NCBI GenBank assembly: GCA_964016885.1
Contig: OZ024743.1
Span: 202,926,001 to 202,990,000 of the forward strand
DNA length: 64,000 bases
Reading direction: 5' to 3'
DNA from: Eledone cirrhosa
Taxonomy: Eukaryota
Shown here piece after piece: positions 1 through 64,000 of the stretch (position 1 is the first letter of the stretch; the number at the start of each line of letters is the position of its first letter). A model generated the notes under the pieces. The model saw nothing but the letters and a program-made list of their open reading frames with translations, was not told the DNA's origin and searched no databases. Position numbers and translations under genes: made by a program.

Positions 1-452
1 TTACACTCAGGAGAAAGACAATTAATAGCAGCATTATCTGAGATTTAACCGTATAATGTGACAGTTAGACACACTAAAGTAGTGTAAGCTCTTGTCTGAT
101 AAACCTTCTTGCTTCAATTTGAGTTTCAAGTAGATGAATAAAATGTTACATATCGCTATTAAGTAAGGTAATATATAGCTCGAACACACTATACTCGCTT
201 GTATATATATATATATATATATATATGTGTGCGTGTGTGTATATATATTTATTAATTTTAAACAAAAGTTGTATCTCATATCGCTCTATTTCTGATGTGA
301 ATGGACACCGGGATATTACAGTGATTGCATAACCCGACTAGTAATTGCGTAAGCATCTAACGAAGTCATATGAACAGAGATATATATAATGCAATAAAAA
401 ATTATGTTAATTTAATCGCGTCTTAACTACCATTATTTTATATATATATATA

Positions 453-946
453 TATAAAGTAAAGCATGTCCATAGAATCATTTGATAATATATATCATTT
501 CTTCTCCCAATTAGCACAATTAACCACACAAAATATCAATTAGACCAGGCTATAAGATTAGAAGGCACCTATGAAGAAACAGTAAATAAATAAACGATAG
601 CAGCGTCTTCGCGACCAACCGCTATAGAATATTTACCCAACATTTCAACAGCACGTGGAAATTAATTAAATGCTTATATACATACCAGGATTAAATTCCT
701 AAATCCCGACCCATGGGTTTCGTTCTCATTTTAAGATATCCTATTAAGGATAAATCTCGAGTCTTCAGGGGACAAACTCGCTAGGACAGATTATTTTCTG
801 AAGTGGCCCCCGCCAAACACGAATTCAAAATGGCTGAGAACTGTGACGTCGCAGTGGTCAAGTCAGAAAGAGTGTGATTGGTTGCTTACGGCGAGAAGAA
901 ATGATATATATTATCAAATAATTCTATGGACATGCTTTACTTTATA
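453..946 (-). mobile_element. Non-coding fold-back element with ~54-bp inverted ends and an internal hammerhead ribozyme (probable non-autonomous PLE derivative)
   Basis: 453-506 (ataaagtaaagcatgtccatagaat...cttctc) is the near-perfect reverse complement of 893-946; starts in (TA)n; HHR at 704-772. Confidence 0.7.
704..772 (-). ncRNA. Type I hammerhead ribozyme motif
   Basis: Minus strand: UCCC-CUGAAGA-[long stem II including UAUCCU/AGGAUA]-GAAA-CCCAUGGG-UC^GGGA; stem I UCCC/GGGA, palindromic stem III ACCCAUGGGU, GUC cleavage triplet. Confidence 0.8.
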
Positions 947-1307
947 GTATTTTGCTCTGATTATTTAATTTATTAATTCTTCATTGAGCCACATCGTGAA
1001 TAGTTGGCAAAACACATATATATCTGTGTCTTTGTTTAATTGGTGTATATGTAAATATTTATATGTAAGTATGTATGTCTACGTACATACATATATGTAT
1101 ACAGACGTACAGTAGCATGCATATACATAAGTAAGTGCCGTACTAAGAGTTAGAAATGAAATTTCGTTTTCATTTTATTACAACTTATCCTTTTCGGTGC
1201 GCGTGGCCGACTGAACTCACTCGATATGCAAATTAGGTTGCCCAGCCGTTAATTTTCATAAGGAAATTATATACTTTCGAACGTTCAACCATCTGGCAGA
1301 AGGGTAT

Positions 1308-1350
1308 ACGGTGCTGATGATAGCTAAGAAGCTTGAAACTAGTACATCGT
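1308..1350 (+). ncRNA. Minimal type I hammerhead ribozyme (array unit 1, intact core)
   Basis: ACGGUG-CUGAUGA-UAGCU AAGA AGCUU-GAAA-CUAG-UA^CAUCGU; 6-bp stem I, AGCU/AGCU stem II, palindromic ACUAGU stem III. Confidence 0.85.
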
Positions 1351-1770
1351 TCCTGTGTCAGTGTTGAACAAAAAGGTGACGTGGTTGCCTTAAAACCGTA
1401 CGGCATAAATTCAGGCTGTCAGTTTGTTTACAAACGGAGCAAGCGGGCGTTATAATAAACGTCCGCTAAACTGATACGTACATATATGTATGTGTACCTG
1501 TATGTATATATATATATATATATGTATATGCATGCTACTGTACATCTGTATACATATATATATATGTACGTATACATACATACTTACATTTAAGTAAGTG
1601 CCGTACTAAGAGTGAGAAATGAAATTTCGTTTTCATTTTATTACAACTTATCCTTTTCGGTGCGCCTGGCCGACTGAACTCACTCGATATGCAAATTAGG
1701 CTGCTCAGCCGTTAATTTTCATAAGGAAAGTATATACTTTCGAACGTTCAACCATCTGGCAGAAGGGTAT

Positions 1771-1812
1771 ACGGTGCTGATGATAGCTAAGAAGCTTTAA
1801 CTAGTACATCGT
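1771..1812 (+). ncRNA. Hammerhead ribozyme, array unit 2 (GAAA replaced by UAA; probably inactive)
   Basis: Same as 1308-1350 except ...AGCUU-UAA-CUAGUA... Confidence 0.7.
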
Positions 1813-1962
1813 TCCTGTGTCAGTGTTGAACAAAAAGGTGACGTGGTTGCCTTAACACCGTACGGCATAAATTCAGGCTGTCAGTTTGTTTACAAACGGA
1901 CAAAGCGGGCGTTATAATAAACGTCCGCTAAACTGATACGTACATATATGCATGTGTACCTG

Positions 1963-2086
<124 letters not shown>

Positions 2087-2321
2087 TGCTACTGTACGTC
2101 TGTATACATATATGTATGTACGTATGCATACATACTTACATTTAAGTAAGTGCCGTACTAAGAGTGAGAAATGAAATTTCGTTTTCATTTTATTACAACT
2201 TATCGTTTTCGGTGCGCCTGGCCGACTGAACTTACTCGATATGCAAATTAGGCTGCTCAGCCTATATTTTCATAAGGAAAGTATATACTTTCGAACGTTC
2301 AACCATCTGGCAGAAGGGTAT

Positions 2322-2364
2322 ACGGTGCTGATGATAGCTAAGAAGCTTGAAACTATTACATCGT
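2322..2364 (+). ncRNA. Hammerhead ribozyme, array unit 3 (stem III CUAG changed to CUAU)
   Basis: ACGGUG-CUGAUGA-...-GAAA-CUAU-UA^CAUCGU. Confidence 0.75.
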
Positions 2365-2518
2365 TCCTGTGTCAGTGTTGAACAAAAAGGTGACGTGGTT
2401 GCCTTAACACCGTACGGCATAAATTCAGGCTGTCAGTTTGTTTACAAACGGACAAAGCGTGTGTTATAATAAACGTCCGCTAAACTGATATGTACATATA
2501 TGCATGTGTACCTGTATG

Positions 2519-2643
<125 letters not shown>

Positions 2644-3046
2644 GCATGCTACTGTACGTCTGTATGTATATATGTATGTACGTATACATACATACTTACA
2701 TTTAAGTAAGTGCCGTACTAACAGTGAGAAATGAAATTTCGTTTTCATTTTATTACAACTTAAATATTTATATATATATATATATTATTATACTTTGGGA
2801 GGGTCATGCTACTAATAAAAACACACGCACATTTCGGGTTTCATTTCAATTTAGTATAAATTTTGACCTTGTTGGTTCAATAAGGGATGGGTGTTTAAAT
2901 ATTGTCAAAGCTCTTTTCTCACACAGAATATGATTAGGCTTCTATTTTGTGTTTCTCCTTTGTTCTGATAAGACATCTTGCAAAACACATTCAAAAACGA
3001 AATATACATATATATATATATATATATATTGTGTGTGTGTGTATGC

Positions 3047-3127
<81 letters not shown>

Positions 3128-3351
3128 TGTGTGTGTGTGTGTTTTCCGAAAAGATTGTTTTAGTAAAAACAGGAGCAGCAGGAGAAAGTTCTCAACATTC
3201 GTAGTTTGTAGTTACGATTGAGATTCAGTATAATAATAACATTAATAAAAATGATGATCTTACATAATGCATGAATTGCATCTTGATTGCATGGGAGAAC
3301 CGTTGAAATAATGTTAATGTAACATCAGCATCTTTATTAATGTTATTTTAT

Positions 3352-3446
<95 letters not shown>

Positions 3447-3639
3447 TGTGTGTGTGTGTGTAGCTCAAGGAGGCAACACACAGATGTACAAAATATTTTA
3501 TTAGTTTCACGCTTTATATTGGAAAGAGGAACGCAGGTTTGACCTGTCGGGCTCAAGTCCTCCTTCAGGAGTCCAAAATAGAAATAGGATCACAATGGAG
3601 AAACGGAAAGAAGGTCCAGTAAAGATATTAAAAAAAACC

Positions 3640-3877
<238 letters not shown>

Positions 3878-4253
3878 CAAATACAAAGCAGAAAACTAGA
3901 TAGGAGATGACCCAAGAATATGTTGAGAAACACCACTGAGAAAAGGTGTATGAAATAACCATATGTATGAGTGCAATATACATATGTTGATGGGGAATCT
4001 TTCTTAATGTCTATTATTCATGTTTTTGTTATCATGTTTCATAGCTGAGATGGAATATTCGAATGTGAAATATAAATAATAAAACAGCATGAATTCATTA
4101 GACGTTGAACTTCATTTACAACGTAATGGAAAATAAAGCTAATGTATATCTAAGATATATTTTTTGTTGGTGTAAATAAAGCATGTTTTTGTAATTTACA
4201 ACACACAGATAGTCACACATAAACGCACTCATACACACACACACACACACACG

Positions 4254-4286
<33 letters not shown>

Positions 4287-5166
4287 GAGTATGGATATAT
4301 AAATATAGATGTGTCTATGCATGTATGTCAGGTCGCTCTCAAGTGCTATTGGTAAAATGTAACCCAATACATTCTGTCTCATGGTCGGATCGTCGGAGAA
4401 GGGTGATATTTGGACACCCTGCGGGGTGAAATAGAAGACCCGGCAAAGGCTGAAGGAACTCAGCAGAGTCATCGGCAATCCAAATTGACCCCCCCCCCAC
4501 CTCACACACACATGGGAGGGAAAGGCCCCCAGTTGTTGTCACAACACCTTTCTAGGAGAGAGAAACTCTGAAAAAAAAGAACCTACGGCTTCGGAAGCAT
4601 CCGATAATGTTAACTGGTTCTCCTTTTCGGGTAGTGTTTTCGATGCTCAGAGAGTGGGATTGGTCGAGTGCAAGGCTTTTCCCCACTTAAAAACCTTCAA
4701 AACACAGGCATTGATTGTTCAGGAGTTGTTACAGGTTCGTGTGGCTGGCCGTAGCCTAAACGTGCACCAAACTCTATAAACTGACAAGCGATTGCAGTAC
4801 TCTTAGCATAGTTTGCAGTCATCATATATGTATGCATGTATGCATGTATGCATGTATGCATGTTGCATGTATGTATGTATGAATGTATGTATGTATGCAT
4901 GCATGTATGTATATGACATCATGACACATCTATAAAAATAGAGTTGAAGTAGGGACAGACGATTGTATAAGGTGAGAATTGAAATCAAAGTAGACAAAAT
5001 ATTTACAGATAACATGCAGTAGACAAAATTTATGCATGAAAGCATAACCGGAGCTATATGGTCTTTAAAGCGATGAAATACCAATGAAGGTTGGAAGATC
5101 ACTGATGAAGGACTCAATTTATTCATATGTAACCCATTTTCAACCACGCAGCACGCCATGTTTTCA

Positions 5167-5196
<30 letters not shown>

Positions 5197-5198
<2 letters not shown>

Positions 5199-5345
5199 GG
5201 AAAAGAGTCAGGACGTCGACGGCTGAGCTCCGGCCGTTTCGACAGCTCCACCTGAACGCACTCTATTTCCGACTCTACTACCCTAAGTATCGAGTAATCC
5301 GGTGCGTTATGGTCCACCTGGTTCCTTACCACACATCCTTCATTA
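5197..5345 (+). mobile_element. Short non-autonomous copy of the same PLE 3' end with an inverted 5' segment
   Basis: Inverted HHR 3' half (gacggctgagctccggccgtttcga) joined to ctctactaccctaagtatcgagta...ggttccttaccaca; flanked by (TA)n on both sides. Confidence 0.75.
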
Positions 5346-5471
5346 TATATATATATAATATATATATATATGTGTGTGTGTGTATGTGTGTGTGTATGTG
5401 TGTGTGTGGGGGGGGGTGTATGTGTGTGTGTGTGTGTGTGTGCGTGTATGTATATACTGAAGAAATTTAAC

Positions 5472-5649
5472 TGTTTCTACTTTAGGCACAAGCCCAGCAA
5501 TTACCCAGTTCATTACTGGTACTTTATTTTATCGACCCCGTAAGGATGAAAGGCAAAGTTAACCTCGGCGGGATTTGAACTCAGATCGTAAAGGGACGTA
5601 ACTATGCTGGAAAGCATGGCGTCCGACCCTCTACCGATACTGCCAATCC
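5472..5649 (-). mobile_element. tRNA-derived SINE with Nin/Deu-type core
   Basis: Sense strand has A-box-like TGGCAGTATCGG, B-box GTTCAAATC and core gcctttcatccttacggggtcgataaaataaagtaccag; 16-bp TSD actgaagaaatttaac (5456-5471, 5650-5665). Confidence 0.9.
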
Positions 5650-5964
5650 ACTGAAGAAATTTAACGAGAGAAGACAAGACAACGAACGGAAACCAGGCAA
5701 AAGACATTTTTAAGAAATGAAAATACAAATGAAGGACACAGAACTCCAGAGTCATCGGCCTTTGAAATGAACTTTGTAAATTTCTACCCCTATCAACGGT
5801 GCCGCTGCTTCACACTTGGTCAAACGCTGTCCATTGGAGTAAGAGACGAGAAACAAAACATTGATTTATAGCAATTAAGCTATAACAAGTACACATAATT
5901 TAAAGTGACGTCAATGATAAAGTGTATATTTATGTGTGCGTGTGTGCGTGTGCGTGTGTGTCTT

Positions 5965-5989
<25 letters not shown>

Positions 5990-6000
<11 letters not shown>

Positions 6001-7021
6001 AATGGCAATTTCTGTCTGTTTATGTGTTCGTTTGTGGATTTGTTTGTGAACCTAAAAACCGATCTCGATGAAACTTGACACGCGTGTGGCTCTCATGCCC
6101 ATTTGATTTCTTACGTACTTTGAAGTTTTAAAAAATCGATAATTTCCAGTCTACATCGATTCTTTATAAATCAATAGGACATTTGCATGCAAATGCTCAT
6201 ATGAATGATATTTTCTGCCATAACTTTTAACATTCTCAACCGATTTCCTTTACATTTGAAACACAGATAGGTTATGGGCTAAGGGTGGCTTGAGGCTAAG
6301 ATAGAATCATCCCAAACAACTCGCGGAAGGCAACAAGCCACACAAACCTATGTTGCATTTGGTTTGTTTCTTCTGATATGAGCAACCAATTTGTTTTAAA
6401 CTGTACAGTTGCATTATTTATGTATCTATAAGGTGTTAAAAGTTTCCCCAGGGCACCTTAATAAAGCGAAAACACCGCAAATATTGAATGTTGCAAATGC
6501 TTTTTTCAAACATCATACATACACCACTTATGTGCAGTGGATGGTTTTCTCCAGCGGGACAGAAGGCTGTACAACAATGGAATGGATAACAATTGAATTT
6601 TTTCCTCCACGGGCCGAGTTTTACCCAGACGAACAGGATTTATGGGCTCTGGTTGGGTAATACGGGGGTATTTTCCAAAAATGTATAGTAGGCGGAACCC
6701 TTTGCGAATCGAATAAAAATCTTCAACGGGCCACAGTTCACACGCGAGCCGTAAAGATATTTAAAAATATCCTACCCACCCTAGGCTCTGTCATCTTTGC
6801 TGTTAACATGCGTATATTTAACCGAATGGAACATCTTGAGGGACGGATAGAAGGCCTCTGCGATCGCATTAACCAGCTGGTCGTGGTGTGGACATCCCCG
6901 GCGATGACCGTGTTTTCCTATAAGACTTAATTCAACCGAGAGCTTCGGCAAGTTTTATATCTGCAGAAACAATGAAACAATTGTATTACTTAAACCCTAG
7001 CAACGCTGGATACCTCAGTAG
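5990..7021 (+). mobile_element. Probable non-autonomous Helitron-like element (degraded)
   Basis: 5' tgtctgtt run, aaccgat motifs, and 3' hairpin ccctagcaacgctgg followed by gtag-t; same layout as 34885-35529. Confidence 0.5.
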
Positions 7022-7052
<31 letters not shown>

Positions 7053-7124
7053 GTGTATGTATATATGCATTTATATATGTATGTATGGAGGTATTTACGT
7101 TTTAAAATATATATTGACAATAAT

Positions 7125-7301
7125 TGTTTCTACTTTAGGCACAAGGCCAGCAATTAACCAATGCATTACTGGTACTTTATTTTATCGACCCCCGTAAGGA
7201 TGAAAGGCAAAGTCAACCTCGGCGGGATTTGAACTCAGATCGTAAAGGGACGTAACTATGCTGGAAAGCATGGCGTCCGACTCTCTACCGATACTGCCAA
7301 T
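7125..7301 (-). mobile_element. tRNA-derived Nin/Deu-core SINE
   Basis: Near-identical to 5472-5649. Confidence 0.9.
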
Positions 7302-7424
7302 AGGGCATGGAGTTTTGTAGGAGTTTTAATACTGGTGGAGCCAATCCATCTCCAGCTCTGAATGTAGCTTCTCCCTCCTAGGAATAGAGAGGAAATGAGA
7401 AAGAGATACAGAAAAAGAATCCTG

Positions 7425-7542
7425 GACTGGTATTCCTTTTATCGACCTAGAAAGGATAAAAAACAAAGATGACTACGTCGGAATTAGAACTCACAGAGTA
7501 GAGAACGGAAGGCGCAAACAATACTTATCCGACTCTCCGCCC
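7425..7542 (-). mobile_element. Degenerate SINE of a related family
   Basis: actggtattccttttatcgacctagaaaggataaaa...ggaattagaactc resembles the SINE core and B-box. Confidence 0.55.
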
Positions 7543-7609
7543 ACATATGTATGAATATATATATATACATCTATGCGTGTGTTCATGTATGTGTGTGCAT
7601 GTACGTGAG

Positions 7610-7642
<33 letters not shown>

Positions 7643-7697
7643 GTGAGGTTTTTTTTACAAAATGAAAACTAACCGAAGTGTCCTACACGAGTGAAAG

Positions 7698-7886
7698 TAT
7701 AAAGAAAAAGAGATGAAATCGAAAATGCAACTGGATGTGAGAAAAACCACGGACCCTCCATCTCAACTCACCTTTTGAAAAGCAGAAGAACTGCGAAACC
7801 GGTAAAGGAACCAAATAAATATATATATTTAAAAAAAAAAAATAAGACTCCAGTTGCATTTTCGATTTCATCTCTTTTTCTTTATA
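7698..7886 (+). mobile_element. 189-bp fold-back element with 38-bp inverted ends enclosing an HHR
   Basis: 7698-7735 is the reverse complement of 7849-7886; ends in (TA)n; related copy at ~21971-22105 lacks the inverted end. Confidence 0.8.
7771..7808 (+). ncRNA. Minimal type I hammerhead, U3-A8 core variant
   Basis: CCUU-UUGAAAA-GCAG AAGAA CUGC-GAAA-CCGG-UA^AAGG; all three stems form; palindromic ACCGGU. Confidence 0.82.
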
Positions 7887-7896
7887 TATATATATA

Positions 7897-8088
7897 TAGG
7901 AACGAGTAGGACCCCGACGGCTGAGCTCAAGCCGTTTCGACGGCTAATTATGTCCAGAATTAACCTTCGAAACGGCTTGAGCTCATCCGTCGGGGTCCTA
8001 CTCGTTCCTATTACCCACTCTACTACCCTAAGTATTGAGTACTTTGGTGCGTTATGGTCCACCTGGTTCCTTACCACATTTCCTTCGT

Positions 8089-8090
<2 letters not shown>
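7897..8090 (+). mobile_element. Non-autonomous PLE 3'-end copy with ~44-bp inverted duplication (hairpin)
   Basis: 7897-7940 pairs with 7967-8010; the tail matches 28713-28793; flanked by (TA)n. Confidence 0.85.
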
Positions 8091-8129
<39 letters not shown>

Positions 8130-9024
8130 AGCTGATCGAATCTATACATTTTTATAGTTCACAGATAATTAAAAGCTTACTAACCGAAACATTTATAACA
8201 AAGATTACGTGAATTTTTTCATTTCACACACCTGCTTAGCTTTCAAATTATATATAGTCAGCACCATGGAAGTAATTATGTTGTTAAATTGCAATTCGAT
8301 GTTGTAATTATTATTATTATTATTATTATTATTTTTTTTTTTTTGCAATATTACGAATGTGTATAAAAACCTTATCCAAGTAGGTTTTATCTTTATTACT
8401 TTCTTTTCTGAACATATGCATGCAATATAGTATTTTTCAATCTAGTTGTTAGTTTTATTTGATTTCTTTTTTGTACATTCCACTATAATGACAGATATAC
8501 ACAGATATATAGAGAGAGAGACGCGCACCCACACATAAATATATGTATATGTGTATACCTATCTATCTATCTCTCTCTATATATATGTATATATATATAT
8601 ACATGTGTGTGTATGTGTGTGTATAGTTATGTATGTTTGTATGTATATATATATACATCTGTGTGTGTGTATATATTTGCCTGCGTATTTTTCTATAGAC
8701 ACCCTCACACACACAAGCATACATGTATATATTCTTTCTAAAATATGCATATTTTTGTGTTTGTGCGTGTATGTGTTTATATGTAGCTCTCTGTCAGTAT
8801 ATGTTAATGTCCACGCAATTGTGTATGTGTGTGTATGTTTGTCTGTGTGCCCTCATATTTTATGTTTCACTGTTTTCCATAAAATGTCCATTTATTTTCT
8901 GAATTGGTAAAAGACATCCGTAAGAATAATTACCGGATTGTGTATAGAAAGCTTAGCATTATAAAATCAATTAAACTTCTCAATACTTGATGTACTATTC
9001 ACCAATATTATTGGGTTATTATTT

Positions 9025-9210
9025 GGGCGGTTGATTGGCAGTATCGGTAGAGGGTCGGACGCCATGCTTTGACGCATTGAGTTACGGCCCTTGCCATTCT
9101 GATTTCAAATCCCGCCGAGGTTAACTTTGCCTTTCATCCTTACGGGGTCGATAAAATAAAGTACCAGTAATACACTGGATAATTGCTGGCCTTGTGCCAA
9201 AAGTAGAAAC
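9025..9210 (+). mobile_element. tRNA-derived Nin/Deu-core SINE
   Basis: Full-length from gggcgg; 18-bp TSD attattgggttattattt (9007-9024, 9212-9229). Confidence 0.9.
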
Positions 9211-9461
9211 CATTATTGGGTTATTATTTAGAGCTTACGTATTAAACTATTCATGCTTTTGGTTCTACTTTACTCTCTATAGTCATGTCACAAACTTAAT
9301 ATATGTATTCCTAACTGAATTTATTGGATTACTTAAATGAGCGAAATTTTATAGAAATGTATAAGGTTGACGATCCAAAACTACGTACTTGTTCACTCAT
9401 TCAGTCCTAAGTAAATTAACTCTGGGATGAAAATCACAGTGTATTTATCATTCGATTACCC

Positions 9462-9567
<106 letters not shown>

Positions 9568-9679
9568 TAGTAAAAGGAAAATAAAATGCTGACAAATTTT
9601 TCCCAGTGAAAAAAGTTTAATTAGGAATAAGTATAAATTAGGAATAAGTATTGGTTAGTATTCAGTTTTAGTTTTAAGT

Positions 9680-9715
9680 TTTTACCGGTTGCGCATTTCT
9701 AATGCTTTTCAAAAA
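9680..9715 (-). ncRNA. Degenerate hammerhead, same family as 7771-7808
   Basis: UUU-UUGAAAA-GCAU UAGAA AUGC-GCAA-CCGG-UA^AAA; stem II covaries with GCAG/CUGC; GAAA mutated to GCAA. Confidence 0.65.
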
Positions 9716-9780
9716 TAATTTTGAGATAGAGTGCTCGTGATGTTTGCTCTAATCCGATATATATATATATATATATACAT

Positions 9781-9980
9781 ATAACAAAGAAAGTGTGGTA
9801 AGGAACCAGGTGAACCATAACGCACCAGAGTACTCGATACTTAGGGTAGTAGAGTGGTAATAGGAAAAGAGTCAGGACCCCGACGGCTGATCTCCGACCT
9901 TTCGACAGCGAGATCCTAACAGTTTGGATCTAGCTGTCGAAACAGCCGGAGCTCAGCCGCCGGGGTCCTGACTCTTCTCC

Positions 9981-9982
<2 letters not shown>
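9781..9982 (-). mobile_element. Non-autonomous PLE 3'-end copy with inverted duplication
   Basis: Reverse-strand match to 28680-28793 plus hairpin 9861-9982; flanked by (TA)n. Confidence 0.8.
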
Positions 9983-10013
<31 letters not shown>

Positions 10014-10127
10014 GTAATATTATTACTCTAAGGACCCACCCTTAATGAGTGCTTTGCTACTCATTCCTAATTGTAGGTCGACTTTGCTTTGCCACAACCA
10101 AAGCTTCGATTCCACTAAGCTTCCACT

Positions 10128-10545
<418 letters not shown>

Positions 10546-11342
10546 TCACTACGGCGCCCGTACAAGTCAGTAAGGAGTTATGTTCGCATGGATGGAAGAA
10601 TACGGATGTGTGGTGTGTGTCTGGTTGGATAAATCTTCCATATTTTCTTTTGTGTATTTTTTTTTTTTTCTGTTACAATCGCCGTTAGAATCTTACTGAT
10701 GTCAACTTTGCTTTTTAGACTTCTGCCTTTGCTGAAACAAATATTAGTTCCGCAATGGAATCAATATAACTAACCGTTATCTCATCATAAAATGTATCAG
10801 CTCGTATGCTTGTTATTAATCATTGCATCATTTCAATATATAAATACATGTGTAAACAAAGTAGGGTTTCAAATAACATGTGTTCTTCTGTATCTGTTAC
10901 ATATGCTAGGTTCTGATTCCAGCTGCCATTGACTTTTACCTTACCATTACTACTTCATATAGTAGCCTGTATATTCCATTCATGCCTGTATATTCTCTTC
11001 ATTCTCGCATGCTCCGAAGAACTGACTGGTTATAATTTTGTATTGGCGATCGAGTAACGTGAAAACAAGCGAATAGCGATCTCTAGACCTACCAGTTCAG
11101 AGAAACAATTGTCAGCAATGAGATTAAAAACCTTTTTTGTATTGCAAACCATGTCAATCTTCTTTCCTGATTTATTATTACTCCAAGTGTTTACAACATA
11201 GGAATTACAGCATACTCGCAACATCACTATGAATACGCCTTGTTGAGTCTAACCAAGCCTAGCGTTGATATCATCCACTACCCGGAATACCATAACTGGA
11301 CTACACCTAAGGGGACTGGATATAACTATTATTTGTTACCCC

Positions 11343-11415
<73 letters not shown>

Positions 11416-11489
11416 TATATATATATATATATATAGTTAATAAATGAAACAAAAACAAAACACAGGAAGGAACATGAGGGGGGGGGGGG

Positions 11490-11795
11490 TATGTGTGTAG
11501 CTTGGTAGTTAGAGCGTTTACCTCACAATAGTAATGGTGTGTGTTCGAATGCTGGACCAGGCGGTAAGTTGTTTTCTTGGGTAAACACATTGTTTCAAGT
11601 TCACTCAGCTGTAGAAATAAGTTGCCACGCCTCTAGTGTCAAGCTGTATCGGCCATTTCATTTCCTTTAGACAACATGGTGGAGTGGAGAAGGGAGACTG
11701 CGTATGCATGAGCAACTGCTGGTCTTCAACAAATACTTGCTTCGGCTTGTGTTTTAGAAGAGAACTTTCTAGGTACAAAACAATGTTCATCATCT
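11490..11795 (+). mobile_element. Degenerate tRNA-derived SINE (second family)
   Basis: gtgtagcttggtagttagagcg (A-box-like), gttcgaatgc (B-box-like), and ttcactcagctgtagaaataagt shared with 16975-17136. Confidence 0.6.
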
Positions 11796-12296
11796 CAGTG
11801 TATGTTTGTATGTGTGTATGTTACATTTTTGTATTGTTTCTAAGTATGTGAGTGTGTGTATTTCCACGTGCCTGTTGGAATTCTTTTCTGTTCTATGTGT
11901 GTATGCATGTGTAAGCACCTTTGGGTTTTTTATGCGTAGGCTTTTGTGAGTATATTTTCAGGTCAGGGAATGGATATGTATGTGTACAGAGTGTGTTTAC
12001 GTGTCTCCACGTATGTGTTTTTGAATTTCTGTATTGTCCGTAGCGGAATATCTTAGTGTTTTATTTGTATGTATGAGTGTGAACGTAAGTGTGTGTATGT
12101 TTATGTATGGGTATGGCTGTGTGTGAGTGGCTGTAAATATCCACATATAGCCAGGTGTCCAAAATAGATGCGGCAATTATTTTGGGGTTAGTAAAGTGGA
12201 CAGAGAGGAAGTGGTCATGTGGTCAGAAAGGAAGTGGTCATGTGGTGAGAGAGGTGTTGATGCATGCAGAACAGAAGTTGTTGTGGAGAGACTACG

Positions 12297-12375
<79 letters not shown>

Positions 12376-12428
12376 ATAGTAAAAATAATTAAAGTCAGAT
12401 TTGCAACTTGTGTAGAAACTTTATTTGT

Positions 12429-12512
12429 ATATTACAATTGTTTCAATATCAATCAGCTCGCGGTGATCAAGACGATCGACACCTGACTCTTCTTTGACAT
12501 CTCCTCAGACAT
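12429..12512 (-). ncRNA. Type I hammerhead motif with long stem II
   Basis: AUGU-CUGAGGA-GAUGUCAA...UUGAUAUU-GAAA-CAAUUG-UA^AUAU; palindromic ACAAUUGU stem III. Confidence 0.75.
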
Positions 12513-13011
12513 GTGAGTTCACATATGTGATCAACATCTAAACGTTGCTAGTTTTCCCGCGTTCCTTCTACATACACTTATTTTTAGTTAGTGGGGGAAA
12601 CGGTTATATGTAAAAGAAGCATAATAATTTTTTTTATTTAAAGATAACAAGTCAAAGAAAATGGGTACATGAAACTGGTTGAAGAAAGGAGAAATAACAA
12701 AAGTAAAAAAGAGAAGAAGAGAAAATGAGAAACAGAAGGGGAGAGGAAGAACAAAAACAAATGGGGAAGGTGGAAAGGGAAGAGAAGAGAAATAGAGTTA
12801 AAATTAAAGGATTGTATACAAAATAACAAATTCGATGTCGTTTGACACCATTGATTCTGGTGGTTTTATAGTCAGTGGGGATTCTTTGAGGTATCTGTTA
12901 GTTAGCTAGTTGTCATAAGGTCGGGTTATTGTTGGTTGCCTCAACGACGATAACAGCAACATCAACAATAACAACAACACACAGTTACAAACAGGTTACT
13001 CAATCGAATAA

Positions 13012-13273
<262 letters not shown>

Positions 13274-13515
13274 TAGTTGAAAAGAGGGGAAGTTCCATAC
13301 AAATCAAAGATTATATGTAAAAAGGTAAAAGTGGGAAGTACGTAAGTATATTCAAAGCATATCGTTTTCTCTTCTTCTTTAATCTGAAAGAATAAGAGTT
13401 TTCTTTTTTCTTTTAAAGGAGGGATTATAAAATATTCTCATTATACAGAAATGAAGAGACTTTTTTTTAATTTTCCAGTTTTTCCACATTTAATCCTTGA
13501 CTTTTTTTTAATTCT

Positions 13516-13556
13516 ATATTTGATACGATGAAATCACTCATCGAAATCGGTAATAT
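13516..13556 (+). ncRNA. Hammerhead motif, U3-A8 variant with A9 changed to C
   Basis: AUAU-UUGAUAC-GAUGA AAUCAC UCAUC-GAAA-UCGG-UA^AUAU; resembles 48498-48543. Confidence 0.6.
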
Positions 13557-15036
13557 TTTATACCCCAACCTCACTTTAAAAAAATATTCTTACTTATTTA
13601 AAGATACTTTAAATATACTTCCGTGCTGTTTCCAGTTTGACTTTTTACACACGCACGCACACATACACACACACACACAAACACACATACACACATATAC
13701 ATACATATGTGTGTGTGTGCATTTATGCAGGTATACATGTATGTAATGTTTCTAATTCAGGCATTTTCTTTCCATCTTTTGTCCGTGTGCGTACGTGTGT
13801 GGTTGTGTATATGTGTGTTGCTTGTATTTGTTTGTGACTCTTTGTTACATCTCTTTAGTGTAGTGTCTATGCAATATATCAATTGGCAATTATACAAAAT
13901 ATCCCACCTACTAAATTAAACAGTTTATTTCGAAATAGTTTTGGAAATTGAAAATAAAATCATCAAGTCTCTAACGAAGCCATTAACCCAGTATTTAAAT
14001 CGGTTGCAATTAATAGGAAAGTTAGGTATATAACGACTTAGAAATAATTATTTTTTTCCTTTCACGTATTTTTTTTTTTTTTTATTCTGGATATGAATAT
14101 AATATTTTGAAAATACAGGAATGGCATTTGGCTTTTCAATGTTTCGCATCTAGTGAAAACAGCTGCCTTGCGTTTCCGGATTGAAATATTTCTTGTTCAG
14201 TCTCCTTCTCCTCTTCCTTTTAAATCTGAAACTTGGAAAGTATAAGGATTCCTGAGCCCACACAGTTTTCACAGCCAGCTATATATATAGTTGTGAATTC
14301 CCCGCCAAAGAACATCTCATGTAATGGAAGTACCGATCCAATAATGCAGACCTTGATATATAAACGTAAGAGATAATCTCGAGAGCATTTCTGTTTGAAC
14401 ATGGGCTCACTTGATCAGAGTTGATCTGGGATAAATCAACAGCAACATAGAGATGTGAATGAAGGAGTCTGAGTTTCTCTGTTTTCAATTGATCTGCTAG
14501 AAATAGCATTCAAATCATTCTTATGAGGTTATAAAAATAGAATACGTTGGACAAAGTAGTCTTTGGTATATTAAAGAATTTGCGGATCTCACTTGAAACA
14601 GCTTGGGATCATAATTCTCTTTTATCACAGCTGGTCTTAGACTAAGCAACAACGACATTAACAAGAAAAAAAACATCATGATCAAGTCAGGCAATGCATT
14701 TTCTCTGGTCCTGCTTGAAATATGTCTGCTAGACCTCAGCTGTACTGGGACGACCAACTCCAACAACAAAATGTTAGTTTCTCATAGCAAGAATCATATT
14801 TTGATTATTATCCTATTCATTAGGGCAATAGTTATTGGACGTCCAACAAAATTATTTGCGGTATTCAGTTATGGTTCTTTAAGTTCTAAGTTCAAAATCT
14901 GCGAAAATAAACTTAGCCTTTAATCCTTCTGTCTTCCATAAAAAAATATACTAATTAAAAGATAGAGTTGTTGTAATCGAATATCCTCTCCGCTCAAATT
15001 TATTGGCTATATGCTTAACTTATCGATATTATTTAT

Positions 15037-15213
15037 GGATTGGCAGTATCGGTAGAGGGTCGGACGACATGCTTTCCAGCATAGTTACGTCCCTTTACGA
15101 TCTGAGTTCAAATCCCGCCGAGGTTAACTTTGCCTTTCATCCTTACGGGGTCGATAAAATAAAGTACCTGTAATGCAGTGGGTAATTGCCAGCCTTGTGC
15201 CTAAAGTAGAAAC
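15037..15213 (+). mobile_element. tRNA-derived Nin/Deu-core SINE
   Basis: Near-identical to the other copies; TSD attatttatg (15028-15037, 15215-15224). Confidence 0.9.
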
Positions 15214-16974
15214 AATTATTTATGATTGCAGAAATACGCTGAGTGTCCTTATATTAAAAATAACATTAAATTAGTACATATTTGAAATAGCAGAATAATG
15301 TTGAATGTATTGACAGACAATGCTTGAAGCATATTTACATACGCTATCATGTTTTTAAATAAATAACTAAATGGACTTGTTTATTGATCTAATTAATATG
15401 TTTATTTCGGCACTCATATCGTTATTCTGTACTTTCACTGCACAGTTGAACACACATATGTACATCTTGGTTATGTGCACTATTTTTTATTTGTGTTTTC
15501 TATTCTATTCAAAATGTTCTACATAATATATAATACGTGCACAGTGTTTAATACTTCTACACACTACATGCTATGCATAAGCAAGTCTCTTTTATTCTGT
15601 TTGTTGTGAATTGAAATTTATAACATCTTCATTATTCCCAATACGACTATAAATATAGGAATTATCCCTGTTTTCAATCTTTACACGTTTGTTATCTATA
15701 TTACCAGATATTTACATTTGAACGAATTATCTATTTTCTTTAGGCATAAATTAATATCTGTTTGGACTGACACTTCGTGAAATTCATATTTATTTCTTTA
15801 ATAATGGTAATTACCTTGGCTATATACTCAATGCGCTAGTTAGGTGTTGTTTGCAATTTTTGATAATAATTTATGTGAACTTCTTAAATTTGCCAAGCAG
15901 AAATTTGGGATTTTATTATTTTCCAGTAGTAATACTTGTAGCGGTTGCGTTACTTTCTGGGTTGATACGCCGTGTAATGATTCTTCATATAATGAAACTT
16001 GTTTTGAACAATAGAATATCTGGTACTCTTTCACAGTCAGTATATTTATACACAAAATTCCCTTACTTCTCTGCTTTTCGGTGCAGCATTGATTTCTAAA
16101 ACGTTTCACCTATTTTTTCAGAAAGTCGAGCTGATTGTATTGTTTTTAAAGAACTATCACTTTTTATTATAAAAACGATCTTGAGATTTAGCAAGTTACT
16201 CTAATTTCAAGCATTCTTTGATTTGATACAATGTTTTGTTATATTTATATGCTACTTTACCCTCCGTTCTTTTCTAACTGTCTATTATTGATTTCATTAA
16301 GTTTTGCGATATTCGTTATTCTTTTTATTTCTATATATTTGCTTCGCCACGTTTTCCTTGGTCTTGATTTTCCTATTTAAGTAAATCTGAGGGAATATAC
16401 ATTTTCCTCGGCAACTAATGTGTCTACTGCATATATTATTACGGTTATCCATGTAATATTGATTTATTGTCTCCTTTCATTATCTCTGATGATCTCTTAT
16501 TGCTATTGCTTGTAGCCTTATATAAGGAATACGTAGTAATCTACAATTAGCCATCTGTTGTAAACACACTGATACAGCGCAAATATAATCCCAACCCGAA
16601 AGATTAAAGATTAAGGACAACACATAAGGAAAAATAACAATATATCGAAATAAAAGATATATAATTCCATACAGGCACCCCAACCCCAGCCCCCAAAATA
16701 GTTAGAAGATTGAAACCAACCATAAATGTACGAACATTGATATAGAAAAACTCTGCGTCTATAGAAATATGTGACCTGAAATACCATGAAAGTCTTAATA
16801 TAAGGTATATATTTAAAGAGAGGGGGGGGAGAGAGGGATAGAGAGAGAGAGGGGGAGAGAGAGAGAGAGAGGGGGGGGTGATAGGGTGATCCTATTCTTA
16901 GAATGAATGATGTATATACACACAGAAACACATATGCACTCGCATATATATATATACATATATACATATATTAC

Positions 16975-17135
16975 TTTGATCACCTTGACCGACCCGTCAG
17001 TCGGGCGCCAATCGGCACCGCTGGTTATAGCACATCGTGTTGTTTTAGCCATAAGATAACGCCATCCCACTGGCTGGGCGGGCAGGCCGGTACTCATTTC
17101 TACAGCTGAGTAAACTGGAGCAACGTAAAATAAAG

Positions 17136-17136
<1 letters not shown>
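16975..17136 (-). mobile_element. SINE fragment (second family)
   Basis: Minus strand actttattttacgttgctccagtttactcagctgtagaaatgagtacc, shared in part with 11490-11795. Confidence 0.55.
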
Positions 17137-17189
<53 letters not shown>

Positions 17190-17191
<2 letters not shown>

Positions 17192-18255
17192 TGAAGTAAA
17201 GGTTATGTGGAAATATCCGAGAGTAAGAGCACTCAGTCCATAGGAAGTGTTTAGTATAAATAATTACAACAGTGATATAAACAGGGACTCAAGTTTCGTT
17301 GGCCTCTGGGCCCCAATATCTTCAGCCTGTCATGAGAAAAATAAAAAACAAAGATAGCCGTCTATAGTTGGTTGTGCTTTCCCTATGGAGATATAACAAA
17401 TAACAAAAGAGTTCATGCAGGGGTAGGTAATTTAGAAAAAGTATAGAAAAAAGGGGTTATATTTTAAAATCAGGGTAGATTATAGGGGCGGTAATTCTTG
17501 AGAGACCACAGTCAATTCAAAATGGAAATAGAAGCCCATTAATTTCTTCTAGTTGACTCCAGGATCATATTTCACTGAAATACAATATATCAGTAACTCT
17601 AAAGATACTTCTGGGCGTGTTAGTCAGGCCTAAGCCATTTATCTTAAATATATTCTTCACATGGGGACAACCACCAAAGCAATCTAGTCGTGTGTTGGGG
17701 CAGTGCTTATCCGAAGCTAATTGTGAGAGTATCCACCATTTATCGGAATTACAAAGCCGACAACATTTCGACCCATTTACGTAGGCGGTAGATCTTTCCA
17801 AAATACGCCATTTGATGGAAAAAGGCGTGCCATTTTTCTTAAGGTTCCATACGTGGTTTGTGAGCTGGGTGGTTTGTTTTTTATCAGGATATCTGATGTT
17901 GTTTCGTGATTCCGGAACCGGTTTTAAAACCAGCTCTCCGACATACCAACATAGGTCCAGGCTTTAGTTTGATCCTGGTTGGTGGAGGTAAGCTCTGATT
18001 GGTATATCACTGCCGGAGTGTTGCACTGTTGGTCTAGTGGACATGTATCAGGTCTTCTATATGAGCATCCATACGGTGGAAGGCTTTTATGTTTGCCGGT
18101 GATATAGGTTTTTACATTGTTGGTGCAAGAATATCCTATTTTTACTGTATGGCGATTAAATATCTTTCGGTATTTATGGCCAACAGAAGATCTATGAGGT
18201 CTAACAATTGTTTGCCTACATTTGTCTTCACATTGAGTGATAAAGGTGGTGCGAA
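17190..18255 (-). mobile_element. 5'-truncated Penelope-like element (Naiad-like): GIY-YIG endonuclease remnant plus 3' end with HHR
   Basis: KIFNRHTVKIGYSC...CPLDQQC...VIYQ...YVGMSE...CRLC...GGCPH, with stop and frameshift; HHR at 17281-17330; ends in (TA)n. Confidence 0.88.
17281..17330 (-). ncRNA. Type I hammerhead ribozyme in PLE 3' end
   Basis: ACAGG-CUGAAGA-UAUUGGGGCCCAGAGGCCAAC-GAAA-CUUGAG-UC^CCUGU; perfect 5-bp stem I. Confidence 0.85.
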
Positions 18256-18773
18256 CACACATACACTCCCTACCACACATATAAATATATATGTGTGTGT
18301 GTGTTTCTGAGTTTATGTGTAGATTCGCGGGTGAATATGTATTAGAATATATAAAGTTGAGAAATTTTTATTATAGAGCGCATTGCAAAAATTCTTTGTA
18401 ATAACATTAAATAAATACTTTTTATTATTAGTTCAGAACAATTTTATCATCACATATGAATGTCACCCAACCCACAACATTTGTGATTATATGTTTAAAA
18501 CACATTTCGTTATAAAACACCTCATCTGTCGCTTGTTTCAATCTACTGATGGCGTTTGTATGCGTTTCTACGAACAACGCGTTCTTCCACATACAGTCAT
18601 CTTCCCACATTCCATATCACAACCATGCAACTATAGTCATAACACTGCAAAAGCGATATTGTTTACATGATGAAACATATCCAATTTATTTACGTAGTCC
18701 GTCCTGCATATGTTTTGCACATCGGATGACAGTTTACCGCCTATGTATGTATATATATCTATCTATCTATATA

Positions 18774-18883
<110 letters not shown>

Positions 18884-18965
18884 ATAAATGAAACAAAACT
18901 AAACAGAGGAAGCAAAATTACATAGTTGTATTATATAAACACACACAAACATATATATATATATA

Positions 18966-19035
<70 letters not shown>

Positions 19036-19334
19036 ATAAGCCCCAACGCCAACTGCAATCATTATGATCCATGGCTATAAATAATAACTAAGAACATCAT
19101 GTAAATTATCCTTAGATACTGTCCAACTTTTCCGGCTCCAGAGGTAAATTAAACGATTTTCTGAAATAATATTTATAATGATTGATTATGTTCATGGTTG
19201 TTTGCGTTGGGGTGCAAACATTTCAAATTTCAAATATTCCCTCTGCTTTTTAAATCAACTGCTTTGTTTACACACAGATCCAAAAACGCATGTACACATA
19301 TCCATACACTCAAACAGACAGACACACACACACT

Positions 19335-19934
<600 letters not shown>

Positions 19935-19974
19935 TAACAACAAAGAGCGCTTAGAACATAGGTATATCTTTAAT

Positions 19975-20020
19975 TGCTAACAGTGTTTCGTCCACACTAG
20001 AAGTGGGACTCTTCAGAGCA
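19975..20020 (-). ncRNA. Type I hammerhead ribozyme in a ~150-bp insert between (TA)n tracts
   Basis: UGCU-CUGAAGA-GUCC CAC UUCUA GUG U GGAC-GAAA-CACUG-UU^AGCA. Confidence 0.8.
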
Positions 20021-20079
20021 TAAAGAGTAAATACATAGTATACAAGCATTGACAAAGCCAAAACAGAAGAATATATGTG

Positions 20080-20153
<74 letters not shown>

Positions 20154-20317
20154 TATATATATATATTTATATATATATATATATATATAATTATATATAT
20201 ATATATATATATATACGTAGGTCCCCGGTTGAGTCGGGGATAACCACAGTAAGTAAGGTACTCAATACATGGCAGAGTAAAATTTTTTTATTTTATAGAA
20301 GGAGCTACTTTATAGAA

Positions 20318-20370
20318 GGGCTTCCTGAAGATTTCATCTGAATGAAACAGTACTAGTCCTGTAGAAGCTC
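20318..20370 (+). ncRNA. Type I hammerhead ribozyme in a ~90-bp fold-back insert (20291-20381)
   Basis: GGGCUUC-CUGAAGA-UUUCAUCUGAAU-GAAA-CAG UACUAGUC CUG-UA^GAAGCUC; loop III contains palindrome ACUAGU; 16-bp inverted ends. Confidence 0.78.
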
Positions 20371-20380
20371 CTTCTATAAA

Positions 20381-20478
<98 letters not shown>

Positions 20479-21595
20479 CACATCGATATAACAGTATCTA
20501 CTCACACAACACATAAAGAACTAATAAAAGGAAAAATGTATAGTAAAATCACAATACATTGGAATCGATGAATAGACGGGAAGTATATGAAACGAGGCCA
20601 TCTAAATCGCTCCCAGCTGATCGATAAATTCTTATATTACTACCGTACGTCTTCATTAACTGTCCGTCAAAATTCTAAGAATTTAGACCCTCTGTAAAGC
20701 GTTATTGTTTAACAGGAAACTCATTTTATTCGCCCCAGACATACGACGGCTTCTATCTGAAAAATCTCCAATATTACGTATCAAATATAGTCGATACAAT
20801 AGACGACATTATTTTAATTGCTTTACAATTTCTCTCTACTATTACAGCATATTTTCTCCTCATAACTCACCAGCTGAATTCCACCTCCAGTAAAGCTCAA
20901 ATGATATCTTTCCATCTCATTAGATAAATCTAATGAGCCCTCGATTAATTATCAAGTAACAGAAGCACAGGTTTAACGCCACCAAGTAAAAATGACTTCG
21001 AAATAATCAAATTGTTTTCATTTTGTGGGAGACATTATAAACATTAGTTTCAAACATCTTACGGCTTCAACAAAATGTTATTCCACCAATGAGACCGCTT
21101 TATTATTAAGGCATGTACCCATTGGTTAATATACTCCGATGTAAAATCCCAGGTCGATTATAAAGGATTCATACACCACCATATTTCAAATCATATACTC
21201 AACAGACAGGCTTTCTAATCAACACCTTTCCATACACAACAACAGCGATTGATTCGCTGTGATAGCTAGTGGCATACATCTTCAATTCTACATTGCACAA
21301 TCCAACAGCTACTGTCTAGCCTCATCACATACTTTCTACCGCCAAGACACAGCTAATACTATGGCCAATCCTTACAAAAACGTAAATGTAATGAGATGAT
21401 CTCAGATGATTTCAGTTAAATCTTCGACGCATTCTAAGATGATAATTGGATTGGCGTCAGATATAAACGAAATTGAGGCTATATTCACGCATATATCATA
21501 CACATATTTAGAATACAGCGGTGGGAAATACACTGCAAATATGGTAGGGTAGAAAAAGAAACGATATAGCTATCTGCATCACCTGAAATGTGTAC

Positions 21596-21671
<76 letters not shown>

Positions 21672-21775
21672 GTACCATAAATGTGTATATACATTTGTAT
21701 CTAAAATTTCTGATATACAAAAAAGGTTAGTGACAAATAGTATGTATTAGGAATTACACACACATATATAAACAT

Positions 21776-21809
<34 letters not shown>

Positions 21810-21869
21810 GAATACATATATATATATACACACGCACACACATATATATATACACACACATATATATAT

Positions 21870-21921
<52 letters not shown>

Positions 21922-22032
21922 GCACTCACATATATATATATATACACACACATATATATATATATATGTATATAAAGAAAAAAGATGGAATCGAAAATGC
22001 AACCGGCGTCTTTAAAAAATATTTATTTCGTT

Positions 22033-22070
22033 CCTTTACCGGTTTCGCAGTTCTCGTGCTTTTCAAAATT
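22033..22070 (-). ncRNA. Hammerhead, U3-A8 family of 7771-7808, stem I degraded
   Basis: AAUU-UUGAAAA-GCAC GAGAA CUGC-GAAA-CCGG-UA^AAGG within element ~21971-22105 flanked by (TA)n. Confidence 0.68.
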
Positions 22071-22351
22071 AGAATTGAGATGGAGGGTTTTGTTTTTCTC
22101 GCATCATATATATATATATATATATATATATTCTCCCACGCACTCTTAATTGAATACCATTTACCCATTAAAAACCTCGTTCTAACAAGTGTTGCCTAAC
22201 AACTTTTTCAGTTCATTTGATTTCACAAACATCTCACACAAAAAAACTTCACTATAGAATCCTTGCTTGTTTTTAATACTTTTTACAGGATAAGTAACAA
22301 ATGAAAATATTTTCCAGTTACCCACTGTATATACAAGCATGCACACATATA

Positions 22352-22462
<111 letters not shown>

Positions 22463-22468
22463 ATATAC

Positions 22469-22511
<43 letters not shown>

Positions 22512-22528
22512 ATATATATATTATTTAC

Positions 22529-22562
<34 letters not shown>

Positions 22563-22567
22563 ATATA

Positions 22568-22589
22568 TAGCTAGATAGGTAGATAGATG

Positions 22590-22669
<80 letters not shown>

Positions 22670-22695
22670 CATAGATAGAGAGATAGATAGATAGA
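22568..22695. repeat. (TAGA)n microsatellite
   Basis: Direct inspection. Confidence 0.95.
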
Positions 22696-22968
22696 GACAC
22701 CGAGAGAGAGGGGAAGCAAGTTAGATAGATATACCAAGCATTCGAACATTCATATAATCATTACGTTTAAGCACAATTAAGTGGAGACGGGATATTTTTT
22801 TAGGTCGCAAAAGAATTCTTTTCTAGATTTCTATATAATTATATAAAGACAATACGAAGGAACAAGTATGCTGTGTTAAAAGTTGTATAAACATCATATT
22901 TTTTGCATAATACCGAGAGGTCTTATTTACATTGCTTATTAATAGTCAACTCAGATAGTATTTTCATG

Positions 22969-23016
<48 letters not shown>

Positions 23017-23065
23017 TGTGAGCATACGGTGGTGTGTACATATGCGGTCGTATATATGTATATAA

Positions 23066-23270
<205 letters not shown>

Positions 23271-23662
23271 AGTATATATATACACATATATATATGTATA
23301 TATATGCAACCGCATACATACACACCCGCGTATGCTCACAAGCGTATATACACACACACATGTAATATATGTATGTAAATGCGTTAAATGTTAGGTTTTT
23401 TGTGTGGTTCCTTGTTGTAACAGTAACTGAGTACCGTGATGTGTGGGTTGTGTAGTAAATGTCTGTTTGTCGGTTATTTTTATTATTTATCTAGATATGA
23501 TTATATAAGATAACATTTACACGCAAATACGCAAACCCCGCCACACACTGACATATATATATATATATATGTGTGTGTGCGTGTGTGTGTGTACGCGTGT
23601 GTGTGTGTGTATAAATATATATATATATGTATATATGTCGATATGTATATGTAAATATATAT

Positions 23663-23696
<34 letters not shown>

Positions 23697-24034
23697 ATGT
23701 ATATATATGTATATCTATTCACACACACACACACACCTATATACATGTGCGTGTGTGTGTGTGTGGATAGATATAGATCTATAGATGGAGATACATACAT
23801 ATATAATCTTATACTCCTATATATAGATAGATAAATAAATATATATTCTATTTAGTGTATATACTATTCCAGAAAGACATCATCATTAGATAATTTGCTC
23901 CCTGCGGCAATAAAAAAACATATACATCGTCAACATCATATTTTTTCTCATTGTTACCACATATATTCCCACTATTGTCACTTATATAGTATTAGACAAT
24001 TTTATTATAGGTTTTAATTTATTTGGCCTGATAT

Positions 24035-24036
<2 letters not shown>

Positions 24037-24079
<43 letters not shown>

Positions 24080-24081
24080 TT

Positions 24082-24128
<47 letters not shown>
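24037..24128. repeat. (TAG)n microsatellite
   Basis: Direct inspection. Confidence 0.95.
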
Positions 24129-24129
<1 letters not shown>

Positions 24130-24238
24130 AAGAGAGATGGAGGAAATAGGATATATACTTGTTCTGTTTGTTTAACGTTAAATATTTTCTTTATTCAGTA
24201 ATTGTCTATTGAAAATTTACTTATGGCTTCTCTTCTCA

Positions 24239-24350
24239 GGCGGTGGATTTAGCTAAGTCATTAGAGCTTCGGATAGTATGCTTTGTAATATGTGTTCTGA
24301 CTCTGTGTGCTCTGTGTTCGAATCCTCCCATAGTCAAATTTGCCTCTTTC
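24239..24350 (+). mobile_element. Degenerate SINE 5' part
   Basis: ggcggtggatttagctaagtc...gtgttcgaatcc...gtcaaatttgcct resembles the SINE tRNA-like head. Confidence 0.5.
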
Positions 24351-24792
24351 TCCCTCCCTCTCTCTCTAAGAGAGAGAATAATTGAATAGATGCGGATGAA
24401 GAAGTTGAAATCGACCGTGTTAGGATATAGAGAGAAGACGGGGACCGCTGAGTTTTGATACCCAAGGAGCACTGTATTTCATTATGGCACCCCTGCTCCT
24501 CAATAGGGAATTAAGAGCCCATTAATGGCTTCTATTTTTTAAGATTTACACATTTGTTAACCACGGCAAATTGTTACTGTATAGTTATATATAATTTGAT
24601 GTTAGATTAGAATGTTGCCTATAATACGATTGGTGAAATCATATCAGAATTACACTCATTTTTTTAACCTGGAGGTTGTCGTTACATACATCTACTGATA
24701 TATATAATTGGTTTCGTGGTCTCGTTTTCAATCCTCGTTTTCAATTCTAACTTGCATTGTACAGGGTATTCTAAAACAAACCATATCCAAGC

Positions 24793-24864
24793 TTCTTCTT
24801 CTTCTTCTTCTTCTTCTTCTTCTTCTTCTTCTTCTTCTTCTTCTTCTTCTTCTTCTTCTTCTTC
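24793..24864. repeat. (TTC)n microsatellite
   Basis: Direct inspection. Confidence 0.95.
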
Positions 24865-25538
24865 TCCCACATATTGCTGAAACGGTCTTAGGGCCTAAGT
24901 CTGCAAGCCCACCTTCAAATGGGGTTTAACAGAAACAATTCTCTCCAATTGACTCGCCTGAATCCCCAACCGAAATCAACTGAGCTCATGCGTTTCATCC
25001 AACTGCTATGCTTGTGGTTTATCCAGTGATAGAATATCATCCCGAATACAAGCGGCCGAAATGGGGTTCCTCTGAAGAGGCTTTCGAGCAACGTTACTCG
25101 ATAGTGAGCGTATTTCAAAGATCAGGCAGTAGCTTCAGGTAGAGCCGCTACTTTTTGGACCTGAGAGACCATAAATTCGAAGTTTCGATACTATGGACAT
25201 GTGGTCAGAATGCCTAATGAAAGAATCGATGGACAGATTAATATATATTTCAAACTATAAAATTAATCACACACACACACACTTCTCCACATCCAAGAAA
25301 CACCCTTCTTTTTAATATAACCACATGACTTCCAATTAAAGACAATAATAATCTTTTCTAACTGTCATTCATAAGAAGATATCAAATACTATTTAGAATT
25401 TCTAAATTCCACATCAGTCGCAATTATGACCGACCCTTAGTTGAAGCTTGTATTGAAAATAATTGTAACTTATTAATATAAAATAAATATAAAATTATAT
25501 ATATATTACATCCATATGTATATTTGTAATATATATAC

Positions 25539-25587
<49 letters not shown>

Positions 25588-25604
25588 CCATATGTATATT
25601 TGTA

Positions 25605-25689
<85 letters not shown>

Positions 25690-25699
25690 AACCAGTAAG

Positions 25700-25793
25700 A
25701 CCCCGACGGCTGAGCTCAAGCGGTTTCGACGGCTAATTCTGGACTAAATGAAAATTTATCCTGGTATTTAAATAGCCGAGCTTCTCAAGGGGT
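25700..25793 (-). ncRNA. Hammerhead (U3-A8 variant) in the inverted pseudo-LTR
   Basis: ACCCC-UUGAGAA-G..CGGCUA...UAGCCG.C-GAAA-CCGCU UGAGCUC AGCCG-UC^GGGGU; one mismatch in stem III. Confidence 0.75.
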
Positions 25794-25891
25794 AATTCCA
25801 TATATGGTCAAAGTGATTGTCACAAGGATTGGTCACAAGTTAGTAGTAATTCTGTGATGGCAAATTAGTGGGGGAAGGGCTAGCTAAACCT

Positions 25892-27128
25892 CCCAGTGGA
25901 TAAAAAGAGCTCCCGACTCACCCTTCGACGTCAGCATGGGCGCTACGGATTCGGCGGAGGTCACAGATCTTATAGGATTATTCCTAATAGCCAAACTCAC
26001 TGATATGTTTCCTGCATTCGGTGGTGGATTGTACCATGATGATGGGCTCCTTACCCTTAAAGGGTACAACCCCAGTAGTACAGATCGAGTCCGGAAACAA
26101 TTAAACAGCTTCTTCCGCGACTGGGGATTTAAAATAACCCTACAAACGTCCCTGACCCGAGTAAACTTCCTGGACGTTACCCTCGACCTCAAAAACGACC
26201 TGTACTACCCATACAGGAAACCTAATGACAACCTGCACTACACCCACCGCCGTTCAAACCATCCTAGGAACATCACCAATAACCTGATCAAAAACATCTC
26301 CCTCCGCATATCCCCTTTGTCAGCTAATGAGCAGATATTCGATGAACATGCGCCTTATTACAACCAGGCCCTCAAGCGGAGTGGTTTCCGGGAGGAAATA
26401 TCCTAATGTCCAGCTCCCATTAGCGGAACCAGCAGGCGACACCGCCGCTCACGCAATGTAACATTGTTCAATCCTCCCCACAACGCAGAGGTGACAACTC
26501 CCATCGGGAAAATATTCTTTAGGCTCATTGAAAAACACTTCCCACTACAACACCGCTACCACAACATAATTAACAAAAATACCATCAAACTCTCTTACAG
26601 CACTACACCAAACTTCGCACAAAACATCGTCTCCTCCAACAACAAAAAACTCAACCCCGATGGAAGAAATAACCTAAATAGCAGTGGAGAGCCGACCAGG
26701 AGGTGCAACTGTCCTGATAGATCCATTTTCCCCCTCGACAACAGATGCAGAGACCGTAATGTGATCTACCAGTGCAACGTGAGGATGGACACCTCCAACA
26801 AAGCATATATAGGATTAACCGCATGTGACTTCAAGACCCGGCTATACCAACATAGACATACCTCCGAAACCCGGCCCGGCGTCACGCCACTACACTTTCG
26901 GGCCACATATGGGACCTCAAGGACAACAACATCACCTATGATCTCACTTGGAGATTACTGTCCAGAGCCAACTCTTACACGGGAGGACGCCGTCCGTGCA
27001 ATTTATGCTCGGAGGAAACTTTACAAATGCTGTTTTCAACGGACCAACTCCTAAACAAGAAAGATGAACTGGTTACTGCATGTAAACACAGATTGCGTAG
27101 GACTTACCTCGCCCTCAAACCCCATAAT
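25892..27128 (+). pseudogene. PLE reverse transcriptase C-terminal part plus GIY-YIG endonuclease, disrupted by a stop (26404-26406) and a frameshift (~26870)
   Basis: ORFs 25936-26406 and 26464-27054; the other frame continues CNLC...LLNKKDEL..CKH. Confidence 0.9.
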
Positions 27129-28234
27129 AACCCGGGGGGTAGACTAGGGCTATAACACCCCACTTGCCGATTTTGTAATGGGTAAGCCCTGCGTGTAAAA
27201 AACAGAGGATGTAATAAAATAACAAAGAAAAATTCCCCAATAGGGGGGGGGACTTCCGAGGGACATTTGTGGAGAAAGCCCATTAAAAGACCGCAGTGAC
27301 CCTGACCACCAGGGCAAGTGCCCTCTCCCAGTTTTCCACCTTTAATTTGCAGACACATACTCAGAGAAGGCCCATTCATTCGGGCCATACTTGCTTCTCT
27401 CACCCATCTTTCAACAAAATGCTGGGAAGAGAGCACTTCCCTCTCTACCCTGATTTTCCTTTTCAAATGAAATTTGAAAAAGTTAATCAGGGCATCGCCG
27501 AAGAGGTAAGTGCTCGTCTTCAGCCCTTTCAAACGTGTCCACCATACTATCTATCCAAGGGAGACGTAAGATCTTCTTTTATATTCTTTTATCGCTTCCT
27601 CTATATTTCCTTCTTTCCCCATCCCTCCCTAGTCCTTCTACCCCAGTTCTTTTTCTTTGTCGGCGTTTTTTTCAGTACCCCCACCCCATCCCCTAGTCTT
27701 TGTTAGATTTGGCGGACTCCGCTTTCTATAGCAGTTGTGTTAGACCTCGGATACTTGCCCCCTTATCCGACCGCTCCCCCTTTTGTCCGTGCCTTCTATA
27801 TTTCTTAGTGGCATCTCTGCTTTATTTCTCGTTTATTCAGTTGTTCTTTCTTCTCTTTTCTTTTGGGCGTGGTGGATTCTGAATTAATTTTCCGTATTCT
27901 ACTTTTACTTTGTACTAATTTTCATGTAGCTTGTATAAGAACTTTTGTAGCGTGGCGGTACCCTTAGAGTTAGCATTAGTATATTTTTTTCGGGACTCTG
28001 ATTTATTATTTCGTACTAGTTTACTTTTCTGCACTGGGTGGTTGCTGGCTTTGTGCCCGGGGTAGAAACCTTTATTAATTATTTCGTGGTAGTTTCTTTA
28101 GTATTTTGGCCCCCTTTTGTTGACCCGTCACTGTATGATATACGTACTTTTACCTCTTAAAAGGGTCCTTTCCTATTCCGTCCCACCTAGTTTATTTATT
28201 TATTATTTTTTTATTTCTTTATCTATTTATTCAT

Positions 28235-28265
<31 letters not shown>

Positions 28266-28605
28266 GCCTAGCAATAGCGAGAGACTTAGGTCGTAGAAAT
28301 TGCTTATTTTTTATTTTTTTTTTTTTACATTTATTCGCTTCACTCTCAGTATATTTTTACCCTTCATTGTTCTACTTACCGTTTCGACTTCCTCCCCCTC
28401 CCCCTCCCCCTCCCTAGTATCTTCTTTCACCTCACGCCCAGCTGTAGCCGGCACCACCAACGCATGAATGGGTCTACTCCACCTCCTCCCCTTTTTCTAC
28501 TACTTGCAGGTTTAGCTACCCCTTCCCCCACTAATTTGCCATCACAGAATTACTACTAACTTGTGACCAATCCTTGTGACAATCACTTTGACCATATATG
28601 GAATT

Positions 28606-28699
28606 GCCCCTTGAGAAGCTCGGCTATTTAAATACCAGGATAAATTTTCATTTAGTCCAGAATTAGCCGTCGAAACGGCTTGTGCTCAGCCGTCGAGGT
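28606..28699 (+). ncRNA. Hammerhead (U3-A8 variant) in the 3' pseudo-LTR
   Basis: GCCCC-UUGAGAA-G..CGGCUA...UAGCCG.C-GAAA-CGGCU UGUGCUC AGCCG-UC^GAGGU; 6-bp stem III; one mismatch in stem I. Confidence 0.78.
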
Positions 28700-28791
28700 C
28701 TTACTGGTTCCTATTACCCACTCTACTACCCTAAGTATTGAATACTTTGGTGCGTTATGGTCCACCTGGTTCCTTACCACATTTCCTTCGT

Positions 28792-28826
<35 letters not shown>

Positions 28827-28840
28827 TATATGTATGTATA

Positions 28841-29216
28841 TAACAGGTGAACAGAAATAACAACACAATCTTTACAGTATATGGAAAGTATAAATTAAGT
28901 TAACGCTTGATATAGCAGGAAGAGGGCCTTAACCTTTCGGACGCTAGTCCTTCATCAGAAGAAAGAATGAGAAATAAGACAGATTAAGGAGACGAGTGGG
29001 ATGGAATTAGAAAAAAATGTCTTTAGATAAAAATAACAGGTCCATTGATCTTGACATCTCTTTCAAAAATGTTGGTGCTGGCGTTTTGTATATGATTTGT
29101 CTTTTAGAAAAGTGGATGATGGAGCGGGTCATCCTGAAATGGAAAAAAAAAAACCTTTAGTAAAAGAGCTATACTTGAGCACGTGCGTAAGCATGTGTTT
29201 GTGTATGTGTGTGTGC

Positions 29217-29254
<38 letters not shown>

Positions 29255-29266
29255 GTGTGTGTGTGT

Positions 29267-29360
<94 letters not shown>

Positions 29361-30535
29361 ATAGGTCCGTACGAAACTAAGAAGTAATGTTTGTGTATAT
29401 GTGAGTAAAAGAGTGTGTGTGCATGCAAGTATGAAGCTATGAGAAAAAGTATGTTAATATAACGCTGTGTATCGGCATGTATTAGTTGTAAGAGAAGCTT
29501 CTAATGATCAATAGAAAGCGATAGGAATCTAGGGGTGTGATAATGGACGGGGTATTAGAGAAATTGTCGAGGTGAGTTGAGTCCAAGAGGGGTTAGGACC
29601 CATGGCGGTGAATCAAACTTTATACAGTCCTGGTGTGCGAGGCCTGTTATCCATGATGTAAAAGAACACCCAGGACTGATACATGTAGGGAAGAATGACC
29701 AGGAGAACAGAAATGACGGGCGACAGAATTATCCAAACCGAGTCTGATGTCCCTCAAATGTTCGATAAAACGGTCCGCCATACAGCGTCCCGTTTGTCCG
29801 ATATATAAAGACCCACAGAGGGAACACCGGAGGGCATAGAGAACGTCGGTGGATATGCAGGTGAAGAAATGGCGGATACAGAAAGACCCGTTAGTGCAAC
29901 GGGAACAAGGATGAGAGCCGGGTGGAGTCGTGGGAGGGGACGAAAAGCAACTGCGAACAAGGAGGTCGTGCAGGTTTCGGGCGCGCTTAAAAGCAGTAAT
30001 GGGTGGATTTGGAAAAAAACGAGAAGTGACGGGTCAGAAGAGAGGATACGGAAGGAACGGAGAATATGTCACCGGTGTGGTAGGGTGATGAGGTGGTAGG
30101 TGAGAGGGAAAAGAACACGGGTGTTGGGAGGGTGGGAATGAGGTGAGAGGGCCGTGGTGCGGTCTGTTTCACAGGCGTGGGGGGAGAGTAGCTTGGATCA
30201 AGGTGGGGGGTGGATATCCACGCTGTTTGAAGCAGGAAGCCATGAGAAGCTAATGGGTTTCGAAATCGTCGTCCCGGCTACATAGTAGACGAAGACGGAG
30301 GAATTGGGAATAGGGTAAGGAGTGTTTGGTGTGGTTTGGATGGGAGGAGGTTATGTCGCGATAAGATTGGGAGACTGTTGGTTTAATAAAGATGGAAGTA
30401 GAGAGGATGTGGTGAGAGTGATTAATAGATAGAGAGATATCTAGAAAAGCGACAGAAGAATCGGAGACGGAGGCGTTGAAATTGAGAGCAGGATGGAAAG
30501 ATTGGACAAAAGAAAGAGAACAGTTGAGCTGTCTC
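28841..30535 (-). mobile_element. 5'-truncated Penelope-like element of a second clade (Neptune-like), degraded, interrupted by (TG)n at ~29200-29355
   Basis: RT thumb FLDISL...SSHPNHTKHSLPYSQFLRLRLLCS (30250-30537); hand-translated GIY-YIG FTCISTDVLYALRCSLCGSLYIGQTGR...DRFIEHLRDIR (~29700-29885); HHR at 28928-28961. Confidence 0.88.
28928..28961 (-). ncRNA. Minimal PLE-type hammerhead
   Basis: CUU-CUGAUGA-A-GGAC UAGC GUCC-GAAA-GG-UU^AAG; stem III nearly absent. Confidence 0.7.
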
Positions 30536-30549
30536 ATATATATATATAT

Positions 30550-30755
<206 letters not shown>

Positions 30756-31188
30756 ATACATTTGTGTGTTTTGTTATTTATTCCAAGAAAGCGAAATAGA
30801 TGACGGAAAATAAAGAGAAACATTATAAGACAGATGAGTCACTCCTACACAAAATATGCCTTGCATCTTATATACGTTGTCCTGCGCATAAATATTCATT
30901 TTTTAATAATGTTGCGAAACTAATGCACGTCATTCAACATTGACAAACAATTCATATACGGCCCACATTGTGTTTGACACATATAGTGACTGGTATATAT
31001 TGCATCTGAGAGAGAAAGCATAAGGGTGGCCGTTTTCAGATAAACGGGTAAAGGATCTGAGATTTTCTTAAAGAAAGTCTTTTATATTTTTTATATTTGT
31101 TCATAGGGAATAACTGAAAGTGTGTTTACACTTCTGTGTGTATAGTTGCTCATATAGTTGTTTATATTGTTATTGTTGTTATTTTTGA

Positions 31189-31224
<36 letters not shown>

Positions 31225-31225
31225 C

Positions 31226-31260
<35 letters not shown>

Positions 31261-31261
31261 C

Positions 31262-31294
<33 letters not shown>
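31189..31294. repeat. (TAG)n microsatellite
   Basis: Direct inspection. Confidence 0.95.
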
Positions 31295-31362
31295 TATTGG
31301 TGTTGTAGTTGTAGTCATTTTGGATTCGCTTTAGAATAGCTCTGATTTAGCAGATCTTTCCT

Positions 31363-31576
31363 GGTTTCTGACGTAGGGACAAGGCCAACAGTTTTCGGGA
31401 GGAGAATATCGATTATATCGACTGCAATGCGTACTGGTACTTTATTTTATTGGCCCCGTAAGGATGAAATGCAGAGCGAACTTCAGCGGGATTTGAACTC
31501 AGACCGTAAAAGGCGATGACTCCATGCTTCAAAGCTTGGTGTCCGACGATCTACCGATACTGCCAATCCACCGCCC
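31363..31576 (-). mobile_element. tRNA-derived Nin/Deu-core SINE (diverged)
   Basis: actggtactttattttattggccccgtaaggatgaaa...gggatttgaactcag...actgccaatccaccgccc. Confidence 0.85.
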
Positions 31577-34500
31577 TAAATCTACGTATAAATGAAAGAT
31601 CTTCATGTTGCTGTCACCTCATCCCTTTTTTTAGACTGTACTCATCCTGAACCATATTGTTGTGTGGCATTTACCAACTAAGAGGAAAAGTAATTTGGCT
31701 TACAAAGCTGGCTTTTTGTGCCGATGGATCAAGTTTCAAATTTGTTGGATCTCTGTGTATTCCAATCACCTGTACTGAAGTTGTTCAAACATCGGATCAG
31801 CCTACTCGTGAATTTAATGTTCAAGCCACTGGTCATTTCACAAACATGAGTATTCTTAAGACAATTCCCAAGGCGGTTCAGTGTGATGTAGTTTGTGGCG
31901 TGCCTTGGTACTGTAAATTATAGGTACAATAAACTCAGCGAACCACCGGGTATCCAAATTATGCCCATATGATTGTGAGCCGAACATCCTAACAATTAAG
32001 ACACGTGCTTTCGCAAGTGGTATTAAAGAACTATCAGAATTAAATACATCTTCCACCTGTTTAAACGTGGAATTTGAGGCTGACAGATTGCACACTCTGA
32101 TAAGGAGGATACATTCCTGCCAATATCAATTCTAGGGAGGTTCCTCAAACACTGAAAAACCAAAATAACAACGGAGTAGCAAAAGTTGATGAATTCAGAA
32201 GAGAATAAGCCATGACAAGTGAATGTACATTAATTTACATTATATATAATAAAATTATCGACAATAATCGTTATACTTGCTGTTTGATTCCAGTACAGCC
32301 CTCATTAAGCATGCACTTGTTACAGAGCATCCCAGTTATGACTACCTCATCCTATCGTTTCGAATATATTTAATCGAATATTATATTACTCTATGTTTTC
32401 TTCAACTTATAAAGACGGTAGTTTGTGAAATGAAGGACATTCGGTTACTATTTCTATCAGATCAGACGACTGCCTTTTGACTAGCTATGCTACATAATAC
32501 TGCTAATTGTTTATGCTAGCCAGTCTTCAAAATTGATATATAAGGATAAAATGTTGCGTAATGTTATTGTGTAGTCAATGCTTGAAAGAGAGTGAATGAG
32601 ATAGAAGGAAGGAATAAGAGAGTGTGAGTGAATGAGAGATAATGAATGATAAATAGTGAATGAGTGAGAGTGAGTGTGTAGATAAAGAAACCTGAATTGT
32701 AACGAACCCTATCAAAGTATTTGCCCATTCAAAGAAAGTATAAATGTAAAATAATTCTTAGGTGTTTCTATGGCGAATTCAAAATATTGAATAAACCATT
32801 TTCGTCCAGGGACATCAAAACTACAAACATCCTAGATTAATCAGTACATACAAAACAAGATCATGTTTTCTCCATATGTACACAGATCAAAAGAAGCCAG
32901 GTTCTACAATAAACAAACGAGGATTGGAATAACAAGAAATGTAAGCTTAATACCAAACAATGGAACCTTTACTAGAACCAAATAGCAAACTATGAAAAGC
33001 AGTACATCAAAAGCTCTAAATGGTTTGCAGAAACGGGTTCAGTATATTGTATATAATGGTAATAAATAATCAAATAAAGTTTGTATTAAGAGAATACCAA
33101 ATATAAATCCACTGGTCTAAATATCAAACAGAAATATCTTCCGGGTATTAATGGATTAGGAGATTATTGTTCCGAGGAAAGATTGACCTCTAACCAGCAG
33201 TGTATATCGTATAGAATATAAACCGTATTGCTGCGAAAATGTAAGAATGCTTTACGTTTGAAAGTCATAACGTCGGCAGTGTAACTCATAATTTCCGTCT
33301 AATATGTTTCTACCATTGATGTGAAACATGCTTGCTCACATGAAGCATTACTCATGACATTATGCATATGTGAGTATTCCATAATCTTAATGTAGTGTAA
33401 CCATGTATAAGTATTGAATGTGTCAGTTGTTGTTTTTTTACTTATTTAACTTCATTTCATACAAAGAGGAAGTTGGTTTCTAACAAAGAAATAAAATTCC
33501 ATTGATGAAATTTATAAAAAGAGGGTGAACTGTTACATATTAAATGCTATAAACATCGTGTAGGTTTATATATTTATGCATGTGTATTTACATCTGTATG
33601 AATATATGTATGCAAGCACGTTTTTATATATGTATATTTGTAACTTTATGTGTATGTATGAATATATGTATGTATATATGTATATTTATGCATGTGTATT
33701 TGTGTGTATGTTTGTTCTGTTAGTGTAGATATGTGTGTTCATTTATAGATACCTATGTGTGCGCATTTAGGTGCATATATACGTGAGTGTGTGTATGTGT
33801 ATATATCAAATACAATCTGTGTAGTTAGCGTTTTGGAACAAGTCGGCGGAGATAAACATACAATGAAAGGATTCCAACCATAATATTTCCGGTCGTTTGT
33901 GATATAGAATACCTTGATCTGCATTCTCCAATATTCTTTTCCTTAAAAAAAACATAGAGTGCGATGTATGTGAATTTAGGCTGTTATCCCTAACAAGTTG
34001 AGGAAAAACATAACTACCCCATAGTTGGCTCAACAAATACTTATGTATATAGATATCAGGGAAAACAAATAACCTTGTATGGCTCCCAGGCACTCACAGC
34101 TTCCGACTTCCAAAACGTCCCCGCAAGGCATTGGTCTAACCCAAAGTTGTAGTAGAAAATACTTGCCCGAGTTACGATTTCCATGGAATCAGAGACGAAA
34201 TCACGTGTTTAATTAGCGAACTGTTATATGTACTTCTGTATGTATGTATGTGTGTGCGTGTGCGTCTATATGTGTCTGAGTGTGAGTCTATGTATGTGTA
34301 TAGTGTATGTAGCAGAAATGTTACTGATTACTGGAGACAATGACTAACGATGAAATGCACGCACACAAACACAAATTTTATATGTATATATATATAAAAC
34401 TAATGTTGTCTGTGTGTGTGTGTATGTATGTGTATGTGTGTATGTGTGTGTGTGTGTGTCCTCATTTTGCAAAGTCTATACAAATCCACATTTCTACTCC

Positions 34501-34884
34501 GATTGACTTGGAACTTGCATTTATATATTCCTTGTGGTCGAAAGATATTAACTGCAGCTTTTATTTTTAAATGTTATGTTGTTAAAGGGGTGTTAGGCGC
34601 CGGTTATCCATCGCCGTCACGCTCTTATAATATCTGTCTGTATGCCTGGCTGTCTGCATTACGACATTCTGACGAACATTAATGACGTATTATGTTCGCT
34701 ATTATCCGTTCATTGAAAGGTTTCGTCTTCACGAACCAGAGTACCGTCTTACTGTTTTCCTTCAGTTGCAACGTTTTTCGAAATATTTACATCTGCGTTC
34801 ACAGATTGCTGTTTTTAATTTCAGAAGATCCCGTTAAGGGTGAAAGCAACAATTCTTTGCTTAAACTTTAATCTGTTATTTTAA

Positions 34885-34948
34885 TCTATATATGTATATA
34901 TATAAAACTGAGGAAGGATGTATGTATCTATGTATGTGTCTATGTGTG

Positions 34949-35037
<89 letters not shown>

Positions 35038-35529
35038 TCCGAGAAGTACCCAACCGATCTATTTCAAACTTTACACGTGTTTTACTTATATGTCAGGGAG
35101 TGTTATGCACATAAAAAATTCAACTTTTTGATCCCCTGGGCCCGCTTTAGGTAAAAAACTGCGTTTTTCCCAGCTTTTTATGAGTTTTTGAGGCGTTACG
35201 TCAGAGCGATTTTCTTGAAATTGTAACTATGTATTAGTTAGTCTCTTCTCTTCATACCGCGAGGAAAGAAAATCCAGCTTTTTTATGGCCTAGAACTTCC
35301 ATTAGGTGAAAAACTTCATTTTTTCAGCATTTTAGGGCGTTTTAAAGGCGTTACGTCTAGCCGATTGTCCCTGCTTCATCAAGGAAAATCTTAGATTATC
35401 CAGCCATCAGAGTATTCGGTTTATTTTCTTTACCTATTGTCCAGGCATGCAGTTTTTCCAGGATTAGGTCAGTTGGCGGCTTGCGTTCCAAAATATCTTA
35501 TCCCGTGCAACGCCGGGTGCCATGGATAG
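34885..35529 (+). mobile_element. Non-autonomous Helitron-like element
   Basis: Starts A|TC-tatata, has an internal (TG)n and aaccgat motif, and a 3' hairpin CCCG-tgcaacgc-CGGG ~8 nt before ATAG|T (CTRR-like end). Confidence 0.65.
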
Positions 35530-35541
35530 TATATATATATA

Positions 35542-35584
<43 letters not shown>

Positions 35585-35612
35585 CGTTCCCAACATGACC
35601 CTGCCAAAGTAT

Positions 35613-35785
<173 letters not shown>

Positions 35786-35789
35786 TGAG

Positions 35790-35836
35790 ATTCTACAGGA
35801 CTAGAACTGTTTCATTCTTTAGAAAACATCAGGAAT
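35790..35836 (-). ncRNA. Hammerhead, family of 20318-20370 (A9 changed to U)
   Basis: AUUC-CUGAUGU-UUUCUAAAGAAU-GAAA-CAG UUCUAGUC CUG-UA^GAAU; stem I covaries with CUUC/GAAG. Confidence 0.65.
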
Positions 35837-36280
35837 ATGCCTAGCCAAAAATAAATGTTGTTATATTTATATCTTTTCAGGTGGTAGGAGAGGGTGAGAA
35901 GTGGGATGGGTGGTAGTCATTGGTTGAAATAAAAGGGAATTCATTAAAAGCTAATTCTTTAAGGCTATAATTTATATTTAGAGTGACAAATTTAGAGTGA
36001 GAAATTCTATAAACAAGTTCAGAATGGGGTTCGACTCTTAATGTTTAAGTTTCTCTTAAGCTAACAATGCCTATATTTCAGGTGTCTATAAGATGGTGGG
36101 GGGTCGGTCATGGTTGATGGATTTAAAGAAAAGGGAGATTCTTTAAAAGTTAATTCTTTAAATCTCCACTTAGTGTGAGAAAGCCAAGAGAATTCTATAA
36201 ACCAGTTCAAAATATTGGGTGTCTATCATATCATTATTGTCATATTTCTCTTAAGCTATATTCCAGGTGTCAACAGACAC

Positions 36281-36415
<135 letters not shown>

Positions 36416-37066
36416 CATACATGCATATAAACATACACATATATAAACATATACAAACACATCTACAGAAATACACATATATACACATATACAAAATACA
36501 TAAACACATACACTAATATATATCTATATCTATATATATATATATATATGGTGGCTGCCAACTCGTTTTCGAGTACGGCCACTACTTTATATCCATGTAG
36601 GAGAACCCTAACGATGCGCTGAACGAGTGTGACTTTTTAGTCCAGCCAGTGACTTGAACACTCTGGTACAAACACTACACTTGTGACAATTATTGACACA
36701 TAGTGCTGGAACCATGTTACCATGTGACGACAAGTGCAGAGTGATCTCTAGATATAAAGCAATGCCTGTGCCGTGAAGCTTTTATAGTGAGCAAAGGCAC
36801 TGCACAAAGCCAGTCCCACTCTCTTAACCAATATGATATTTACCAAAAAGAAGAACAAGTCAACATCAATGGATACCATCAGAGTTGCAGGTGTTATATC
36901 AGAGTTTTCCTTCTAGAATTCTGCCTTGACAAAGGCTAAGTGGTCATCTCTGCCATATATATATATACACACATATATACATACATATATATACACACAC
37001 ATATATATATATACACACATATATACATACATATACACACACATATATATACACACATATATATAT

Positions 37067-37137
<71 letters not shown>

Positions 37138-37152
37138 CATACACATATATAC

Positions 37153-37188
<36 letters not shown>

Positions 37189-37233
37189 ATACACACATAC
37201 ACACACATATATACATATATATACATATAAAAA

Positions 37234-37827
37234 CACACACTTTGTACATAAAATAAATATCATTGTTGATAAAACGCTTGTTGAGTTGTGATAATTATTT
37301 TTTGTTTTTATCTAACTATGTTTGCAAGGCAGGTCAGAAGGAGATACAATTTACCAATTAATTTATACAGAAGAATTTAAAAAGTTGTTCTTAGTCGGGG
37401 TCACCAATAAAGAAAAACGATATATCGTCCAGGTGTGTGAACGACATCTCATCTTTCTAACATAGGTTAATTATAAGAGAAGGGCTTTAACGATAAAAAG
37501 ACTAATCTTTTTATTAAATGATACATTTAATAAAACACAACATAATTATTAAATTTACAGGACATACTTTGCAAGCTAAACGGCAATGGCTTAATTCTTA
37601 CATTACAAGAAGAGATATGAAAAGGATATGTGTCGAGATAGAATATGAGACATCACGAAATCTCTTGGTCAAAAAAAGGCGTTTCCACAAAGTACGTCAG
37701 TTTTACATTGGCGTCTCTTCTTTTTTTAGAGCGCCGAGATAAGGGTATTAATTCGCTATTTTTGTGTTACCCACAGGTGGCGACACTGCGTTGCTATAGT
37801 CAACACACTGTCGCCATAGTTACTACA
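37234..37827 (-). repeat. 3' LTR
   Basis: Direct repeat of 42585-43171; begins TGTAGT on the minus strand after purine-rich ggtcggaggtgat. Confidence 0.92.
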
Positions 37828-38276
37828 ATCACCTCCGACCAGATTTTTAATAAAAATCGTAAAACAAACGATAGCATGGAGGAACCAGGAGTTGTAAATT
37901 GGTGCAAGAAAAATTCCTGTAGTATATAACAATGAAGCCAAAGCCTTACAAGGTACTCTTTACAAGTTGTTGAAACCGGTTTCAAAACGAACAATATAGA
38001 GGTGAAATAGGTTAATGCATGCAACCATTACACAAAAAATATACAACAAATGCAATAATTATACACATGCAGCAATAAATGCAAAATGCATTAAAAATAC
38101 GATAGGCATTGAAAATGCCATAGGCAGTAAGGTTACAAAATTCAATGAAAAATTATAATATGCCTAAAAAATACCATAGGCAGTCAGGGTACAAAATGCA
38201 ACAACAAATTCAATATACAGTAAAAATAACTGCAAGAAAAAAGAATACAATTCAGAAGTTTATAGTACTGCATAGG

Positions 38277-39400
38277 TTACGGGGCCAATGCACCCTTCCA
38301 CCTGAACGGGTCATATTTCTGTATGTTGGTGGTGGTGGTGGTGGTGTGGGGGGGGGGGGGGGGGGGCGAAGAAACAAGTGTATGTGGCGAAGAAAAAGAA
38401 GGGGGCATTTGTGGTTCAAGTGTCACTGTGTCAGTGTCCAGATTGGCTCGTTTGAGGCGATCAACCGAAATAGTTTCCCTGGACCCCCTAATGTCCACTG
38501 TGAAATGTTTCTCTGTACAAGCAAGCACACGATAGGGTCCAGAGTACGGCCGTGTGAGAGGGGTTCTCACAGCGTCGTCTCTAACGAACACATGTGTCCA
38601 CAAGGCAATATCCCTTGGGACGGCAGTTTTTAAAGTTTGCTTCCTAGTGTCCAACGGTGGTAAATCCTGGAAGTAAGAATGAAGCCGGGACACGTAGGAA
38701 GCCGGATCCTGCGAAGCAAGATCAACAGGAGCAAGCATTTGTCCTGGTAACGCAAGAGGAGTACCATAAATCAATTCGGCCGGGGAGAACCCAAGGTCCA
38801 CCTTTATTGTCGACCGAATACCTAACAACACAATAGGTAGGTACTCACTCCAACGTGAAGAGTCCATTGAAGCCCTTAAAGAGGCTTTAAGCTGTCTGTG
38901 AAATATTTCCACCATTCCGTTTGATGCTGGATGATATGCCGTGGTTCTTATGTGAGTGGCGCCAATAATTTGTGTTAATTCACAGAAGAGGTTCGATTCA
39001 AATTGACGACCGCGGTCTGTTGTTATTGTGGTTGGTACTCCAAAACAAGCGATCCATGCAGATACGAGAGTACGCGCTGTCGTTTCAGCAGTGATGTCTG
39101 TCAGAGGGATGGCTTCAGGCCAACGCGAAAAACGGTCAACGATCGTCAAAATATACGAATAACCACGACTAATCGGCCAGAGGCCGACGATGTCCACATG
39201 AATGTGACGAAATCTGGCATCAGGACAGGTGAAAGTTCCGAGAGGAGTTTTAACGTGCTTATGAACTTTTGACTTTTGGCAAGCGACACAGGAACGGCAC
39301 CAAGCAGCAATGTCACGTCTCATATCAGGCCAGAAAAATCTGGCTGTTATGAGTTTTACCTAGGCTGTAGCTCCTGGGTGAGAAATGCCATGAAAGCGAG
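38277..39400 (-). pseudogene. pol: Integrase domain (zinc finger CxxC, DDE core, GPY/F motif)
   Basis: [42 protein letters not shown]. Confidence 0.93.
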
Positions 39401-40905
39401 AAATACAGTTCGTCGATGACCAACTGGGACGAGAGGTCGTGGTGAGTCCAACGAGATATCACAAAGTATCTGTCCGTCAGCGGTTGATAAAGGAAGGTAT
39501 TTCATATTGCAGTTAATGAACTCCGGCGATGTGCAATCCAATGATTCAAGCGAGGGTTGGTCAATGGCCATTTGACGCAAATCTATATCGTTAGACGATG
39601 AGATCGAAGCTATCGGTAGGCGAGACAAGACGTCTGCCGCAGTGTTCAAAGCACCCGGAATATGTTGAATATCATTGGTGTATTGGGAAACAAAATCCAG
39701 ACGTCTAGTTTCCCTAGGCGAATATTTGTCAGATTTTGATCTTAAAGCGAAAATCAACGGTTTGTGATCTGTGAAAATAGTGAACGCTCTCCCGTCCAGA
39801 ACATGGGAGAAATGTTTCACAGATAAATAAATTGCTAAAAGCTCACGCCCGAAAGTACTATAACGATTTTCGGCAGGCTTTAACTTTCTCGAAAAAACTT
39901 CCAGTGGTTGTTGTAAACCATCACACTTCTGTTGCAAGACTGCGCCCACGGCGGTATCCGACGCATCAACACAGAGCGATAGCTCGGCGTTGGGTACTGG
40001 GTGGGCGAGCAAAGACGCGCTCGCTAACGCCTTTTTCACTTTTTTAAAATCCTCAAGCTGCGTTTTATTTAAGGAAACGTCCATATTCTTACGCCGGCAA
40101 TTTTTCAAAATTTCTGTCAACGAGAACAGCAAGCTGGAACAATTAGGTACGAATCGCCTATAAAAATTTACAAGGCCTAAGAATTGACGTAATTGTCGCA
40201 GTGAACTTGGCGGAGGCAAATCCGATATTGCCTTAACCTTCTCGGGAAGAGATCGAATACCATCGGTGTCAATCAGATGGCCTAAAAATGTTAGTGAGGT
40301 CGAGCAGAAAACACACTTGGAAGCATTAATAAGAACATTATATCTCTGTAAACGACGAAATAAGAGATCCAGATGCTTTGAATGCTGCTCAGGAGAACTA
40401 GCAATCAACACATCATCGATATACATGTACACAAAATCCAGGCCCGAGTAACATCATCCATAAATCGTTGGAAGGTACTAGCCGCATTTCTTAGCCCGAA
40501 AGGCATAGTAAGGAACTCGAAGGATCCAAAAGGAGTGGCAATAGCAGTCTTCGGAATATCCTCCTTTTTAACCGGAATCTGATTATAAGCACGAATCAAA
40601 TCGTGCTTAGAAAAAATTGTGCAACCTTGTAATGAAGAAGTGAAATCCTGCAAATACGGGATTGGATAACGGTCAGGCACAGTAATCGCGTTTAAGCGTC
40701 GGTAGTCACCCGTCGGTCTCCAATCACCAGAAGATTTAAGTACCATATGTAGAAGCGATGCCCAAAGACTTGTGGAACGCCGAATTATTCCTAACTCCAG
40801 CATGTGGTCGAATCCAGACCGTGCAGCCTTCAACTTCTCTGCAGATAACCTTTGAGGACGTGAGACAACAGGTGGTCCTGTAGTGGATATAAAGTGTTCA
40901 ATCAC
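39356..40905 (-). pseudogene. pol: Reverse transcriptase and RNase H domains, frameshifted near 40430
   Basis: [40 protein letters not shown]. Confidence 0.95.
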
Positions 40906-40940
40906 ATGATCCGGACTAGCAATTCATAATCTTCCTTGCG

Positions 40941-41429
40941 TCAGTGTGGGAATGATTTTAACAAACTGTGATACTGGTTGCCCACGTCAGCCAAGAAAAA
41001 AGCAGGGCTTACTGTGGCGATCTCCGGCTTTGTACCCTCGAACGATAGGCCTGTATTAGCATCAAAAAGTAGTTGTCTGCGGATGTCAATCGACAAGGAA
41101 AAATGGTGGAGGAAATCCGCTCCCAAGATAGCATATGGTAAGTCGGCGATAGTAAATTTCCACCTAAAATCATGGCGAAGATTTGTAAACTTAAGAGGAA
41201 GCGAAATTTGTCCATAAGTTCGAATCGCCGTACGGTTAACTGCTTGCAAAGTGATAGTGGCCTCAGGTGGAGTATTATCAAGATAACTAACTGGCCAAAT
41301 ACTTAGTGTCGCGCCAGTGTCGATAATAAAAAGTTTTTTTGACTGCAGGTCGTACACAAATAGATGACGGTTTGGTCGAGTTTCCCAGAGTTCACTAGCC
41401 GCCCCTAGTGGCTCTGATTGGCGTTTTCC
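40941..41429 (-). pseudogene. pol: Aspartic protease domain
   Basis: FIIDTGA and ILGADFL; the frame stays open upstream to the GGAAAAC heptamer overlapping the gag end. Confidence 0.9.
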
Positions 41430-42199
41430 GAACTCCTATAGTTACAAGGCGCCCGACAGCGCTGCGCCCGTTTACCAAAGTTTGCATGATACCAACAAAG
41501 TTGAGGATTACTACTACCTGTAGTGTAGTGGCGGCGAGGAACAGCAGACGGGGGCGAATGATACCTCAGACGTTGGGATGGCTCTCTGTTTTTGACAGTC
41601 AAAACATCCACTTTCCTGGTCAGCGCTTCGATTGCTTCCAGCAGTTTTTCCTCGGCTAAAGACGATTTGTGCAGGGGAACGGAAGAAGAAGCAACATAAG
41701 AATTATGTAGGCTGCTTTTTAAATCCAATTCTAGGATTTTATCGGCAGATGCAGCGATCTGATCCAAAGAATCTCTCTCCAAAGTATTTACTAGAAGCAT
41801 CTGTGCACTCGGCGGCAAACGAGAGAAAAACAACTGTTTAATGAAGGATGTATCAATTCCTTGGGAGTCGCTCAGCTCATGTAGATGCCGCAAATAGGAG
41901 GTTGGCGTTCTGTCACCCATCTGTGCATCCTCAAATAATTCCCGAAAACGGCTCTCCACAGACTTAGTATTCCTACGAAGAATTTCCAGTTTTAATAACC
42001 CATAGGCTACGTCTGCAGCTAAATTCGTTACAACATCCTTTACGGAATATGCCAAAGAAACAGGCAGGCCATTAATAAGCACCTTCAATTTATGCTGTTC
42101 TTTGGTGTGGGTCAAGTCGAAATAGCACTCGAGCTGCGAAAACCATAGTTTAATATCGCCCGCAAATATCGGAAAATGATGTGAATTCATGATGCCCAA
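41405..42199 (-). CDS. gag: Gag-like protein, 264 aa
   Basis: Open ORF with LWFSQLE, MGDRTPT and C-terminal CWYHANFGKRAQRCRAPC knuckle. Confidence 0.9.
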   Translation of the reverse strand: MGIMNSHHFPIFAGDIKLWFSQLECYFDLTHTKEQHKLKVLINGLPVSLAYSVKDVVTNLAADVAYGLLKLEILRRNTKSVESRFRELFEDAQMGDRTPTSYLRHLHELSDSQGIDTSFIKQLFFSRLPPSAQMLLVNTLERDSLDQIAASADKILELDLKSSLHNSYVASSSVPLHKSSLAEEKLLEAIEALTRKVDVLTVKNREPSQRLRYHSPPSAVPRRHYTTGSSNPQLCWYHANFGKRAQRCRAPCNYRSSENANQSH

Positions 42200-42584
42200 G
42201 GATTTGATGAATTTTTAAGGCCAAATTATTTCTTCGAAGGAGCTATGCGACCAAAAAGTGACACTGGAATCCAAAATCTTATTCACGCGAATTCAACTGA
42301 AATTCCTTTTGAAAATTCTCGCCGGCCAAAATAAAATTTGAATAATAAAAAAAATTATTTCCATGAAAATTAGTTGGTAAGAAAATCCCAAGATGGCTGA
42401 TTGAAAAATGTGTTTGTGTTGAAGAAGGCGTCATGTGCCACGATGCAGCCAAAATTTTATATCCAGAGAAATCCTTTTTTTTTTTTTAAAGAGAGAAGTT
42501 GATGCAAGAGGAAAAATATTGTTCACTCAAAGACAAGATACCAAACAACAACGGGCATGAATTCCATATATATATGTACAGCGT

Positions 42585-43171
42585 CACACACTTTGTACAT
42601 AAAATAAATATCATTGTTGATAAAACGCTTGTTGAGTTATGATAATTTTCTTTTGTTTTTATCTAACTATGCTTGCAAGGCAGGTCAGAAGGAGATACAA
42701 TTTACCAATTAATTTATACAGAAGAATTTAAAAAGTTGTTCTTAGTCGGGGTCACCAATAAAGAAAAACGATATATCGTCCAGGTGTGTGAACGACATCT
42801 CATCTTTCTAATATAGGTTAATTATAAGAGAAGGGCTTTAACGATAAAATGAGTAATCTTTTTATTAAATGATACATTTAATAAAACACAACATAATAAT
42901 TAAATTCACAGGACATACTTTGCAAGCTAAACGGCAATGGCTTAATTACAAGAAGAGATATGAAAAGGATATGTGTCGAGATAGAATATGAGACATCACG
43001 AAATCTCTTGGTCAAAAAAAGGCGTTTCCACAAAGTACGTCAGGTTTACATTGGCGTCTCTTCTTTTTTAAGAGCGCCGAGATAAGGGAAGTAATTCGCT
43101 ATGTTTTGTGTTACCCACAGGTGGCGACACTGCGTTGCTATAGTCAACACACTGTCGCCATAGTTACTACG
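42585..43171 (-). repeat. 5' LTR
   Basis: Direct repeat of 37234-37827 with scattered substitutions and one ~8-bp indel. Confidence 0.92.
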
Positions 43172-43297
43172 CATACATATATATATATATAATATATATA
43201 TATACACATATATATACACACACATACACATATACACTCATATACATATATATATATATACATACATATACATATATATACACCCATACACATATAA

Positions 43298-43340
<43 letters not shown>

Positions 43341-43426
43341 TACATATACACACATATATACATATACACATATACATATATATACATACATACATCCACA
43401 CACTATACTTACATATACATATACAC

Positions 43427-43457
<31 letters not shown>

Positions 43458-43618
43458 TACATACGCATATATATATATACACACATATACACATATATAC
43501 ATCCATATATACAAGCATACGCATACATACACATACACACATATATACATATATATACACATAAACGTTACTTACTGTGGTTACCTCCGATTCAACCCGG
43601 AATAAGGTATACATATAC

Positions 43619-43667
<49 letters not shown>

Positions 43668-43790
43668 CTGTTGGAATCCGCTAGACAGCGCTAGTCGTCA
43701 ACTTATCAATATCCATATGTAAAGGGCTTCCCAAATGTTTATTGTAAACATATCTTATATCTTTAGATATACATACAAAACTCACATACT

Positions 43791-43901
<111 letters not shown>

Positions 43902-43956
43902 GTGTGTGCGTGTGTGTGAGTGTGTGTGTGAGTGTGTGTTGGTGTGTGTTGGTGTA

Positions 43957-43990
<34 letters not shown>

Positions 43991-44224
43991 CATATATATA
44001 TATGTACATATATATACATATATATATATGAATGTATGTATAGTATATTTGGCAATATACCGTAAAGAAGTAAGTGACATAGTGACTACTTTAAAACCGA
44101 TAGCGTAGGGTCTTCAAAATATGTTTAATTAAACATAAACATATGGTATATTGCCAAATATACTATACATACATTCATGTATACATCGCTATTTCAGACC
44201 ACAAATCCTAATATATATATATAT

Positions 44225-44320
44225 AGGGTGTCCCAAACAAATGTATACACACTTCAACTGCATTTTAATAAATATTACCTGTACAGGTAATGTGTAAACA
44301 TTTTGGGGAGAGATCCTATA
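44225..44320. mobile_element. Tiny Tc1/mariner-like MITE relic
   Basis: TA-gggtgtcccaaa...tgtatacaca is imperfectly mirrored by tgtgtaaacatttttgggga...ccta; lies in (TA)n. Confidence 0.45.
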
Positions 44321-44367
44321 TATGTATATATATATAGGATCTCTTCCGAAAATGATTACAAATGAGG

Positions 44368-44422
<55 letters not shown>

Positions 44423-44945
44423 TCATCATCGTCATTAGTCATTGTCTCCAGAAATTAATGGTATTTCTGCATGACAATGTTTTCTGTTAAATCTATACGC
44501 TATTTATTTCTCTAGAGCGGAACAATTCGAGATTTATGAACATGTTCGCTGAAATAGCAAATGGAATAAACTGGTTTATTTTAGAACGGTATATTTAGAA
44601 AACGCATATATTTGGGGATTATATCCTCGTAATGAGTTGACCTCCATTTTGACAAGTATTTTACATGTATAATAATTATATATAGTAATTCTAGCATAAC
44701 ATCTGTAGCCTTTTAGTAATCCCATTGCACTATAGATTCTCTTTCACTTATTTAATCTCATTTTCTTTATCTTTCCATTATTCTCTCTCTCCCTCTCGCC
44801 TCCTCCATTTTCCACCCCCCTCACTCTCTCTATCTATCTTTATTTATCTTTCTCTCTCCATGCGTGTGGACATGTGTGAATTGTTATTTACATAAATACC
44901 TGTGTTTATATATATATGTACATAACAAAATATGTATATATGTAT

Positions 44946-45019
<74 letters not shown>

Positions 45020-46611
45020 ATGTATATAGATGGGATATGACAAAGTAATAATAATTTATTGAATATTTCTTTTCTAGAAACAGATGTCGATTTAATCCCA
45101 TTATTTTCCGTTCCTATTCAGCATTGTAATTCACGAATTGTAGTACTGCTTATCTTTCAAAAGGTGGACAGATCTACGTGGTAACACATGCATGATACGC
45201 TTCAGTAGATTACCGCAATAATAATGATGATGATTTCCAACACCGTTTCTATTCTAAATCCATGTATATGTGGATGTGGGTGTAGTCTATTTAATCAGCT
45301 TATGTGCTTTATTTATTGTCTCAAACCAACGAGAGTGAATATAATTCGTTGCTGGAGTTTCTATAAATAATAACTATGTCCCCCTCAAATAAAATTCTGT
45401 CGCCGTAAATTGTTTCCGCTTAGCAAATTTCATTTACAATGTATATGTCAACTGGGTGCGATAGAAGCGGGCTTTTGCTCAAGTTTGTGTTCGGTACAAT
45501 TTAAACATATGATTGCAAAACGATCTTCGCAACTCTATAATCATGTATGTACCACAAATATAGTCCAGGGGGTTTTATTTCAACCTATATATATTGATAT
45601 TCCGCGTTTTATAGAATACAATTTGATTTGTCTTACTGGATCCATTTTTCAATTATATATATTTATGGACTTTAGTATAGCTCTGTTGATTTGTTCCGCT
45701 GTTTATACATTTACATAGGATGATTTATATGTGGGTATTTGGGTTACAATACATTTGGCATCAGCCTATATCATATAAATGGTATAGCTAGCCGCAAACA
45801 TAACGCTAAAATGGGAATTCACGTTATGAAACCTAACTTCTTAAAAGGACAGCTATGATTGCATGCTGGTTTCATTTTCTCTCATTTTTATATATTATGA
45901 CTTAATTTTCGTGTTCATATAATATTTAATATTACAAACATCATTGCTTATTTCTGTGTATAGCAACGATTTGTGATAGACCGTATTTATATTATAATCA
46001 GAAACTGTTCAGCTAAATATATTACATTCAATTGCTTGATCCATTTAGGAATGTAAACAATCATTTAACTTTAGTGAAACAGCAATCAAATATTCCTACT
46101 AACTTAAAATAAAGGTAAATTGTGTATTTAATCTGGAAAGTTTGTTTATAAGAGAAGATAACTTGATAATTTCCATCATGTCTGTTCGTTCAGTAATAAT
46201 AACAACAATAGGAACAAAAACCAACAAGAATAACAAAACAAGAATAACACAAGTAAGGAGATATGATCAAAGGGAAATATTTTCATTGTAAATATGATTT
46301 CTACTATACTGAAAATGAAAGGAAATTACATACTCTTGCAGAGTGATAACCAAAATGTCCAGAAGGGGTTTAGATATTGAAGCTATTGATAGTAAATAAT
46401 GTAAAGAGAACAGATAGTTATGTATTAGTCAGAAGTAGAATGATATCGCTATAAAGCAGGGAATAAGGTTCAGAAGTTCTGCCATTTCGGTCGACATGGT
46501 TGAACACGAAGAAATCAAGACACGTAGTTTGTTATAGTAAGATACAAGGACTAGCCCTAAAGTTTACTATAGTGTAGATTCCCCTGTAGGCAACTAATGA
46601 TATATATATAA

Positions 46612-46720
<109 letters not shown>

Positions 46721-47575
46721 TATATAGAGATACATGTGTGTGCGATAAAGTAAGAATAGACATTAAAGTTATGTTAAGAGTAAATAACATGCATTTAGTA
46801 GTGTCACATAAAGTACAATAGTACAATGCATTGAGACAGACATGGATATCTATGAATACACACACACACACACACACATCCATATATATATATATATGTA
46901 TGTATATATTTGTGTATATATCCATATATATGTGTATATATATATATATATACAGAGAGACTGCGAGAGAATTAGAATAAATGCTAAACATACATTACAT
47001 TTGCAGTAAATAACATACATTTAGATGCGTCGCATAAAGGACAATCAATACTATACATTTGGAATCGGCAAAATATGTAGAATGTAATTATATTAGGTAT
47101 ACTTTTCTTTCTGAACTATACATGTGCATGTAGATATACGCATGTTAGTGTATGAGGGTATTAATAAGTATATGTATGCATATATACATAAAATATGTAT
47201 TACTATTATATTATTATTATATATCTATATACATTAAATATGTATTATTAAAAATGTATATATACATATATGTGTGTATTATATGCATACACATATATTT
47301 GTGTATTAATAAATATATATATATATGTATATATACATATATATGCATACATATATACACACACACGTATATGTGTGAATGTGTTTCTCTGTATTGTTGA
47401 GCGTCTATGCCCATGCGTGTGTGCTTGTGTTACTGTATGTTTGTGTGCGAGCATATGAAAATATGGCTTCCATAACTGTGTATTGATTGCTAGGTTTCAT
47501 GCATATATAGTCTTCACCATATTATATACTTACACGCACATACGGACACACACTCAGACACACACACACACAAAC

Positions 47576-47635
<60 letters not shown>

Positions 47636-47773
47636 ATATATATATTCATATACATATGTATATTTATATTTATATATATACATATATATACATATATATA
47701 CACATGTGCAAAACACACACTCACACTTACTCATACACACACATGTGTGTGTGTGCTTGTGCGAATGTGTGTG

Positions 47774-47886
<113 letters not shown>

Positions 47887-48222
47887 GTGTATGTGTGTGT
47901 ATTTGTGATTGAAATTTCGAACATACATAAAAGGTTTCTTCAGATCTGTATGTACTGATATACACTTTTTTATTATACTATATTACATCTTCAAATAAAG
48001 AGTTTATGCGGAAACACTGATATATATAGGTCGCGGAGAATAGATGGCTTTACATAAGTTTACCTTTAATATTAATGATAGATCTGAGGCTTAGGTAAGT
48101 AGGTAATTTAGTGCAGTTTACAATGAACTTAATGAATACGCCGTCGCATCAGTTGCATATTTGATGTCGACGATTAAAGATTTGGTTTAGCACTGGGAAA
48201 TATATATATGTATGTGTGTGAA

Positions 48223-48329
<107 letters not shown>

Positions 48330-48497
48330 GGGCGGAGAGAGAAGGTGAAGTTGGAAAGAGCACGGAAAATATATTTAAGGGTCTGTTTTTCTTTTTTGAT
48401 TCGTCAAAGTGAATTATTGAATATATGACATTATTGAAAAAGTGAGAGGGACAATTCTTTTAAAAAAAAATGTTATAATGTATATAATGTATATAAA

Positions 48498-48543
48498 GAA
48501 TTACCGGTTTCGATGTATTGTTAAAATCCATCTTATCAAATGT
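48498..48543 (-). ncRNA. Hammerhead, U3-A8 variant with weak stem I
   Basis: ACAU-UUGAUAA-GAUG...CAUC-GAAA-CCGG-UA^AUUC. Confidence 0.62.
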
Positions 48544-48819
48544 TGAGTATTGAACATCCATCTTTCTTGCTCAAAATATGGTGGTACCACCAAATATTGA
48601 GGAAGTAGGATGGAAGAAAATTTACTCCAACATTTGATTTTAATATTTTAAATCCTTAGTTTTTAACTCCTATTAATTCTTTTTAATGTTTATTTCAATA
48701 CTCAACATGTGATAACGCATTGCACTGGCTTTTAAACTCATCAGTCATAAAAACCTGGGAATTAGACCATAACATTTATCTAGATTCGGATCATACCAAG
48801 AGTACTTTTAATATTAGTT

Positions 48820-49031
48820 TCGGACTTAGGCACAAGGCCAACAATTTTAAGGGAGGGGAAAGTCGATTATATCAACCCCAGTTCATTATTTGTACTTTAG
48901 TTTATCAAACCCGTAAATATAAAACGCAAAGCTAATCTCGGCTAGATTTGAACTCAGGTCGTAAAGCGGCGTAATTCATTGCCATAAAGCTTGTTGTTCG
49001 AGGCTATACGGACACTGCCAATCCACCACCC
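48820..49031 (-). mobile_element. Diverged Nin/Deu-core SINE
   Basis: ttaggcacaaggccaacaatttt...atttgaactcag...actgccaatccaccaccc. Confidence 0.8.
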
Positions 49032-49613
49032 TAGGAGAACTTTTAATATTGTAATTCATTTAACCAACGAAAACACTAACGATTGTCAAATACACCAAAT
49101 AAAGCCTAAAGTAAGAAAATATCAATTTTACATGGATGACCGGACTACGTTTCCTAATTATTTAAAAGCGCAATTATCGCCCTACAATAGATTTTATAAT
49201 ATCCAATCAGCTAACGCGCTAAAAACAAGTCCGCAAATTTTTATTGATAAAATATGTTACTATCACTGAGAAAGCAGCTTATACTTATGTCAATAATAAA
49301 GATAACATCTACAATACGGCACGATGAAGTGAAGAATTAAAACAAATAAGAAACTAAATGACCCAAACATTAAAAGGACGGAAACACTATTCAATAGAAA
49401 CCAACTATGTAAAATATAAAGAGCTAACAAAACGTTCAAAAGACAAATAAAACAAGGCGAAATATTATTTCTGGTCTAGCTAAACTGGAGCTCATGAGCA
49501 ATATATGAAGCAGACATAACACAATGCCCCCCCCCCCAAAAAAAAAAAATCAAGAGCTATATATATATATAGAGATAGAGAGCTATATATATATATAATC
49601 AAGAGCTATATAT

Positions 49614-49789
<176 letters not shown>

Positions 49790-49987
49790 ACGTACATACA
49801 TATATGTATACAGACGTACAGTAGTATGTATATGTATACATACATGCACACATATATATATGCACGTATCGGTTTATCGAAGATTTATTATAATGCACGG
49901 TTTGTTTGTAAACAAACAAACAGCCCGAATTATGCCGTACAGTGTTTAGGCAACCACGTCACCTTTTTGTTCAACACTGATACAGGA

Positions 49988-50030
49988 ACGATGTACTCGT
50001 TTCAAGCTTATTAGCTATCGTCAGCATCGT
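49988..50030 (-). ncRNA. Hammerhead in the inverted unit
   Basis: ACGAUG-CUGACGA-UAGCU AAUA AGCUU-GAAA-CGAG-UA^CAUCGU. Confidence 0.82.
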
Positions 50031-50405
50031 ATACCTTCCAGCCAGATGGTTGAACGTCTGAAAGTATATACTTTCCTTATGCATATTAACGGCTTCATAA
50101 ACGGAGCATTATAATAAATCTTCGGTAAATGATACGTGCATATATACATGTGCATGTATGTATATATACACATACTACTGTACGTCTGTATACATATATG
50201 TATGTACGTATACATACATACTTACATTTAAGTAACTGCCGTACTAAGAGTGAGAAATGAAATTTCATTTCTTCTATTCCATTTATCGTTTTCGGTGCGC
50301 CCGGCCTACTAAACTCACTCGATATGCCAATTAGGCTGCTCGGCCGTTAATATGCATAAGGAAAGTATATAATTTCAGACGTTCAACCATCTGGCTGGAA
50401 GGTAT

Positions 50406-50448
50406 ACGATGCTGACGATAGCTAATAAGCTTGAAACTAGTACATCGT
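50406..50448 (+). ncRNA. Minimal type I hammerhead (intact core)
   Basis: ACGAUG-CUGACGA-UAGCU AAUA AGCUU-GAAA-CUAG-UA^CAUCGU; perfect 6-bp stem I. Confidence 0.87.
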
Positions 50449-50842
50449 TCCTGTGTCAATGTTGAACAAAAAGGTGACATGGTTGCCTAAACACTATACG
50501 GCATAATTCGGGCTGTTTGTTTGTTTACAAACAAACCGAGCATTATAATAAATGTTCGGTAAACCGATACGTGCATATATATATGTGTGCATGTATGTAT
50601 ATATATACATACTACTGTACGTCAGTATGCATATATGTATGTACGTATACATACATACTTACATTTAAGTAACTGCCTTACTAAGAGTGAGAAATGAAAA
50701 TTCGTTTCTTCTATTCCATTTATCGTTTTCGGTGCGCCCGGCCGTCTACACTCACTCGATATGCAAATTAGGCTGCTGAGCCGTTAATATGCATAAGGAA
50801 AGTATACACTTTCAGACGTTCGACCGTATGACAGGAAGCTAT

Positions 50843-50885
50843 ACGATTCTGACGATAGCTAATAAGCTTGAAACGAGTACATCGT
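50843..50885 (+). ncRNA. Hammerhead with a stem I mismatch next to the core
   Basis: ACGAUU-CUGACGA-...-GAAA-CGAG-UA^CAUCGU. Confidence 0.75.
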
Positions 50886-51166
50886 TCCTGTGTCAGTGTT
50901 GAACAAAAAGGGGACGTGGTTGCCTAAACACTGTGCGGCATAATTCGGGCTGTTTGTTTACAAACAAACCGAGCATTATAATAAATGTTCGGTAAACCGA
51001 TACGTGCATATATATATGTGTGCATGTATGTATATATATATATACATACTACTGTATGTCTGTATACATATATGTATGTACGTATACATACATACATACT
51101 TACATTTAAGTAACTGCCGTACTAAGAGTGAGAAATGAAATTTCGTTTCTTCTATTTCATTTATAA

Positions 51167-51198
<32 letters not shown>

Positions 51199-51222
51199 AT
51201 ATATATATATATATGTATGTGG

Positions 51223-51294
<72 letters not shown>

Positions 51295-51495
51295 TTGTGT
51301 CTATATTGTATCTGTATTATTTTTGACCGCAGGTCAGTCAATGGCAACATTGAGGACCGAGTAAGTTAGATCGCAGATATAAAAGACGAGAAGCGAAAAC
51401 CAACCAAACAGTGAGTGTGTTCTGTTATTAATTCTGGCAATATTACGCAAATATGACCCTCCCCAAATATAACAATATATATATATATATATACA

Positions 51496-51537
<42 letters not shown>

Positions 51538-51538
51538 C

Positions 51539-51572
<34 letters not shown>

Positions 51573-51574
<2 letters not shown>

Positions 51575-53937
51575 GGATAAATGCCTTCACAGAGTCTCAT
51601 GAGCTGTTAGCCCAACTTTACAATGAAATAGTTAAGGAGCCAGGAAAGATACCTTCATGGCTAGTTAACGGCATTACATTCCTGCTTCCGAAGAATGATG
51701 AGACAAACAATCCCAAAAATTACAGACCGATAACCTGCTTGACCACAATGTATAACATTTTAACATCAGTCCTAACTGAATACACACATGACCACCTGAT
51801 AACAAATGACCTATTTCCCATTGAGCAGAAAGGGTATAAACGAGGCTCATATGGCTGTAAGGATCAGCTTCTGGTTAACAAAATGATACTGGAAGATTGT
51901 CATAATAGACATAAAAATCTATCGATTGCTTGGATAGATTATAAAAAAGCATTTGATAGTTTGCCACACAGTTGGATTGAAAAATGTTTAGAGATTTTCA
52001 AAGTATCCCCCGTTGTCAGGAGGTTTTTGTCATTCAGTATGAAGACATGGAAAACGACACTCCTTTTGAATAGTGAAACAAAATCACTGGAAGCTGGAGA
52101 AGATAATATTAATTGTGGAATTTTTCAGGGTGACTCTTTCTCACCGCTTTTATTCTGCATCGCACTTATACCATTAAGTAAAATGCTCAATGAAACAAAA
52201 CATGGATATAGAGTCTATGACAAAACCATTAATCACTTGTTCTACATGGATGACCTGAAACTATTTGCAAAAAAATGATGAACAATTGCAATGGCTATTA
52301 TCCAATGTGAAACAGTTCAGTGATGACATTAAAATGGAGTTTGGACTAGATAAATGCGCCAAAGCAACGTTCACCAGAGGAAAGCTGCTGAAGAGTTCAG
52401 ACATTAATCTTGATCGGGGGAACGTGATAAGAGAACTTGATCAAGAAAAAACTTACAAATATCTAGGTGTTTGTGAAGGAGACGGAATCAAGCACTCGAC
52501 AATGAGGGAAAGGATAAGGAAGGAATGTTACCGCAGAGTAAGAGCCATCTTAAGAACGGAATTGAATGCAAGGAATAGGATCGATGCCATAAACACGCTT
52601 GCCATACCAGTAGTAACCTACAGTTAGAATGTCATCAACTGGTCAAGCACAGAGATCCGTAGGCTCGATACAAAAATTCGAAAATACTTAACCATGCACA
52701 GAATGCATCACCCTAAAGCAGATATAGATAGAATATATCTCCCTAGGAAAGAAGGAGGACGTGGGTTAATCCAGTTAGACATTGCGTTGAAAACTGCAAC
52801 AATTGGATTATCTACATATCTAAGGGAATCACATGATTGGATGATCAAACTCGTTTTGAAACACGAAAGCATCAAAAGATCATATTCCATTACAAAAGAT
52901 GCACAAAGATACAGTAATGGACTACAAATTTCAGAAGTCCCATTTACTGCTGAAATGGAAAACACAGAAAAAGCAAAGCAGGTAAAAGTAACTGCAAAGA
53001 AAGAACTGCTACAGAAACTGGCTAAGAAATGGCAAGAAAAGCCTCTGTATGGAAAATACCCAGAGCGAGCTAACAATCCTGATGTTGACAAAACTTTAAC
53101 CCATCAGTGGTTGGCATCCTCTGGACTGAAATCGGAGACTGAAGGACTGATTATATCGGCACAAGATCAGTGTCTGCCAACAAAAAATTACCAAGCCAAC
53201 ATAATAAAAAATGGGTGCAGCCCATTATGCCGTGTATGCAAAAAAGAACCAGAGACCATTGACCATATAATTTCAATGTGCAGTCCTATAGCTCCAACCG
53301 AATACCTAAACAGGCATGACAGAGCTGCACAATACATACATTGGATAATGTGTAAGCATTTTGACCTGCCCCATCAAAAGAATTGGTGGGAGCATCAACC
53401 ACCTCCCATACTTGAAAAAATCACATCTCAATCTTGTGGAACTTTAGCATCCAAACAGACCGAAAAATAGATGCAAACAGACCTGATATAATATTGAAGG
53501 ACTTTCAAAAGAGGGTATGCCTGCTAATTGATATGTCTGTTCCAATAGACAAGAATGTATCTATAAAAACATTTGAAAAATTGAGCAAGTATAAGGACCT
53601 GGAGATAGAAATTGGAAAAATGTGGAAATTGAGAACTAAAACAATACCAGTGTTTGTAGGCGCTCTGGGAATGATACCTAAGGGGTCTAATGATTACTTA
53701 TCGCAAATCCCAGGAAACCCGCGTATAGGAGAAATACAAAAGATAGTACTAATGGGAACTGCCCATATACTAAGGACGATTCTGTCAATATAAGTACATC
53801 ACAAGTCTAAACACTAAAGATGTATGTGTGAGTATGTATGTTCTTTCTTGAACATGGCGGACCTTGTTGTCTCTTGAGGTCACTGGTTGTGACTTGGTGA
53901 TAACTCGTATGAACATAAAGCAAGATAAATGCAACTG
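51573..53937 (+). mobile_element. R4/Dong-like non-LTR retrotransposon, family A copy 1 (5'-truncated, disrupted)
   Basis: RT YRPITCL, DYKKAFD, GIFQGD, HLFYMDDLK; CCHC CRVC..ETIDHI..C; RLE RPDII..LIDMS..EKLSKY; bounded by (TAA)n. Confidence 0.93.
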
Positions 53938-53970
53938 TAGTAATAATAATAATAATAAGAAGAAGAAGAA

Positions 53971-54872
53971 GAAAAGCCTCTGTATGTAAAATACCCAGAG
54001 CGAGCTAACAATCCTGATGTTAACAAAACATTAACCCATCAGTGGTTGGCATCCTCTGGACTGAAATCGGAGACTGAAGGACTGATTATATCAGCACAAG
54101 ATCAGTGTCTGCCAACAAAAAATTACCAAGCCAACATAATAAAAAATGGATGCAGCCCATTATGCCGTGTATGCAAAAAACAACCAGAGACCATTGACCA
54201 TATAATTTCAATGTGCAGTCCTATAGCTCCAACCGAATACCTAAACAGGCATGACAGAGCTGCACAATACATACATTGGATAATGTGTAAGCATTTTGAC
54301 CTGCCCCATCAAAAGAATTGGTGGGAGCATCAACCACCTCCCATACTTGAAATAGATCACATCTCAATCTTGTGGAACTTTAGCATCCAAACAGACCGAA
54401 AAATAGATGTAAATAGACCTGATATAATATTGAGGGACTTTAAAAAGAGGGTATGCCTGCTAATTGATATGTCTGTTCCAATAGACAAGAATGTATCTAT
54501 AAAAACATTTGAAAAATTGAGCAAGTATAAGGACCTGGAGATAGAAATTGGAAAAATGTGGAAATTGAGAACTAAAACAATACCAGTGGTTGTAGGCGCT
54601 CTTGGAATGATACCTAAGGGGTCTAATGATTACTTATCGCCAATCCCAGGAAACCCGCGTATATGAGAAATACAAAAGATAGTACTAATGGGAACTGCCC
54701 ATATACTAAGGAAGATTCTGTCAATATAAGTACATCACAAGTCTAAACACTAAAGATGCATGTGTTAGTGTGTATTTTCTTTCTTGAACATGGCGGACCT
54801 TGTTGTCTCTTGAGGTCACTGGTTGTGACTTGGTGATAACTCGTATGAACATAAAGCAAGATAAATGCAACT

Positions 54873-54873
<1 letters not shown>
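53971..54873 (+). mobile_element. R4/Dong-like family A copy 2 (CCHC, RLE and 3' UTR only)
   Basis: Near-identical to 53035-53937; followed by (TAA)n. Confidence 0.93.
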
Positions 54874-54925
<52 letters not shown>

Positions 54926-54927
<2 letters not shown>

Positions 54928-56690
54928 GGCATTTGACATGGTGCCTCATTCTTAAGGCATTTGACATGGTGCCTCATTCTTGGATCACCAAAAGCCTGGA
55001 GATCTTCAAGGTGGCAGATAACATCAGGCAGTTGTTGGGCAAAAGTATGAAGTCCTGGGAAACAGAGTGAACATCAACTGGAGAATCCTTGGGAAGCGTG
55101 AAGAGCAAGAGAGGTATCTTCCAGGGAGATAGTCTGTCCCCTCTGTTGTTTGTCCTTGCCCTGTTGCCCCTGACCAGTCTACTTCTAAAAGTGAGAGCAG
55201 GATACAGGTTGGGAAAGGGAGGGCTTACCATCAATCACCTCCTCTTCATGGACGACCTTAAGCTCTTCGGGAAGAGTGAGAAGCAGTTGGATGTGCTTGT
55301 TGACACTGTCCGTATTTTCAGCAATAATATATGTATGCAATTTGGTATTAGTAAGTGTGGAGTCATTGTGATGAAGAGGGGTAAATTGAGCAGAAGTAAC
55401 GGAATCCAGGTACCAACAGGTGATATGATAAAGGAAATTGACTCTGAAGAAGGATACAAGTATTTGGGTGCTCTGGAGGCTGATGACATCAAGAACAAAA
55501 AATGAAGGAATTTATAAGAACTGAATACATTCGGAGAATAAGGAGCGTATTAAAGTCACATCTGAACAGTAGGAATGCCATAAGTGCAGTAAATTCCCAA
55601 GCTGTGTCTATTATTAGGTACAGTGCGGAAATTCTGAGATGGAATGTTGCTGAACAAAAAGAAATGGATAGAAAGACTAGGAAGCTATTGACTATCTACA
55701 ATATGTTCCACAAGAGGAGTGATGTCGATAGACTCTACTTAAGGAGATCTGAGGGTGGAAGAGGTCTTATCAGCATAGAGGACTGTGTTCAGATGGAGAA
55801 AAACAACCTACACAAATACGTGACTGATAGTAAGGAGCCAATGCTCAGAGCTGTTCTGAAGGAGGGGACAATAGGCCAGGGGATGTCCAAGGAGGAAATA
55901 ACATCAAGGGAAAGAGCAGCCTTCAGGAAAAATCCCTTCATAGTACCTTCTTTGAGAAAACTGAATTTAGAGATCAACAGACATGGAACTGGTTGAAAAG
56001 AGGAGACCTTAAAAAGGCTACAGAAGGAATGATAATGGCTGCGCAAGATCTGTGGAGAGAGAGAGGAGACTGTGGCTCACATTGTATCCGAGTGTAAACA
56101 CCTAGCCCAGACTCACTATAAGGGCTGGAGACATGATGTGATGGGCAGGGTGATCCACTAGCACCTATGCAAAGTAAACAATTTACCACATTCTGAGAAG
56201 TGGTATGAGCATAAGCCAGAGGGGGTGATAGAAAACGATCAGGTGAAGTTGCTATGGGATTTTAGGATACAGACGGACAAGAAACTGGAACACAATAGAC
56301 CTGACCTGGTGGTTTTGGACAAAGAAAAAAGATCGTGCCTGATTGTGGATGTGGCCTGCCCATTCGACACGAGAGTGCAAGAGAAGGAGAGGGAGAAAAT
56401 TAACCGGTACCAGGACTTAAAGTGGGAGGTAAAAAGGATTTGGAACTGCCATGAAGTCAAAGTGATCCCGATTGTCATAGGCACACTAGGGACTATCTCA
56501 AAAAGTTTCCAGGGATGGTTAAAGAAAATTGGCCCCTTCACGCTTTTTGGAACGCTTCAAAAGGCATGCTTGCTGGGAACAGCAAGAACTCTCCGATACG
56601 TCCTGAATATCTGAGGCTGCAGGTAGTGGCTTGATATTCATCTCAACAAACTTTCCAGTTAACTAACATCAATGACTGAGACTCAAAGAG
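54926..56690 (+). mobile_element. R4/Dong-like family B copy 1 (5'-truncated, internal deletion near 56047)
   Basis: GIFQGDSLSP, HLLFMDDLK, RPDLVV..IVDVACP; 28-bp tandem duplication at its 5' junction. Confidence 0.92.
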
Positions 56691-56719
56691 TAATAACAAT
56701 AATAATAATAATAATAATA

Positions 56720-56984
56720 GAGATAAAAAGGATTTGGAACTGCCATGAATTCAAAGTGATCCCGATTGTCATAGGCGCACTAGGGACTATCTCAAAATGT
56801 TTCCAGGGATGGTTAAAGAAAATTGGCCCCTTCACGCTTTTTGGAACGCTTCAGAAGGCATGCTTGCTGGGAACAGCAAGAACCCTCCGATACGTCCTGA
56901 ATATCTGAGGCTGCAGGTAGTGACTTGATATTCATTTCAACAAACTTTCCAGTTAACTAACATCAATGACTGAGACTCAAAGAG
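56720..56984 (+). mobile_element. R4/Dong-like family B copy 2 (3' 265 bp)
   Basis: Matches ~56426-56690; bounded by (TAA)n. Confidence 0.9.
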
Positions 56985-57012
56985 TAATAACAACAATAAT
57001 AATAATAATAAT

Positions 57013-59555
57013 TTGTCATTATGTTTAGCATCCTGCTCCCATATTCCTCTCCAGAACGTCTTAGTTTGTTCCGCCTCAGGGATCAAGTCGTTGCCTCTTT
57101 CTTTCCCTTCGAAGATGCTGTTTGGACAGCTTGAAGGGAAAGAAATAGTCAACGACTTGATACCTGAGGCGGAACAAACTAAAACATTCTGGAGAGGGAT
57201 ATGGGAGCAGGATGTTAAACATAATGACCAGGCAGTGTGGATTGAGACAGTACAAAAGGAGATTAGTGAACAGGCACACCAACAAACTGATTTTAGCATC
57301 ACAGTTGAATCTCTTAAGAGGCAGGCCAACAAACTAACCAACTGGAAATCACCAGGCCCAGATGGTGTGCAGGGGTATTGGATTAAATATATAACATCCC
57401 TCCACCCGAAACTGACAACCATGTTCTGTTCAATGACTTCTTGATGTCAGGTGAGGTACCAGAGTGGTTGACAAAAGGTACCACAGTTCTGATAATGAAA
57501 GACCGAATCAAGGGTAATGATGTTACTAACTATAGACATATCACATATCTGTCCGTAATGTGGAAACTGTTGACAAGCATTATGTCTGAGGAAATCTACC
57601 ATCACCTCCACACAAACAACTTGTTATCGGACGAACAGAAAGGATGGCGAAAGAAGTCACGTGGTACAAAGGACAAGTTACTAATTGATAAGATGGTAAT
57701 GAGGAATTGCAGGAGGAGACACACTGGTCTTTCCATGGGATGGATAGACTACAAAAAGGCATTTGACATGGTGCCTCATTCTTTGATCACCAAAAGCCTT
57801 GATATCTTCAAGGTGGCAGATAACATCAGACAGTTGTTGGGCAAAATTATGAAGTCCTGGGAAACAGAGTTAACATCAACTGGAGAATCCTTGGAAAGCG
57901 TGAAGATCAAGAGAGGTATCTTCCAGGGAGATAGTCTGTCCCCTCTGTTGTTTGTCCTTGCTCTGATGCCCCTGACCAGTGTACTGCGAAAATTGAGAGC
58001 AGGATACAGGTTGGGAAAGGGAGGGCTTACCATCAATCACCTCCTTTTCATGGACGACCTTAAGCTCTTCGGGAAGAGTGAGAAGGAGTTGGATGTGCTT
58101 GTTGACACTGTCCGTATTTTCAGCAATGATATATGTATGCAATTTGGTATTAGTAAGTGTGGAGTCATTGTGATGAAGAGGGGTAAATTGAGCAGAAGTA
58201 ACGGAATCCAGGTACCAACAGGTGATATGATAAAGGAAATTGACTCTGAAGAAGGATACAAGTATTTGGGTGCTCTGGAGGCTGATGACATCAAGAACAA
58301 AAAATGAAGGAATTTATAAGAACTGAATACATTCGGAGAATAAGGAGCGTATTAAAGTCACATCTGAACAGTAGGAATGCCATAAGTGCAGTAAATTCCC
58401 AAGCTGTGTCTATTATTAGGTACAGTGCGGGAATTCTGAGATGGAATGTTGCTGAACAAAAAGAAATGGATAGGAAGACTAGGAAGTTATTGACTATCTA
58501 CAACATGTACCCCAAGAGGAGTGATGTCGATAGACTCTACTTAAGGAGATCTGAAGGTGGAAGAGGTCTTATCAGCATAGAGGACTGTGTTCAGATGGAG
58601 AAAAACAACCTACACAAATACGTGACTGATAGTAAGGAGCCAATGCTCAAAATTGTACTGAAGGAGAGGACAATAGACCAGGGGATGTCCAAGGAGGAAA
58701 TAACAACAAGGAGAAAGAGCAGCCTCATGAAAAATCCCTTCATAGTACATTCTTTGAGAAAACTGAATTCAGAGATCCACAGACATGGAACTGGTTGAAA
58801 AGAGGAGACCTTAAAAAGGCTACAGAAAGAATGTTAATGGCTGCGCAAGAGCAGGCCCTCAAACGAAGTGGTTGAAACACCATATTTACAAGGAGGAGGC
58901 TAGCCCACTGTGCAGGATCTGTGGAGAGAGAGAGGAGACTGTGGCTCACATTGTATCCGAGTGTAAACACCTAGCCCAGACTCACTATAAGGGCTGGAGA
59001 CATGATGTGATGGGCAGGGTGATCCACTGGCACCTATGCAAAGTAAACAATTTACCACATTCTGAGAAGTGGTATGAGCATAAGCTAGAGTCGGTGATAG
59101 AAAACGATCAGGTTAAGGTGCTGTGGGATTTTAGGATACAGACGGACTAGAAACTGGAACACAATAGACCTGACCTGGTGGTTTTGGACAAGGAAAAAAG
59201 ATCGTACTTGATTGCGGATGTGGCCTGCCCATTTGACACGATAGTGCAAGAGAAGGAGAGGGAGAAAATTAACCGATACCAGGACTGAAAGTGGGAGGTA
59301 AATAGGATTTGGAACTGCCATGAAGACAAAGTGGTCCCGATTGTCATAGGCGCACTAGGTACTATCTCAAAAAGTTTCCAGGGATGGTTAAAGAAAATTG
59401 GCCGCGCCACGCTTTCTGGAACGCTTCAAAAGGCATGCTTGCTGGGAACAGCAAGAACCCTCCGATACGTCCTGAATATCTGAGGCTGCAGATAGTGACT
59501 TTATATTCATTTCAACAAACTTTCCAGTTAACTAACATCAATGACTGAGACTCAA
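57013..59555 (+). mobile_element. R4/Dong-like family B copy 3 with inverted 5' segment
   Basis: WKSPGPDG, RT ORF 57441-58307, CRIC..ETVAHI..C, RLE with stops; followed by (TAA)n. Confidence 0.93.
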
Positions 59556-59560
59556 ATAAC

Positions 59561-59600
<40 letters not shown>

Positions 59601-59601
<1 letters not shown>

Positions 59602-60272
59602 GCTGATCTCATGCTTGATACCTAAGCTGGACAGCCTAATGAAACTGTTGCAACTTATGCTGCTAGGCACATAAAATCACTGGCAAAAGTAAAAGGACAA
59701 GGACAATTAGCATCAAAGTAGGAGTAGAAACCTCTGCATGGCAAATATGTAGCCCGTAGCAAACAAGCTGATGTTGACCAAAAGCACACCCATCAGTGGC
59801 TACGTAGTTCAGGGCTAAAGGCGGAGAGTGAAGGCTTCATCTTGGCTGACAAGACCAAAGCTTATTGACTCGTAATTACCAGGCCAATGTGATGAAAAAC
59901 GGAATAAACCCAAAGTGCCGATTCTGCAATGCTGAGGTTGAAACAGGGGATCACTTAGTCTCTGGATGTAAGGTTTTAGCACCAGCAGAATACAAATATA
60001 GACCTGACAGAGTTGGCCAATATCTACACTGAGTAATATGTCGACATTACAAATTCAAAGCTGAAGGCAAGAGGCACAATCATCACCCTGAGGCTGTAAC
60101 TGAAGGAGAAAAAGTATCAATTCTCTGGGACTTTCCTGTACATACAAACAGGACCATAAAAGCAAATAGACCTGACATCATTGTAAAAGATCAACATAAC
60201 AAGGTATGTTTATTGATAGATATGAGCATCCCATGTGATCACAATATCCCGGCAAAAGAATTTGACAAGCTG
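59601..60272 (+). mobile_element. R4/Dong-like family C fragment (degraded)
   Basis: Hand translation shows HQWLRSSGLKAESEGFI, CRFC, ILWDFPV, ANRPDII and CLLIDMSIP. Confidence 0.85.
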
Positions 60273-60876
60273 TAATACTGGATTTTACCAACCTTCCAGG
60301 GGTCCGGGTAAATTTTCAATACCCGAATTACTTGATCGTTTTTTTGGCTATGCGAATGATTGTTTAACCATCGTCTCAGTGTGTTTGACCTTTAACGTTT
60401 GTTATAGCTCTGGTTCTTCTGAATCATTGAGCACTTGCCTCACATCTCGGAGGTTGTTTTTCGTTATTTCGTGGGCCGAAATGCGAATCTCGATAATTTA
60501 TGTTTGTTTATATATATTGGAATTTCATATTTCAGAAGAAATACGGTATGTTTAAAATAAACATTTAGAGAGCTGTAGCTATGCCAAAACACCACCGACT
60601 AATGTCGTCTGGTGCAAGGGGGACAATCGTGGATACGCATTTCGAACTGACTTGCTTTTCATCAGCACGATCCATCCCACTCTTGCAACTGCGGGACTTT
60701 GAAAACAGGTGAGAATATATAGTTTACTCGTCTGTGTAAATGAGGTGATTAATCTCATTTGCATATGAAGTTGTATAAGTTGTCTCAACTTATAATAGAA
60801 TAGAATTACAGTTTAGCTTCAGGCATAGTTGTATACAGATATGTATTGGAATTTTGTATTTCAGAAGAAATAAGGT

Positions 60877-60911
<35 letters not shown>

Positions 60912-60978
60912 ATATGTCCCAAGGCTCTGATACCATCAACACCATAAACACAGAGCTGGCATATCTAAGAACTGACTA

Positions 60979-61034
60979 ACTGCCTGATGAGGTCATAGCC
61001 ATTCAATGGCTATCATCGAAATATATATAGCAGT
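60979..61034 (+). ncRNA. Type I hammerhead ribozyme in a ~170-bp insert between (TA)n tracts
   Basis: ACUGC-CUGAUGA-GGUC AUAGCCAU UCA AUGGCUAU CAUC-GAAA-UAUAUA-UA^GCAGU; perfect 5-bp stem I, long stem II, palindromic stem III. Confidence 0.85.
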
Positions 61035-61075
61035 AAATAAAGGATTAGGAGTTCATGCAATTGACTTATGTTTCG

Positions 61076-61114
<39 letters not shown>

Positions 61115-61254
61115 GGTGTATTAATGTATTTTAAAAAGATATCCACCACAGATGTCTCTTGACTGAAAACAGGACAGATGTGCCACAGGCTAGTAAATTG
61201 ATATTAAGATTATTTCTTTATTTTTTGAAATTATCTGGCTGACAGATTATCATT

Positions 61255-61503
61255 TATCTTCTTCAGGGATGCATAATAAACATTTTTTTAAAATAATTGT
61301 TTCTACTTTTGGCACAAGGTCAGCAGTTACCCAGTACATTACTTGTACTTTATTTTATCGACCGCGTAAGAATGAAATGCAAAGTTAACCCTTTGGGGTC
61401 GATCAAATAAAGTAGCAGTAATGTACTGGGTATTTGCTGGCCGTGTGCCAAAAGTAGAATCAATTATTTTTTTTATTTTTATTATACATCCCTGAAGAAG
61501 ATA
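61255..61503. repeat. ~250-bp imperfect palindrome made of two inverted SINE 3' halves plus shared flank
   Basis: 61255-61363 pairs with ~61395-61503. Confidence 0.8.
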
Positions 61504-62094
61504 TGTCATGTACGCCCATACTCCGCGAGTTCGCAGACAACCCCCTCATCTCCTCATTCTAGCATACACAGCTTCATATATAATCACACACACACACCAA
61601 CACACATATATATATGTACATATATAAACTTATATGCATACACATATCTATACATACATACCTATGTAAATATATGCATACATACATGCGATCATAGATA
61701 TGAACATGGAATAACAAGCCAATGGCGGCTTTATCAGTTAGATATATATTTCTTGAATAAAACACGTCGAAGCGCTGATGGCTCTTAATGATATGGGACC
61801 ATACAAACACACACACAAACAACAATAACAAACCCACACACACACACACGCACATATATATATATATATATATATACGTACACACACAAATATATATATA
61901 TATTCATTTATTCATGTGCATAGCTGTATATATATGTGGGTATGTCCGCGTATATCTCCGCCTCTCCCTTTCAAATAGTATCTCTCTCCATCACCCTCTC
62001 TCCCCCCTCTCTTTCTATCTCTTCTCTGTCTGTCTGTCTCTCTTTCTTTCTATCTCACTCTCTCTCTCTCTCTATATATATATATACAATATAT

Positions 62095-62139
<45 letters not shown>

Positions 62140-62999
62140 ACGATCTTTTGATCCGGACAAATTCTAATAGCAATTGGTATAATTACTCATACATCATGCT
62201 CTATGTAACATGTTCGTTACTTGGGCTCGTGTCATCAGGAAGTTTTCTAAGTCATAAAACTAACTTTTGAAACTATGTATATAACAAAAGACAAAGCAAC
62301 CATAACGTCTGTCATTTAGATTATTGGCTGTTATTTGGTAGGATAACATAGCGTCATATCTCTCTGTATATTACTCTATTAGGTGTTCCAGCCGACAGGC
62401 CGAGGCCTTGCAGGGGCACGGCCATTAATGCTACATTTTCTACGGCCAGATTTCCTTGATTGGCCATTAATGCAAAAGAGAGTTGGTTGGTGCCGCTTTT
62501 ATTTGCGTTTCACCTCGCACTGTGGGTTCATCAGGGATCTTAGTTAGCAGAATGTCGAGATGTCTCTTAAAAACATCTACAAGCAAACAATGTACATCTC
62601 CCAGAATTTCTGTCTGCATATGTCCTTTGACACCCAGGCAGCTTGTGGTTCTTTTTTCTTGATGCGACGGATGGGACCTTTGGCATTACACAGTGACATC
62701 CTATTCGTGGGCTGGTCCTGCCTTCAATGCCGAAGTTTAGTACTAACTCTACCAGGATCTTCCATGCGTAAGTCACTGCGTATATCTCCTAGCAGTAAAG
62801 CTTTCTTTTTGTCAACCTCTTCCAGGTCATTTCTTTCAATGAGGAACCCGCTGGGTGTAGCTTCGTTAGGTTACTTCAAGTTCGGAGAGCAATAGTCCAG
62901 TCGACTGATGTCGAAAGTGCCCCAGACGACCAACATGCACATTGCTGCCATTTTGACGTCTGCCTGAAACGGGGCATCATCGCTCATGTCAACACCAGG

Positions 63000-63600
63000 C
63001 CCCATATTGATTTTGACTTGGGGATTTCGATTCCTCCAGTTCTTGTGTACCGTTGCAGTGGTTTTGCTGTGTTTGTGGATTGATAGTGTAGTGCTGGAAA
63101 CTTAACTACATTAAATTGCTTATTGTAGTCTTCAGCCCATTCGTATAGAGCATTGAAATCTTATTGTATGAGAGTAACATCACCCGGTTTCTTGATTCCA
63201 GTGCGATTTTCGTGACATCATCATAGCTTTTGAGTGAGGCTGTCCGTAATTCAGAGGGCATGTCTGAGAGAGCCACCACGAACAATAGTGGTCCCAAGAC
63301 AGTTCCCTACGGCATGCCGCTTTTTATTGACGTTTCCTTTGAGAAGATCCCGTTGGCTGCAACAGTTCTGATTCTGTCTTTTAAGAAGTCGAGACATCAT
63401 TCACCTAGTTTTCAAGCTATGCCAAATATATGTAGTTTGTAACATATCATTCCAAGATCGACCATAATGAAAGACTTCGCAAAGTCGAGATATATCACAT
63501 CCATCTTTTATCGGTCTTGCAGCTGTTTGAACATCTAGTCATAATGCTGCAAGAGCTGCGCAAGACAACTCCTACCCGGCCGAAAGTCATGCTGGGTGTC
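63000..63600 (-). pseudogene. Degraded CR1/Jockey-group LINE reverse transcriptase fragment
   Basis: HDFRPGRSCLAQLL, DVIYLDFAK, GMP*GTVLGPLLF, SYDDVTK. Confidence 0.8.
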
Positions 63601-63758
63601 AGGTGAAAAAGAAATCAGTTTCAATCTGATGATTCGTACTATGATATTGCCGAAACCACCTGGCGCCATGGTCGGTATTTTGCATATGACGACTCCTCAT
63701 CTTCCCATGTATAGAATACTCTCATGGTTATTGGTTTCCCCGGCATGTGCACTGTAGA

Positions 63759-63844
<86 letters not shown>

Positions 63845-63847
<3 letters not shown>

Positions 63848-64000
63848 TATGTACACGTACATACATATATGTATACAGATATACATACATGCACACATAT
63901 ATATATGTACGTATGGATTCACCGAACATTTATAACACACCAAGCATTATAATAAATGTTCGGTGAATCCATACGCACATATATATATATGTGTGCATGT
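63845..64000. repeat. Start of a third locus of the HHR tandem family (inverted/direct junction), runs off the window
   Basis: accgaacatttataa...gcattataataaatgttcggt...tgtgtgcatgt matches 50540-50595. Confidence 0.75.

Follow-up and report, generated by a model that had tools for sequence, protein, structure and literature searches.

A likely self-cutting hammerhead motif with a U3-A8 core in the pseudo-LTR of a young Penelope-type element of Eledone cirrhosa

Background

In the active hammerhead fold, positions 3 and 8 form a Watson-Crick pair, and U3-A8 keeps this pair. Small hammerhead variants that are associated with Penelope-type elements (PLEs) and act as dimers are reportedly, judging by its title, the subject of a paper by Lunse, Weinberg and Breaker in RNA Biol. 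According to the available text of Cervera & De la Pena 2014 (PMC4209133), the minimal hammerheads of PLEs show low cleavage, which is limited to dimers and multimers, and U3-A8 is found among those of the Schistosoma mansoni Cercyon PLE, with ~1,300 hits. Similarly, U3-A8 is described as a natural core covariation active in vitro in the accessible sections of Perreault et al. 2011 (PMC3088659), where the compensatory change is identical to the one reported here and the examples are not tied to PLEs in section 8. A limited literature search returned 'U3-A8', among the matches listed, in PMC4209133 only. The U3-A8 variant itself is already published, and what is new here is the member families that carry this known variant.

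The PLE clades to which the families of this study (lettered below) are most similar are those described in the available parts of Craig et al. 2021 (PMC8557442). The Hydra clade corresponds to families B and D in its RW[K/R] and DKT/DKA motifs, CxCx5C linker, C-terminal GIY-YIG without CCHH and (TA)n targets, while Neptune corresponds to families A, C, and F in its GxKF, DKG, CX2-5CxxC and CCHH motifs. Inverted 5' arms and one-sided tails are common to those PLEs and ours, although the tails here are ~60 (family A) and ~80 (family B) nt rather than 30-40, and three Hydra-type families here carry U3-A8 whereas the main text there calls Hydra hammerheads canonical.

Here, we analysed 64,000 nucleotides of E. 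cirrhosa (contig OZ024743.1 of assembly GCA_964016885.1, positions 202,926,001 to 202,990,000; hereafter the window), drawn from a (TA)n-rich genome of 3.0 Gb. The context is useful in that two PLE families of this one genome, both young, with open frames, and from different clades, carry U3-A8; sister families with C3-G8 and a damaged-core subfamily stand alongside, and together they provide matched natural constructs for PLE hammerhead function.

Results and discussion

A minimal type I motif carrying the U3-A8 core pair

The motif at 7771-7808 (+) is laid out as CCTT / TTGAAAA / GCAG-AAGAA-CTGC / GAA / ACCGGT / A / AAGG (Table 1). Stem I is formed by CCTT/AAGG (7771-74/7805-08; 4 bp) and stem II by GCAG/CTGC (4 bp, closed by G10.1-C11.1), followed by GAA, the palindrome ACCGGT (7798-7803) and A17 (7804). 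In the core TTGAAAA, U3 (7775) and A8 (7780) replace C3 and G8, and the Watson-Crick pair at positions 3-8 is present as U3-A8; the remaining core bases (U4, G5, A6, A9, G12, A13, A14, A15.1-U16.1, and H17) are all in place. A previous sequence-only reading of this DNA had proposed hammerheads with U3-A8 as a compensatory form of C3-G8, and this proposal holds, with a complete motif at this site and the covariation already in print. Its remark that descriptors built on CUGANGA miss U3-A8 motifs is likewise borne out (e.g., by the TTGAAAA core at 7771).

The palindromic helix III (ACCGGT) makes this a dimer-type motif, and a strict descriptor with palindromic helix III matched two sites in the window, namely 7771-7808 and a canonical CTGATGA motif at 60979-61034. 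An Rfam scan of the window gave no matches at the gathering score, canonical hammerhead motifs included. Energy calculation put the hammerhead fold of the monomer at +0.7 kcal/mol and the dimer in its catalytic register at -18.9 kcal/mol, and the monomer RNA of 7771-7808 is likely inactive regardless of U3-A8 because helix III cannot form in it. The lowest-energy dimer pairs U3 with A17 (-20.3 vs -18.9 kcal/mol), a register that would be predicted to compete with the active one. Overall, we are fairly confident in reading 7771-7808 as a minimal hammerhead motif of the U3-A8 kind that belongs to a pseudo-LTR, its host being a young Neptune-type PLE, with a predicted cut after A17 that would be weak and confined to dimers.

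The motif resembles the Cercyon and other metazoan PLE minimal hammerheads, as presented in the accessible text of PMC4209133, in being type I with a helix I of 4-5 bp and a helix III that is palindromic or absent, and shares with them the dimer design, the pseudo-LTR location, the occurrence of mostly solitary truncated copies and the U3-A8 covariation. Compared with those hammerheads, as far as that text describes them, helix II of family A is short (4 bp) and lacks the bulged base, the palindrome of this family measures 6 nt, family B combines a long helix II with a helix III of 6 bp, and U3-A8 is tied here to Neptune-type and Hydra-clade elements.

Table 1. Coordinates of U3-A8 hammerhead motifs and associated PLE features in the window
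Feature	Position	Strand	Remarks
Minimal type I hammerhead motif, family A	7771-7808	+	Strict descriptor match; predicted cut after 7804
Tail-less arm of family A pseudo-LTR	7733-7886	+	Starts ~72 nt before predicted cut (5' hot spot of the family); ends in (TA)n
Inverted tail-bearing arm of the same insertion	7637-7735	-	Pseudo-LTR positions +43 to +138; without hammerhead
Head-to-head family B mini-copy adjoining the 7771 insertion	7896-8094	.	Both arms start inside helix II; without U3-A8 strand
Subfamily A2 motif, U3-A8	9680-9717	-	Stem II GCAT/ATGC; GCAA replacing GAAA; stem I has 3 A-U pairs
Diverged family C-like copy	13516-13556	+	A9C; palindrome changed to ATCGGT
Older family A copy	22033-22070	-	2-bp stem I; stem II interrupted by a C-C mismatch
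Family B motif, TTGAGAA core	25700-25793	-	Helix II long; one C-C mismatch among the 6 bp of helix III
Family B broken RT C-terminal part and GIY-YIG endonuclease, 5'-truncated	25888-27140	+	95-98% identical to 784-aa frame in locus L191
Family B motif, 3' pseudo-LTR	28606-28699	+	Tail to ~28792; core-adjacent mismatch in stem I
Family C motif, TTGATAA	48498-48543	-	Stem II 7/8 pairs; ACCGGT; stem I 2 bp; Neptune-type, A-related

All seven U3-A8 cores that the sequence-only reading had listed are present (three on the plus and four on the minus strand), although six of the seven copies are damaged and only the one at 7771 is intact. The stem II covariation reported with them (GCAG/CUGC versus GCAU/AUGC) is real too, but represents a single event between subfamilies, on a GCAA background. 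Canonical C3-G8 hammerhead motifs of three other families were also observed in the window, at 60979-61034 (+), 28958 (-), and 12508 (-), the one at 28958 lying downstream of a GIY-YIG fragment (29650-30033).

The host element of the 7771-7808 motif

Walking upstream from family A copies led to a 775-aa frame with RT and, at its C-terminus, GIY-YIG, and many of the 136 scored matches to this frame at 97-100% identity lie in frames of 775 aa. At one locus (L265), same-strand motifs at 2060 and 6739, 4.7 kb apart, flank such a frame. Its motifs (GLKF, DKG, CGRSNCGTC, CCHH-type) fit Neptune as described in the available text of PMC8557442, the label "Neptune-type" being assigned by motif description in a way that does not separate Neptune from Nematis with reference sequences. 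A Pfam search with five PLE fragments gave one sub-threshold GIY-YIG match and nothing else; therefore, the PLE classification rests on motifs and trees. In family A copies, two arms meet head-to-head, one of them bears a tail, and (TA)n lies on the flanks; in the window (7637-7886), a short copy of this doubled-back form was inserted into (TA)n, and the strand of the hammerhead carries no second motif. As RNA, the small motif at 7771-7808 would likely cut itself, and it lies in a pseudo-LTR of a young Penelope-type element.

Two other assignments of this element were discarded. Family A had been considered non-autonomous and placed beside a Hydra endonuclease in locus L192; this endonuclease belongs to a separate C3-G8 element, and the reading was also dropped because the family's own parent frame was found. 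Non-LTR retrozymes are defined by tandem non-coding units that each carry a hammerhead (bioRxiv 2026.07.22.740005, available part), while the 7771 copy is a solitary inverted pair in a family that has a coding parent and was not retained as a non-LTR retrozyme. A retrozyme-like arrangement of 311-bp tandem units with canonical hammerheads and an inverted copy was seen elsewhere (L047:8630-9700).

In both families A (L265:2250-5694) and F (L278:4050-7639), an upstream frame of ~400-450 aa overlaps the RT frame in the -1 phase at TTTTTTA, which we take to be a slippery site, and the overlap is a possible programmed frameshift. A frameshifted ORF1 is mentioned in the Fig. 1 legend of PMC8557442, the clade not being visible in the accessible text.

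Family B and further families

The broken family B frame in the window is flanked by the motifs at 25700 and 28606, and the former belongs to a truncated element of the Hydra clade, where it occupies the inverted 5' arm. Family B led to a 784-aa open frame in a 3531-bp tandem array (L191), which has RWR, SDKT, a CxCx5C linker (CNCPDRSIC), no CCHH and a (TA)n target, matching on sequence motifs the Hydra-clade description in section 11 of PMC8557442, so far as the available text gives it, though the 3531-bp unit exceeds the '<3 kb generally' length of that clade. For the family B motif, the hammerhead fold was calculated at -19.9 (without loop substructure) vs -25.1 for the lowest-energy fold, a result that speaks against an active ribozyme. 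Most family B arms in a random sample of the genome (100 x 10 kb stretches at round coordinates; 1 Mb) are short copies without the 5' core strand, and similar short copies, some of them head-to-head, were observed in the window at 7896-8094, 9781-9960, 3647-3776, and 5263-5349.

The family C motifs (48498 and 13516) lie downstream of a Neptune-type endonuclease, and families D, E, and G also carry U3-A8, D and G adjoining Hydra-type frames. For the C3-G8 family F, a motif taken from locus L075 was rejected, as it belongs to another element; its own motif is CTGAAGA...AGTACT. In one family F copy (L278:3826-3858, C3-G8) a U-U mismatch opens helix II, and a mismatch of this kind is mentioned as a hammerhead variant in the accessible part of PMC3088659.

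Copy ends point to uncut RNA as the probable insertion template

We then compared the ends of copies in the random sample and the window, a set in which the arms of one insertion are not independent and old copies lose their alignment ends. The 5' ends of family A fell at -77 to -69 from the cut in 7/17 arms and never (0/17) within 10 nt of it, while those of family B fell at -44 to -22 in 33/50 arms, with none from -161 to -45 and 1/50 within 10 nt of the cut. TATAAAA occurs at -102 in family A, with the 5' hot spot ~30 nt beyond, and family B has TATTTAAA at -70 and TCATTT at -47, both inside helix II (also in the copy at 28606-28699); we take these boxes to be TATA-like and Inr-like by consensus. 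Since the predicted cut falls within the copies, whose starts lie ~30 nt past the TATA-like box, uncut RNA starting there in the pseudo-LTR was probably the insertion template. The 3' ends are bimodal (family A ~+79/+138; family B +20/+99), a pattern that agrees with an uncut RNA being reverse-transcribed from two internal positions, which is what was shown for the Anolis element. That element, Poseidon PAc, is alike in having two 3' end positions (tail/no tail) and copies from cut-spanning RNA, but belongs to a different clade, and its C3-G8 core overlaps the start codon (Frangieh et al. 2024, PMC11167929, available part).

The least ordinary lead concerns family B, where copy ends suggest that the transcript starts inside the ribozyme, in helix II, though the same 5' boundary could also arise where RT halts at a hairpin, or from a splice junction. 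A search of sequencing runs for family B listed no RNA run containing it, which speaks neither for nor against its transcription. If a promoter lies in the helix II loop, RNA started there would be without the U3-A8 strand, and only read-through RNA, which would come from a tandem copy, a 3' pseudo-LTR or a host gene, would assemble a monomer-competent hammerhead. We hold such a read-through-gated ribozyme to be a tentative and rather unlikely reading; among the papers listed by a limited literature search, none was on a promoter within a PLE hammerhead. If it were true, it would, together with the two or more separate U3-A8 fixations and the GCAA subfamily, make this genome a natural series on when PLE hammerheads matter.

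Chance, origin and possible loss of activity

Could AT-rich repeat DNA yield such matches by chance? The word TTGAAAA has low complexity, no match in the window was reported by Rfam, and a looser descriptor gave one spurious-looking U3-A8 match. We scanned the random 1 Mb with the strict descriptor, leaving positions 3 and 8 free, and obtained 41 matches (33 C3-G8, 6 U3-A8, 1 U3.G8, and 1 C3.A8), which count copies rather than events and include tandem and inverted pairs; the Watson-Crick pair at 3-8 was present in 39/41, and the six U3-A8 matches represent four loci and three families. Five block-shuffles (5 Mb) returned 3 matches, of types T-T, T-C, and A-T, with none C-G or U-A, and this control (41 matches/1 Mb vs 3/5 Mb) largely refutes a chance origin. 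Moreover, the motif occupies a pseudo-LTR position equal to that of the canonical motifs of the sister family F and is present in both pseudo-LTRs of full-length elements, and we regard chance as very improbable. Within families, U3-A8 is fixed, in 66/67 family A, 34/34 family B, and 34/34 family C matches at loci picked by similarity to window copies, and these tallies show a family trait, not selection on individual copies.

The "three independent families" of the sequence-only reading need revision: several families do carry U3-A8, but the Neptune-type endonucleases of A and C are related (48-51% identical, both with GAAACCGGUA) and therefore the window shows two lineages. In an endonuclease tree of 13 rows (~150-aa pieces, some from broken copies), Neptune-type and Hydra split at 100/100, A and C group weakly (81/39) and the branching of B, D, and G shows no firm order. 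C3-G8 families fall on each side (F, Neptune-type; H, I, and K, Hydra), the endonuclease-motif link for C, G, H, I, and K being by position in 1-2 loci each. A single U3-A8 clade was rejected (p-AU 1e-43, 7 U3-A8 rows constrained together and nine to ten endonuclease rows without assigned motif excluded). Conceivably, U3-A8 had a single origin and then passed from one clade to another when pseudo-LTRs were swapped through RT template jumps. A Hydra-type RT fragment is joined directly to a family A pseudo-LTR at the 5' hot spot in locus L017/L193, and in comparisons of the subfamily A2 pseudo-LTR with D (51 vs 48) and G (44 vs 43) the score reached or exceeded the shuffle maximum; the latter scores may reflect (TA)n-rich sequence in the A2 stretch, for which the score with family I, a C3-G8 family, was high as well (0.01). 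Against such swapping, the family A pseudo-LTR does not stand clearly above shuffles when compared with B, D, and G (fractions 0.22, 0.02, and 0.32, A-D being borderline) and aligns instead with that of the C3-G8 Neptune-type F (0.01) and of C (0.003); a separate pseudo-LTR is common to D and G (score 82 vs shuffle maximum 42), and helices I and III differ between the Neptune-type and Hydra-clade lineages. A single origin with transfer is in our judgement improbable, and U3-A8 is likely a family-level trait that was fixed separately in the Neptune-type (A, A2, C) and Hydra-clade (B, D, G) lineages, with at least two origins likely and three not shown. We dropped as unsupported the idea that a register shift in an F-like motif gave rise to the core of family A: the similarity is borderline, and the TATA-to-core spacing fits plain positional homology.

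Under the reading of 7771-7808 as a dimer-type hammerhead, two family A motifs would be predicted to pair through ACCGGT and thereby build helix III, and with two pseudo-LTR motifs 4.7 kb apart, cleavage would trim read-through or tandem RNA. The window copy, a passive short insertion, has no second motif on its strand and therefore would need a partner in trans. Alternatively, the motif could be a vestige, descended from a PLE hammerhead, no longer cleaving in A, A2, and C and carried along in the copied pseudo-LTR. The GCAA core is common to subfamily A2 (4/4 exact matches in the random sample) and the 2-bp stem I occurs across family C (most of 30 loci); given that A2 has spread with GCAA and that family C has this stem, activity may be dispensable or lost. 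The competing U3-A17 pairing in the dimer and the copies that span the cut site agree with this, as does the finding that hammerhead mutants of the Anolis PLE insert normally in vitro (PMC11167929, accessible text). On the other hand, the young open-frame family A retains all core bases and stems, and two or more fixations of the double change to U3-A8, set against the rarity of single mismatches (2/41 matches), argue for selection on the 3-8 pair at the level of master elements. We therefore consider a vestige possible, though doubtful, and favor a motif that would still cleave weakly as a dimer.

Other junctions and retroelements

Several minor observations accompany these families. The junction noted above (L017:537-1700; L193:8443-9650) has a counterpart in locus L029, where unrelated DNA is fused to a family A pseudo-LTR at the 5' hot spot, and on their sequence both are possible template jumps. 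A broken Hydra-type endonuclease of a deep-branching family lies at 17565-18367 (-) of the window, with no hammerhead found within 2.6 kb downstream. Broken gag/protease/RT/integrase-like frames at 38277-42214 (-) presumably derive from an LTR retroelement, and several broken frames with RT and a C-terminal nuclease-like region at 51457-58798 (+) from what we take, again by their motifs, to be non-LTR retrotransposons. Tandem or inverted units of ~440-550 bp at 1300-2700 and 49770-51160 gave no standard-order hammerhead match and carry GAAAGTATATACTT and GAAACTAGT palindromes.
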